A DNA stretch of 47,065 bases, taken from Actinomycetes bacterium. Lineage in GTDB: Bacteria; Actinomycetota; Aquicultoria; CAJVYJ01; JAUVQD01. This document shows, in pieces, positions 1 through 47,065 of the stretch (position 1 is its first letter; the number at the start of each line of letters is the position of its first letter). A program made the position numbers and the translations under genes. The DNA lies in contig JAUWRD010000002.1 in the NCBI GenBank assembly GCA_030610765.1, forward strand, positions 1 through 47,065. The letters run 5' to 3'. The notes under the pieces were generated by a model that did not search any database, was not told where the DNA came from, and saw only the letters and a list, made by a program, of their open reading frames with translations.

Positions 1-158
1 GTTTCCACAAAACCCGTTGGCGCCTTATAGAGAATTCCGGCAACCGTCATTAGCGGGATTTGCACAGACCCGATTGAGACCCCGACTATGACCGCTAACA
101 CTAAGGCCAAGGAAAGAGCTACGAGAATTAGATAACGTGTCTTTCTTTTAAGCCCCAC
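1..158 (-). CDS. ABC transporter permease, FecCD/BtuC family (N-terminal fragment; the gene runs off the window start)
   Basis: My own minus-strand translation from the GTG at 158 gives VGLKRKTRYLILVALSLALVLAVIVGVSIGSVQIPLMTVAGILYKAPTGFVE. This is a typical N-terminus and first TM of a FecCD-type permease. It starts 10 nt after the stop of the upstream binding-protein gene. Confidence 0.6.
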   Translation of the reverse strand, partial: MGLKRKTRYLILVALSLALVLAVIVGVSIGSVQIPLMTVAGILYKAPTGFVE

Positions 159-167
159 AACTATCCT

Positions 168-1157
168 TTAATCTTTAAATATTTCCGGATGTATTGATTT
201 TGCCACCTGCTCCAAACCTTCTACAACACGAGGGCCCGGGCGGTTTATCAAGTTTTCATCCAACACAAAGACTTTTCCGTCTTTTACAGCCGACAATGCT
301 TCCCAGCCAGGCCGATTTATTAGATCGCCCGGATCGGTCATGCTCCCGGATGCGGCCAGATAAACTTGCGGGTCTTCATTGACAAGAGTTTCCAAACTAA
401 ATTGCGGGTAGGCTTCTTTTGAGGGAGCGGCTATGTTCCGGCCGCCCGCGATTGAGATCATATCCCCAATGAATGTTGCCGACCCGGCGCTCATTAACGG
501 ATCGTTGTAGAGCTCAAAGAAGACCTTTGGTCGTTCGCTTTTTTTGATATCCTTAGTTCGTGATCGAACATCTTCGATTTTAGCAGTGATCTTATCCGCA
601 AGTTTCTTGGCTTGACTATCGCTGCCGGTTATTTTGCCAACTTTTTCAATGGCAGAAGCAATGTCATTTAAGTTTTGCGACTCTAACGCAAAGACGGTTA
701 TTTTTAGCCTTTTCAGCTCTGCCACGGCATCAGCTTGCATGCTCGCCACAGATAAAACCAGGTCAGGGTCGAGCGCCACGATTTTTTCGATATTCGGCTT
801 CGAAAATCCACCGACCTTCTCTTTGTCTGCCGCTTCTTTTGGATAATCGCTGAAATCATCGACTCCGACAATTTTGTCCTCGAGCCCAAGGGCAAAAAGG
901 ATTTCGGTATTACTCGGGGAAAGAGACACTATCTTCATTACTTGTTTCTTGATCACCACTTTTTGACCGGTGTCATCCTTGACAGATATTGGATACGCGC
1001 CGTTTGATATATCCTCTCCCGACGTCTGCTTTGCCGGACTTTTGCAACTCGCCAAACCCAGCGCGAATACCCCAACGAAAACTACTACAACGATCTTCTT
1101 AACTACGCCTTGCACAATTACTCCTCCTCGAGTAGATGGCCAAAACGCCTCGCGCAA
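168..1157 (-). CDS. ABC transporter substrate-binding lipoprotein, BtuF/iron-siderophore (Peripla_BP_2) type, probably for cobalamin or a corrinoid
   Basis: The 329-aa ORF has the lipobox LGLASC after a hydrophobic signal. Family-typical motifs include IVSLSPSNTEILFALG and DPDLV. It sits behind a cobalamin riboswitch. The likely true start is the GTG at 1115 (VQGVVKKIVV...), directly preceded by GAGGAGGAG. Confidence 0.85.
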   Translation of the reverse strand: MREAFWPSTRGGVIVQGVVKKIVVVVFVGVFALGLASCKSPAKQTSGEDISNGAYPISVKDDTGQKVVIKKQVMKIVSLSPSNTEILFALGLEDKIVGVDDFSDYPKEAADKEKVGGFSKPNIEKIVALDPDLVLSVASMQADAVAELKRLKITVFALESQNLNDIASAIEKVGKITGSDSQAKKLADKITAKIEDVRSRTKDIKKSERPKVFFELYNDPLMSAGSATFIGDMISIAGGRNIAAPSKEAYPQFSLETLVNEDPQVYLAASGSMTDPGDLINRPGWEALSAVKDGKVFVLDENLINRPGPRVVEGLEQVAKSIHPEIFKD

Positions 1158-1189
1158 GGAGCAATGAAAAAAACCTCAGCTGTCGCCAA

Positions 1190-1420
1190 GGTCACAATTA
1201 ATTTTATTTTCATATTTGCTCACCTCAATCCGCGAAGGCATCACATTCTAGGCAGGTCTCCTGACTTCTAGGCTCAAATGTCCTAGTCACAGTGGCGGGT
1301 CCGTGGCCGAATTTCACGGCCTTCCCTATTCTCCTAAACCGCTTAGCGCTAACTCTTTTAACGGCTTGGCACCTGGAACTTTTCTCATAACCACCGGCTT
1401 TGCCAGCGGTTATTACAACG
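1190..1420 (-). promoter_or_regulatory. Cobalamin (B12) riboswitch in the leader of the binding-protein/permease operon
   Basis: The minus strand reads ...AATAGGGAAGGCCGTGAAATTCGGCCACGGACCCGCCACTGTG...GAAGTCAGGAGACCTGCC.... This contains the GCCACTG core (plus coordinates 1290..1296) and the B12 box AGTCAGGAGACCTGCC (plus 1251..1266). A candidate -10 TACTAT lies at 1426..1431. The outer boundaries are approximate. Confidence 0.85.
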
Positions 1421-1487
1421 AGGTCATAGTAGCACAACAATCAGAAACAAGTAAACAAACCCGGGAGAAAGACCTCCTGCGCGCTCG

Positions 1488-2318
1488 CTATTCCCGCGTG
1501 TGGTCGTGATCATGCTCGTCTCGATGGGTGTGTTCGTGTTGATGGCTCTTGTCGCCGTGCTCATGCCAGTGCTCATGAATTAGATTCACTTTTTCAAGCA
1601 ACTCTTTATCAGCCAGAAGATCGGCAGGCGAGCCGTCTGCGACAATTTTGTGATCTTGATCCAGAATCACGGCCCGGGTTGCGAATTGGGCGGCAACTTC
1701 CAGATCCTGGGTGGCTAGAACTATAGTCTTGCCTGCCTCGCCGAGTTGGTTTAGAAGATCTATAAGCCAACTTTTAGATCGTGGGTCAAGATTGTTTGTC
1801 GGCTCATCCGCTAAGAGAATCTCCGGACCCGTAGCCAGCGAGCTGGCTAAAGCCACTTTCTTTTTTTCTCCGCCACTCAATTGGTGAGGCTGCGAGTCTT
1901 TCAGGTGAATCAGATCGAGCATTTTCAATATCTCCTCAGCCCGAGCAACGGCAACGTTTGGGGCAATATCAAGTTGAAGCGGACCAAACGACACTTCCTC
2001 TAAGACAGTGGAAGAAAAAAGCTGGATATCTGAATCTTGAAAAACAAAAGCCACCCACCGACGGAAATCAGCGGCAAACTCTCCCTTTTCAAGCACTTCT
2101 TCAGTAACGGTTTGACCGAAGGCGGTAAAGCTGCCAGAGGTCGGGAAAAGCAGGCCGTCAAATATCTTGAGTAGAGTGGACTTCCCGCAACCGTTCGGCC
2201 CGAGGATTACTAGTTTCTCGGCCCTGGCTAATGACAGGTTGATCTGGTTAAGTGCAGGCCGCCCACCGGAATAGTTAAACGAAACATCTTCTAAATGAAA
2301 AACAGGATTAGCGGTCAC
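1488..2318 (-). CDS. cbiO: ECF Ni/Co transporter ATP-binding component (CbiO/NikO) with a His-rich C-terminal tail
   Basis: It has Walker A GPNGCGKST, the signature LSGGEKKK and Walker B ILLADEP. The last ~29 aa are HEHWHEHGDKSHQHEHTHRDEHDHDHTRE. It lies in an operon with the Q and M components. Confidence 0.9.
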   Translation of the reverse strand: MTANPVFHLEDVSFNYSGGRPALNQINLSLARAEKLVILGPNGCGKSTLLKIFDGLLFPTSGSFTAFGQTVTEEVLEKGEFAADFRRWVAFVFQDSDIQLFSSTVLEEVSFGPLQLDIAPNVAVARAEEILKMLDLIHLKDSQPHQLSGGEKKKVALASSLATGPEILLADEPTNNLDPRSKSWLIDLLNQLGEAGKTIVLATQDLEVAAQFATRAVILDQDHKIVADGSPADLLADKELLEKVNLIHEHWHEHGDKSHQHEHTHRDEHDHDHTRE

Positions 2319-3227
2319 TTAAAAAACCACCGAGGCAGTGACGACAACAGCCAGACAACCCATCGCCAGCCAATCAGCGCGCTTTAGAGCGGGCAGGGGC
2401 AGTGCGTTATATCCGCCAGTCCAGCCGCGAGAAATCATAGCTGTTGTAACTTGATCTCCCAGATAAACGCTTCTCTTGAATATCCACCCGATGCGCCCGG
2501 CTGCCCAGGCCCTCTCAGACTTGGCGTCGCCCGTCCTGATGGTTCGGCTTTTTCTGGCCAAGAAAACATTGTTTGTCAGCTCTGTGAGAATAAAGAGATA
2601 CCTGTACGTCATCCGCAACAGAAGAACTGCCAGCTTTGGTATGCGCAACGCCGACAAAGAAGCAAAAGCAAGATGTGGCGGCGTGGTTCGCATAACCAAC
2701 TGAGTCGCCGAAAGCATAGCGAGCGCCCTGGTGAAAAAAGTCGCGGCCATAACCAGGCCCGTGTTCGTAATAGTCAATTGCGAAGATGGCGTTAACCAGA
2801 GAATCTGATTTGGCAGATTAACTAAGAACAAAATGGGCTTCCCCGGAGTCACAAGATTTAGCGTCATCGGCAAGACAAAAGGCATTGAGAAAACAATAGT
2901 CGGGCCAAGAGTCACTCTAAGATATTTGCCGATATCCAACCGCGATATAAATGAAGTTGCCAATATTGCAACATATATCCCAAGAATAACCGGAATGGTT
3001 GTAGACAAACTTAACGCTACCAAAAGAAATAACAGGCTGGCCATTTTTATTCGCGGATCAAGTTTTTGAAGCAGACCGTCGTTTACCGGGGGCTTATTTA
3101 CCAGCAAAAACTCACTTAAGAATTTTCGCGATGTTTTTTCAGCCCGGTTGATGAAGGTCTTTCTTAACTCGCGTCTTCCATGCGACACGGCCGCTGTTTC
3201 CTCTAAAAGCCATCTCGGGGTTTTCAT
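2319..3227 (-). CDS. cbiQ: ECF transporter transmembrane (T) component, CbiQ/NikQ
   Basis: This is a 302-aa polytopic membrane protein. It is abutted by the ATPase stop/start and overlaps the M component by 4 nt. It has a CbiQ-like ARKSR loop. Confidence 0.8.
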   Translation of the reverse strand: MKTPRWLLEETAAVSHGRRELRKTFINRAEKTSRKFLSEFLLVNKPPVNDGLLQKLDPRIKMASLLFLLVALSLSTTIPVILGIYVAILATSFISRLDIGKYLRVTLGPTIVFSMPFVLPMTLNLVTPGKPILFLVNLPNQILWLTPSSQLTITNTGLVMAATFFTRALAMLSATQLVMRTTPPHLAFASLSALRIPKLAVLLLRMTYRYLFILTELTNNVFLARKSRTIRTGDAKSERAWAAGRIGWIFKRSVYLGDQVTTAMISRGWTGGYNALPLPALKRADWLAMGCLAVVVTASVVF

Positions 3228-3919
3228 GACGGCGGGCTCACTGGTCTATTTGCGAGCGTCCGCACTCGCCAACCGCTCTTCTGAAGCTGCCGCAGAATCA
3301 AAGCCGTCAATATACCTTCAACCGCTCCAAAAAAGAGCAGGTTAGCCCCCGCAACCAACGGAATAACCACATGCAACGGATATGGCGCATAGAGCGGCTG
3401 GCCGCCTGACGTCGCGATTAACGGTTGGATTCCTATAAGCACGCCCTGAAAAAGCGAGGCTACACTTAGTCCGATATATCCGGCCAGAAAGGCGCCAATG
3501 TATTTGTGAAGGCGAAGCCGACTGTTTTCTCCGGACAAGAAACGAAATATATAGAAAGCCGAAAACGGCATCAGAAAAGCGAGCGCAAAGCAATTAGCAG
3601 CCAGTGCCGTAACGCCGCCGTCTCCAAAAACAAATGCTTGAATAGCTAGAGCCGTGGAAATGGAAACCATCGCTGCCCAGGGGCCGAGCAATATGCCCAA
3701 CAAAGCGCCGCCAACCATATGGCCGGATCCGACAATCGGCACAGGTATATCGAACATCATAAGAGCAAAAGAGAACGCGCTCCCGACGGCCATCAACCCC
3801 AAATGTTTCTTTGGAAGTTCTTCTTGTACTTTGCGAAGGGCAAGATACCAAAGAGGACTGATCGCCGCGTATGTCGCAGCGTATGTTTGCGGCCCTAGAT
3901 ACCCATCAGGAATATGCAT
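3224..3919 (-). CDS. cbiM: ECF Ni/Co substrate-capture component, CbiM/NikM
   Basis: The N-terminus MHIPDGYL is the hallmark metal-ligating N-terminus of the CbiM/NikM family. The protein is a 231-aa multi-TM protein encoded immediately downstream of nikR. Confidence 0.85.
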   Translation of the reverse strand: MHIPDGYLGPQTYAATYAAISPLWYLALRKVQEELPKKHLGLMAVGSAFSFALMMFDIPVPIVGSGHMVGGALLGILLGPWAAMVSISTALAIQAFVFGDGGVTALAANCFALAFLMPFSAFYIFRFLSGENSRLRLHKYIGAFLAGYIGLSVASLFQGVLIGIQPLIATSGGQPLYAPYPLHVVIPLVAGANLLFFGAVEGILTALILRQLQKSGWRVRTLANRPVSPPS

Positions 3920-3946
3920 ATTGCTTTCCCTTTCAATAAAAAACTT

Positions 3947-4363
3947 TTATGTCAACGCTTTACCCGTTGACGTCGCCACAAGCTTGCCGTGCTTGACGCC
4001 CTTGGCGCTGATTAGTTGTTCCGCGACCCTTCTTATTTCCCCACTTTTGCCTTTTAGCACCACAGCTTCCAAGCAATTATTATCATCGAGGTGAATATGG
4101 AGCGTCGAAACCATCGCTTGACCAAAATGATGTTGGATATGGGTGAGTTGATGTGAAAGCTCTCTTTGCTCATGATCGTAGACCACAGTTACCACGCCGA
4201 CTACTTCATTTTCACTATCTTTCCACTCGTCATCGACCAGGCTGTCGCGCATTAAATCTCGCACAGCTTCAGAGCGGTTAGCATAGCCTTTTTTCTTGAT
4301 CATCTGATCAAACTTTTTTACGAGTGTCTCATCAATTGAGACACCGAAGCGCGACAAACCCAT
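3947..4363 (-). CDS. nikR: Nickel-responsive transcriptional regulator NikR (ribbon-helix-helix plus ACT-like metal domain)
   Basis: The protein aligns along its full length with E. coli NikR from memory: RFGVSIDETLVKKFD...GYANRSEAVRDLMR, then VYDHEQRELS...IQHH...LHIHLDDNNCLE, which carries the His/Cys Ni ligands. Confidence 0.9.
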   Translation of the reverse strand: MGLSRFGVSIDETLVKKFDQMIKKKGYANRSEAVRDLMRDSLVDDEWKDSENEVVGVVTVVYDHEQRELSHQLTHIQHHFGQAMVSTLHIHLDDNNCLEAVVLKGKSGEIRRVAEQLISAKGVKHGKLVATSTGKALT

Positions 4364-4373
4364 ATCTTTACCT

Positions 4374-4438
4374 TTAGTAGCACGTTTTGCATATTAGTAG
4401 CACTAATGAATTATGGGATATTTTTGAGTCGGATGCAA
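4374..4438 (-). promoter_or_regulatory. Predicted nikR promoter with a duplicated 10-bp box (candidate NikR operator)
   Basis: On the minus strand there is a -35 TTGCAT (4433..4438), a 17-nt spacer and a -10 CATAAT (4410..4415). GTGCTACTAA occurs twice exactly 20 bp apart (4394..4403 and 4374..4383). The first copy lies inside the palindrome ATTAGTGCTACTAAT at the predicted transcription start. Confidence 0.45.
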
Positions 4439-4685
4439 GAGAGGGGGCAGGATAGCAGGCGCCTCGAAAATCAAGTGGTTAAGTCTGGAGTTGGTTTTCG
4501 TGCGACTTTGAGCCGAGGCCGAGGATAACGCCGCAGACGGCTGAAGTTGAAGCCATGACACATCCTGACAATTGTCGGATACAAGGCGGACGCAGGGTTA
4601 GGCGAAGGAACATACGTTTAAGTATGTGACTGAAGCCGAATCCAAGGATAACGCAGCAGACGACATCTGTCAGGATGTGTCAACG

Positions 4686-4713
4686 CAAAAAGGCACCGCT
4701 TAGCGCAGTGCCT
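4686..4713 (-). terminator. Rho-independent terminator downstream of ftsZ
   Basis: The minus strand reads AGGCACTGCGCTAAGCGGTGCCTTTTTG, a GC-rich stem-loop followed by a T-run. It lies about 47 nt after the ftsZ stop. Confidence 0.7.
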
Positions 4714-4759
4714 ACCTGCAATCAATCAAAAGAGGGACTACTTGTCCTGTATTCCCTGT

Positions 4760-5836
4760 TTAGCTGTCCTTATTTCGAAGGAAAGTCGGAATCTCGAACT
4801 CTTCTTCCGACTCAAAAATCTTTGGCTGCAGCTTCTCTTTTGTTGTTGGGGTTGATAGTTCTAATTTCTCTTGTCTTTTCACGTGATCAAAACCAGTCGC
4901 GATAACTGTTACGCGAACCTCATCACCAAGTGAGTCATCAATGACAGCGCCAAAAATGATATTTGCGTCAGGATGAGCAGCGTTGGCAATAATCTCCGCG
5001 GCTTCGTTCACTTCGTAAAGGCCAATATCTGATGGGCCGGAGACATTTAGAAGAACGCCCTGAGCACCCTCAATTGAGGCCTCCAGAAGCGGACTTGATA
5101 TAGCGGCTTGCGCAGCTTCGGCTCCCCGGTCATCGCCTGTTGACCTTCCAATTCCCATTAGGGCCGAGCCGGCGTTTGCCATGATCGTTCTGATGTCGGC
5201 AAAATCTAGATTAATTAGCCCGGGTACAGTTATTAGATCGGTTATACCTTGCACGCCCTGACGTAGTACATCGTCGGCGACGCGAAACGCGTCAAGTATA
5301 GATGTTTTCTTTTCGGCGACCTGAAGTAGTCTGTCATTCGGTATTATTATTAGTGTATCAACTTTTTCACGCAGCTCGGCAATCCCTTGCTCGGCTTGGA
5401 GCGACCTTTTTCTACCTTCAAAACCAAACGGCCGTGTAACAACTCCAACCGTTAGCGCGCCCATTTCTTTTGCGATTTCCGCAATTACTGGTGCTCCACC
5501 GGTTCCGGTTCCGCCGCCTTTTCCAGCGGTCACAAAAACCATGTCTGCGCCTTTTATGGCTTCTTTTATTTCTTCACGGCTTTCTTCGGCGGCCGCAGAG
5601 CCAACTTCCGGATCCGCGCCAGCGCCTAAGCCTTTTGTTAATTCACGGCCAATTTGAACTTTATAATCAGCATCCGACATCAAAAGCGATTGTGCGTCTG
5701 TGTTGATCGAAATAAATTCTACGCCTTTGAGCCCAGCCTCTATCATTCGATTTACGGCGTTTGTTCCCCCGCCGCCTATCCCGGCAACCTTAATAACAGC
5801 CAGGTAGTTTGAACCGGTATCTACCACTTGCACCAC
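4760..5836 (-). CDS. ftsZ: Cell division GTPase FtsZ
   Basis: It carries the tubulin signature [14 protein letters not shown], an N-terminal [17 protein letters not shown], a GTG start and the SD AAGGAG. Confidence 0.98.
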
Positions 5837-5994
5837 TCCTTACTCTATCTAAGCCTTAAGCCTCAAGTATACCTTTATACCCGATAGACTAACCATTGAC
5901 TCAAACCTTAACGTAACGATTATTTAAATGCAAGGCATAATTTTGACAAAGGGGCTGTTGTATGTTGGTAAGTAGAACCTCTAGCGAACGCTTG

Positions 5995-6762
5995 TTATCG
6001 TTCGAGACCGCGAACGACAGGATTTGCCGGCACCGTCACATTGATGTGGACAATGCGTTCATCAGCTTCAGCAAGTATCTTCTTGATCAAGAAGTTCTTT
6101 TTCACCGCATCAAGAGAGCTGCCATAGATTATCTCTAGACCATCAGAGGTTTGAAAGCTCATATTGTCTAGCGACGGGACGGAGACCCAAGTGATCTTCG
6201 ACCGCAAATCCGGCTCTAGCCCTCTCAAGCTGGTTAGTACATCAAGCAGCTTTTTATTATTGTATTTGGATCCAACCTTAGTTTTTCTCATTCTGATGTC
6301 ATTGATTATTAGAGTCTTCTTGTCGGCCAGGGCGCGTTTCTTTTGCAGCACAAATCCCCTTCTGTCGAGAATCACTAACCCGCCGGGCTGTTTTAAGGCA
6401 ACAAAGGGCTCGCGTTCAGTAACTTGAATTACGAGACGATTCGGCAGATTCCGGGATAAGCGCGCTTTCTTTATCCAGGGATGACGCTTCAGTTTTGCTT
6501 CAATCTTGGCCGTTGATATCTTCAACAGGCTAGTGTCGGCATCAGTGTCGGCTAGCGCAACTACTTCTTTGGCGGAAAGACGTTTATTGCCTGAGACAGT
6601 CACGCTTTTTACCAGCCAGAAGGTTGAGTTCCAGACAAGGAAGCCTCCGACCACGATCGCGATTAATACAAAGACTACAGAAAATATATTCAGGGCATGC
6701 CGAGTCCTGGTGCGCCGTATCTTTTCATGTCGACGCTTCCTGGCTTCCTCAACGTGCGGCAT
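5995..6762 (-). CDS. ftsQ: Cell division protein FtsQ/DivIB (single TM plus POTRA domain)
   Basis: It has a basic N-terminus, one TM helix (IFSVVFVLIAIVVGGFLVW), then a POTRA-like VTVSGNKRLSAKEV. Its position between murB and ftsZ fits. Confidence 0.85.
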   Translation of the reverse strand: MPHVEEARKRRHEKIRRTRTRHALNIFSVVFVLIAIVVGGFLVWNSTFWLVKSVTVSGNKRLSAKEVVALADTDADTSLLKISTAKIEAKLKRHPWIKKARLSRNLPNRLVIQVTEREPFVALKQPGGLVILDRRGFVLQKKRALADKKTLIINDIRMRKTKVGSKYNNKKLLDVLTSLRGLEPDLRSKITWVSVPSLDNMSFQTSDGLEIIYGSSLDAVKKNFLIKKILAEADERIVHINVTVPANPVVRGLER

Positions 6763-7684
6763 AAGACCAATCCCCTATTATCTTGACTTCCGGCTCCAGT
6801 TTGATGCCTGAAGCCGCTTCAACCTTGGCCGCAACATCCTGCATTAGCAAATAGAAATCCGCGGCGGTTGCTCCGCCCGTATTCATAAAGAAATTTGCGT
6901 GTTTCCCGGAAACCTGTGCTCCTCCGATTGTCTGACCCTTGCAACCAGCCGCCTCTATAAGTCTACCAGCTGCATCGTCGGCAGGATTTTTGAACATACT
7001 ACCGGCATTCGGCAGCTCCGAGGGCTGATTTGTTTTTCGTCGGCGCCAGTTCGTTTCCATCTGCGATTTGATTATCTCAGCCGACGATAGACTCAACGCT
7101 AACGTCGCTTCGACTACAATTGCGTTCTTTGGCAGCCCCGACGTTCTATAGCCAAAGTCTAAATAATCATGACCTTGGCGCTGGAGTTGCAAGTCTTCTG
7201 TATAGTAGGTGACATTTCTAACTATGTCACCTACAGCGGCACCGTGGGCACCAGCATTAATCGCTATAGCTGCTCCTAAGGTACCAGGGATGCCAACAGC
7301 AAAGGTTAGGCCTCCCAGGCTATTTTTAAGGGCTGATTGTACAAGCGAGGTCAAGGTAACGGCGGCCCCGGCTGTGATCTCATTTTTTTTCACCGCGGTT
7401 TGGTTAAAGTCTTGGCCTAACTGGAAAACTACGCCCCTAAAACCGTTATCGCTTACGAGGATGTTTGACCCCCGCCCCAATATTAGCGAGGGCAGCTCAA
7501 AATCTCTCACGACCTGAAGTACGACTCTGAGCTCAGCTAAAGTGTCAACGGATAAAAAGATAGAAGCCGGCCCGCCAACACGCAAAGTTGTCATTTTAGC
7601 CAATACTTTGTCTGTCGCCAACTTACCCGGTATGAGTTTAGTCAGGCGCTCCTGTGCTTTTTTTATGATGTAATCGTTACTCAT
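6749..7684 (-). CDS. murB: UDP-N-acetylenolpyruvoylglucosamine reductase MurB
   Basis: It has the FAD-binding pattern TTLRVGGPA...LGRGSNILV and a C-terminal SGKHANF motif. It sits in dcw context. Confidence 0.95.
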   Translation of the reverse strand: MSNDYIIKKAQERLTKLIPGKLATDKVLAKMTTLRVGGPASIFLSVDTLAELRVVLQVVRDFELPSLILGRGSNILVSDNGFRGVVFQLGQDFNQTAVKKNEITAGAAVTLTSLVQSALKNSLGGLTFAVGIPGTLGAAIAINAGAHGAAVGDIVRNVTYYTEDLQLQRQGHDYLDFGYRTSGLPKNAIVVEATLALSLSSAEIIKSQMETNWRRRKTNQPSELPNAGSMFKNPADDAAGRLIEAAGCKGQTIGGAQVSGKHANFFMNTGGATAADFYLLMQDVAAKVEAASGIKLEPEVKIIGDWSYAAR

Positions 7685-7702
7685 GTGGCAAAACCAACTG
7701 GC

Positions 7703-9100
7703 TTAGGCAAGACTTTTTAGATTCTCATGCACATTGACGCCAATATCCCAAACATCTCCCGCGCCCAATGTCATTAGAGCGTCTCCGGGTCTTAAGATCG
7801 ACAAGATGTAATCCCTAATCTCAGATTTATTCGGTATATACACCAGTCTGCTGCGCGGATTATGTTTGAGGATCTCGTCAACGAGAAGTTTACCTGTAAC
7901 TCCCGGGATCGGAAGCTCCCCGGCATTATAGATGTCAGTCATAACGGTTATGTCCGCGTCACCAAAAGCCTCGCCAAACTGTTCATGCAATTGCTTCGTG
8001 CGGCTAAAACGATGAGGTTGAAAAATGCAGATAACCCTTTTCCACTGACCTCCCCTGGCAGCTTTAAGGGTAGCCATAACTTCGGTGGGATGATGCGCGT
8101 AGTCATCGATAATTGAAACGCCGCCAACTACGCCTATGAGCTGAAAACGACGCTTCACGCCCTTGAACTCCGACAAGCTTTGCGCGGCTTTTTCAAGATC
8201 CAGGTCAAGTGATTTTGCGACCGCTAAAGCCGCCATCGAATTTAGAATATTGTACTCCCCGGGGACGCTCAGCCTCACCCGCCAATCCTTGCCTCGATCC
8301 TTGTCGTAGACCGTAAACTCGGATTCGAAGTCCTTGGATATGACATCATCATAATAGATATTGTTCTCACTGGATCGACCGAAGGTTATATATTCGCTAC
8401 CGCTCTCTCTCGCGGCTTTCTCGGCAGGCGACCCGTCTCCTAATATAATAGCTTTCCCGCTCGAGCCAAGTGCAGCAAGCCAGTCTTGAAAAAGCGCCAC
8501 CAGCTTTTCAAAAGTGAGATGGTAATCCAAATGATCACTGTCTATATTAGTTACTACTGCAAGCTCGGGTTTTAAGTAAACAAGGGAGCCATCACTTTCG
8601 TCGGCCTCTACTAAACAAATTTCGCCACTTCCATATTTGGCGTTACTGCCAATATCGTTTAGCTCCCCGCCAATAAGAAATGTCGGGTCCAAGTTGGCCC
8701 GCTCAAGAATTAACGCGGTCATCGAGGTGGTCGTGGTTTTACCGTGCGTTCCGGCAATAGCGATGGTTGTATTTTTTTGGCTGCATATCTGGTTCAACAT
8801 CTGAGCTCTGGCAAGAACCTTGATATTTTCTTTTCTGGCCAACTTTAGTTCAGGATTTCTCTCAGGTATGGCCGAAGAAATGACGACCCACTCGGCTCCC
8901 CTGGAATTTTTCTCGTCGTGGCCGATAGTGATATTGGCGCCCATCTCTGAGAGAACCTTTGTGTAACGACTCTCTTTTAGATCGGAGCCACCGACTTGAT
9001 GCCCCATCTCAATAAGCACTTTGGCGATGGCGCTCATGCCGGCGCCGCCGATCCCGATAAAATGTATTCTCTTAGTCTTGGGTAATTGGTCCATCTTCAA
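7703..9100 (-). CDS. murC: UDP-N-acetylmuramate--L-alanine ligase MurC
   Basis: It has HFIGIGGAGMSAIA and the Mur ligase P-loop GTHGKTTTTSM. It sits in dcw context. Confidence 0.95.
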   Translation of the reverse strand: MKMDQLPKTKRIHFIGIGGAGMSAIAKVLIEMGHQVGGSDLKESRYTKVLSEMGANITIGHDEKNSRGAEWVVISSAIPERNPELKLARKENIKVLARAQMLNQICSQKNTTIAIAGTHGKTTTTSMTALILERANLDPTFLIGGELNDIGSNAKYGSGEICLVEADESDGSLVYLKPELAVVTNIDSDHLDYHLTFEKLVALFQDWLAALGSSGKAIILGDGSPAEKAARESGSEYITFGRSSENNIYYDDVISKDFESEFTVYDKDRGKDWRVRLSVPGEYNILNSMAALAVAKSLDLDLEKAAQSLSEFKGVKRRFQLIGVVGGVSIIDDYAHHPTEVMATLKAARGGQWKRVICIFQPHRFSRTKQLHEQFGEAFGDADITVMTDIYNAGELPIPGVTGKLLVDEILKHNPRSRLVYIPNKSEIRDYILSILRPGDALMTLGAGDVWDIGVNVHENLKSLA

Positions 9101-10239
9101 CTTAGATTCTTTCTTCCCGTTTTCGCCATAACTTTCCCAGCCGTTTCCATTACGGTTGCGGCAAGCTCGTTAGCAGCTTGCGGTCGACCCAGGATCTTTG
9201 AGCACTCAGACATTTTCTTGAGCTCCAAAGGATTATATATCAAGTCGGAAACGGCTTGCCAAAGTAGTTGGGCGTTAAGGCTTTCGTCCAAGATTATGCC
9301 AGCGGCCCCCGCTGACTCCAGACGCTTTGCGTTAGCAAGCTGATGGTTATCGGTAGCCCAAGGATATGGAACCAAAAGCGCCGGTAGACCGCTCGCGGTG
9401 AGTTCCGCGGCTGTGCTTGCCCCGGCTCTTGTCACAGCCAGGTCAGCCACGGAGTATGCAAGACCTATCTCCTCTATATATGGAAAAAGGTGATAGCTCA
9501 TACTGTCATCCGGGCGCTTTGCCTGATTCAGTTTCTCCTTGATGTCATCAAAGTCGCGAGTTCCCGCAATATGCACTATCTGAAGATCTTGAGATTGACG
9601 CAGTAAGTCATAAGCGCTGATTGCCGCCTCATTTATTTTTAGAGCACCCCGACTACCGCCAAAAATTAACAACGTCTTCTGACCGTCGGCCAACCCCAAC
9701 TTTTGTAAAGCAGTGGCTCTGTCCACCCCGAAGATATCGCGTCTAACGGGGTTGCCGACAACTTTGACGTTTTGAGCGTTATCGAGCACCTTTTGGCTAT
9801 CGTCATACGCCAGCGCTACCACGTCAACATGGCTGCTTAACTTTCTATTGGCTAAACCAAGTACGGCATTTTGTTCATGAATAACCGTTGGAATACCCTG
9901 TCGCTTGGCGCTCATAACCATGGGGAAAGACGCAAAGCCACCCATGCCGACAACAATGTTCGGGTTATGTTTCTTGATTAATCGGCGAGCCCGTATCGAG
10001 CTGATGACGAGCTTAGAAGCAAAATCTACGAATTCGAGTGAAGGCTTACGCGGTAAGCCGCGTATTGGTAGTGTTTCAAGTTGATAACCGGCTTCTGGAA
10101 CAACTTGGCACTCCAGACCGTTATCACATCCGACCCAAATAATTTCTACACCGGCTATCGCTTCTTTAAGCGCTTCTGCCAGCGCCAGTCCTGGGTAAAC
10201 GTGACCGGCTGTCCCCCCGCCGCATATCATTATTTTCAC
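9097..10239 (-). CDS. murG: Lipid II-forming UDP-GlcNAc transferase MurG
   Basis: It has an N-terminal GGGTAGHVYP and is GT28-family-like throughout. Confidence 0.95.
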   Translation of the reverse strand: MKIMICGGGTAGHVYPGLALAEALKEAIAGVEIIWVGCDNGLECQVVPEAGYQLETLPIRGLPRKPSLEFVDFASKLVISSIRARRLIKKHNPNIVVGMGGFASFPMVMSAKRQGIPTVIHEQNAVLGLANRKLSSHVDVVALAYDDSQKVLDNAQNVKVVGNPVRRDIFGVDRATALQKLGLADGQKTLLIFGGSRGALKINEAAISAYDLLRQSQDLQIVHIAGTRDFDDIKEKLNQAKRPDDSMSYHLFPYIEEIGLAYSVADLAVTRAGASTAAELTASGLPALLVPYPWATDNHQLANAKRLESAGAAGIILDESLNAQLLWQAVSDLIYNPLELKKMSECSKILGRPQAANELAATVMETAGKVMAKTGRKNLS

Positions 10240-11362
10240 GACTAACTCCGCGTTTCTTCTTAGTTGTAAGTGTCAGGTTAAGCAAAATACCGATGCTGGC
10301 CAAAGTTAAAACTAGTGATGTTCCACCATAGCTTATGAGCGGCAATGTAATTCCGGTGATCGGAAGCATTCCGGTTACAGCGCCCATATTGATAACCGCT
10401 TGACTCAAGATCATAGCGCCGATTCCGCCACCGATCAATCGTCCAAAGGGATCATTACATCTACGGACCGCGTACCAGATCAGTAAGGAAAAAACTAAGA
10501 ATATGAAAACGACAGAAAGAGTTCCCGCAAGCCCGAGCTCTTCTCCAATGATCGCGAAAATAAAATCTGTATATGGAGCAGGTAGATACCCGAACTTTTG
10601 ACGACTGAGACCTAATCCAACGCCTTGCAGGCCACCGCTGCCGAAAGCCATGAGGGATTGAAGATATTGAAAGCCATTTTTGAGCGGGTCGGCTTCCGGA
10701 TCAAGAAAAGCCAGCCAGCGTTTGCGCCGGTACGGCTCTACCCAAATCAAAGCAAAAACAGCGGCACTGCCGCCCACCCCCAGCGGAATCAACTCTCGAA
10801 ATCTAATGCCCGAAAGAAACAAGAGCGCGAAGACGCTGATAAGAATAATCAGAAGTGTGCCCAAATCGGGCTGAGCCAGAATAAGAGCGGAAATAATCAG
10901 CAGTGGAATACCCAAAGGTTTCGCCAGCCCTATAAGGCTTTCGTTCTTCCATTTTTTTCTTGTTAAGATGTCGGCTGTATATAGGATAAAAGCTAGCTTT
11001 GCCATCTCAGACGGTTGAAAGCTAAATTCGCCAACGCCTATCCAGCGTTGGGCACCGCCCGCTACTTGTCCGACGCCAGGCACAAAAACCAATATCAGTG
11101 AGACTATCGAGAGCGCCAAGCCAGCGGGTGAAAGTTTTCTTAACAATCGGTAGTCAACGCGAGAGGCGAGATAAAGCAAGATCATGCCCGCCGCAATGTA
11201 CGCAAATTGCCTCCAGAGAAAGAAGAAACTATCTTTATGGCCCAGATAGGCAACGACAGAACTAGCGCTAGCTATCATGACCATGCCTATGAACAACAAG
11301 ACCAGGGTCACACTCAATATTAAATAATAAAGCGCGGGTTTGGGTTGCTTAACTTTTGCCAT
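10166..11362 (-). CDS. ftsW: SEDS-family peptidoglycan polymerase FtsW
   Basis: This is a 398-aa polytopic membrane protein with SEDS-like motifs (QPSEMAKL, GSGG...GLG). Its basic tail overlaps the murG start by 74 nt. Confidence 0.9.
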   Translation of the reverse strand: MAKVKQPKPALYYLILSVTLVLLFIGMVMIASASSVVAYLGHKDSFFFLWRQFAYIAAGMILLYLASRVDYRLLRKLSPAGLALSIVSLILVFVPGVGQVAGGAQRWIGVGEFSFQPSEMAKLAFILYTADILTRKKWKNESLIGLAKPLGIPLLIISALILAQPDLGTLLIILISVFALLFLSGIRFRELIPLGVGGSAAVFALIWVEPYRRKRWLAFLDPEADPLKNGFQYLQSLMAFGSGGLQGVGLGLSRQKFGYLPAPYTDFIFAIIGEELGLAGTLSVVFIFLVFSLLIWYAVRRCNDPFGRLIGGGIGAMILSQAVINMGAVTGMLPITGITLPLISYGGTSLVLTLASIGILLNLTLTTKKKRGVSRENNDMRRGDSRSRLPRTGAGRSA

Positions 11363-12758
11363 TTAAGCCCACCTCCGCTTTGACCGCGTTCTCAAAACAA
11401 TGCCCGCGCTCCTGATAATCTGAAAACATATCCTGGCTAGCGCACGCCGGTGACAGAAGGACTACATCGCCTACTTTAGCAAGCTTTATCCCCAATCGCA
11501 CCGCTTCCTCAAGTGAATTGACTTTCTTAGTCTGTATTGAATGCTTCTCGAAGGAGTCGGTCATCTCCGACGCCGATTCTCCAAAAAGAATAGCCGATTT
11601 GACTCGCCCCTTTGCCTCCAAAGCCAATTGATCGAAATCATTACCTTTGTTTCGACCGCCGGCCAAAAGAATAATCTCTTCGCTGAACGATCCAATTGCT
11701 CCAATCGTCGCTTCCGGATTAGTTGCCTTAGAATCATTATAGAAAAGAATGCCGCTTATCTGAAGGATTAAATCAAGTCGATGCTCGACCCCTTTGAAAT
11801 CCCTCAGGGCTGTAGCGATAACCTCTTCGGTAACCTCTTGAGTGAGGGCGACCGCCGTCGCTGCCATCGCGTTAGCCAAATTGTGTGCTCCACGCAGGGG
11901 GAGATCGCCTAGCTTCAAGATTCTGCGCAAGCCTCCTTTTAGGTCGTGAACAATCCACTGATCTTTTATGAAGACTCCAGGCGACCGACCAAATATCAAT
12001 TTTCTGGCCTGGCCGAAGTCTATCAACCGAAGACAGCTTTCGTTGGCAATGGCCCAATCAGAAGAGGTTTGCCTGGCAAACATCTTCAGTTTAGCATCTG
12101 TATAGGCTTCAAAACCCTCATGCCAATTGAGATGGTCTGGAGTGATATTAAGCAGCACCCCGACATCGGGCCGAAACTGATCGACAAATTCAAGCTGAAA
12201 ACTGCTTAGCTCTACAACAAGAGTGACCGAATTGTCAGAAGTCAAGAATTCGACCATCGGGCGACCAATATTCCCGCAAGCCTCGCTCTTAATTCCGGCC
12301 GCTCTGAGAATATCAACCACGAGCGCAGTTGTGGTGGTTTTTCCATTTGTCCCGGTCACGCCAATTATCGGTTGCGTTGTTAGGCGGCTAGATAATTCTA
12401 TCTCGCTAATAACAGGCAAACCCCGCTTTTTAGCCTCTTTAATAATAGCGGTAGACGGCGGAATTCCCGGACTAGGGATAACTAAGTCAGCGCCCTCCAG
12501 TATGCCAATATCATGAGGACCGAAATCTACTTCGACGCCCAGTGCCTCAAGACTTCTTGACTCTTCGGCGCGTCCAAGTCGTTCGCCCATTTCCGTGACC
12601 CAAACTCGAGCTCCAAGCTCCCGGCATCTCTTGGCTACGGCATATCCTGTCCGAGCCAGCCCGATTACAATAACCTTTTTGTTTTCCAGGTCAATCATCT
12701 TTGTTGCCAGCTTTCTCAAATTTGGCCTATCATCGTGCTGAAATGAAATAGAGAGCAA
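11349..12758 (-). CDS. murD: UDP-N-acetylmuramoylalanine--D-glutamate ligase MurD
   Basis: It has VIGLARTGYAVA and GVTGTNGKTTTTAL. The true start is probably the ATG at 12698 (MIDLENKKVIVIG), which removes the overlap with mraY. Confidence 0.93.
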   Translation of the reverse strand: MLSISFQHDDRPNLRKLATKMIDLENKKVIVIGLARTGYAVAKRCRELGARVWVTEMGERLGRAEESRSLEALGVEVDFGPHDIGILEGADLVIPSPGIPPSTAIIKEAKKRGLPVISEIELSSRLTTQPIIGVTGTNGKTTTTALVVDILRAAGIKSEACGNIGRPMVEFLTSDNSVTLVVELSSFQLEFVDQFRPDVGVLLNITPDHLNWHEGFEAYTDAKLKMFARQTSSDWAIANESCLRLIDFGQARKLIFGRSPGVFIKDQWIVHDLKGGLRRILKLGDLPLRGAHNLANAMAATAVALTQEVTEEVIATALRDFKGVEHRLDLILQISGILFYNDSKATNPEATIGAIGSFSEEIILLAGGRNKGNDFDQLALEAKGRVKSAILFGESASEMTDSFEKHSIQTKKVNSLEEAVRLGIKLAKVGDVVLLSPACASQDMFSDYQERGHCFENAVKAEVGLNGKS

Positions 12759-13761
12759 AACCGGCCCCAGCTAGAACGCCTGTCACGATCCAAAATCTAA
12801 TCATGACTTTTGTTTCCGACCAACCCAGTATTTCAAAGTGATGATGAATAGGAGCCATCTTAAAAACTCGATTCCCGGTCATTCGAAAGACGACCACCTG
12901 AATTATTACCGACAAACCCTCAATTACATAGATGCCGCCGATTAACATCAATAAGAGTTCAGTTTTAGTAGCCACGGCCATACCCGCGATAGCTCCGCCA
13001 AGCCCGATCGCTCCCGTGTCCCCCATAAAGATGTCAGCCGGAAAAGAGTTGTACCACAAAAAACCAATACACGCTCCACCAATGGCCGCAGAGAAAATAG
13101 CTAAATCCAAATGGCCTTGCCTAAAAGCAATACCAGCATAAGCCAACATAATGATAGTGACAGTACCGGCAGCTAGACCATCTAGTCCATCTGTAAGATT
13201 GACTGTATTGGCTGTACCGGCGATTAAGAGATAAAGAAAGACCAGGTAAAGCCAGGGAAATTTGATCGTCGTGCTACCGATAGTAAAAGAGCTGGTGAGT
13301 TTCCCCATGTCCAGGGAAATATTTGTTAAGGGGATAGCGACATTGCTGGATAGGCCCGTGTAATTGACCGCCAGCAAGCCCACTGTAATAGATATCGCCG
13401 CTAAGGCCAGAAGCTTATACCGAGCTGTGACACCTAATGAGCGCTCGCGCAAGACTTTGCTGACATCATCGACAAAACCCAGCACCCCGCAGGCCACTAT
13501 GGAAACCATAACAATCACAGTCACCTTGTCGAGGCGGCCCATTGCTAAGAACGTGATAATAACGGTGGCGATGATCAGGACGCCACCCATTGTGGGCGTA
13601 CCCTCTTTTAGGAGGTGCCCTTGAGGACCATCGACCCTGATGTTTTGGCCGATGCCTCTTGACTTCAACAGCCTGATCCAAAATGGCGCCAGCGCGGCGA
13701 TTATTACAAGCGCTAAGACCGCCGTTAAGAAAATTGTATAAGTTGGAAAACGCAAATTCAC
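12730..13761 (-). CDS. mraY: Phospho-N-acetylmuramoyl-pentapeptide transferase MraY
   Basis: Motifs present are GTPTMGG, NTVNLTDGLDGLAAG and PIHHHFE. Confidence 0.97.
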   Translation of the reverse strand: MNLRFPTYTIFLTAVLALVIIAALAPFWIRLLKSRGIGQNIRVDGPQGHLLKEGTPTMGGVLIIATVIITFLAMGRLDKVTVIVMVSIVACGVLGFVDDVSKVLRERSLGVTARYKLLALAAISITVGLLAVNYTGLSSNVAIPLTNISLDMGKLTSSFTIGSTTIKFPWLYLVFLYLLIAGTANTVNLTDGLDGLAAGTVTIIMLAYAGIAFRQGHLDLAIFSAAIGGACIGFLWYNSFPADIFMGDTGAIGLGGAIAGMAVATKTELLLMLIGGIYVIEGLSVIIQVVVFRMTGNRVFKMAPIHHHFEILGWSETKVMIRFWIVTGVLAGAGFALYFISAR

Positions 13762-15206
13762 TCTCTCTCTTTAGACAACTCTTCCACAACAGATTCCAGA
13801 CCGGCCACTCGCGATCCTTTGACCAGAACGACATCGCCCGGCACCAAACGAGTCAACAACCAGCGAGCGACATCATCTTTTGACTGAAACCATTTTACGT
13901 CCTGCTCGGGTAGTCCACTCTGAACCGCTGACTTCGCGATATCCTCGGTTTCCCTTCCAACTGCCGCCAGGCGATCAATGCCAACAGACGCAATCTTTCT
14001 GCCGACTTCTTTGTGTGCCGCGATCGAATCTTCGCCTAGTTCGGCCATCGCCCCTAAAACAGCGTATCGATTGGTATCGGTTTTTATCTTCGCCACCGTT
14101 TCCAGCGCCTCTGCCATTGATGACGGATTGGCGTTATACGCGTCATTTACAATTATGAAACCTAGCCCGCTTCTCACAATCTTCAACCGCATATCACCGA
14201 GTTCAACTTGACTCAAACCGTCAGCGATCGCGCGATCATCGACTCCTATAATCTTAGCCGCTGCTATGGCCGCTAATGCGTTAATAATATTATGTCGACC
14301 TGGAACGGGGAGCTTAAAGATAGGACCCTCGGAACCATTAACGACCAGACGCCAGCTCGGCGAGGCCATATCGTCATAGCTGATCTCAACAGCTCTATAA
14401 TCAGCATTACTTGAGAGCCCAAAGGTAACCACTTTAGCCTTAGTTCTCTCTCTCAGATAGTCGAGCCATTCATCATCTGCGTTCAGTATGGCATAACCAT
14501 CCGCCGGCAAGGCCTCAATGAGCTCTGCTTTGGCTCGAGCGATCTTCTCCTCCGAACCGAGCAACCCGATGTGGGCCTGGCCAATATTCGTTATGATACC
14601 AATATCAGGCTCAGTAATGGCCGCTAGTGAAGCTATTTGGCCAACTCCACGCATGCCCATCTCCACTATTAATAGCTCAGTCTCTAGTTTAGCTTTAGTG
14701 ATAGTCATCGGGACGCCAATTTCGTTATTATTATTTTTGGCCGACGCTGTGAGGTTAAAGGTTTTATTGGTTATTGAAGACAAAATATCTTTTGTGGAGG
14801 TCTTGCCCGTGCTTCCGGAAATACCTACTACTTTGGCCCGAAGCCGCCTTCTGACAAGGTGCGCGATGCTGTTTAGGGCTTGGCGCGTGTCTCCAACTAA
14901 GAATACTAGATTTGTCCCTCTTAGCCACGTTTTAACGTCCCCGCTATTTTGCTCCGTCAAAAATCCTACCGCACCGTCAGCCATAGCTTGATCGATAAAC
15001 TCGTGGGCGTTAAAATTCAGGCCCTTTAAGGGAATGAATAGATCTCCCTCATGTAAACATCTAGAATCCGCCGATATTGAAGAAACGAGCGACTCGGGAT
15101 CACCTGACAATAGCCGTGCCCCACTCGCCTCTTGAATATCTTTGGCTTTAATTGGTACCACTAAGCATCTCCTCAAGCGCAACTCTTGCCACGACGCCGT
15201 CATCAA
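13758..15206 (-). CDS. murF: UDP-MurNAc-tripeptide--D-Ala-D-Ala ligase MurF
   Basis: It has the Mur ligase P-loop GISGSTGKTSTKD, DAYNANPSSM and a MurF-like C-terminus. The N-terminal ~18 aa of the ORF overlap murE and may not be translated. Confidence 0.93.
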   Translation of the reverse strand: MMTASWQELRLRRCLVVPIKAKDIQEASGARLLSGDPESLVSSISADSRCLHEGDLFIPLKGLNFNAHEFIDQAMADGAVGFLTEQNSGDVKTWLRGTNLVFLVGDTRQALNSIAHLVRRRLRAKVVGISGSTGKTSTKDILSSITNKTFNLTASAKNNNNEIGVPMTITKAKLETELLIVEMGMRGVGQIASLAAITEPDIGIITNIGQAHIGLLGSEEKIARAKAELIEALPADGYAILNADDEWLDYLRERTKAKVVTFGLSSNADYRAVEISYDDMASPSWRLVVNGSEGPIFKLPVPGRHNIINALAAIAAAKIIGVDDRAIADGLSQVELGDMRLKIVRSGLGFIIVNDAYNANPSSMAEALETVAKIKTDTNRYAVLGAMAELGEDSIAAHKEVGRKIASVGIDRLAAVGRETEDIAKSAVQSGLPEQDVKWFQSKDDVARWLLTRLVPGDVVLVKGSRVAGLESVVEELSKERE

Positions 15207-16623
15207 AAGAGATTACCTTGTCTCCAAGTATCTGGTAGTCTTCATGCCCTTTTCCGGCAATGACAATAACGTCACCTTTTTGCGCTGCTTTGATCGCCAT
15301 CTTAATTGCCTTTTCTCGTTCGACTTCTACGTTTAGTTCTACAGCTGCCTCTTCTGGAATCCCTCGAGTAATGTCTCTAATGATTTCTTCCGGCTCTTCA
15401 CTCCGCGGGTTGTCTGATGTCACTATGGCAATATCGCTTAAGCGGGCGGCGATTGCGCCCATTTCCGGTCTTTTCCCACGATCACGATCGCCCCCGCACC
15501 CGAAAACCGTGATCAGTCTTTTGGTCCCGGTTAAATTTTTCGCCGTCGACAAGACTTTTTCCAGGCCATCCGGTGTATGCGCGTAATCAACAAAAACCTG
15601 GAAATTCTGGCCACAAACTATTTTTTCAAAGCGCCCGGGTACCCCCGCGACATCCCAAATGCCCTCAGCCACGCTTTTTTCCGATGCCCCCAATTCAAAC
15701 GCTGAAACTCCGGCTAATGCCAGGTTAACAATATTGAAATCTCCCACCATTCGACTTTTGACCGCCAGGCTAGCGGCCGAGCTGTTGAGCGTGAATGAGG
15801 TCTCCACAGCTGAAGACTTAACTTGCGCCAGCTGATAATCCGCGTCACGCTCCCCAAAAGTAACCGTGTCATCTTTATCACACATATCGACTAGTCGTCG
15901 CCCGAAAACATCATCGGTATTTATTATTCTCACGCCGGAACCAAAAGTAGGATCTGTAAATAGACGGGCCTTTGATAAAAAATAGTTCTCTATATTACTG
16001 TGGAAATCAAGATGGTCGCGGCTTAGGTTTGTGAAAACCCGGCCGGCGAACCGACACTGATCAACCCTCGCTAAATGAAGAGCATGCGAAGATACTTCCA
16101 TTATTGCGATCTGCACGCCATCGGAGACCATCTGCGCTAATATGCGTTGTAAATCTAACGACTCCGGCGTCGTTCTCTCGGCATGATAACACTTGTTGTC
16201 GATCTTGTATTCAATCGTGCCTATCAGCCCGGTCTTAAAACCAGCATGCTTAAAAATTGATTCCATCAAATACGCGATCGTTGTTTTTCCGTTTGTTCCG
16301 GTAACGCCAACCAGACTCAATTTTCTACTTGGCTGACCAAAGAATATATCTGAGACTTGCGCCAAAGCCTTACGCGCATTTGGAACTTCTAGTTGTGCTA
16401 ACGACCCGGCCAGGTCGGGTCGCGCCCGCTCCACCACAGCGGCAACCGCGCCCTTATCTAAGGCTTGGTCAATGAATTTATGGCCGTCTACTTGAGTCCC
16501 GGGGATAGCAACGAACAGCGAGCCTGGCCGGGTTTGGCGTGAGTCATAGACGATATCTTTGATATTGATATCGTCCACGGGCTTTTCTATATCCATTGCC
16601 GATGCCAGCTCAGCGATTTTCAC
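15148..16623 (-). CDS. murE: UDP-MurNAc-L-Ala-D-Glu--2,6-diaminopimelate ligase MurE
   Basis: It has GVTGTNGKTT. The DNPR motif (TSDNPRSEEP) is associated with meso-DAP-adding MurE enzymes. Confidence 0.95.
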   Translation of the reverse strand: MKIAELASAMDIEKPVDDINIKDIVYDSRQTRPGSLFVAIPGTQVDGHKFIDQALDKGAVAAVVERARPDLAGSLAQLEVPNARKALAQVSDIFFGQPSRKLSLVGVTGTNGKTTIAYLMESIFKHAGFKTGLIGTIEYKIDNKCYHAERTTPESLDLQRILAQMVSDGVQIAIMEVSSHALHLARVDQCRFAGRVFTNLSRDHLDFHSNIENYFLSKARLFTDPTFGSGVRIINTDDVFGRRLVDMCDKDDTVTFGERDADYQLAQVKSSAVETSFTLNSSAASLAVKSRMVGDFNIVNLALAGVSAFELGASEKSVAEGIWDVAGVPGRFEKIVCGQNFQVFVDYAHTPDGLEKVLSTAKNLTGTKRLITVFGCGGDRDRGKRPEMGAIAARLSDIAIVTSDNPRSEEPEEIIRDITRGIPEEAAVELNVEVEREKAIKMAIKAAQKGDVIVIAGKGHEDYQILGDKVISFDDGVVARVALEEMLSGTN

Positions 16624-16667
16624 GAGTCAATCAATTCCATTCATTTAAGTGCTCACGCGTCTATCCC

Positions 16668-17537
16668 TTAAGGTTGCACTCGCAACCTCTTCAACGCGTA
16701 TTCGCCAACCGCTGAAAAAACGGGGGCCGCGACTACGCCGCCATAGATAGCGCCTTGTGGTTCGTCTATTGCAACCAAAATTGTCAGTTTCGGATTATCC
16801 GCCGGTAGAAAGCCGATAAAAGATGAAATATATTTTCCGGGATCATAGCCCCTGGCATCAACTTGAGGTTTCTGCGCAGTGCCGGTCTTACCTGCTACTT
16901 TGTATCCAGAAACTTTCGCGTTTCCACCTGTGCCGTTTTCAACCGCCTCGGTCATGATCTCGGCCATTGATGCCGCGGTTGCCTTAGAGATTACTTGCTT
17001 GCTGCCCCCAAGGTCTTTCCTGGTGAACCGAGGTGAAATGAGTTTTCCCTCTGCCGCGACAACATTAATAGCTCGAACCGATTCCAGGCTAGTTGCCGAT
17101 AACCCTTGCCCGAACGGAATGTTTGCGATAGAACTGGCAGACCATATATTTGTCGGAGGTGTGTAACCTTGGCCTTCGTCGGGCAATTCTGCTCCTGTGC
17201 CTTTATTTAGCCCAAAACGTTCAATGTATTGATAGATTCTTTCCGGACCTAGTGACTGCCCGATAACAACCGCTCCTATATTACTCGAGCGGGTGACAAT
17301 TTCTTTAAAAGAAAATATCTCGGCTCCTCTTTCATGAGCTTCATGTATTGTATGTCCGCCCACTTGGATTCTTCCCGGTAAATTCAGTAAAGTACCTGGT
17401 GAATATAGCTTTTCTTCAAGCGCCGCCGACGCGGTGACTATTTTCATCGTCGAGCCGGGTTCGTAAACATCGGAAATGGCTCTATTCCTAAAGAGCTTGG
17501 GGTCTGTCTCTGAGAACTTGTTTAAGTTATATGTCGG
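16668..17537 (-). CDS. ftsI: Class B penicillin-binding protein FtsI/PBP2B, C-terminal transpeptidase part (same frame as the upstream fragment, separated only by a TAA)
   Basis: My own translation of 17448..17537 gives PTYNLNKFSETDPKLFRNRAISDVYEPGST. It joins the track ORF (MKIVTASAALEE...) to give the SxxK motif STMK. KTGT is present downstream (AGKTGTA). Confidence 0.85.
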   Translation of the reverse strand, partial: PTYNLNKFSETDPKLFRNRAISDVYEPGSTMKIVTASAALEEKLYSPGTLLNLPGRIQVGGHTIHEAHERGAEIFSFKEIVTRSSNIGAVVIGQSLGPERIYQYIERFGLNKGTGAELPDEGQGYTPPTNIWSASSIANIPFGQGLSATSLESVRAINVVAAEGKLISPRFTRKDLGGSKQVISKATAASMAEIMTEAVENGTGGNAKVSGYKVAGKTGTAQKPQVDARGYDPGKYISSFIGFLPADNPKLTILVAIDEPQGAIYGGVVAAPVFSAVGEYALKRLRVQP

Positions 17538-18362
17538 TTAGTTTGCGAGTGCGTATACTTCGCCGGTCTGACTATCCATAACAACAATCCAGCCAGCAGT
17601 TGCCTTCCATTTATTGACAGCTCTTCTAAGCTCTACCTGAGCCTTATATTGAATCTCCTTGTCTAGCGTTAAAATCAAGTCGCGACCGTGTGTGGGAGGG
17701 AGATACTTGTACTCTCCTCCTGGTATAGGTCTGCCAACTAAGTCTTGCTCCATTATCAGTTGGCCCGGTTTGCCTTTTAAATACGAGTCAAAACTTTGTT
17801 CAACGCCATTCAATCCATCGTTGTCCATTCCAGCAAAGCCAATTACATGCGCGGCAATTGCCTTTCCGGGGTAAAAACGCTTACTTTCAGGAATAAAACC
17901 TATCCCCTCGATATTGAGGTTTTTAATTTTAGCGATAACGTTCTTGTCTACTTTTCGTTTGATGTATACGAAACCGAGCTTCATCTTCAATTTTTTATAA
18001 AGCGACCTTCTGCTCAGCTTGAGAATGGGCGCTAAGCGCCTGGCCACAACCCTTTTCTGGTAACCCTTGATCTGCAGGGGATTCGCGAAAACGGTATCTT
18101 TGTCGAGACTTATCGATAATATCTCACGATTTCTGTCGTATATGATGCCTCGCTCAGGCACCAACTTAATCGTCGTTAATCTCTGGTTCTGGGCCATTTG
18201 ATCGAACTTTTCCGCTTTTACAGCTTGGATTGAAACCAAGCGGACGCCAATGGTAAGTAAAAAGAATATTAGTAAAAGAAATAAAAAAGGAAACCTGTCT
18301 CTAGGCTTCCTTTTCCGTCTATTTTTCTTCCGGGTTCCGGGGAAGAAAGCTATCTTCTTCAC
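17538..18362 (-). CDS. ftsI: Class B penicillin-binding protein FtsI/PBP2B, N-terminal TM anchor plus dimerisation-domain part, ending at an in-frame TAA
   Basis: It has a basic N-terminus, one TM helix, a PBP dimer-domain-like sequence (RGIIYDRN, HVIGF) and ends ...SQTGEVYALAN-TAA. This is the position where FtsI homologues continue with xP(S/T)(Y/F)NPN. Confidence 0.85.
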   Translation of the reverse strand: MKKIAFFPGTRKKNRRKRKPRDRFPFLFLLLIFFLLTIGVRLVSIQAVKAEKFDQMAQNQRLTTIKLVPERGIIYDRNREILSISLDKDTVFANPLQIKGYQKRVVARRLAPILKLSRRSLYKKLKMKLGFVYIKRKVDKNVIAKIKNLNIEGIGFIPESKRFYPGKAIAAHVIGFAGMDNDGLNGVEQSFDSYLKGKPGQLIMEQDLVGRPIPGGEYKYLPPTHGRDLILTLDKEIQYKAQVELRRAVNKWKATAGWIVVMDSQTGEVYALAN

Positions 18363-18803
18363 CTACCTAGCCAGAAGGCTTATCTTAGCCAAAACTGTAT
18401 TCACTTTTTCCTGACCTTTCGGGGTATGTGGTGCCTTAGACGCTGTCACAAGGTCGGCCGGCAGCACAATGTATTTTATTTCCGTCGGCTCTACCATCCC
18501 TAAATCAATCCTGGCTAACCGCCCCAATCGTGATGGAGACTTCAGCAGCATTTTTTGCGTCTCAAGGTCTTTGCTTATCCGTGCCTCCTCTTTTATTTCT
18601 ACTTTAAGGCGCGCAATCTCTATCCCATTTTGAGCAACTAATGCCTGCTGGTAGACATGGGCAAATGCTGCTAAACCAACAAAGACTAAAACAAAAATAA
18701 AAATCCTAAAACTGAACTGTTTCCTTTTAGTCCGGGTTTTTTCCGGCACAGGATACGCAAAGTCATCTGTTATTTCAGAATATATATTTCTAGCTGCTTC
18801 CAT
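18363..18803 (-). CDS. ftsL: FtsL-like cell division protein (bitopic, coiled coil)
   Basis: It has a single TM (FRIFIFVLVFVGLAAFAHV) followed by a coiled-coil-like segment. Its position between rsmH and ftsI fits. Confidence 0.7.
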   Translation of the reverse strand: MEAARNIYSEITDDFAYPVPEKTRTKRKQFSFRIFIFVLVFVGLAAFAHVYQQALVAQNGIEIARLKVEIKEEARISKDLETQKMLLKSPSRLGRLARIDLGMVEPTEIKYIVLPADLVTASKAPHTPKGQEKVNTVLAKISLLAR

Positions 18804-19746
18804 TGTCTACCTTTTCCGCGACGCGGAGTCTCGCGCTCCGGGCTCTTGGGTTAGCCTCGACCTCAGCCGCTGACGGCCGAATCGGTCTGGTCGTCACTAT
18901 TCGCAGATCGGGTTTCTTGTTGCAGACACAAATAGCGATTTCGGGCGGACATGTACAGCCCAAGGCCTGAGCTCTGAATTCTTTTTTGACTATTCTATCT
19001 TCAAGCGAATGATATGAAATAACTGCTATTCGACCCCCGACATTTAACCATTTCGGCATAGCTTCCAGCGCTTTCCTGAGGGCTCCAAGCTCCTGGTTTA
19101 CTTCTATTCGCAAAGCTTGAAACGTCCGCTTTGCCGGATGCCCCCCTCGTCGCCTGGCCGCGGCTGGAATTGCCGCCTTAATCAAATCTACAAGCTGTCC
19201 TGTCGTCGTGATCCTGTCTCGAGCACGCGCTTCAACAATAAACTTGGCTATCCGACCGGCCCAACGCTCTTCCCCGTAATCCCTAATAACTTGTGTAAGT
19301 TGGGCTTCCGGGTAGTCATTGATTATGTCCACCGCGGAAATTGAGCCACTTTGATTAAACCTCATGTCAAGAGGGCCATCATTTTGATAAGAAAACCCTC
19401 TTGACTCTCTAGCTAGTTGAAGTGACGACAATCCTAGATCCAACAAAAATCCGTCGACTCCCAAAATCCCAACGCTTTGCAAGGCTTCATCTATGTTCGC
19501 GAAGTTGCCTTGGTAAATTTCAAAATGTCGGCCGAAGCTCTTTAATCTGGCTCGAGCTACGTCTATTGCTTCTTTGTCTTGGTCAATCCCAAGCAGAAAC
19601 CCATTTGGTGCAATTAATCTTAATATCGTTTCCGAGTGTCCTGCCCCGCCTAAAGTGCAGTCTACAATGGTAGAATCACTGGTACAGTTGAGCCTCGAAA
19701 CGACTTCAGCCGACAAAACTGATGTATGCGAATATTCCATTTTCAA
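18790..19746 (-). CDS. rsmH: 16S rRNA (cytosine1402-N4)-methyltransferase RsmH/MraW
   Basis: It has the SAM motif DCTLGGAGHS and the conserved DLGLSS and SYHSLEDR motifs. Confidence 0.96.
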   Translation of the reverse strand: MKMEYSHTSVLSAEVVSRLNCTSDSTIVDCTLGGAGHSETILRLIAPNGFLLGIDQDKEAIDVARARLKSFGRHFEIYQGNFANIDEALQSVGILGVDGFLLDLGLSSLQLARESRGFSYQNDGPLDMRFNQSGSISAVDIINDYPEAQLTQVIRDYGEERWAGRIAKFIVEARARDRITTTGQLVDLIKAAIPAAARRRGGHPAKRTFQALRIEVNQELGALRKALEAMPKWLNVGGRIAVISYHSLEDRIVKKEFRAQALGCTCPPEIAICVCNKKPDLRIVTTRPIRPSAAEVEANPRARSARLRVAEKVDNGSS

Positions 19747-19752
19747 ATTGCG

Positions 19753-20184
19753 TTAGAGGCCGATGTCTGCCAATTCTTCGGCTGTGTCCTCGTACGACTT
19801 TTCTGCCTCAGCTACATATTTCTGCCAGTTGGACTTTGACCACAGCTCCAACCGGTTTGAAACCCCAACGATAACAACATCTTTCCGCAGGTCTGCATAT
19901 TCTCGCAAGTGACCCGGTATAACAACTCGCCCATTCTTATCAGGTACTTCCTCGCTTGCTCCGCCAAAAAAGAACCTGGAAACCTGCCTGGCGTCTTTCT
20001 TCAACAACTGCATCGAAGAGATTTTCTCCTCAATCCCCGACCACTCAGCTTTTGAAAATACAAAAAGGCAATTTTCAAAACCCTTCGTGACAATCAAACC
20101 GTCCGCCAATAACTCCCTAAACTTAGCTGGTAATATAATTCGGTTTTTGTCGTCGACCGTATGTTGAAACTCGCCTAGAAACAT
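19753..20184 (-). CDS. mraZ: Transcriptional regulator MraZ
   Basis: The canonical start MFLGEFQHTVDDKNRIILPAKFRE is at the ATG at 20184, preceded by GGTGGAGAAG. There is a second DxxxR repeat, DKNGRVVIPGHLRE. The 31 codons upstream in the track ORF look non-coding. Confidence 0.92.
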   Translation of the reverse strand: MFLGEFQHTVDDKNRIILPAKFRELLADGLIVTKGFENCLFVFSKAEWSGIEEKISSMQLLKKDARQVSRFFFGGASEEVPDKNGRVVIPGHLREYADLRKDVVIVGVSNRLELWSKSNWQKYVAEAEKSYEDTAEELADIGL

Positions 20185-20326
20185 TTCTCTTCTCCACCAA
20201 GGCAGCCAATAATGATCTAGCGGCTTTGGTAATGAGCGAAAGATTACTGACACCCAGAGGAGCCATTTCCGCAACACTCATATAGTAATTCTTCACCGGA
20301 AAACCATATTTGTTAATCATTTCTGC

Positions 20327-20358
20327 TCCACTCTAATCCACTTTAATCCACATTGCAA
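20327..20358 (-). promoter_or_regulatory. Predicted dcw (Pmra-like) promoter overlapped by three MraZ-box-like repeats
   Basis: The minus strand reads TTGCAA-tgtGGAttaaagtGGAt-TAGAGT. The -35 is at 20353..20358 and the -10 at 20330..20335, with a 17-nt spacer. GTGGA repeats occur at exactly 10-bp spacing (plus-strand TCCAC at 20327, 20337 and 20347). Confidence 0.55.
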
Positions 20359-20478
20359 CACTTTTTTGCAAAAGTTTCACCAGTTTTCGAAGTTTTTCTA
20401 GTTTTTAAAGAAACATAGGAACTAATCGGCAGTTAGGAGCATGTGTAGCAAGTGGGAGGGCTAGATCAATGAATCAGT

Positions 20479-22542
20479 TTAGAGCTCGATCAGGTTGCCC
20501 GGCCAATCCTTAAAGCTGTTGTTATGAGAAAAGAAAATGATTTGGCGTGTCGCCGCCAGTTTGAGAACAATATCTCGGGCGGCTTTGAAACGATCATCAT
20601 CAAAATAGACAAGGGGGTCGTCAAGAATTAGTGGCGGCTTTGCTTCTCCGCTAATCAAGTCAGCCGCGGCTAAACGGACAGCGAAATACAACTGGTCGGC
20701 AGTGGCAGTGCTTAAGGCGTCAGGGCTTATCGTTACTTCCTCATCGAAAACTGTCAGCGTGAGGTTGCCTTCCAGGCCCACCTTACTATGTCGACCGCCT
20801 GTCAAAGCGCTTAAAAGCTCTGAAGCCGCGCCGGCGATCTGAGGAGCTACTTCGCCAGAGATTTCAGCCGCTATTTCTAATATCTCCTGAGCGGCTAGCG
20901 AAAGAGCTTTGGCGTGCCGTTTTGAGCCCTCTAGTTGATCAGATATGTAATTGAGCTCGGATGCTAAGTCAACGATAGATCGCCCTGAAATCTCGGTGTG
21001 GGAAGACAATCGACCAATCAATGTGTCATGTGTCTGACGTAATGTTGCCACCTCTGGGCTAAGATATGACACCTCGCGCTCGTGAGTAAATATCTCTTCT
21101 GTCGACAGATCAGCTTTTGTAGCTTTCTTGAGCTGAAGTTCGAGCGAATGTGTTTGATCAAAAAGATTATCAAATTCCTTGGATAGCTCTTCAAGGGAAC
21201 TGCCCTCCAACATAATAGAATCTGCATATTCAATATTGCCTAACTCCTTGGCGAGGCTTTCGCACTTGTTTTGCTGTGCCAGGAAACTCTCTAAGCCGGC
21301 GGCGCCAACCTTTGACAACTCTTCGTTTATCTCGCCTGTCAACCGCTCGACCTCTTCTTTCAGGTAGCTCTCCAAATCCTCGGCAGTGCTTGTCCTTGAT
21401 TTCAGCAACTTTAGCCCAGCAGCAGCCCCGACCAAACCAAGAATAATTGCCGCTACCCCAAGAAAAACCTGGCTTAAAACGACTAGGATAATTCCGACCA
21501 ACAACGCCGCTACCGCCGGCACAAAAGCGAAAATCGCATACTTCTTTTTAGTTTCCGCTTCCGTTCGACCATCGTCAGCGGCCACGCCCATCTTGATCTG
21601 TTTCTCTTTTAATATCTCGGCCTTGTGTTTCAACGCGGCGGCATCGACTGCCGATATCTCTTTGTAGTTGTCCAGGTGCTCCATCTCTTTATTGATTTCG
21701 CCGAGCCTCTCCCGGTCAGCTTTTAAGCGCTCTATCTTCATGCGTAGTTTCTTGCGCCCGTCGCTCAACTTGTCAAGCTCTACTTCCAAGACGCGTCTAG
21801 CCTGAACAGCATCTATTAATTCCTTGACCAGCTTAAGCCGGGCGGTTTTTTTTACCAATAACTCCTGGGTTTCCTCAAGCTCTGCCGCCCATTGATCGCG
21901 CTGACTTTTTATCTGCTCGGCCTGAGCCATCTCACGCCTGATGTCTACCTCTTGAGCCAGAAGGGCTCCAATTTGGCCGCCCTCACCTTTCTGGGCAATC
22001 GTCCCGGCTAATCGTTTATATTTTTCTTTTAGAACCTTTTGGGCTTTGGTTATCGAGCCGCCGGCGCTTCCGACTAAAAGAGATTCAACTCTGGCTCGAA
22101 GCGCGGGTTCGATTCCGACCAGATCGGGCGCTAACTCGCCGGCGCGCACAAAGACTGTATTTAAGAAAGTTTCAGCTTTGTCCAATCCGAGGTGTCGTCC
22201 GACAAGCCCTTGCACCTTAGTGGGGCCTTTGGCTTGAACTTCCCCTCCTTGCAGCTGCACTAAGCTGACTTCACCTTTAGCTAAATCTCGAACAAGCGAC
22301 CAGACCGTCTTGTCTGGAAGCTCGTATTCAACTGTAACAACGCAGCTCGGATTGGCATTCCCCCAATTTTTCCACCGCTCATAGCCTTTGCGTTCACCGA
22401 AAAAAGCAGTCTTTAACGCTGATTGAATAGTGCTCTTGCCGCTCTCATTAGCCCCAATTATCAGATTCAGACCCGGGTTAAGCTCAACTCTGGACTCTTG
22501 GAAGCTCCCGAAGTTATTTAGTTCAATAGCGGTTATGATCAT
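20479..22542 (-). CDS. Rad50/SbcC-like AAA ATPase (YhaN/SbcE-like) with a central transmembrane hairpin
   Basis: It has an N-terminal Walker A (IIGANESGKST), long Glu/Lys/Leu-rich coiled-coil regions and a C-terminal Walker B/D-loop (PPLILDDPLVYFDD). Residues ~335-379 (YAIFAFVPAVAALLVGIILVVLSQVFLGVAAIILGLVGAAAGL) form two hydrophobic helices. It overlaps the upstream phosphoesterase gene by 4 nt. Confidence 0.8.
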   Translation of the reverse strand: MIITAIELNNFGSFQESRVELNPGLNLIIGANESGKSTIQSALKTAFFGERKGYERWKNWGNANPSCVVTVEYELPDKTVWSLVRDLAKGEVSLVQLQGGEVQAKGPTKVQGLVGRHLGLDKAETFLNTVFVRAGELAPDLVGIEPALRARVESLLVGSAGGSITKAQKVLKEKYKRLAGTIAQKGEGGQIGALLAQEVDIRREMAQAEQIKSQRDQWAAELEETQELLVKKTARLKLVKELIDAVQARRVLEVELDKLSDGRKKLRMKIERLKADRERLGEINKEMEHLDNYKEISAVDAAALKHKAEILKEKQIKMGVAADDGRTEAETKKKYAIFAFVPAVAALLVGIILVVLSQVFLGVAAIILGLVGAAAGLKLLKSRTSTAEDLESYLKEEVERLTGEINEELSKVGAAGLESFLAQQNKCESLAKELGNIEYADSIMLEGSSLEELSKEFDNLFDQTHSLELQLKKATKADLSTEEIFTHEREVSYLSPEVATLRQTHDTLIGRLSSHTEISGRSIVDLASELNYISDQLEGSKRHAKALSLAAQEILEIAAEISGEVAPQIAGAASELLSALTGGRHSKVGLEGNLTLTVFDEEVTISPDALSTATADQLYFAVRLAAADLISGEAKPPLILDDPLVYFDDDRFKAARDIVLKLAATRQIIFFSHNNSFKDWPGNLIEL

Positions 22543-23630
22543 TTTTGGAGCCGCCCTTCAAGGGCCGCCAACCCCAACCTTGTGGCTAGGTTTATTACGC
22601 TTTTCTCGTCAACGTCGTCCGTCGCAATCGTCCTCTCTTGCATTCTCGTCAGAAACTTAGCTCTAATGGTTCTTTCTTCAGACCGGATCTCGCTCGCTGG
22701 CATCTCCAAGCTATCTCTTATATCAAGATAAAAGAATTTCTCTTCAAGTACGGCAATCAACGCCTCGATGTCAACATTAAGGTCAAGGGAAGGCGTCCCC
22801 TTCAGCACTACCTTTACCAAATCTTTCGGACCGCCAAGCGCGGCTATAGCTGTCTCCACTTCATGAGGGTTTGACATGATAGTGCAGTCAATATCGTGTC
22901 GCCGAAAACCGTATTGTCCGAGATTTAGTTGCCTGACGCGAACCGGGCCGTCGCCCATTTCAATCAAAGTGACAGATCGTCGCGGAGACTCGTCAAAGCA
23001 GAGGCTCTCAGGAGACCCACAGTAATAGGCAACGCTCTGCCCCACGCGACCAAAATTATGATAGTGGCCGAGCGCTAAGTACTGGACGGGTAGATCAGCT
23101 GTGTCTGCTTCTGAAAAAGGATAAGAATGGAGTCCCTCATAAAATCCTAGTTTGTGAGCGCCATGCATCACTCCAATTTCAGCGCTGACCTTTAAGTCTT
23201 TCAAGACATTTTTCTCGTCTCCGGCGGCATGACAGGCGATTCCGGCCACCGTGATTCCGCTCGCCTCCAATTTCTGAATAGCCCAGCTATTGTCCCGAAA
23301 TAACATTACATTCTCCGGCCAATCAGGCTGATCCCAAATTCCTCCAGGTTGATAAATATCGTGATTGCCGGGCACGATAACTACCTGGACCTGCCCGGTG
23401 ACCCTACTAAATTGCTCAATAGCAAAAGCGACAGTTTCCGGGAGAGGATTAGGGTTGTTGAAAAGATCGCCCGCGACAATCAAAACATCGGCTTGCTTTT
23501 CCAAAGTTAGCTCGATGATTTGTGTAAGAGTTGATTTAATAGCTTGTTTTTTTATGGCTCGCTTCGGGGCGGCAAGATACGCAAATGGTTCATCGAGGTG
23601 TAGATCGCCTGTATGAATTACCCGAATCAT
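22539..23630 (-). CDS. Mre11/SbcD-like metallophosphoesterase (YhaO/SbcF-like)
   Basis: It carries the calcineurin-like phosphoesterase motifs IHTGDLHLD, GDLF, GNHD and GHYH. It is translationally coupled to the Rad50-like ATPase. Confidence 0.85.
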   Translation of the reverse strand: MIRVIHTGDLHLDEPFAYLAAPKRAIKKQAIKSTLTQIIELTLEKQADVLIVAGDLFNNPNPLPETVAFAIEQFSRVTGQVQVVIVPGNHDIYQPGGIWDQPDWPENVMLFRDNSWAIQKLEASGITVAGIACHAAGDEKNVLKDLKVSAEIGVMHGAHKLGFYEGLHSYPFSEADTADLPVQYLALGHYHNFGRVGQSVAYYCGSPESLCFDESPRRSVTLIEMGDGPVRVRQLNLGQYGFRRHDIDCTIMSNPHEVETAIAALGGPKDLVKVVLKGTPSLDLNVDIEALIAVLEEKFFYLDIRDSLEMPASEIRSEERTIRAKFLTRMQERTIATDDVDEKSVINLATRLGLAALEGRLQK

Positions 23631-23674
23631 TAGCTACCTGCAGATTCTTGATTTGACAAGGTCTTGTTCCATTT

Positions 23675-24826
23675 TTAAAATAGCGTGTTAGACTCTTTCG
23701 ACTCCGAAGACTCCGAAGACTCCAATTTTGTTCGCTTGGACGACAATCCAGAGATTTTATTATTCGCCGGTGGCCCCAGATACAAAAAGTCGCTGAACAT
23801 TGACTGGTAATCTGTCCACTCAACATCATCGCCATATTTTTTTGCTATCAGCATCCACCCGTTTACCTTGGCATCGGCATTATCAACAATGTTTAGGATA
23901 ACGGCTTCCCTGGTCTTTGGTCTGACGGCCGCGCCATATTCGGGCTCCCCCTGGTGGCTCAATATTAAGTGTGACAAGTTTAGTTTAGTTTCCTCCGGAA
24001 AATCTTTTACGGATTCAACAGCCTTCGCCACGATTTGATCACCTATGACTATGTGACCCTTCAAGCGACCTTCAGTTGAATAGTCGATGCGATTACTGTA
24101 GTTAAACTCGCGAATTTTACCAATATCGTGAAGAAGAGCCCCTGCTATCAGAAGGGATTTATTTATGCCAGGATAATGATCGCACATCAACAGCGCCAGC
24201 TGCGCTACCGAGACCGAGTGCTCCAGAAGCCCGCCCAAATATGAATGGTGATAATTCTTGGCGGCCGGAGCGAGGCAAAAAGATTCCATCATCTGTGAAT
24301 CGTTAAATATCTTGTCAAGCAACTTCTTGATATGAGGGTCGTCGACTTTATCTCTGACGCTATTCAGCTCTTCTTTTAGCTGACCAACGTCCCGGTCGGT
24401 CACAGGCAAAAAATCTCGAATATCCAGGTCGTCCGGACCGATTTTGCGAACTTGATTTAGAACTGTTTCAACGCGTTTAGAATACCTGTTAACCGCTGCC
24501 TTACCGCTGATATCGGCGAAATCACCGGCCTTCAGAACCCGGCTGTCGGGATTCTTTTCCATCGTCTCTTCCCACATCACTGACTCTATCTGACCTGTCT
24601 TATCGCCTAGAACCAGCTTGAGGTAAGCTTTATTTGCCTTCGTAAACCGTTGATGGGCAGAATCAATTAAAAATACGCCTTCAACAGACGTACCTTCCAC
24701 TATATCTTCTACAAATGTTTTCTTCACTGTAGACCACCATGTTTGCTTAACTTTAGAGGATATAGCATGCGCCCAAAGCCTACAAGAATCTCTTCTTGAA
24801 TTCTCGAACCTGTCGAGCATAGCCAA
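23675..24826 (-). CDS. yhaM: 3'-5' exoribonuclease YhaM-like (OB-fold plus HD domain)
   Basis: It aligns along its length with B. subtilis YhaM from memory: an OB-fold N-terminus, AAKNYHHSYLGGLLEHS, LHDIGK, LSHQG and DNADAK. The true start may be the GTG at 24727 (VKKTFVEDI), which removes the overlap with the channel gene. Confidence 0.85.
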   Translation of the reverse strand: MAMLDRFENSRRDSCRLWAHAISSKVKQTWWSTVKKTFVEDIVEGTSVEGVFLIDSAHQRFTKANKAYLKLVLGDKTGQIESVMWEETMEKNPDSRVLKAGDFADISGKAAVNRYSKRVETVLNQVRKIGPDDLDIRDFLPVTDRDVGQLKEELNSVRDKVDDPHIKKLLDKIFNDSQMMESFCLAPAAKNYHHSYLGGLLEHSVSVAQLALLMCDHYPGINKSLLIAGALLHDIGKIREFNYSNRIDYSTEGRLKGHIVIGDQIVAKAVESVKDFPEETKLNLSHLILSHQGEPEYGAAVRPKTREAVILNIVDNADAKVNGWMLIAKKYGDDVEWTDYQSMFSDFLYLGPPANNKISGLSSKRTKLESSESSESKESNTLF

Positions 24827-26420
24827 GGATAATAATCGTCATCCCTTGTTTCATTTCCAAATCGGGCCCTGGATTAGACATCAAACTACCGTCTGCTAAG
24901 GCAACCGCTATAACAGTGCACCCAGTTAAGGTTCGCACGCGTAATCTACCGAGTCTTTTGTCGGCCAGTTTTTTATCCACGGGAATACTTAAAACTTTAA
25001 GTCCCTCCGCAAGAGTCGTCACATGATCGCCAATTAACATATAAGCGAGCATTTGCGCCGCGATCGTCGATAGTGAAAAGACAAAATCGGCTCCCGCTCG
25101 ATAAAGTTGATCAGTCGATTCCCTGGAATTGGCTCTGGCTAATATATGGATATCGGGATTAATTTTCCTGGCGACTAGTGTACTGAAAATATTGTCGCGA
25201 TCAATATGGCTGGCGGCAAAAAAGGATGCTGCATTCGCAATGTTGGCGCGATGTATGATCTTTTCGTCGGTCGCGTCACCCTGAATATAGTGACCACTTT
25301 TTTTTCGCGCGTCAATGATTGTGCTTGAGACGTCTTGAGAGTCGAGAACTTCCTTGATCGCCCGGCCGACATCGCCGTAGCCCGCAATCACGCAATGACG
25401 TCGCTCGGTAATTTCCGGCACCTCGATGGTGCGTGTAAGTTCCTGTAGTTTAAGTAACTCTTCTCGTCGACCAACCGCAACCAGTACGTTCTCGGCTGAA
25501 ATCATGCTCGCTGGTCCCGGCTGTAACTCTAGGTTTCCCCGGTGCCAAATACCGACTAGCGTGGCGCCGCACCGCTCCGGAATCGATGCCTCGCGCAATG
25601 TTAAACCATCAAAGGGAGACCCCGGGAAAATCGGGAATTCAATAATGAACCATTCAGAAACCAATTCACCAGCGCCAAAAAGCTCGTCGCGCCAAGAAGC
25701 AGTAGCCTTCTCTGCCAGATGTGCGCCAAGAATCTTTTTCGGCGATAGAACATGAGAAGCTCCAGCATATCTAAAGTAATGCGCGTGGCTTATATCATCG
25801 ATTACCGCGAAAATCTCGGCCTCGCTTATCCCGGAAGCCGCCAAAACGATTTCCACATTATCCTCTTCGTCTTCGCGATTCGCGATGATATACCGGGCCG
25901 CCTTCGCCCCGGCTAGAGTCAACCCTTTTACATCAGTAGGGTCACCGAGTATCGCCGGTATCCCCTTCTGCTGAAGTTCGCGGATAGTATCAATGTCATC
26001 ATCGATAACCATAAACGTGAGCGGTCCGGAAATTAAATCATCTATAAGTGACTCGACCACTTTGCTGTAGCCACAAATAATAATGTGGTCGTTCATGTCG
26101 GCGTAGTATGTTTCTGGTACCCCTCGAATACGACGCTCAAGAGCGGGGATTATCGCCACAGGAAAAGCAGCAAAGAAAAAGGCTAAGCCTGATATCTGAA
26201 TAAGAACTGAGAGGACCTGGATCGGCGCAGCCGAATAGACAAGGTCGGGTGAGACTTCTCCGGTCGTCGTCAACCTGTTAACTGTCCAATAGACGGCCTC
26301 CCAGGCAGAGACGTCTTGGCCCTCGTATACGGACATGAGCAGATAAAATAATGTCGCATAGGCAGATACAACACCGAATAAAATGCCCAGGAAGAAACGG
26401 ATAATATATCGTTGCCGCAT
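24780..26420 (-). CDS. 2TM ion channel fused to two RCK (TrkA-N/TrkA-C) domains, with a non-canonical selectivity filter
   Basis: The N-terminus has TM1, a pore helix, the filter (YWTVNRLTTTGEVSPD) and TM2. Two Rossmann-like RCK domains follow (IIICGYSKV... and VIAGYGDVGRAI...). Confidence 0.8.
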   Translation of the reverse strand: MRQRYIIRFFLGILFGVVSAYATLFYLLMSVYEGQDVSAWEAVYWTVNRLTTTGEVSPDLVYSAAPIQVLSVLIQISGLAFFFAAFPVAIIPALERRIRGVPETYYADMNDHIIICGYSKVVESLIDDLISGPLTFMVIDDDIDTIRELQQKGIPAILGDPTDVKGLTLAGAKAARYIIANREDEEDNVEIVLAASGISEAEIFAVIDDISHAHYFRYAGASHVLSPKKILGAHLAEKATASWRDELFGAGELVSEWFIIEFPIFPGSPFDGLTLREASIPERCGATLVGIWHRGNLELQPGPASMISAENVLVAVGRREELLKLQELTRTIEVPEITERRHCVIAGYGDVGRAIKEVLDSQDVSSTIIDARKKSGHYIQGDATDEKIIHRANIANAASFFAASHIDRDNIFSTLVARKINPDIHILARANSRESTDQLYRAGADFVFSLSTIAAQMLAYMLIGDHVTTLAEGLKVLSIPVDKKLADKRLGRLRVRTLTGCTVIAVALADGSLMSNPGPDLEMKQGMTIIILGYARQVREFKKRFL

Positions 26421-26433
26421 AATCTGAACCCAG

Positions 26434-27030
26434 CTAACTATTTTTGAAATGTTGGTGCAACTCCCTCAAGGCGCTTCCCCGATGACTAAGCTTGTTTTTT
26501 TCCGCAGGACTTAACTCCGCCATAGTGCGACCGTACCCATTAGGGATAAAAATTGGATCATAGCCAAAGCCAAAAGTCCCTCGGGGCGCTGTCGCGATTG
26601 TCCCCTGACATTGGCCGACGGCAGATATTGTGCGCCCGCCAGGCCAGTACAGAACCACAACTGACAAGAACCTGGCGACCCGAGACCGCTCGCCCCGAAG
26701 CGTTGCCTTGTTAAGATCATCCAAGAGTTTCGTGATGTTTTCCTCGTCTGTCGCTTTCGGCCCGGCAAACCGGGCGGATTTTATACCAGGTCTGTTTTCG
26801 AGAGCCTCGACCTCTAAACCTGAGTCGTCCGCGAGAGCAGGTTCGCCGAAGAATTGAGAAAGTGCCCCCGCTTTAAGAGTCGCGTTTTCTAAAAATGTCT
26901 GACCATCTTCAACCACTTCCGGCCATTCCGGCTGATCTTCGATAGTCACCCACTCCACACTCGAAAAATCTAGAATATCTTTTATCTCGCTAATCTTTCC
27001 TCGATTTGAGGTAGCCAGAACGATCTTCAT
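26434..27030 (-). CDS. rdgB: dITP/XTP pyrophosphatase RdgB (HAM1 family)
   Basis: Motifs present are [23 protein letters not shown] and FGYDPIF. It is coupled to rph with a 1-nt overlap. Confidence 0.93.
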   Translation of the reverse strand: MKIVLATSNRGKISEIKDILDFSSVEWVTIEDQPEWPEVVEDGQTFLENATLKAGALSQFFGEPALADDSGLEVEALENRPGIKSARFAGPKATDEENITKLLDDLNKATLRGERSRVARFLSVVVLYWPGGRTISAVGQCQGTIATAPRGTFGFGYDPIFIPNGYGRTMAELSPAEKNKLSHRGSALRELHQHFKNS

Positions 27031-27758
27031 TAGTCTACTTGAAGTAGGGCCCGGCGCTGATCCTCTATTAGTCGCGCCGTACCTGCCGTGGCCAAATCAA
27101 GCATTTCATCAAGTGCTTCTCTGGAGAAGGAGGCCTTCTCGGCTGTGCCTTGAATTTCGACAATTTCCCCCGCTGCATTCATGACCACGTTCATATCAAC
27201 GTCGGCCTCGGAATCTTCCGAGTAACAGAGATCAAGACAAGGCTTACCATCGACGATCCCCACACTTATGGCTGCCATAAAATCAGATAGCGGTATTTCT
27301 TCGATTATTTTCTTTTCTTTCAAAAACTTAAGCGCATCGTAAAGGGCGACATAAGCGCCAGTGACAGCAGCAGTTCTAGTGCCACCGTCGGCGACAATAA
27401 CATCGCAGTCGAGAATAATTGATGTCTCTCCTCCAAGCGCCTCTAAATCGATGACCGATCTCAAAGACCGACCAATCAGCCGTTGTATCTCACTCGTTCT
27501 TCCCTTTGGCCGTCCTTGCTTGACTTCTCTTCCGGTCCGCACCGTTGTGGACCGCGGCAACATGGAGTATTCCGCTGTTACCCATCCACGACCCTTACCC
27601 CGGAGCCACGGCGGAACCTTTTGCTCAACTGTCGCCGCGCAAATAACTTTGGTTTCGCCAATCTGAAAAAGGACAGATCCTTCCGCGCTTGGCAGATAAT
27701 TGCGTACTATCTCAACTGGGCGCAATTGATCAAAAGCCCGACCATCAGTTCTTTTCAC
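27030..27758 (-). CDS. rph: Ribonuclease PH
   Basis: It has [13 protein letters not shown] and is RNase PH-like throughout ([13 protein letters not shown]). Confidence 0.95.
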
Positions 27759-27801
27759 TCGTTCCTCCGTTTGTTAAATAGCTAAGTTGTTTCGTGCTTG
27801 C

Positions 27802-28548
27802 TTAGACCGCGACAATCAAGCCCTCGTCGGCCAAATCTATCTTACCATTAAACTCTAACCTGACCTCGTCAAGGATGCGACGGCGATCAAAGTGCGGCCA
27901 GAGGTGCGTTAAGACCAAATGCTCGACATTAGCCTCGGCGGCCAGCTTTCCAACCTCCGTTGTAGTCATGTGAGCGACCGGTGTACCGGCTTGATCGGCT
28001 GTTAGAGTGGCTTCCGCCAGAAGCAGATCAACTCCGGCCGCGATTTTATTAAGTTTTTCATCGTACGCGGTGTCGGATGTATAGAAGAGACTTTTTCCCT
28101 GCGCTCTGGCTTCTATGCCATAGGTCGGTTTTAGGTGCGAAACCTCGTGACTGATTATTTCAATGTCCCCTATCTTTATGGGCGAAGCCCCGCCAAGATC
28201 CTTGAAACTGAAAATTTTGCTGAACTTCGCTGGATCAGGCTCATTAAACAAACGTTGAATATATTCACGAGCCCCGGATGGAGCATAAACCGCTAGCGGT
28301 AGCTTGCCCTGGCCGCAAAACTCCAAGAAATATCGATAGGGGTAAATATCCAGGAAATGATCAGGATGAAGATGCGTAATGATTAGAGCGTCAAGATCCT
28401 CCGGCGCCAACCATTCGTACAAGCGACTTAAGACTCCCGTGCCCATATCAATTAAAATATTTGTCTTGTCGTCGCGAACCAAGTAACCATTGCAAGCACC
28501 GCCCGCTCTGGGAAAAGTCCCAGAGGCGCCAACTACAACTACCTCCAC
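27802..28548 (-). CDS. MBL-fold metallo-hydrolase
   Basis: It has the HxHxDH motif (THLHPDH) and a later conserved His/Asp pattern. Specificity is not assignable. Confidence 0.75.
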   Translation of the reverse strand: MEVVVVGASGTFPRAGGACNGYLVRDDKTNILIDMGTGVLSRLYEWLAPEDLDALIITHLHPDHFLDIYPYRYFLEFCGQGKLPLAVYAPSGAREYIQRLFNEPDPAKFSKIFSFKDLGGASPIKIGDIEIISHEVSHLKPTYGIEARAQGKSLFYTSDTAYDEKLNKIAAGVDLLLAEATLTADQAGTPVAHMTTTEVGKLAAEANVEHLVLTHLWPHFDRRRILDEVRLEFNGKIDLADEGLIVAV

Positions 28549-28563
28549 AAAATCACCGGAACC

Positions 28564-29031
28564 TCACAACTCTTTTCCGACGCCCGGCCTGATTAGAATT
28601 CGCGAATTCAAGATCAAGAGAAGGAGAGGCAAGCCAAGCCCGTAGATGACAATTATTTCACCTACGGATATAGTGGCGATCAAAAAAAACAGAGCTTCGG
28701 GCACGGGCACAGCCACCAAGTATTTCAGCATAACCGCCACCCCGATACCATTAATGAGAACCGGAGGGATAAGCGCGAAATATGGATTTCGTATTCGCCA
28801 TGTTAACCAAGCCGCAACCAGCGTCAGGCTCGAACCGAAAACAACGTCGATTAAACCAAATGGTCCATAAAAATTGGCCGTCGCCGCGCCTAACCATAGG
28901 CCGGGAATGGCCGCCGGCTCGAAATAAGCGAGAACAGTCAGGACCTCGGATACTCTAAACTGAAGTGGCCCATAAGATATAGCGTTCAGGCCCGGGGTAA
29001 CCGTTAAAACAAAGTATAATGCTGCTATCAA
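28564..29031 (-). CDS. queT: QueT-family membrane protein (queuosine-precursor ECF S-component-like)
   Basis: This is a 155-aa protein with five hydrophobic segments. The N-terminal AALYFVLTV...ISYGPLQFRVSEVLTVL matches my recollection of the QueT family. Confidence 0.6.
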   Translation of the reverse strand: MIAALYFVLTVTPGLNAISYGPLQFRVSEVLTVLAYFEPAAIPGLWLGAATANFYGPFGLIDVVFGSSLTLVAAWLTWRIRNPYFALIPPVLINGIGVAVMLKYLVAVPVPEALFFLIATISVGEIIVIYGLGLPLLLLILNSRILIRPGVGKEL

Positions 29032-29041
29032 GCCCGCCCGA

Positions 29042-29908
29042 CTAAGATACTGTGCGATGACGAGTCCTCTTCGCTAGCTCAACTAGTTCTACCTCGGTGA
29101 TCTTTCGACCGAGGAACCGGCTGCCTAACAACATAAAACCATTTGGATCAAGTGTGGTTACAAACGTATATTCTGGTAATTCCATGCTTTCCCTTAACTG
29201 TCCCCGCCTGCTTAAGACGGTCTGAACCTCGCGGGCCGTTTCTTCCGCTGAGCTGATTAGTACAATATCGTTCCCGCTAGCCTTGGCAAGCAAACTCTTT
29301 AGAAGCGGATAATGTGTGCACCCCAAAATCAAGCTGTCAATTTCAACCCTGAGCAATGGCGTTAAGTAAGACTTAGCAAGATTATATGTCTTCGGCCGTA
29401 AGAAATTAGCATCTGATATCATGCCTTTTTCCACTATCTCCACAAACTTTGGACAAGAGGCTGAATAGACAGTTACTCCGGCATCTAATGCTCTTATAGC
29501 TTTCGAATAAGCGTCACTATTAATCGTACCCACGGTCCCGATAACACCAACGCGACGATCTCTAGTTGCCTGCACGGCACCACGTGCGCTTGGTTCGATG
29601 ACCCCCACGATCGGAACATCAAAATGTGCTTGAGCTTCGATCAGCCCCGCTGCGGTTGCGGTGTTACATGCAACTACAACAAGTTTTACCTTGCGCTCAA
29701 CCAGGTAATTTATTATTTCAAAGACAAATCCCCTGACTTCCTCAAGAGGCCGGGGACCATAAGGCACGCGAGCTGTATCTCCAAAATATATCAAGTTTTC
29801 ATACGGCAACTGCTCAATTATCTCTTGCATAACCGTTAAGCCGCCGACGCCTGAATCAAATATCCCAACCGGGTTGTCCAAGACCCCTCCTGACCGCAAC
29901 CCTATCAA
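29042..29908 (-). CDS. murI: Glutamate racemase MurI
   Basis: Motifs present are FDSGVGGLTV, VVACNTA and LGCTHYP, which carry the two catalytic Cys residues. Confidence 0.95.
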   Translation of the reverse strand: MIGLRSGGVLDNPVGIFDSGVGGLTVMQEIIEQLPYENLIYFGDTARVPYGPRPLEEVRGFVFEIINYLVERKVKLVVVACNTATAAGLIEAQAHFDVPIVGVIEPSARGAVQATRDRRVGVIGTVGTINSDAYSKAIRALDAGVTVYSASCPKFVEIVEKGMISDANFLRPKTYNLAKSYLTPLLRVEIDSLILGCTHYPLLKSLLAKASGNDIVLISSAEETAREVQTVLSRRGQLRESMELPEYTFVTTLDPNGFMLLGSRFLGRKITEVELVELAKRTRHRTVS

Positions 29909-29930
29909 AAACTTATCTTAAGCTTAGTGC

Positions 29931-30890
29931 TTAACGCTCAGAGCTTCCGCGCCTGACAAGATGAACAATGCTGTCGCCACGACTAATGATTGGCTCTTTT
30001 CTAATATATATCACATGGCCGTCACCGGGGGCGACTATTTCGATCGGCTCTCCAAAAAGCGGCTCTACTTCACCTATCCGTTGGCCCGTCTCAACTGGAT
30101 CGCCTAAAGAGACGTCTAACGTGACAAAGCCGCCTTCAGGAGCAACCACTAATTTTTTCTCTGTGAATAGCTTCTGGTTGTCTAAAGTTTTAGTATCTTC
30201 CGGTATTAAATCGACACCTCTAAAGAAATTCATCAAACCGTCAACCATGCGCTCGCAGGTCTCATAGTCAATATCTAAAGATTGGCCCACCTGCAGCGAG
30301 AAGGCCGGAACGCTATGTCTCTCTGATGCCCCGATTAAAGTTCCGTGATCGCGATGGACCAGAACGACTGATCCGGTATTGAAATAAGACGCGAGCTCAA
30401 ACCGTCCCTGTTCAACAACGCCTACATTTGGTAGATAAGATCCCGGACCGCCACTATGAATATCAATGACAAAGTTAGATTTGCTAAAAATCTCTTCAAA
30501 GAGCATAGCCCCTGCCAAGGAAGTTGGGTGACGCTCGCTAGGCACATCATAGCTTCTGTTCATGTCGATCTGATCAAGCACACTAACCCGGGATTTTTGA
30601 AGAAATGAGAACGGGTTAGCTATCGGCAGGATTACCAAAGTCCCTGTGAGATCTTGGAGCTCTACCTCCTCGAATAAGCGATGGGCAACAAAGATGCCGT
30701 TCAATTCATCGCCATGCTGGCCGGCTACAACAGTTACTACCGGGCCTTGCTTCTTGCTGGCGATAATCGCCGCGCGTGTAGTCCAGCTAGACCCATCTTG
30801 TAAGTCGAAAAGGTGAAGACGCACGACCTCTTTAGTGCGCCGCCAGTTAAGAATATTCAGTTTTTTAATGTCTATATTTTGTTCGCGCAT
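29931..30890 (-). CDS. Succinylglutamate desuccinylase/aspartoacylase (AstE/AspA, M14-like) family zinc hydrolase
   Basis: It has the HGDELNG zinc motif, IDIHSGG and a C-terminal beta-rich domain. Confidence 0.7.
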   Translation of the reverse strand: MREQNIDIKKLNILNWRRTKEVVRLHLFDLQDGSSWTTRAAIIASKKQGPVVTVVAGQHGDELNGIFVAHRLFEEVELQDLTGTLVILPIANPFSFLQKSRVSVLDQIDMNRSYDVPSERHPTSLAGAMLFEEIFSKSNFVIDIHSGGPGSYLPNVGVVEQGRFELASYFNTGSVVLVHRDHGTLIGASERHSVPAFSLQVGQSLDIDYETCERMVDGLMNFFRGVDLIPEDTKTLDNQKLFTEKKLVVAPEGGFVTLDVSLGDPVETGQRIGEVEPLFGEPIEIVAPGDGHVIYIRKEPIISRGDSIVHLVRRGSSER

Positions 30891-31327
30891 TACCCTCTTA
30901 TCTCGTCACTTACTACTTTAATTACGACATAACGACGACGGGGTCCATCAAATTCACAAAGGTATACCCCTTGCCAAGTACCGAGGACTAATGAACTGTC
31001 ATCAACAAACAAACTTTCAGAAAAACCGACTAGGCTGGCTTTTACGTGCGCGTCTGAATTGCCCTCATTGTGATGGTAATCTTTTGAAAATGGAACTATC
31101 CGGGTCAGCTGTTCGATGATATCGACGCGTACATCAGGATCTGCGTTTTCATTTATTGTAAGCCCGGCGGTTGTGTGAAGGACCTGTATCAGGCAAAGAC
31201 CGCTCCGCACACCTGATCCGGTCACAATATCCTCAACTTGAGAGGTAATGTCCACCATTTGGTTTCGACTCGACGTCTCCACCAAGAAGCGCTTAATCAA
31301 TTGTTCCTCCAGATCAACCAGAGTCAA
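30890..31327 (-). CDS. yjbQ: YjbQ/UPF0047 family protein (secondary thiamine-phosphate synthase-like)
   Basis: It has HTTAGLTINENADPDV and NSDAHVK. The start is uncertain: the TTG at 31327 has no SD, while the TTG at 31300 is preceded by GGAGGA. Confidence 0.8.
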   Translation of the reverse strand: MTLVDLEEQLIKRFLVETSSRNQMVDITSQVEDIVTGSGVRSGLCLIQVLHTTAGLTINENADPDVRVDIIEQLTRIVPFSKDYHHNEGNSDAHVKASLVGFSESLFVDDSSLVLGTWQGVYLCEFDGPRRRYVVIKVVSDEIRG

Positions 31328-31637
31328 TTTTCTACAAGAAAAAAGCCCGAGCTAGCGTTAACCTACAGTGTCTGACCCTAAGGTAAAACTTTCTACATCC
31401 TGTCGACAATTCTTATGTAGTTCAAGAGAACTGCAATCGAACCATCGAACTCCGGATGGGCCATGTAAGTGGAGAAGGTTCAGTTTCCCTTTAGGCCAAC
31501 GGCTTAGCCGAGCTTATTTCTCTTTTATACCTCTCACGAGTACATTGTACCAAATTCAGAGCAGGAAAGACATAGGAAATTGCTTAGACAGATGGGGTTT
31601 ATGATGATATATTTAATAGCTTGAGGAGGTTATTGTT

Positions 31638-31862
31638 ATGCGTGAAAAAGTCGAAGAAGTACTAGAACAAATTAGACCTCATCTCCAGGCAGATGGCGGA
31701 GATGTCGAATTGGTAGATATTAAAGATGGCATCGTCACAGTCAGGCTTACCGGGGCTTGTAACGGTTGCCCGATGTCGCAGATGACATTAAAGAATGGCG
31801 TCGAGCGAGTCCTAAAAGAGAACATTCCTGAGATTAAGAGCGTCGAATCAGCCATAGCTTAA
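31638..31862 (+). CDS. nfu: NifU C-terminal-domain (Nfu-type) Fe-S cluster carrier
   Basis: It has the 74-aa segment IRPHLQADGGDVELV...LTGACNGCPMSQMTL with a CxxC motif. A strong SD (GAGGAGG) precedes the ATG. Confidence 0.9.
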   Translation: MREKVEEVLEQIRPHLQADGGDVELVDIKDGIVTVRLTGACNGCPMSQMTLKNGVERVLKENIPEIKSVESAIA

Positions 31863-31882
31863 AGGTTAGTTTTGGTCGAGTT

Positions 31883-33802
31883 TTAGATGGTCGCGGCTAC
31901 ACGTAGGGCGGCTCTGAGCGCGTGCCCGACGCTTCCCGGCTCTTCGGCGTCGCCAATCAAGTACACGTTCTTAACCACACCCTGTAAATCGTGATAGAGT
32001 TCTCGTCTTGAATTCATCCCAATTGCGCAGATAACTGTATCGGCATCAATGGTTTTTTCCTGCCCATCTTGGCCTGTGGCCTTAACTGTATTTGTCGTAA
32101 TCGCGCTGGCGCCATGATCAGTTAACAAAACAACCCCTTTTGCCGACAAACGTCCTAGAAGCTCTGTCCTAGGTAGCGATTTCATCCTAGGCAGAAGCTC
32201 GCTTAGCATCTCAACAACCACAACCCGGCTGCCACTATCAACTGCGGTTTCAGCGACCTCGCACCCGACTTCACCGCCCCCGCTACCTACCACATTCGCG
32301 CCAGGCTTCACTCGCTTCTCTAAGTATTCGTGCGCTTGAAAGACGTGCTCCTGATCAAATCCCGGCATGACCGGGATCCGTGATTCTGAGCCGGTGGCAA
32401 GTATTACAGAATCAGGTTGGGCATCGATAATTTCTGCTGCTGAAACAGGATGATTCAGGCTGACCTTAACCTGTGATTTATCAAGCTGAACCTCTAGCCA
32501 ACGCAACACTTCGCTGACCTCCCCTTTATAGGGAGCCAACGCGGCCAAACGAAACTGGCCGCCTAGATGGCCGCATTTTTCAAACAAACTTACTACATGC
32601 CCTCGCTCAGCCGCGATAAGGGCCGCTTGCATGCCGGCGGGCCCACCCCCGATCACCCAAACTTGATCGGAATCCACCGCGCCTGTAATTCTTATCTCGT
32701 CTTCAAGTCCGGCCAAGGGATTATTTACACACGCGCGCCCGAGCCCCTTAACTCCTTTGTCAGCGCAATCTTCCAGACAATATATACATCCCCTGATATC
32801 CTCAACCTGTCCGGCTTGCGCCTTGTTCGGTAGCTCAGGGTCGGTTATTAATGCTCTTGTCATGGCCACTAAGTCAGCGTCGCCTTCTTCTAGTATCCGC
32901 TCAGCCAGGTCCGGGGTGCTAATCTTGCCCATCGCGATGACCGGTATATTGACAACCGATTTTATCGCCTTGGCATGCGGCACTGAAACTCCGGCCGGAA
33001 GAGAATGAGAAGGTATTGAATGTTTTTTTGTCTTCTTGTTCCCGACAGTAACCAGGATTGAGTCCGCCCCGACGCGCTCAAGGCTGCCGGCGACTGTTTT
33101 TGCCTCTTCCAGGCCAAAACCTCCGGGAATCAGCTCGTCAACGACTAGCTTAATTTGCACGGGGAAATTGTCACCGGTATCTTTTCTTATCTCCGAAACA
33201 ATCTCAAGTAAAAGACGAGATCTATTCTCTAGCGAGCCGCCATAGCTATCCGTTCGTTTATTTGACAGCGGTGATAAGAATTGGGCTACAATATCGCCCC
33301 AGCTAGCTTGAACCTCCACGCCGTCGTAGCCGATCTCTCTAGCCCGCGCCGCGCCTGTCCCGAATATCTTCGACAGGCCTTTGACGCGATCTTCATCGCC
33401 GGCAGAAATGAGTGGAAGCATCCAGCGACCTTTTTTCTCAATAGCGCCGGAAGTACCCTCAGACACTATCGGGCCGGCTGGATAATTCAGATGCATAAAA
33501 GCAAGCGCGCCCTCACTTTTTACAGCGCTGATCAATCGCTTGAGGCTAGCAGCATGATCTTCGGTATCCATCCGCAGCTCAACGGCTCCCTTATAAGCGG
33601 CCGGGTAATCAAGACACGCGCCGTCAAGCACAATCATGGCCGCCCCACCCTTAGCCCGAGCTCGAAAGAACTCAATAAGACGATCGTTTGCCTGGCTATC
33701 AGTCGTATATTTTGTTGGATAAAGCGACATAGTCAGCCGGTTACGTAATTGAAGGCCACCGATTCGCGTGGGCTCGAACAGTTTTGGAAAAGTTTTCTTC
33801 AT
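31883..33802 (-). CDS. NADH:flavin oxidoreductase, OYE/2,4-dienoyl-CoA-reductase-like (TIM-barrel FMN, 4Fe-4S Cys cluster and FAD/NAD(P) domains)
   Basis: It has an OYE-like N-terminus (LFEPTRIGGLQLRNRL), a Cys cluster (CIYCLEDCADKG...ACVNNP) and a dinucleotide fold (VIGGGPAGMQAA). The start codon abuts the gatA stop. Confidence 0.85.
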   Translation of the reverse strand: MKKTFPKLFEPTRIGGLQLRNRLTMSLYPTKYTTDSQANDRLIEFFRARAKGGAAMIVLDGACLDYPAAYKGAVELRMDTEDHAASLKRLISAVKSEGALAFMHLNYPAGPIVSEGTSGAIEKKGRWMLPLISAGDEDRVKGLSKIFGTGAARAREIGYDGVEVQASWGDIVAQFLSPLSNKRTDSYGGSLENRSRLLLEIVSEIRKDTGDNFPVQIKLVVDELIPGGFGLEEAKTVAGSLERVGADSILVTVGNKKTKKHSIPSHSLPAGVSVPHAKAIKSVVNIPVIAMGKISTPDLAERILEEGDADLVAMTRALITDPELPNKAQAGQVEDIRGCIYCLEDCADKGVKGLGRACVNNPLAGLEDEIRITGAVDSDQVWVIGGGPAGMQAALIAAERGHVVSLFEKCGHLGGQFRLAALAPYKGEVSEVLRWLEVQLDKSQVKVSLNHPVSAAEIIDAQPDSVILATGSESRIPVMPGFDQEHVFQAHEYLEKRVKPGANVVGSGGGEVGCEVAETAVDSGSRVVVVEMLSELLPRMKSLPRTELLGRLSAKGVVLLTDHGASAITTNTVKATGQDGQEKTIDADTVICAIGMNSRRELYHDLQGVVKNVYLIGDAEEPGSVGHALRAALRVAATI

Positions 33803-35263
33803 CTAACCCGCTAATTCCGGAGTTATCTTGAAGTCAACTTCTTTCTCTAGCGCGCGAGCCGCGCTGAGTATCGTCGACTCATCAAAGTGCTTCCCCATTA
33901 TTTGAAGGCCGACCGGCAAACCCCCAGCGAGCCCAACAGGTATTGAAATCGCTGGTATGCCAGCGAGGTTGCTTGGAATAGTGCAGACGTCTGAGAGATA
34001 CATCTGCAGCGGATCGTCTGTCTTGGCGCCAATTTCAAATGCGGTTGTCGGTGTTGTCGGAGAAATCAAGAGATCAAATTTCTCAAAGGCGTCTGTAAAA
34101 TCCTTAATAATCAATGTGCGAACTTTTTGCGCTTGACCGTAGTAGGCATCATAGTAACCAGCGGTGAGAGCGTATGTACCCAACATGATCCGGCGTTTGA
34201 CCTCAGACCCGAACCCCTCAGCTCGCGTTTTTTTGTATGAATCGATCATGCCCTCCGCGTCTTTTGCCCGGTGCCCGTAGCGAACTCCGTCAAATCTCGA
34301 CAGATTCGAGCTCGCCTCGGCAGGCGCTATTATATAGTAAGCTGGCAGCGCGTATTCAAAAGTCGACAGACTTGTCTCTGCTACCTCGCCACCCAAGGAT
34401 TCGATAAGTTTAATCATGTTTTGAATAGAATCGCGAATCTCGTCTTGGCAGCCCTCACCAAAAAGCTCTTTTGGTATTCCAAACTTAAGCCCCTTTATCC
34501 CCTTCTTTAGGCTATCCAAATAGTTTGGCGGTTGGTATTCAAGCGACGTCGAATCGGAAGTGTCGTGACCGGTAATGGCCTGGAGCATTATCGCCGCGTC
34601 TGTAACATTCTTCGTCAGCGGCCCGATTTGATCAAGGGACGAAGCAAAGGCAACCAGTCCGTATCTTGAAACTAAGCCATAAGTTGGCTTCAACCCGACA
34701 ACACCACAGAAAGCCGCGGGTTGTCTAATTGAGCCGCCAGTATCGGAGCCAATCGCCCCGATAGCTTCATCGGCGGCAACTGAAGCCGCAGAGCCACCGC
34801 TTGAACCGCCCGGCACGCGTTTTAAGTCCCATGGGTTCCCCGTCACTTGTTTTTCCGAGTTTTCTGTTGAAGAGCCCATGGCAAACTCATCGAGATTTGT
34901 CTTGCCGACAATAACGGCTCCCTCGCCCTTTAGCGCCTTAATAACTGTAGCGTCGTAAGGCGGAACAAAGCCATTTAGTATTTTGGAAGCGCAGGTAGTT
35001 GGCACGCCTTTGGTGCAAATATTATCCTTAACAGCGACCGGTACGCCCAAAAGAATTGGACCGTCTTTCTCTGTCGCCAAGCGTTTATCAGCCTCTTTTG
35101 CCTGTGCCAAAGCCCCTTCTCTATCAATAAAGAGGAAAGCCTTAACTTGGCCGTCAACTTTTTCTATCCGATCCAGGATTGATTTGGTCAACTCGACCGA
35201 AGTTATTTCTTTCGCTTTTAACTTGGCCGCAGCTTGCTCAATGGTTAGCTTGTATAAATCCAT
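33803..35263 (-). CDS. gatA: Asp/Glu-tRNA(Asn/Gln) amidotransferase subunit A
   Basis: It carries the amidase signature [12 protein letters not shown] and is GatA-like throughout. Confidence 0.95.
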
Positions 35264-35281
35264 ATTTAGACTTTACTCAAA

Positions 35282-35563
35282 CTAAATCTTGGGGACTCCA
35301 AAAGAGTCGTCCTCTCTATCAGGCGCGTTCGCGAGCGCTGCTTCAAGATCTAATTCTTTGCCAACTTTGTCTTCCCGGAAGACATTAACAACCGGAAGAG
35401 CGTGGGCCGTCGGCTCAACACCTTTGGTGTCGAGTTCCTCTATTTTCCCGGCATGCTCTAGAATTTGATCAAGCTGCCTGGCAAAGAGCTCTTTTTCGGT
35501 CTCACTTAGCTCGAGGCGCGCTAAAAGAGCTATATGTTCAACTTCCTCTTTTGAAATAGACAT
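35282..35563 (-). CDS. gatC: Asp/Glu-tRNA(Asn/Gln) amidotransferase subunit C
   Basis: It begins MSISKEEVEHIALLARLEL... at the ATG at 35563. The 12 extra codons in the track ORF are probably not translated. Confidence 0.9.
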   Translation of the reverse strand: MSISKEEVEHIALLARLELSETEKELFARQLDQILEHAGKIEELDTKGVEPTAHALPVVNVFREDKVGKELDLEAALANAPDREDDSFGVPKI

Positions 35564-35628
35564 GGAGAGAATATACCAAGTCTGGCCCGACTTGGGCAAG
35601 CGATAATAAGTTCTTACGTCCTAACTTG

Positions 35629-36120
35629 TTAGAAGCCCATCTTAGGCGCGGGCGCGGTCAGGGTAATTGATGAGCCTTCAGATTCACCTTTGTCGTTTCG
35701 AAACCTGCGGGCGTCTATTAGAAAACTGACGTCTTCCAATTCACTCTTAATAATGGCGATATTTTGAGCGACGTCGAGGGTCGGGCCGCTCATATTCCAC
35801 TTCTGCTCGAGCATGGTGTCGTAATACCAGGCAAATATTTTATCTGCTGAATCAACTGTTCTGAAAAATAACTTCAAGCCGCCGGTGGGAGTGGTTGATG
35901 CTTCCACAAGCTCAGCACGAGGATACACGGGAATTTGTTTTGGCCAACTACCGGGAACTTTAATGCTCGTGGCTTTTGTGGCTTCTGTCTTTGCGTTCGG
36001 TCTTTTAACTTTCGGAACCTCAACGTTCTTCTGAGCCGACATATCACAGCTCGCTAACGTGAGGGACGCGAAAAGCGCCACAAAAACCCAAAGTATAAGT
36101 CTAATTGGTCTTTGTGACAC
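35629..36120 (-). CDS. Hypothetical lipoprotein
   Basis: It has a signal peptide with the lipobox LTLASC. I recognise no family. Confidence 0.6.
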   Translation of the reverse strand: MSQRPIRLILWVFVALFASLTLASCDMSAQKNVEVPKVKRPNAKTEATKATSIKVPGSWPKQIPVYPRAELVEASTTPTGGLKLFFRTVDSADKIFAWYYDTMLEQKWNMSGPTLDVAQNIAIIKSELEDVSFLIDARRFRNDKGESEGSSITLTAPAPKMGF

Positions 36121-36257
36121 TTTTGCTGCCTCCGCCCGAAAACAACTGATTTATGATTACGCAAGAGGATTTATACCCTTAGAGGTATTGGATAAACATT
36201 AAGATGGAGGCAGGACTAAAAACGCTTGTATTGCAACAATTTCAGGTTCAAAAAAGC

Positions 36258-38930
36258 TTATATTATTTCGCGGCGCTCTTTTTTTTGGGTATTTTTTGAT
36301 ATTTTTTCAGACAGGGTCGCTTGAGCCGCGGCCAATCTTGCCAATGGAACCCGAAAAGGAGAACAGCTGACATAGTCAAGGCCCGCCTCATGAAATAACT
36401 TCACTGATGTCGGGTCTCCGCCGTGCTCGCCACAAACCCCCAGCTTTAGCCCGGGGTTCTGCTCTCGTCCCAATCTGCAGGCCATGTCGATCAATTTCAC
36501 AACCGCGACATCGACAACTTCGAAGGGATTGGTGTCCATTATCTTTCGCTCAAGATAACGCGCTAGAAATTTCCCCTCAACATCATCACGACTAAAACCA
36601 AATACGGTCTGCGTCAAATCATTGGTTCCAAACGAAAAGAACTCGGCGTGTTTGGCTATTTCATCCGCCAACACCGCGGCCCTGGGCAACTCGATCATCG
36701 TCCCGATCTTATATGGGACATCTTGACCGGTTCGCTCCAGCACTTCTACACAGACAGCCTTCGCTTCTCCGCGAAGAACTTCCAACTCACGCTCGAGGGC
36801 AACGAGAGGAATCATTATCTCCACTATTGGATTCTTGCCGGCCGCTTTAAGCTCGGCTGCCGCCTCCATAATTGCTCTGACTTGCATTTCATATAGGCCC
36901 GGTTCAACCAAACCCAAACGACAGCCGCGGAGACCAAGCATCGGATTAGACTCAGACATTGCTCGAACGCGCTGAAGCAATGATCGCTTGCGCTGAAACT
37001 CTTCGTCGTCAACCGCCTGGTCTTCCATCTTCGCCACTTCAACCTCAAGCTCCACTAACCCGGGAAGGAACTCGTGAAGCGGCGGATCAAGTAAGCGGAT
37101 TGTCACCGGTAAACCATCCATCGCCTCCAGAATGCCTAAGAAGTCATGTTTTTGAACCGCCATGAGTGAGTCCAGGGCTTCTTTCTTATCCTGCTCGTTA
37201 CCTAAGATCATCTTTTGAACGATCGGTAGCCTATCTCCTAAAAACATGTGCTCAGTACGAGCAAGACCAATACCTTCAGCACCAAACTCTCTTGCTTTGG
37301 CCGCGTCCTCCGGCGTATCAGCGTTTGTCCTGACACCGAGACGGCGCACTTCGTCGGCCCATTTAAGCATCGTGTCAAAATCCGGGGTAGGCGTTGGCGG
37401 AACAAGAGACACTTCTCCAACCACAACTCGACCGGAAGTTCCATCGATGCTAATAACTTCGCCCTCTTTTACCTGAGTGCCATTAACACTAAATGTCTTG
37501 TTGGCTACGTCTATATTTAAGACTGCGCAACCAGCTACACAAGGCTTGCCCATTCCACGTGCGACAACCGCGGCGTGGCTTGTCTTCCCGCCATGGCTCG
37601 TTAATATTCCTTGAGCGGCAATCATCCCGTGAAGATCATCGGGTGTCGTCTCCCACCTGGTAAGAATTACTTTCTCTCCTTTTTCACCAAGGTCTTGTGC
37701 AATATCGGCGTCAAAAACCACTTTCCCGACAGCTGCTCCCGGAGACGCGTTCAAGCCGGTCGCGATAACATCTACTTCTTGATCGGGATCAAACCGCGGG
37801 TGCAGAAGTTGATCAAGTTGTTCCGGCTCAATTCGCATCACAGCCTCTTCTTTGTTGATCAAACCCTCTTCTACCATATCAACGGCGATCTTAAGAGCCG
37901 CGGCCGCGGTTCTTTTACCGATTCTAGTTTGAAGCATATATAGTTTGCCTTGTTCAATCGTGAACTCTGTGTCGCACATATCGCGATAGTGTTTTTCAAG
38001 AATATCCAGTGTCTTCATTAACTCGTCAAATATTTCAGGCATGTCATTTTTCAGATTGGCAATCGGCTCAGTGATACGAATTCCCGCGACAACATCTTCC
38101 CCTTGCGCGTTTATCAGATAATCCCCGTAAGTATCGTTATAGCCAGTAGCCGCGTCCCGCGTAAACGCTACCCCTGTGGCCGACGAATCGCCTTTGTTTC
38201 CAAAAACCATCGTCTGGATATTTACAGCCGTACCAAGTTCGTCGGAAATTTTATAATGCCGGCGATAATCTTGAGCCCGTTTGTTGTTCCACGAGTCAAA
38301 AACCGCCTTGATCGATAAATCCAGCTGGTCTTTAGGCTTTTGAGGAAAATCTCGCCCTGCGCTATCTCGAACAATTGTCTTGAATCTGCTAATTAACTCC
38401 TGGAGGTCAACGGCTGTCAGCTCAACATCGTCTGTGACGCCTTTTTCTTCTTTTAAGACCTTAATTGAATCTTCAAAAAGCTGGCCATCGACATCCATGA
38501 CGACCTTGCCGAACATCTGAATAAACCGGCGATAAGAATCATATGCAAAACGAGGGTTTTCTGTTAGCGCGACCAAGCCGGTTACGCTTTGATCATTTAA
38601 GCCTAGGTTGAGAACGGTATCCATCATCCCAGGCATAGAGAAAGGCGCCCCGGATCGAACACTGACAAGCAAAGGGTCGAACTTATCGCCCAATTTCTTG
38701 CCGGTCTCAGCCTCTAGCTGAGCCAGATGCTCATCGATGCTTTCACTCAATCCCGGTGGAAAAGCACCAGTTTTCGAAAAAGCCCTGCAAGCACCAGTGG
38801 TGATTGTAAAGCCAGGCGGCACAGGCAAACCCAAATTTGTCATCTCCGCTAAGTTCGCCCCTTTGCCCCCGAGAACATATTTCATGTCCGTGCGACCTTC
38901 CTCGAAGGTATAAACAAACTTTTCAGTCAT
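36258..38930 (-). CDS. ppdK: Pyruvate, phosphate dikinase
   Basis: It is 890 aa. It has an N-terminal GGKGANLAEM, the phosphohistidine region GGKTSHAAVVARGMGKP and a PEP-utilising C-terminus (GICGE-like CGEHGGDP). Confidence 0.97.
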   Translation of the reverse strand: MTEKFVYTFEEGRTDMKYVLGGKGANLAEMTNLGLPVPPGFTITTGACRAFSKTGAFPPGLSESIDEHLAQLEAETGKKLGDKFDPLLVSVRSGAPFSMPGMMDTVLNLGLNDQSVTGLVALTENPRFAYDSYRRFIQMFGKVVMDVDGQLFEDSIKVLKEEKGVTDDVELTAVDLQELISRFKTIVRDSAGRDFPQKPKDQLDLSIKAVFDSWNNKRAQDYRRHYKISDELGTAVNIQTMVFGNKGDSSATGVAFTRDAATGYNDTYGDYLINAQGEDVVAGIRITEPIANLKNDMPEIFDELMKTLDILEKHYRDMCDTEFTIEQGKLYMLQTRIGKRTAAAALKIAVDMVEEGLINKEEAVMRIEPEQLDQLLHPRFDPDQEVDVIATGLNASPGAAVGKVVFDADIAQDLGEKGEKVILTRWETTPDDLHGMIAAQGILTSHGGKTSHAAVVARGMGKPCVAGCAVLNIDVANKTFSVNGTQVKEGEVISIDGTSGRVVVGEVSLVPPTPTPDFDTMLKWADEVRRLGVRTNADTPEDAAKAREFGAEGIGLARTEHMFLGDRLPIVQKMILGNEQDKKEALDSLMAVQKHDFLGILEAMDGLPVTIRLLDPPLHEFLPGLVELEVEVAKMEDQAVDDEEFQRKRSLLQRVRAMSESNPMLGLRGCRLGLVEPGLYEMQVRAIMEAAAELKAAGKNPIVEIMIPLVALERELEVLRGEAKAVCVEVLERTGQDVPYKIGTMIELPRAAVLADEIAKHAEFFSFGTNDLTQTVFGFSRDDVEGKFLARYLERKIMDTNPFEVVDVAVVKLIDMACRLGREQNPGLKLGVCGEHGGDPTSVKLFHEAGLDYVSCSPFRVPLARLAAAQATLSEKISKNTQKKERREII

Positions 38931-39005
38931 CTTGACTGCCCTCCTAAGAGCCTCATAAGTCCTTTTACCAGCCGATACTCATTTACCATCATATTTTTAT
39001 ACCCT

Positions 39006-41096
39006 CTAGAGCATCTTCGAAAAGTCAGCGACCTGCCCCGAAACCAATAGAACCTGATTCAGCAGTTTCAACCGGTTGTCTCGGATATTTTTGTCTTCAG
39101 CCATTACCATGACAGCGTCAAAAAATTTATCTATCTGCTCTCTCATCGACGCCAACAAATTCATGGCGGGCTCAAGGTTGCCGCTCTGAACGATCTTTGA
39201 CATCTCAACCTGAGCCGCGAGAGCCGTGTCAAAAAGGCTTTTTTCTTCAGCCTTCTCAAACAATGACTCTTCAACATCCCCCGCAGACTTGTCTTTAACC
39301 AGATTTTGGCACCGGGTAAACGCGACTTTTATATCGTCCAACTCTTTCTTGCCCCGAAAACCATCGATCAAGCCAACTCTTTTTTTGATTTCACTCACAT
39401 TGTCAAAATGCGCCGCCAAAACAGCGTCAACCGTGTCGGGTTCCGCGCCTGTGTTGTTTAGTGATCTTTTCAATCTAGCGACAATGAATTCTTGGAGTTG
39501 TGCTGCGATTTCTGCTGCATCTTCTGTTGAGACGTTTGCTTCTTTGTAATTGTCAATCGCTAACTCGACAATCCCCATTATACCAATTGGCCACTGACTT
39601 TGTGATAAAATTCCAATAATTCCCGCGGCCTGCCTTCGAAGCGAATATGGATCAGTCGAACCAGTCGGAATAAGGCCCGCCAAAAAGCAACCGACGACCG
39701 AATCTGTTTTATCGACCAACGCCGCCACCTGGCCAACTATTGTCTTAGGTGGCTCGTCGTCCGCAAACCGAGGTTGGTAATGCTCCTTGATGGCTTCAGC
39801 GACTTCCGCTTCCTCCCCGTCAACCAAAGCATATTCTTTTCCGACCACCCCTTGAAGATCTGTAAATTCGATTACCATCGATGTCGTAAGATCCGCTTTA
39901 GCCAGTAGAATTGCCCGATCAATCTTCTTTTTGCTCTTGTCATCAAGACCGATCAAACCGGCAATCCGGTCGGCGAGACGCCGCGAGCGTTCGGTTTTTT
40001 CATAGACGGTTCCGAGCTTTGCCTGCCAAACGACATCTTTAAGCCGATCGACCTTGGATTCAAGTGTCGTCTTAGTATCTTCATGGAAAAAGAAAGCCGC
40101 GTCGGCCAGGCGGGCTCTTAAAACCCGTTCGTGACCTCGCCTGATCTGATCATTATGCTTAGGGTCTCCATTATGCACAACAGCAAAAAGCGGCAATAAC
40201 TGACCCTTACTATTTTCAATTGGAAAATACCGCTGGTGCGATTCCATGGCCGTGACTAAAACCTGGCGCGGGATCTTAAGAAAGTCCTTGTCAAAACTAC
40301 CGACCACCGCGTGCGGATCCTCAACTAAATAGGTGACCTCATGAAGAATTCGACCGTCAATGGCGGCACGGCCACCGGCAGCTTCAGCGACCGCGTCGAT
40401 CTGACCTTTGAGATTAAGCTCAGCTGAAGGCGCGTTAGAAAACTTTACTTTCGCTTTCTCAAGTGTTTCTTCGTAATCATCGGCCGTAGCTAACTCAAAA
40501 GGCCCTTTTGCTAAAAAACGATGGCCAAATGTCTGACGTCCTGAAACAAGACCGGCAAACTCAACTGGAACCACTTTATCGCCAAAGAGAGCGACCAGCC
40601 ATCGGACCGGGCGGATAAATTTTGTTTGACCGCTCCCCCATCGCATGGCTTTTGTAAACTCCAAACTCTTGATAAGCGTTGTCAGTAAGTCCGGAAGGAC
40701 TTTCTCTGTTGCAAGCCCTGGATATTTCTTGACGGCGAAGACATATTCCCCACCATCCACTTCCTTGATTTCAAGATCATCTAGCTCTGCCCCTAGTGAC
40801 TTGGCAAAACCCACAGCTGCCGGAGTCGGAGCGCCGTCTTCTGTGTAAGCCGCGCGTTTTGGCGGACCCTTTACGCTCTCTTCAGCCGACTCCTGGTTTA
40901 GCGCTAAGCCCCTAACGATCAGGACCAGTCTGCGAGGTGTCGCCCGGGCCAGCACTATAGCGTCTTGGCTATCCGTCTTCAGCCGATATTCGCGCAGCAA
41001 AGCGTCAGCCTGAAATGCAAGCTGGTCAACGCCGGTTGCAGCCGCGGACGCCGGCATCTCCTCTGTACCTATTTCAAAAAGAAGTGTTTTAGACAT
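39006..41096 (-). CDS. glyS: Glycine--tRNA ligase beta subunit
   Basis: It is a 696-aa protein with a GlyS-like N-terminus ([12 protein letters not shown]). It overlaps glyQ by 8 nt. Confidence 0.95.
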
Positions 41097-41955
41097 TTTC
41101 TTCCCTTTGCTCTATGTAGGTTGCGGCACAAGCTCGAGCGAGCCCGCGAACTCTGGCGATAAACCGAACTCTTTCAGTAACGCTTATGGCTCCGCGCGCG
41201 TCTAACATGTTGAAAGCATGCGAACATTTAAGAACATAATCGTAGGCCGGTGAGACTAACCCTTCGCCGATAGCCTTCTTGGCTTCAGACTCAAAGCTGT
41301 CAAACAGACCAAACAACATATCGACATTGGCAATCTCAAAGTTATATTTTGACCACTCAACTTCATCTCGATGATGAATATCACCGTACTTCAGCTTGTC
41401 TGTCCACATGAGATCATAGACGCTCTCTTTGCCCTGAATATACATGGCGATACGTTCAAGTCCATAGGTTATTTCAGCGGAAACAAGCGGCAATTCTACT
41501 CCGCCGACCTGCTGAAAGTAGGTGAATTGAGTAATTTCCATGCCGTCAAGCCAGACTTCCCAGCCCAAACCCCACGCGCCTAGAGTTGGTGACTCCCAAT
41601 CGTCCTCGACTAAACGGATATCATGCTCATCGGGTTTTATGCCTATTGCGCGCAGGCTGTTGAAATAAGTGTCTAATACGTCATCAGGTGAGGGTTTCAG
41701 GATGACTTGAAATTGATAGTAATGCTGGAGTCTATTGGGATTCTCACCATATCGGCCATCTGTCGGCCGCCTGGACGGCTCAACATAAGCGACTTGCCAC
41801 GGCTCTGGTCCGAGACTTTTTAAGAATGTAGCCGGATTAAATGTTCCGGCCCCTACTTCAATATCGTATGGCTGAAAGATCAAACAACCGTAATCAGCCC
41901 AGTAGTTTTGTAGTTTTAGGATTATATCTTGGAAGCTAAGCGGCTTCTGCTCCAA
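41089..41955 (-). CDS. glyQ: Glycine--tRNA ligase alpha subunit
   Basis: [17 protein letters not shown]...[11 protein letters not shown] matches the GlyQ N-terminus. It has a TTG start at the end of the leader U-tract. Confidence 0.95.
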
Positions 41956-41957
41956 AA

Positions 41958-42160
41958 AAAATAAACCTCTCTCCCCAATGCAGGGACGAAAGATTTCTCT
42001 TTTCGCGGTTCCACCCTACTTGACAACCAAAAACGCGGTTTGTCCTCTCATTTTTCTAAAGGCTCCGAAGCCCCTTCGCCGACTGTTGCCGGCTCTCACT
42101 GTTCCGGCTCGCTCTTAGTCGTCAGCTACTCTTCTTCATCTGCGCCTCTGTATAAGATTA
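41958..42160 (-). promoter_or_regulatory. T-box leader (glycine specifier GGC) controlling glyQS
   Basis: The minus strand carries the T-box sequence AGTAGGGTGGAACCGCG (plus 42004..42020). Upstream are AGAGA/GTGAGAG-type stem I elements and GCC-GGC-A in the specifier region (GGC = plus 42088..42090). Downstream is the hairpin TTTCGTCCC/GGGGAGAGA followed by TTTATTTTTTTT. Confidence 0.85.
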
Positions 42161-42166
42161 GCTAAG

Positions 42167-42195
42167 ATATTAACAAACGCCTTTTTGACTGTCAA
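42167..42195 (-). promoter_or_regulatory. Predicted glyQS promoter
   Basis: On the minus strand there is a -35 TTGACA (42190..42195), a 17-nt spacer and a -10 TAATAT (42167..42172). Confidence 0.6.
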
Positions 42196-42271
42196 TAAAT
42201 CGTTTAGCTGGCATTATTTTGATTAAAACTAAGGTATCGGGATAAAAAATAGGACAAGGAGGACGAGAATA

Positions 42272-42757
42272 ATGGAAAAAGAAGAAGTTCGACACGCTAT
42301 CGGAAACACGTTGATATTTGCCCTCGGGATAGGTGTAGGTTTTTTAACGGCACCGAAGACCGGGAGAGGAACACGAGCATGGTTACACGATAAAACGCAG
42401 CATTACAAAAAGGAAATGCGGACAGCCGAGCGTCGCGTCAAATCAAAAGTCGCTTACGAGGAAGGTCAGCTTAAAGGATTGGCCCACAAAGCAAAACAGC
42501 TCACCATTGTGCCGGGAGAAGATGGATATGTTGATGACGTGGTTACGCAACGAGTCAGAACAAAGATTGGTGAAAACCCGGGGACAGCCCATCTACCGCG
42601 TATAAATGTCGACACCGCTGATCAAGTCGTGACTTTGCGAGGACGTGTGCCATCTGATCGGGAAAAAGAGACGCTCGAGAAGATCGCAACGGATGAGCCC
42701 GGTGTCGAAAAAGTTATCAACAAAGTAACTGTGTCCAGAAAAAAGGCCACCGGATAA
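42272..42757 (+). CDS. YtxH-like N-terminal segment plus BON-domain protein
   Basis: The N-terminus has a hydrophobic helix then APKTGRGTRAWLHDKT (YtxH-like). The C-terminus, VDTADQVVTLRGRVPSDREKETLEKIA...GVEKVINKVTV, follows the BON-domain pattern. The SD is AAGGAGGA. Confidence 0.7.
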   Translation: MEKEEVRHAIGNTLIFALGIGVGFLTAPKTGRGTRAWLHDKTQHYKKEMRTAERRVKSKVAYEEGQLKGLAHKAKQLTIVPGEDGYVDDVVTQRVRTKIGENPGTAHLPRINVDTADQVVTLRGRVPSDREKETLEKIATDEPGVEKVINKVTVSRKKATG

Positions 42758-42762
42758 CGACT

Positions 42763-43167
42763 ATGGCCAAGAACAAGTTTATTGAAGTGATCAACAAAGA
42801 GCTGGGCTTGAGAGATTCAAAACACGCTGAAATAGCAGCCGGCATTGTTTTGAATACCCTTCAGGAGCGGCTGACGGAAGATCAGGCAGAGCGCATTGAA
42901 GCCGATCTTCCAAAAGAACTCAAGCCCATGTGGTCGCGGGGGCTTACCGATAAACTGCTGTCACTCTGGCGGGGGCCGGAAAAAATGACCAAAGGTCAGT
43001 TCTATGATCGGATTCAAAACCGGGCACATCTAGCAAGTCGGGCTGAAACCGAACATCTAACCCGGGGAGTCTTCAAAGCCCTCAAGCGCCAGCTGCCTCA
43101 AGAGCAGGGCGAAGACGTCGCTACCCAGCTCCCGAGAGACCTAAAGAACTTATGGAACGCGTCTTAA
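42763..43167 (+). CDS. DUF2267-like protein
   Basis: It contains repeated helical modules with an (L/Q)LP(K/R)(E/D)LK..(M/L)W pattern (ADLPKELKPMW, QLPRDLKNLW). This matches my recollection of DUF2267. Confidence 0.55.
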   Translation: MAKNKFIEVINKELGLRDSKHAEIAAGIVLNTLQERLTEDQAERIEADLPKELKPMWSRGLTDKLLSLWRGPEKMTKGQFYDRIQNRAHLASRAETEHLTRGVFKALKRQLPQEQGEDVATQLPRDLKNLWNAS

Positions 43168-43201
43168 GAAAACTAAAAGCAGGGTCTGGTATGATGTCAA
43201 T

Positions 43202-43420
43202 ATGGCTGAAATAAAGATATATACAAAACCGGGTTGCCCTTATTGCGCCGCTGCCAAGACAGATTTAGATGGCAGGGGCTTAGAATATGAAGAGATCGAC
43301 GTCCTAAGCGACGCCACGGCTTTGGATGAGATGTCCAAATTATCCGGCGGAAAAACTGTGCCGGTCATAGTCGATGGTGAAAAAGTGACCGTCGGCTTTG
43401 GCGGCGGTTGAAGTGTTTAA
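43202..43420 (+). CDS. Small glutaredoxin-like protein, candidate selenoprotein read through the TGA at 43409 (…GFGGG-U-S-V-stop)
   Basis: It has a glutaredoxin fold with CPYC, a TVP cis-Pro and a GG turn. The conventional ORF stops at TGA (43409..43411), which is followed in frame by AGT GTT TAA. A hairpin begins 17 nt after the TGA. As a plain 69-aa glutaredoxin-like CDS (43202..43411) confidence is about 0.9. For the Sec extension it is about 0.5. Confidence 0.55.
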
Positions 43421-43428
43421 CTTCCCTA

Positions 43429-43446
43429 CAACCGCGGTCGCGGTTG
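43429..43446 (+). promoter_or_regulatory. Candidate bacterial SECIS hairpin
   Basis: The sequence CAACCGC-GGTC-GCGGTTG forms a 7-bp GC-rich stem with a GGUC apical loop, starting 17 nt 3' of the TGA. Neither strand has a T-run after it, so it is a poor intrinsic terminator. Confidence 0.45.
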
Positions 43447-43460
43447 ACTAGCATTTAGAA

Positions 43461-43865
43461 TTACTGCTTCGGAAAGAAAATACCGATTTCACGCTTGGCG
43501 CTATCAACAGAGTCAGAGCCGTGTACAATATTCTCGGTAATTTCCAGCGCGAACGCTCCTCTTAAGCTTCCAGGATCAGCTTCAAGCGGATTCGTCGCCC
43601 CGTTTAATTTCCTGGCAGCGGCGACAGCCCCGACACCTTCTAAGACCATTAAGACGACGGGGCCAGACGTCACATGCTTAACTAAGTCGTCAAAAAAAGG
43701 TTTGTCAACATGTTCGCCATAGTGCTGCCTGGCAATATCGGCGCTCAAATTATCCATTCGCAGGTCAACTATTTTTAGACCTTTTGCCTCGTACCGACGA
43801 AGACACTCGCCTGTAAGCTGTTTTCTTACTCCATCCGGTTTTATCATTACAAATGTTCGTTCCAT
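43461..43865 (-). CDS. ndk: Nucleoside-diphosphate kinase
   Basis: It begins MERTFVMIKPDGV and carries the active-site NIVHGSDS. The ATG at 43865 is preceded by AAGGGAGAA. The longer track ORF adds 11 unlikely codons. Confidence 0.95.
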   Translation of the reverse strand: MERTFVMIKPDGVRKQLTGECLRRYEAKGLKIVDLRMDNLSADIARQHYGEHVDKPFFDDLVKHVTSGPVVLMVLEGVGAVAAARKLNGATNPLEADPGSLRGAFALEITENIVHGSDSVDSAKREIGIFFPKQ

Positions 43866-43948
43866 TAATTCTCCCTTGCCTAGTCGCTGCACGATCAAAA
43901 TCTCCAGATGTCAGTTTAGCCAAAAATATACTAAAACAAAACAGTTTC

Positions 43949-44007
43949 TTGACAAACCTTACCCCCCGGGGGTATACCTTATATAACATAATTTTCTGGG
44001 GGTATAC
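43949..44007 (+). promoter_or_regulatory. Predicted copA promoter with a CsoR-type GC-rich pseudo-palindromic operator
   Basis: The -35 TTGACA is at 43949..43954. The operator TACCCCCCGGGGGTA (43960..43974) overlaps the spacer and -10 region. GGGGGTATAC is repeated at 43968..43977 and 43998..44007. Confidence 0.5.
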
Positions 44008-44015
44008 TGAAAACA

Positions 44016-46493
44016 ATGAGTAAATCAGAAGCATCGACAATCGAAAAGACGACGGTACCTATCTCCGGCCTTCATTGCGCGTCGTGCGTTGGCCGAGTTG
44101 AAGATGTGCTGCGAAAAACAGTGGGCATCAAAGAGGCCAATGTTAATTTGGCGCTCGAAAACGCTCATATTGTTTATGAGACCAAAGAGGTAGATTTAGA
44201 CGGCATCAAGCAAGTTGTCAAAGACGCTGGTTATGATCTGATCATCCCGGAAGAAACGGCAAACAATGAAGTAAACCTGAAAGTCTTGGGGATGCACTCC
44301 CCTCACTGTGCTGGTGTGGTCAGCAAAGTACTCTCCGGCCTGGAAGGTGTTGAGGATTTCAAAGTCGACTTTTCAAACGAGAAAGCGCATGTGCGATTTA
44401 ATCCCGAGATACTCGACGAAGAGAAAATTAGAACCGCTATAAAGGAAGCCGGATATAGACCATTTACAATTAGCGGGTCGGAGATGGCAATAGATCAAGA
44501 GAAAGAGGTGCGGCAAGAAGAATTCCGCGACCTTAAAACCAAACTCATAGTCGCGGCGATACTCTCGCTGATCATCTTTCTCGGCAGTATGACTGAGTGG
44601 TTTCCGTGGACGCCGGCGTTCCTTAAGAACCATTACACATTGGCTTTACTGGCAACACCTGTCCAGTTCTGGGCTGGCTGGCGTTTTTACGTAGGTGCCT
44701 GGGGCGCTGCCAAGCAGCGGACAACCACTATGGATACGCTTATCGCGCTCGGCACATCTTCCGCCTATCTCTTTAGCCTTGTTTTTACCTTAGCTCCCGG
44801 GATATTTCCGCCTGGAGCCGGATCGGTCTATTTCGACACATCCGCGATGATAATCACGCTTATATTGCTTGGAAGATTCTTTGAGGCCAGCGCCAAGGGG
44901 CAAGCGTCTGAGGCTATCAGAAAATTGCTGGGACTGCGGGCAAAAACAGCGCGGGTGATCCGAGACGGAAAAGAGCTTGATCTGCCCATTGAAGAAGTGG
45001 TAGTCGGCGATTTGATCACGGTCAGACCAGGGGAGAAAATCCCGGTTGACGGCGTAATTGACACGGGTTCATCGGCCGTTGATGAATCAATGCTTACCGG
45101 TGAAAGCATGCCGGTTAAGAAGGAGCCCGGCGATGAGGTTATAGGAGCCACAATCAACAAAACGGGTGCCTTCACCTTTAAGACTCAAAAAGTTGGCGGC
45201 GATACTGTCTTGGCAAATATTGTACGCATGGTTGAAGAAGCGCAAGGGTCTAAAGCGCCTATCCAGCGGCTGGCCGATATAATCGCCTCATATTTTGTCC
45301 CGGCGGTTCTAGTAATTGCCTCGATCACATTTGTGGTTTGGCTAATCTTCGGGCCTGAGCCGGCTTTTACTTTTGCTCTCTTAAACTTTGTCGGCGTTCT
45401 GATAATCGCCTGCCCGTGCGCCTTGGGGCTCGCGACCCCGACAGCTATTATGGTCGGCACTGGTCGCGGCGCGGAAAACGGTATCTTAATTAAAGGTGGC
45501 GAAGCCCTTGAGACCGCCCATAAAATAAGCGCCGTCGTTTTTGATAAAACCGGAACTTTAACAAAGGGTGAGCCTTCGGTCACCGATATTTTGACGCACG
45601 GTGATTTCAGCGCGGACACAGTTCTCGCGCTAACAGCGGCGGCTGAAAAAAACTCAGAACACCCGATAGGTGAAGCGATAGTTGGTTCTGCTGAAGCAAA
45701 GAATTTGAAACTCGACCCCGTGACGGCATTTGACTCGATCACTGGAAAAGGGATTGAAGCTGAAATCAACGGCCAAAAAATAGCAATTGGAAACGCGGCC
45801 TTGATGACCGAAAAAGGCGCTGATTACAAAGATCTGGCTCAAAGCGCCAAGGTTCTATCTTTGCAGGGCAAAACAGCTGTCTATATCGCGATTGACGGAA
45901 AGCTAGCTGGTCTGATCGCGGTTGCTGATACCGTGAAAGACCACTCAAAAGCCGCTGTCGATCAACTTCATCAACTAGGCATTAAGGTTGTGATGATCAC
46001 CGGGGATAATCGGCGCACTGCTGAGGCCATAGCCACAAATGTTGGCATTGATAAGGTTTTAGCTGAGGTTTTACCTCAAGATAAAGCGGCGCAGATAAAA
46101 AAGTTGCAGGCGAAAGGTGAGATTGTAGCTATGGTCGGGGACGGAATCAATGATGCCCCGGCCCTGGCCCAAGCCGATATCGGCATAGCCATCGGCACCG
46201 GTACTGATATCGCGATTGAAGCATCTGATATCACATTAATGAGAGATGATTTACGGGCCGCCGTCGGCGCGATCAGCCTCAGCAAACAAACAATTAAGAC
46301 TATCAAGCAAAACTTGTTTTGGGCGTTTTTCTACAATACCTCGTTAATTCCGATCGCTGCCGGAGTACTCTATCCGTTTTATGGTATTTTGTTGAGCCCT
46401 ATTTTTGCCGGAGGCGCGATGGCCATAAGCTCTTTGACTGTAGTGCTAAACTCTTTGCGCCTGCGCCGCGCGAAGATCAGCTCTCTTCACTGA
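44016..46493 (+). CDS. copA: Copper-translocating P1B-type ATPase CopA (two N-terminal HMA domains)
   Basis: HMA1 has GLHCASC and HMA2 has the degenerate MHSPHC. Other motifs are TGESMPV, CPC ([11 protein letters not shown]), DKTGTLT and GDGINDAP. Confidence 0.96.
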
Positions 46494-46927
46494 GATGTCT
46501 GGCAGTATGGACAGATCGTCCAGTTGAGCCTAAGCGCGTGCTCACATTCCGAACACGCTTTTTTGAGTTTTTTGAGACAATACGGACAGATCAGAAACTC
46601 AGACTCTACAGGTTTCATGCAAGCCGGACAAACAACACCGCTACGAGCTAAACTGGATTCTTTAGCCTTAATCTCCAGATCCCTCTCTTTGGTCTCTTCG
46701 AGCAATTCAGGAGGCCTGACAACTAAGTAGATCAAGAGGCCCAGCAAAGGGAAGACAAGAGTGACTATCGACCAATAAACCGCCATCGTTCCCCTGTTTT
46801 TCGCGTCCCGATAGGTCCAGAAGACAATGCTGACCCATAGAACCACAAAAAAGACCCTGATAAGCACCAGGAGAAACCGAAAAAACGGTGAACTGAAAAA
46901 ATTGACAATATTGTTGATTGCGTCCAT
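46487..46927 (-). CDS. Membrane protein with a PLD-N-like two-helix N-terminus and a C-terminal double zinc ribbon
   Basis: It has two TM helices with YRDAKNRG between them, then CPAC...CPYC...CSEC...CPYC. It converges on copA with a 7-nt overlap. Confidence 0.7.
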
Positions 46928-46935
46928 AGCTCAAC

Positions 46936-46965
46936 ATGATACCAGAGCATGTCGATTTATGGCAA
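46936..46965 (-). promoter_or_regulatory. Predicted promoter of the zinc-ribbon gene, implying a leaderless or near-leaderless mRNA
   Basis: On the minus strand there is a -35 TTGCCA (46960..46965), an 18-nt spacer and a -10 TATCAT (46936..46941). Only 8 nt separate the -10 from the ATG at 46927, and there is no SD. Confidence 0.45.
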
Positions 46966-46995
46966 AAACAAAAAACCCAAAAGAGGGACGTTACT

Positions 46996-47012
46996 AAAAA
47001 AAAAAAAAAAAA
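46996..47012. repeat. A17/T17 homopolymer tract
   Basis: I counted 17 consecutive A directly in the sequence, about 30 nt upstream of the predicted -35. Confidence 0.95.
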
Positions 47013-47065
47013 TAAAGCTAGAAAATGTTTTTTGAGAAATTTTTTTAGTTTTTGAAGAAACTGCC

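Follow-up and report, generated by a model that had tools for sequence, protein, structure and literature searches.

A premature TAA codon private to one strain lineage interrupts an otherwise intact ftsI gene in the dcw cluster of an uncultured actinobacterium

FtsI, a class B penicillin-binding protein (bPBP), is essential in most walled bacteria. In Escherichia coli FtsI and Pseudomonas aeruginosa PBP3 (8bh1, 3pbn), a membrane anchor, a pedestal and a transpeptidase domain bearing SxxK, SxN and KTG motifs are joined in one protein, and in known FtsI/PBP3 systems the gene lies between ftsL and murE in a cluster that also holds ftsW. Division in B. subtilis and C. difficile can be driven by alternative bPBPs as long as the canonical divisome bPBP is there, even if catalytically inactive, and databases hold thousands of pedestal-only proteins (PMC12516126). 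The same study reports ftsI annotated as a pseudogene inside the dcw clusters of Streptomyces abyssalis, Pseudofrankia asymbiotica, Hymenobacter polaris and H. sedentarius, and its authors caution that some of these cases may be sequencing errors. An in-frame stop in an essential, otherwise intact gene is also the mark of programmed recoding, as in selenocysteine UGA codons, the prfB +1 frameshift and viral or phage readthrough. Such sites are conserved in orthologues and accompanied by a defined signal (a SECIS element, a Shine-Dalgarno sequence plus slippery site, or downstream structure).

Here we analyse a broken gene of this family in a 47-kb metagenomic contig (47,065 nucleotides, hereafter the window) from an uncultured deep-sea-sediment actinobacterium. 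Translation of the minus strand from 18362 to 16668, to which the coordinates of all ftsI features refer, gave a single frame of 564 sense codons closed by a terminal TAA, in which the sole internal stop is a TAA at codon 275 (17538..17540). The preliminary description, made from the letters alone, had taken two adjacent open reading frames for halves of one gene in one frame, and this reading is correct. The N-terminal ORF (17538..18362, 274 aa, ending ...SQTGEVYALAN) comprises a basic cytoplasmic tail, one hydrophobic membrane anchor (residues about 24-40, FPFLFLLLIFFLLTIGV, read directly from the translation behind the basic tail), the pedestal (PBP_dimer, PF03717, E = 4.7e-18, residues 68-213) and the first ~20 residues of the transpeptidase domain. 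It is expected to be the sole product if the TAA terminates translation. After the stop, 30 open in-frame codons (276-305, 17448..17537), which by homology form the start of the transpeptidase domain, translate as PTYNLNKFSETDPKLFRNRAISDVYEPGST and lead directly into Met306 of a 259-aa downstream ORF (16668..17447), as the preliminary description had stated.

Several comparisons join the two halves. The 289 codons downstream of the stop match the Transpeptidase profile (PF00905, E = 5.4e-63), and this match begins at profile position 20 with the 30 codons and at position 46 without them, from Met306, which indicates that these codons are homologous coding sequence and not a spacer. A sense codon has been replaced by TAA, and not a domain boundary, again as first proposed. 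Intact homologues, one of them at 99% identity, span 93-100% of the joined protein, which shows that the two ORFs are not a chance pair. The junction also recreates the SxxK motif as S304-T-M-K307 (17442..17453), whose Met opens the downstream ORF. E. coli K-12 FtsI (b0084) aligns by BLASTP at 32% identity end to end, with the stop opposite the Ser of AMAN-S-PSYNPN, where the preliminary description had placed it, and S304 opposite S307 of the STVK motif. The other two active-site motifs are likewise intact and align to E. coli SSN and KTGT: S359-S-N (residues 359-361, 17280..17288) and K492-T-G-T (residues 492-495, 16878..16889).

The best solved relatives are FtsI/PBP3 and SpoVD chains (E about 6e-89, residues 25-564), which score about 300 bits against about 135 bits for MrdA. 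Because no NCBIfam equivalog cut-off was reached (the best model, SpoVD, gave 458 bits against a cut-off of 688), the subfamily call rests on these solved-chain scores together with synteny. The gene lies in a complete dcw cluster in the order mraZ-rsmH-ftsL-ftsI-murE-murF-mraY-murD-ftsW-murG-murC-murB-ftsQ-ftsZ. Three neighbours on the same minus strand bear on the comparison: ftsL (DivIC family, 18363..18803), whose stop codon abuts the GTG start of ftsI; murE (15148..16623), which is intact, lies 44 nt downstream of ftsI and has Mur ligase domains in the gene tables of the related loci L001 and L004; and ftsW (10166..11362; PF01098, 362 bits), an intact SEDS glycosyltransferase gene encoding the cognate FtsI partner. 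Related loci carry no in-frame stop in murE, and promoter and terminator scans around ftsI returned counts at chance level. The architecture and gene order are thus those of known FtsI/PBP3 systems, unlike which the frame here is broken by the TAA at codon 275. By descent the gene is an FtsI orthologue, but in its present form it does not encode the enzyme.

A two-piece enzyme assembled from separately initiated halves can be rejected. We scanned codons 276-305 and, in agreement with the preliminary description, found no ATG, GTG or TTG, the only start-like codon being an ATT at 296, and there is no Shine-Dalgarno-like sequence upstream of the Met306 ATG. A product begun at Met306 would carry the transpeptidase domain without its nucleophile Ser304, the anchor or a signal peptide for export, and the earlier conclusion that the downstream half could not work alone stands. 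A bypass by +1 or -1 frameshifting is rejected as well, since the downstream domain lies in the zero frame and the shifted frames stop within a few codons.

The preliminary description had suggested looking up the codon in the closest genomes. Codon 275 is TAT (Tyr) in five related loci, which belong to this or a sister species and come from four independent samples (DNA identity to the window 99.35% for L001/L002, 98.2% for L004, 98.7% for L006, 94% for L005 and 98.2% for L027). On the plus strand, base 17538 is T in the window and A in the relatives, giving TAA against TAT on the coding strand. Among more distant homologues the column opposite the stop is a variable sense position (T/E/V/Y/A/M), sense in 123 of 123 and a gap in none. 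We also considered an origin by recombination or chimerism from relatives with GAA (Glu) at this codon and rejected it; such relatives are only about 63% identical, and the flanks of the window are identical to those of conspecifics except at site 17550. The agreement of the five relatives indicates that the stop is a change private to one lineage and not a conserved recoding site; it is a third-position T>A transversion, from TAT (Tyr275) to TAA.

The TAA recurs once, in L003, a Logan assembly contig from run SRR14865926. L003 shares with the window, and with no other locus, a synonymous GCG>GCA change in Ala271 (17550), 12 nt upstream of the stop, which marks the TAA haplotype, and it carries the other private alleles of the window as well. 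The contig terminates 2 nt past the TAA, as might be expected where a polymorphic or problematic site has low or split coverage. Four sites, two with synonymous and two with conservative changes, distinguish it from the window, so that two distinguishable consensus genotypes carry the stop; its presence in a second assembly that differs elsewhere makes an assembler glitch unlikely. In a metagenome-wide scan, the one hit to a 47-nt pattern spanning the stop, with N at the three variable sites, was SDBV01027353 (the same locus as L002). A look-up of the lineage-specific FtsL variant matched only L003, which means that the TAA lineage is known from two assemblies only. The nearest species representative in a scan of genome contigs was CSMAG_679 (95% amino acid identity), and a literature search on SRR14865926 found nothing.

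We then weighed whether the stop might be decoded as sense. Of the 42 other genes in the window, 24 end in TAA, among them, as the preliminary description had pointed out, ftsZ (4760-5836) and a binding-protein gene (168-1157), and these TAA ends agree with the ends of Pfam domains and of homologues. Reassignment of TAA is therefore rejected: it is the organism's main terminator in the window. Programmed readthrough is equally unsupported, since relatives lack the stop, UAA is a strong terminator and no structure follows it. A 141-nt stretch around the stop is no more stable than its shuffles (-23.2 kcal/mol; mean of the shuffles, -22.7; z = -0.15), and no Rfam family matches the site. In these respects (absence from every relative, a UAA codon, no structure after the stop, and shifted frames that soon close) the site is unlike known recoding sites. 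No recoding mechanism is involved, and the locus has no bearing on the genetic code.

Unprogrammed readthrough is a separate matter, and one that we regard as scarcely probable at all. On such a reading the allele would be real and useful amounts of FtsI would still be made, through a UAA suppressor tRNA encoded elsewhere or through near-cognate tRNA-Tyr, -Gln or -Lys in a very slowly dividing cell. The downstream sequence is intact and in frame, and a position that accepts T, E, V, Y, A or M in homologues should work with any inserted amino acid. tRNA-Tyr is near-cognate to UAA, and its insertion would restore the wild-type Tyr. A C follows the stop, a context in which termination is weaker in E. 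coli. Against these points, UAA is the most efficiently terminated of the stops, with a basal readthrough of about 1e-4 to 1e-3 in bacteria. In an organism that prefers UAA as terminator, most genes would be misread by an efficient ochre suppressor. ARAGORN found no tRNA with a UUA anticodon in the 47-kb window, its one call being a doubtful tRNA-Gln(ttg). No stimulatory structure follows the stop, which occurs in no relative, so that nothing has evolved around it.

The state of the gene also speaks to the age of the lesion. Apart from the one substitution, ftsI has no net indels and all three of its active-site motifs. pN/pS against relatives lies between 0.07 and 0.33 over both halves, about 0.1, with the transpeptidase half at 0.09-0.33. 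These values, the single lesion and the intact motifs indicate that ftsI was functional until very recently. An old, decaying pseudogene is rejected, there being neither multiple lesions nor relaxed constraint; if the gene is a pseudogene, it is only an incipient one. Compared with 19 kb of relatives the window has no net frameshifts, and its private substitutions are mostly synonymous, which points to a real lineage and not to an error-ridden consensus.

The main rival to a young null allele is an artefact at the level of the reads or the consensus. The true codon would then be TAT, and the A would stem from an error in PCR or library preparation, from damage to a fragment, or from a k-mer path, minority or erroneous, that was promoted into a metagenome consensus. 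All other assemblies of the species save L003 have TAT, and the change is a lone substitution in an essential, strongly constrained gene. The lineage occurs only in its own assembly and one run, and the window and L003 may derive from shared reads, in which case their agreement would exclude only an assembler glitch; a contig ending 2 nt past the variant has the look of a single-fragment or halved-coverage k-mer path. Poor assemblies with broken ftsI calls do exist in public data, L029 being an example. Several observations argue the other way. The Logan build presumably keeps only k-mers seen at least twice, which would place the allele in two or more reads of SRR14865926. Two different assemblers chose TAA in consensuses that differ at four other sites, the window is free of other signs of consensus error, and a contig of 47 kb implies coverage that should outvote random read errors. 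Taking these together we consider an artefact possible, though on the unlikely side.

L029 was also considered because short FtsI calls on long contigs of distant relatives might have pointed to a naturally split ftsI. On its one contig rsmH is called in two pieces and the ftsI and murE calls are each only partial; judged from the gene calls, we take it to be an indel-rich long-read assembly and uninformative on this point.

A second stop raises a different alternative. L027 (ERZ4220937), which has TAT at codon 275, carries an in-frame TGA at codon 331, where the window keeps AGA (Arg; 17370..17372). This R331>TGA change is curious but weak, as the contig has ~2x coverage and the stop may be an error. 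If both stops are real, truncation would recur in the species and be tolerated: the anchored pedestal fragment alone would activate FtsW, and another PBP or an L,D-transpeptidase would cross-link. Y275* in the window and L003 and R331* in L027 both fall just past the pedestal and spare it, and across the related loci the other genes of the 17 compared are free of stops, although only ftsI fragments were fished for, so that the apparent enrichment in ftsI is partly ascertainment. Alternative bPBPs can drive division, supplying the cross-links, with a catalytically inactive divisome bPBP present (PMC12516126), and the 274-aa product could in principle act as inactive PBP2B of B. subtilis and its C. 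difficile counterpart do; those are full-length proteins with a point-mutated active site, whereas here the protein would be truncated. Purifying selection acts as strongly on the transpeptidase half as on the pedestal half, and the former is thus not dispensable in the long term. About 20 residues of an incomplete transpeptidase fold may moreover destabilise the truncated protein. A substitute transpeptidase is hypothetical, and the window's 43 ORFs (47 kb) include no second class B PBP or other PBP. We judge tolerance of a pedestal-only FtsI very unlikely.

Of the three explanations offered in the preliminary description, then, programmed or conserved readthrough finds no support and an error made by the assembler alone is unlikely, while a young nonsense allele and a read-level artefact both stand. 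The stop is a recent nonsense mutation of an ordinary kind, or else a sequencing error, and not a new decoding mechanism; a real, very young null allele of ftsI in one strain lineage seems to us the probable explanation. We propose that one strain lineage of this actinobacterium acquired the TAT-to-TAA change at Tyr275, and that the allele in the sampled DNA is real and evolutionarily very young. Ribosomes would halt at codon 275, yielding a membrane-anchored pedestal fragment of 274 aa. Apart from trace near-cognate readthrough no transpeptidase domain would be made, and re-initiation at Met306 could give only a cytoplasmic product without Ser304. With no transpeptidase domain, the allele would be null, or at best a pedestal-only hypomorph. 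Carriers may rely on another transpeptidase or fail to persist.

Because FtsI is commonly essential and is under strong purifying selection in this species, a null allele at consensus level is a priori unlikely. The variant is most probably a segregating, mildly to strongly deleterious one, or an incipient pseudogene, in a slow-growing sediment population. The nearest precedents are the dcw-cluster ftsI pseudogenes noted above, which carry a frameshift or premature stop and, as here, keep FtsW (PMC12516126). Those cases are genomes of isolates with identified alternative bPBP/SEDS pairs, whereas ours is a 47-kb metagenomic contig; unlike them, the lesion here is demonstrably private to one lineage, with conspecifics intact.

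Should the stop prove an artefact, the lesson would be that lone nonsense codons in metagenome contigs need checking against conspecific assemblies before a pseudogene is called. The second, different stop in another sample makes the question of transpeptidase redundancy worth attention at the level of reads, and a tolerated pedestal-only FtsI, if true, would mirror in a natural population what has been found in the laboratory, namely that catalysis by the divisome bPBP can be dispensable. If the allele is real, a null at consensus level would be informative on how weakly lethal or near-lethal alleles are purged from a wild, very slowly growing sediment population or, alternatively, it would point to redundancy among the peptidoglycan transpeptidases of a poorly known actinobacterial lineage.

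The ftsI gene at window 18362..16668 on the reverse strand translates as one frame of 564 sense codons cut by a single internal stop, a TAA at codon 275 (17538-17540). Upstream of the stop lies a 274-aa ORF whose GTG start codon directly adjoins the stop of ftsL; its product comprises a basic tail, a single hydrophobic anchor and, at residues 68-213, the PBP_dimer pedestal (PF03717). The 30 codons 3' of the TAA are open in frame, contain no ATG, GTG or TTG, and run into Met306, the first codon of a 259-aa downstream ORF. The Pfam transpeptidase match starts at profile position 20 with these codons and at position 46 without them, and so they are homologous to the first strands of that domain. 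The catalytic S304-T-M-K307 straddles Met306, so a product initiated there would lack the nucleophile, and the SSN (359-361) and KTGT (492-495) motifs are both intact. Aligned over its whole length, the joined protein is 32% identical to E. coli K-12 FtsI, with S304 opposite S307 and the TAA opposite the Ser of AMAN-S-PSYNPN. These results bear out the preliminary description, which had proposed a single interrupted frame, an SxxK motif rebuilt across the junction, a stop in place of an ordinary residue and a downstream half unable to work alone. Among solved structures, the closest relatives are FtsI/PBP3 and SpoVD chains (~300 bits), with MrdA chains at ~135 bits. Architecture, motifs, synteny and similarity identify the gene as an FtsI orthologue; the only FtsI feature that the gene fails as written is an uninterrupted ORF.

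A protein search returned one 90%-identity cluster for the FtsI of this species, and we compared the DNA of every member at codon 275. The codon is TAT (Tyr) in a Loki's Castle sediment metagenome (SDBV01, L001/L002; 99.35% DNA identity to the window ftsI), the Actinomycetia MAG GCA_023128315 (L006; 98.7%), a South China Sea cold-seep sequence (L004; 98.2%), a contig of ENA ERZ4220937 (L027; 98.2%) and the cold-seep MAG CSMAG_679, the GTDB species representative (L005; 94%). It is TAA in a Logan contig of SRR14865926 (L003), identical to the window ftsI (100%) over the part covered. Because the relatives read TAT, the stop is a Tyr codon altered by a third-position T>A transversion. Every one of 123 aligned homologues has a residue in this column, of varying identity (T 33, E 23, V 22, Y 19, A 10, M 4), and the motifs on either side, A-x-A-[SN] and P-x-[FY]-[ND], are close to invariant. 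Papers citing the related records place the population in deep-sea sediment or cold seeps.

Termination at the UAA would release a 274-aa anchored pedestal fragment, leaving basal near-cognate readthrough, which for UAA runs at ~1e-4 to 1e-3, as the only source of the transpeptidase domain. For a fragment starting at Met306 we found no Shine-Dalgarno-like sequence, export signal or nucleophile. Programmed recoding was rejected: the stop is absent from the relatives, the downstream RNA gave a fold no more stable than those of shuffled sequences (z = -0.15), and no Rfam element was found at the stop. Both shifted frames reach stops within a few codons. TAA ends 24 of the 42 other window genes (TAG and TGA end 9 each) and therefore has not been reassigned, in agreement with the preliminary description. 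An old pseudogene is ruled out by the single lesion in ftsI and by pN/pS against relatives of 0.07-0.13 in the N-half and 0.09-0.33 in the C-half; on the same evidence the lesion appears to be young. The earlier interpretation thus holds and narrows to a TAT>TAA change that is neither recoding, reassignment nor an old pseudogene.

The surrounding dcw cluster is complete and co-directional (mraZ-rsmH-ftsL-ftsI-murE-murF-mraY-murD-ftsW-murG-murC-murB-ftsQ-ftsZ), and within the 47,065-bp window, itself an entire contig of an NCBI assembly, we found neither another interrupted gene nor a second PBP. ftsQ is followed directly by ftsZ, with no ftsA between them (4760-6762, reverse strand). The longest murG ORF (9097-10239, reverse strand; 380 aa from a GTG) shares 74 nt with the end of ftsW (10166-11362, reverse strand); relatives have calls of 361 aa (L005) and 282 aa (L004), and the true start probably lies downstream of 10239. 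The short L004 call contains no in-frame stop and so reflects choice of start site, not a lesion. One flank of the cluster carries nikR-cbiMQO and a riboswitch-controlled binding-protein gene, and the other sbcCD-like genes, trkA, rph, murI, gatCA, ppdK, glyQS, ndk and copA, with the sbcD/sbcC-like nuclease genes and an HD-domain gene upstream of mraZ. Downstream of ftsZ, where the dcw cluster ends, nikR-cbiM-cbiQ-cbiO (1488-4363, reverse strand) forms a nickel/cobalt ECF-type uptake operon. A cobalamin riboswitch (RF00174, 70 bits; 1234-1391, reverse strand) separates the cbiO-like ABC ATPase gene from the gene at 168-1157 for a periplasmic binding protein, which, given this neighbour, is probably a B12-regulated, BtuF-like uptake component. 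A 94-nt 'tRNA-Gln(ttg)' called by ARAGORN inside cbiM near the cbiQ overlap (3243-3336, reverse strand) is most likely a false positive, since it exceeds class I tRNA length, lies within an ORF and has no Rfam tRNA match at the gathering threshold.

Among the assemblies compared, only L003 shares the TAA with the window. This 4,403-bp contig is 99.91% identical to the window and carries the TAA, a private synonymous change linked to it (GCG>GCA at 17550) and nearly all other private alleles of the window over its 4.4 kb. The four differences, two synonymous and two conservative, all fall in the sbcC-like gene, and at these sites L003 agrees with the other strains. In that gene (20479-22542, reverse strand) lineage-private substitutions cluster, with 4 changes in 4 nt (20962-20965) and 3 in 7 nt (21040-21046, the main difference from L003); the clusters resemble multi-nucleotide events or small patches of recombination. 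Two assemblers thus gave slightly different consensus genotypes with the TAA in both, and the Logan build discards k-mers that occur only once. The window has the appearance of a clean consensus of short reads: comparison with 19 kb of relatives showed no net frameshifts, and most of its 91 private substitutions are synonymous (among those classified, roughly two thirds synonymous, one third non-synonymous and one nonsense). On these grounds we consider it likely that the allele is real, and a plain null allele is the reading we moderately favour. A read-level error is a possible but less probable source of the TAA: the lineage is known only from the window and L003, which may share reads, and an essential gene is a priori unlikely to carry a null allele. 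Moreover, L003 ends exactly 2 nt past the TAA (L003:4399-4403, SRR14865926_441741, corresponds to window 17536-17540), one base before 17535, the third position of Pro276, which is CCG/CCA-polymorphic in the species. Its ending there suggests that the graph branches or coverage falls at the variant itself, with k-mer support that is thin or split, as a polymorphic site or one lone supporting fragment would leave it.

A second stop occurs in L027, a 1,195-bp SPAdes contig (NODE_88276) from a separate assembly. Its codon 331 is TGA (NLPG*IQVGGH) where the window has AGA (Arg331; 17370-17372), splitting the gene 27 codons past the catalytic Ser. Of its nine other private changes, seven are synonymous and two are not, so its divergence is mostly real; the TGA may be an error, given the k-mer coverage of 2.1. 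In 17 genes across five related loci, these were the only in-frame stops (codons 275 and 331), and both fall in the ftsI transpeptidase domain, a possible hint that loss of this half is tolerated and the pedestal retained. Such a reading would echo B. subtilis and C. difficile, in which the catalytic activity of the divisome class B PBP is reportedly dispensable and the protein itself is needed (PMC12516126). We nevertheless regard it as very unlikely, for L027 has only ~2x coverage, fragments were searched for ftsI only, which biases the apparent enrichment, and the transpeptidase half is clearly under purifying selection.

Truncated FtsI calls can also look like products of poor assembly. 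In a distant relative (about 46% aa identity; L029:1-9029, ENA ERZ25039503 contig_14636), the dcw cluster lies on a 490-kb contig with rsmH divided between two calls (243 + 72 aa), ftsI called as a 342-aa transpeptidase-only ORF and murE at 229 aa; judged from these calls, it is probably an indel-rich long-read assembly. The case suggests an artefactual origin for many of the 'truncated FtsI' proteins in public sets. Published isolate genomes of Streptomyces, Pseudofrankia and Hymenobacter also contain ftsI genes broken within a conserved dcw cluster, and the authors who described them noted alternative class B PBPs in those genomes and possible sequencing errors (PMC12516126). The window ftsI, likewise interrupted within a conserved dcw cluster, is a further example of this known kind of case; the main difference is that conspecific sequences date its lesion as recent and lineage-private. 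It would represent a very recent null or pedestal-only allele, either segregating in the population or an incipient pseudogene.

Follow-up and report, generated by a model that had tools for sequence, protein, structure and literature searches.

The UXX-star selenoprotein families are included in a 2026 review (PMC13188914), which traces family 1 to Zhang & Gladyshev (2008) and credits Haft & Tolstoy (2025) with family 2 and the HUGP/GUXX-star fusion. A metal-ligand role for the Sec residues of these proteins is proposed there in general terms. In the bacterial SECIS (bSECIS) model of the same review, the loop has 3–9 nt and the upper stem 4–16 bp (legend of its Figure 2), at least one G lies within the first two loop positions (G, then G or U), and the minimum free energy is ≤ −7.5 kcal/mol (PMC13188914).

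The closest described family is the NCBIfam entry NF041212, "Uxx-star family glutaredoxin-like (seleno)protein," whose members are about 70 residues long, carry a CxxC near the N-terminus of a glutaredoxin (Grx) fold, and have selenocysteine (Sec), or in rare cases Cys, as the third residue from the end. Related models are those for UXX-star families 1–3 (NF041114, NF041211, and NF047338) and for the HUGP/GUXX-star fusion (NF045501). The classical redoxins Grx3 (1fov/3grx), NrdH (1h75, 4fiw), BC3987/YruB (3zij), and Clostridium cGrx1 (7c10) share the thioredoxin/glutaredoxin fold and a CPYC-type motif. They have a C-terminal helix (GG[CS]DD...) and no Sec, whereas Uxx-star proteins end right after strand 4 with GFGG-x-U-x-x. 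A redox-active Sec near the C-terminus is also found in mammalian thioredoxin reductase (TrxR), where it belongs to a flexible Gly-Cys-Sec-Gly (GCUG) tail near a dithiol centre with which it could exchange.

Here we describe a new member of the Uxx-star family in the window, by which we mean the whole 47,065-nt stretch of DNA that was analyzed (contig JAUWRD010000002.1, Actinomycetes bacterium). An initial annotation of this DNA had proposed that a glutaredoxin-like ORF continues through an in-frame TGA as a Sec-x-x-stop selenoprotein, and that a hairpin downstream of the TGA serves as its SECIS element.

RESULTS

The gene and its family

The ORF had been described as containing CPYC and ending in GGG-TGA-AGT-GTT-TAA, which our reading of the locus confirmed to the base (Table 1). 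The frame opens with ATG at 43202 and remains in sense codons up to the first TGA (43202-43408; tail ...V-G-F-G-G-G), and the readthrough product has 72 aa. Gene callers end all public database copies of this product at residue 69.

Table 1. Features of the putative selenoprotein locus and its neighbourhood (positions in the window)
Feature	Position	Strand	Basis
YtxH/BON-domain protein	42272-42757	+	ORF; Pfam labels on identical contigs
DUF2267 protein	42763-43167	+	ORF; Pfam labels on identical contigs
Uxx-star glutaredoxin-like selenoprotein CDS (predicted)	43202..43420	+	72 codons (69 + UGA-Sec + Ser + Val), then TAA
CPYC redox motif, residues 12-15	43235..43246	+	Translation; G-C-P-Y-C invariant in family alignments
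In-frame TGA, predicted Sec, residue 70	43409..43411	+	TGA in 84/84 homologous loci; TGT in Cys homologues
Tail codons AGT (Ser) and GTT (Val), 43412-43417; stop TAA, 43418-43420	43412..43420	+	Family tail pattern
Small proximal hairpin GAAGU/ACUUC over UGA, tail codons, and TAA	43410..43424	+	MFE structure of 43409-43450
Bacterial SECIS hairpin (predicted), 3' UTR	43429..43446	+	Fold, bSECIS criteria, family covariation
Hairpin 5' arm, CAACCGC	43429-43435	+
Hairpin loop, GGTC	43436-43439	+
Hairpin 3' arm, GCGGTTG	43440-43446	+
Nucleoside-diphosphate kinase gene (ndk), convergent	43461..43898	-	NCBIfam NF001908, 190 bits (cutoff 155)
Copper-translocating P1B-type ATPase (CopA-like)	44016..46493	+	TIGR01511, 652 bits (cutoff 397)

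The product of the gene matched the Pfam Glutaredoxin domain (PF00462, E = 1.9e-18). Against NF041212 (curated cutoff 66 bits), the 69-aa product scored 103.3 bits, and the 72-aa readthrough form, entered with Cys instead of Sec, scored 110.8 bits over positions 1-70 of the 70 in the model; addition of the tail gained 7.5 bits and completed the model. The family of small glutaredoxin-like proteins ending in U/C-x-x-stop to which the initial annotation had alluded is this curated one, and one homologue (P0051) bears its name at NCBI.

The best fit was to this broad subfamily model and not to the narrower equivalogs. The window protein reached 73.6–75.9 bits with the family 2 model (cutoff 100) and 67–70 bits with the family 3 model (cutoff 97); with family 1 (cutoff 72), the encoded form scored 70.8 bits and the Cys-substituted form 77.3 bits. 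Family 1 is described as having two Sec residues and a UxxT motif (PMC13188914), whereas the window protein has CPYC; it is also a single-domain protein, unlike the HUGP/GUXX-star fusion. The models for YruB (TIGR02196, 67.8 bits, cutoff 88.55), Grx3 (TIGR02181, 54.7 bits, cutoff 90), and NrdH (TIGR02194, 44.7 bits, cutoff 85.75) all scored the window protein below their cutoffs. From the NF041212 family itself the protein shows no essential difference; since that family is curated and named, the call was correct, yet the protein is no new kind of thing.

A Cys orthologue (P0006), modelled with AlphaFold at pLDDT 92.8, has the Grx fold but no C-terminal helix. Compared with the classical redoxin structures listed above, the model gave TM-scores of 0.77–0.81, and profile E-values went down to 1e-22.

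A scan of the whole window for other genes with an in-frame TGA found no second convincing selenoprotein; the same-frame pair 28564-29031 / 27802-28548 was rejected as two unrelated genes. TGA is the stop codon of 9 of the 44 window genes.

TGA, tail, and Cys forms among the homologues

A genome-collection scan, from which the best 80 of about 600 genome matches were taken, supplied homologues, and 84 homologous loci were examined. They span Actinomycetes, Thermoleophilia, Chloroflexota, Eremiobacterota, Zixibacteria, Syntrophomonas, and others. In all 84, the first in-frame stop is TGA and is followed by 2–4 conserved sense codons and a second stop. Homologues uniformly ending at GFGGG, which the initial annotation had named as evidence against its reading, were not seen among these loci. 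Among control genes of the same loci, 49% stop at TGA, and a second stop 2–4 codons further on occurs in 30 of 481 (6%). The tail has two codons in 64 of the 84 loci, three in 17, and four in 3; its first residue is G, T, S, or A in 76/82 family loci and its second V, I, or F in 78/82.

Homologues ending in GG-C-x-x-stop, proposed earlier as a check on the Sec reading, exist and are rare. P0006 (...GFGGGCRV) and P0025 (...GFGGSCAI) have TGT at the codon aligned with TGA, and P0249 and P0256 are further homologues in which Cys replaces Sec. The cluster representatives comprise about 30 Sec-type and 2–3 Cys-type sequences, and the family is strongly Sec-dominated. At the Cys-form locus L084, a hairpin (GGCGCG-cgugc-CGCGCC) is retained after TGT CGC GTC TGA and is a fossil SECIS in one Cys form.

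Conservation within the window lineage was also high at this site. Among four relatives, 55 of the 58 columns from 43391 to 43448 are invariant; for third codon positions elsewhere in the gene, the figure is 34 of 63 (p = 2e-7). This gives indirect support to selection on the site in the lineage.

The downstream hairpin

A perfect GGUC-loop hairpin had been reported 17 nt past the TGA, with a UGA-to-loop distance of about 24 nt that was said to be in the bacterial range. We found the hairpin as described, with 7 bp, and measured the distance as 24 nt (43412-43435). The 7-bp hairpin has a stability of −11.3 kcal/mol, and the segment 43409-43450 one of −15.5 kcal/mol. Its four-nucleotide GGUC loop, 7-bp stem, 24-nt spacing, and energy agree with all four published bSECIS criteria. 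The spacing is at the long end of the family distribution, most loci having 16–19 nt.

For the family as a whole, we counted hairpins with at least 5 bp, a loop starting 18–27 nt from the U of UGA, and a G in the first two loop positions. Such a hairpin was present in 67 of the 81 unique family loci (83%), after 37 of 481 ordinary stops (7.7%), and in 21 of 405 shuffles. Base pairs were counted on a loop-anchored alignment; what is informative in it is how many pair types occur and how the pairing compares with slid controls. Stem pairs 1–7 are paired in 70–100% of 64 unique hairpins, with 4–6 pair types each (slid controls 35–39%), and the pairing of the inner five is partly by construction because the hairpins were chosen by RNAfold. 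Of these 64, 58 carry a G at the second loop position. The hairpin is kept in position with covarying stems across phyla, and across tails of 2, 3, and 4 codons its position is keyed to the UGA and not to the true stop. In relatives from the window lineage, the single stem change (A-U to G-U) preserves pairing. The search of 43350-43500 with Rfam (E-value mode, up to E = 10) gave no match to a SECIS family, a negative that carries little weight because the bacterial SECIS models of Rfam are lineage-specific.

The initial annotation had likened the loop to that of the Escherichia coli fdhF SECIS, and rightly so: the sequence TGACACGGCCCATCGGTTGCAGGTCTGCACC..., assigned to fdhF in 5420 of 5426 E. 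coli genomes, forms a hairpin with GGUC as its apical loop at 18 nt from the UGA. In both elements a UGA is followed by a stem-loop whose apical GGUC is closed by G-C/C-G pairs, and by this analogy SelB may bind the window hairpin. They differ in the spacing from UGA to loop (18 nt vs. 24 nt) and in the stem, which has a bulged U in its upper part in fdhF and is perfect in the window. The fdhF SECIS lies within the coding region, whereas the window hairpin is placed shortly after the TAA, in the 3' UTR, because the predicted Sec is the antepenultimate residue and only two codons follow it.

Other foldings of the region were considered. The small proximal hairpin (Table 1), seen in the predicted minimum-energy structure, may extend the SECIS downwards or may be incidental; covariation gives no evidence on it because its sequence is invariant in the relatives. 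The 5' arm CAACCGC can alternatively pair with GCGGUUG in the codons GGC-GGU-UGA. A regulatory switch through this pairing was dropped as incidental, the alternative being present in only 7 of 67 family loci.

The earlier statement that the hairpin is not a terminator agrees with our data: no T-run is present on either strand, and the terminator scan was empty at 43421-43460. An intrinsic terminator was rejected as its main role, given these two results and the hairpin's occurrence before co-directional genes as well. A secondary role in termination may exist, because the hairpin sits between convergent genes.

Search for the Sec machinery

ARAGORN found no tRNA-Sec in the 47-kb window or in 60 homologous loci, and Rfam at the gathering threshold found no tRNA-Sec or SECIS over the whole window. 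A tblastn search with E. coli SelA, SelB, and SelD gave nothing in the 47-kb window. In five Anaerolineae loci, selB lies about 450–600 nt upstream of the family gene on the same strand (TIGR00475, 329 bits, cutoff 242). These were the only tblastn matches to SelB among all loci, apart from an EF-Tu-like match in L014. Rfam also detected a cobalamin riboswitch elsewhere in the window.

Genomic neighbourhood

The genes for the YtxH/BON-domain and DUF2267 proteins precede the selenoprotein gene with gaps of 5 nt (YtxH/BON to DUF2267) and 34 nt (DUF2267 to the selenoprotein gene), and probably belong to the same operon. The order YtxH/BON, DUF2267, Uxx-star recurs in three homologous loci (L003, L087, and L088). 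On the other side, the stop of ndk lies 14 nt past the hairpin, with a gap of 40 nt between the convergent genes. The CopA-like gene is 0.6 kb downstream of the Uxx-star gene on the same strand, with the opposite-strand ndk between them.

Heavy-metal ATPases, a TlpA/ResA-like oxidoreductase, or selB are repeated neighbours of the family gene. In 14 Thermoleophilia loci, among the best 80 of about 600 genome matches, the gene immediately follows a Cd/Zn-type ATPase. P1B ATPases also adjoin the gene in the Cys-form loci L084 and L085, the order in L084 being ArsR-type regulator, ATPase, Grx gene. Together with the window lineage, where the gene lies upstream of the pump, two different gene arrangements are seen. 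On this gene context, the CopA-like ATPase may be a functional partner of the window protein.

DISCUSSION

Every sequence-level prediction of the Sec-x-x-stop reading that we tested was borne out, be it the family score, the Cys/Sec pairs, the tail, or the hairpin. The gene is best explained as coding for a Uxx-star selenoprotein with a minimal glutaredoxin fold and 72 residues, a reading to which we give a probability of about 0.87. In the window organism, SelB carrying Sec-tRNA(Sec) would decode the UGA as selenocysteine, recruited by the GGUC-loop hairpin; Ser and Val would then be added, and translation would stop at the TAA. The protein would combine the CPYC dithiol, without a C-terminal helix, with the Gly-rich linker G-F-G-G-G-U-S-V.

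The chemistry of this tail can be pictured by analogy. The selenol on its linker could reach the CPYC site and form a selenenylsulfide with it, by analogy with the GCUG tail of mammalian TrxR or with the glutathione in a Grx mixed disulfide. The likeness to TrxR is one of mechanism only and not of homology: TrxR is a large flavoprotein, and its Sec finds a partner in the neighbouring Cys of the tail. In the window protein no Cys adjoins the Sec, which would leave CPYC, in the same small domain, as the only source of partner thiols. As a selenol/thiol redox relay, or by offering soft metals a ligand set (Cys2Sec), the product may serve membrane-associated partners, the neighbouring P1B-type ATPase being one example. 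A narrower proposal is that the protein is a dedicated partner of P1B-type heavy-metal ATPases, as a seleno-metallochaperone or a reductant for the metal-binding cysteines of the pump, with CPYC and the C-terminal selenol forming the Cys2Sec site. We regard this as tentative and rather unlikely; the papers that we reached show no specific ATPase partnership for UXX-star proteins.

The TGA might instead be a plain stop, so that the protein has 69 residues and ends in GFGGG. The tail and hairpin would then be relics of a selenoprotein ancestor that outlived the lost Sec machinery, or the hairpin would be only a grx/ndk terminator. Database gene callers do end the protein there, TGA is a genuine stop elsewhere in the window, the window yielded no Sec machinery, and the hairpin falls in the 40-nt gap between convergent genes. 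A relic would be expected to decay, however, whereas the segment from UGA to hairpin is better conserved than the synonymous sites and its lone stem change in relatives maintains pairing. Lineages that gave up Sec switched TGA to TGT and did not retain TGA. As for termination, the T-run and scan match are absent, and the hairpin is also present in 24 family loci, among those examined, in which a co-directional gene follows within 50–100 nt. We consider the plain stop improbable.

Still less probable is readthrough of the UGA without Sec, by a near-cognate Trp or Cys tRNA or a Cys-charged tRNA(Sec), which would give 72 residues with another residue at position 70. Cys is functionally acceptable there in rare homologues; but a conserved SelB-type hairpin, with its loop G and its constant spacing to the UGA, is a feature specific to the Sec pathway, selB adjoins the family gene in five genomes, and the standard code is in use, because TGA ends window genes. 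Least of all do the data favour a coincidence in which the gene codes for an ordinary redoxin of the NrdH/Grx3/YruB type and both the TGA and the GC hairpin are there by chance. The domain does match the YruB, Grx3, and NrdH models, and the nearest solved structures are BC3987, cGrx1, Grx3, and NrdH, yet those models score under their cutoffs while Uxx-star scores over, and the family-wide statistics of TGA, tail, and hairpin exclude chance, so that coincidence is effectively refuted.

For a Uxx-star selenoprotein, then, the present annotation matters: it ends at residue 69, and the predicted selenocysteine, which is probably the key catalytic or metal-binding residue, is lost from the public copies. 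The family is already curated and named, and the general picture of bacterial selenoproteins is unchanged. What our analysis adds at the family level is the dominance of Sec, a 3'-UTR SECIS at a fixed distance from the UGA, a fossil SECIS, and recurrent neighbours. Recognition of the recoding would correct the annotation and mark an uncultured Actinomycetes-type lineage as a likely user of selenium.

Probable recoding of the in-frame TGA

The initial annotation had described an ORF running to TGA and continuing through AGT GTT to TAA, followed by a perfect GGUC-loop hairpin. This observation was confirmed, with every element present exactly as described (see table). Sequence comparisons support its interpretation as a Sec-x-x-stop selenoprotein, and with it the assignment of the locus to the known Uxx-star glutaredoxin-like family, as a selenoprotein gene whose 3′ UTR holds a bacterial SECIS. 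Recognising this probable recoding is a real annotation correction and would be no surprise to a specialist.

Features of the window discussed in the text (window coordinates)
Feature	Position	Strand	Remarks
Cobalamin riboswitch	1234-1391	-	RF00174, 70.3 bits; upstream of ORF 168-1157
'tRNA-Gln (ttg)', 94 nt	3243-3336	-	ARAGORN; inside ORF 3224-3919
Split FtsI-like penicillin-binding protein gene	16668-18362	-	dcw cluster; ORFs 17538-18362 and 16668-17447, one frame
YtxH/BON protein gene	42272-42757	+	Upstream of Uxx-star gene
DUF2267 protein gene	42763-43167	+	Between YtxH/BON and Uxx-star genes
Uxx-star ORF	43202-43420	+	Start ATG 43202; encodes MAEIKIYTKPGCPYCAAAKTDLDGRGLEYEEIDVLSDATALDEMSKLSGGKTVPVIVDGEKVTVGFGGG up to TGA
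In-frame TGA	43409-43411	+	Directly after MAEIKIYTKPGCPYCAAAKTDLDGRGLEYEEIDVLSDATALDEMSKLSGGKTVPVIVDGEKVTVGFGGG codons
Tail AGT GTT (Ser, Val), then TAA	TAA 43418-43420	+	
Smaller hairpin GAAGU/ACUUC	43410-43424		Spans UGA, tail codons and TAA
Main hairpin	43429-43446	+	CAACCGC 43429-43435, GGTC 43436-43439, GCGGTTG 43440-43446; perfect stem, 17 nt from TGA
ndk	ends at 43461		Convergent
CopA-type copper ATPase gene	44016-46493	+	TIGR01511, 652 bits; past convergent ndk

Family assignment

The window protein carries a glutaredoxin domain (PF00462, E = 1.9e-18), and its top NCBIfam model is NF041212, 'Uxx-star family glutaredoxin-like (seleno)protein', in which Sec or Cys lies three residues before the stop. 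The 69-residue product scored 103.3 bits (curated cutoff 66); with the tail added and Cys in place of Sec, the match extends across the complete model (1-70 of 70) and reaches 110.8 bits. This is the small glutaredoxin-like kind ending in U/C-x-x-stop that the initial annotation had mentioned. A classical small redoxin identity was rejected, with scores for YruB (67.8; cutoff 88.55), Grx3 (54.7; cutoff 90) and NrdH (44.7; cutoff 85.75) all below threshold.

This kind of gene is already known and curated, since it has an NCBIfam model, the homologue P0051 already bears the family name at NCBI, and the families appear in a 2026 review. Three relevant families are named there: UXX-star selenoprotein family 1 ('distant Grx-like protein 1'), attributed to Zhang & Gladyshev 2008, plus family 2 and the HUGP/GUXX-star fusion, both attributed to Haft & Tolstoy 2025 (PMC13188914). 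In four cluster representatives (P0125, P0130, P0144, and P0167) the Uxx-star domain forms the C-terminal part of a longer product (95-202 residues), which may reflect a fusion like HUGP/GUXX-star or a mis-called start.

Homologues of the TGA codon

The protein search returned 114 relatives, and nearly all of the called proteins end in ...VGFGG[GS], ...GFNGY, ...GFDG[AFY] or similar, at 69-71 residues. Two of them, P0006 (...GFGGGCRV) and P0025 (...GFGGSCAI), are three residues longer and have Cys-x-x ends. A genome scan in which each species was represented once confirmed at least 594 matches. The 80 best loci were retained for analysis; they belong to Actinomycetes, Thermoleophilia, Chloroflexota/Anaerolineae, Eremiobacterota/Vulcanimicrobiota, Zixibacteria, Syntrophomonas, Nitrospinae, and others. 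Together with the window and three identical metagenome contigs they form a set of 84 loci, and the first in-frame stop was TGA in all 84. Two sense codons separate it from the real stop in 64 loci, three in 17 and four in 3; the first tail residue is G, T, S or A in 76/82, and the second V, I or F in 78/82. Among 481 control genes from the same loci, 49% stop at TGA, and a second in-frame stop lies 2-4 codons further on in 30 (6%). The window itself uses the standard code, and TGA is not its preferred stop, because it ends only 9 of 44 window genes.

Two loci code for Cys with TGT at the aligned codon: L084 (GGC TGT CGC GTC TGA) and L085 (AGC TGT GCC ATC TGA). L084 retains the hairpin of its Sec-type relatives (GGCGCG-cgugc-CGCGCC, 6200-6245) at the usual distance, which suggests that Sec was recently exchanged for Cys and that the SECIS persists as a fossil. 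The best 150 matches among 1.84 billion cluster representatives included at least 29 Sec-type truncated ends versus 2-3 Cys-x-x ends; judged from these sequences, the family is Sec-dominated. At the protein level, the family-like P0131 and P0180 end in ...GFQGYTAV or ...GFQGIYCSLS, with Thr or a shifted Cys at the expected Sec position.

The downstream hairpin as a probable SECIS

For 81 unique loci, folding covered the 52 nt that follow the UGA. In 67 of them a hairpin with a stem of 5 bp or more was present, its loop starting 18-27 nt from the U of UGA, and in 67/67 of these a G occupied one of the first two loop positions. Such hairpins followed 37 of 481 ordinary stops (7.7%) and occurred in 21 of 405 shuffles (5%). 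The usual loops in the family are CGUG[ACU], GGUC, AGGC, and [A]GUC[U]. Homologues with Cys-x-x ends and homologues combining TGA with a hairpin, both suggested in the initial annotation as a check, therefore exist.

In a loop-anchored alignment of 64 unique hairpins, pairs 1-7 were formed in 100, 98, 98, 98, 91, 84, and 70%, a level that is partly by construction because the hairpins were chosen by RNAfold. More informative are the variety of four to six pair types at every pair position and the fixed position of the stem, pairing falling to 35-39% when the partner was slid by 1-2 nt. Loop position 2 was G in 58/64.

The bacterial SECIS model has a loop of 3-9 nt, a stem of 4-16 bp, a G in the first two loop positions, a distance of 16-37 nt from the UGA and an MFE of at most -7.5 kcal/mol (PMC13188914). 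The window hairpin agrees in all four respects compared, with a 4-nt GGUC loop, 7 bp, a loop beginning 24 nt past the TGA, and -11.3 kcal/mol, so the distance noted initially lies inside the published range. The likeness to the E. coli fdhF SECIS noted initially also held: the fdhF fold has the same GGUC apical loop, although 18 nt after the UGA rather than 24 (the fdhF query maps to fdhF in 5420/5426 E. coli genomes). No Rfam model matches the window hairpin, which is of little weight because Rfam bacterial SECIS families are lineage-specific.

A hairpin just past a gene end might instead be a transcription terminator. The initial annotation had argued against this, and the sequence agrees: neither strand has a T-run after the main hairpin, a terminator scan finds no site there, and across the family the hairpin is kept in 24 loci with a co-directional gene 50-100 nt on. 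Its distance to the UGA is unchanged with tails of two, three or four codons (in three-codon loci the stem includes the real stop), which shows that it is placed relative to the recoded codon and not to the gene end. A relic is disfavoured by conservation in the window's lineage. Three further metagenome contigs encode the identical protein amid the same neighbours, and L004 ('Actinomycetes bacterium CSMAG_679'), L087 and L088 encode proteins 83-85% identical in the same gene order. In the lineage alignment, 34/63 third codon positions are invariant in 43202-43390, versus 55/58 columns in 43391-43448 (Fisher p = 2e-7), a segment that runs from the last six codons through the UGA, tail and spacer to the hairpin; in the stem, the sole change leaves a G-U pair in place of A-U. 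By this comparison the RNA around the UGA is constrained beyond the protein code, as expected of a working SECIS and not of a relic.

Two copies of the heptamer GCGGTTG are present, one in the codons GGC GGT TGA (43403-43409) and the other as the 3′ arm of the hairpin, so the 5′ arm can pair with either copy. In the MFE fold of 43400-43470 it pairs with the upstream one. This alternative is probably incidental, because only 7/67 family loci have it.

Sec machinery

Within the window we found no tRNA-Sec, no relatives of SelA, SelB or SelD (tblastn with the E. coli proteins) and no convincing case of another gene with an in-frame TGA. Across the family, a direct link to selB comes from five Anaerolineae loci (L012, L017, L018, L022, and L032), where the gene for a full-length SelB homologue precedes the Uxx-star gene by 450-600 nt in the same orientation; that of L017, the one scanned, passes the NCBIfam selB model TIGR00475 (329 bits, cutoff 242). 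The order on that strand in these genomes is selB, an unannotated ORF of ~120 residues, and the Uxx-star gene (L017: 2199-4178, 4623-4835).

Protein architecture

The AlphaFold model of the Cys orthologue P0006, 56% identical to the window protein (pLDDT 92.8 overall, ~86 in the tail), has only the topology beta1-alpha1-beta2-alpha2-beta3-beta4. Its closest solved structures are BC3987 (3zij), Clostridium cGrx1 (7c10), Grx3 (3grx, 1fov), and NrdH (4fiw, 1h75), with TM-scores of 0.77-0.81. Profile alignment with solved glutaredoxins places the family G-F-G-G opposite G-[CS]-D-D, the segment that in classical glutaredoxins opens the C-terminal helix and lines the glutathione site beside the CPYC motif. 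Model and alignment together indicate that the last helix is replaced by a Gly-rich linker bearing Sec. The selenol would then come within reach of Cys12/Cys15, and a selenenylsulfide could form between them; the GCUG tail of thioredoxin reductase provides a parallel in principle. The protein could act as a self-contained redox relay, or offer a Cys2Sec ligand set for soft metals.

Other features of the window

The FtsI-like gene is interrupted by an in-frame TAA (...EVYALAN*PTYNLNKF...) at a site that is normally Tyr in the PBP motif. Possible explanations are a nonsense mutation, a sequencing error and a pseudogene; a Sec site was rejected, the codon being TAA and not TGA. The predicted tRNA-Gln is probably a false positive, and the ORF around it looks, from its sequence, like a CbiM-type membrane protein. 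The ORF below the riboswitch looks like a substrate-binding lipoprotein, and by eye its neighbours resemble NikR- and CbiM/Q/O-type genes.

Genomic context

The YtxH/BON, DUF2267, and Uxx-star genes are probably one operon, because the gaps between them are only 5 and 34 nt. Elsewhere the context is lineage-specific. A Cd/Zn-type P1B ATPase gene (TIGR01512, 515 bits) ends right at the Uxx-star start in 14 Thermoleophilia loci; among the Cys forms, L084 has the order ArsR-type regulator, ATPase, Grx gene, and in L085 the ATPase end precedes the Grx gene. The ATPase link is a lead only, because just two or three arrangements are independent. In nine actinobacterial loci (L021, L044, L057, L067, L068, L072, L073, L077, and L078) a TlpA/ResA-like thiol:disulfide oxidoreductase lipoprotein gene follows after ~50 nt. 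A ~600-residue, apparently membrane-bound protein that matches no NCBIfam model follows in 15 Eremiobacterota-type loci. Overall, the context tends towards functions in envelope redox and metal handling, in agreement with the proposal that UXX-star proteins may use Sec to bind metals (PMC13188914).
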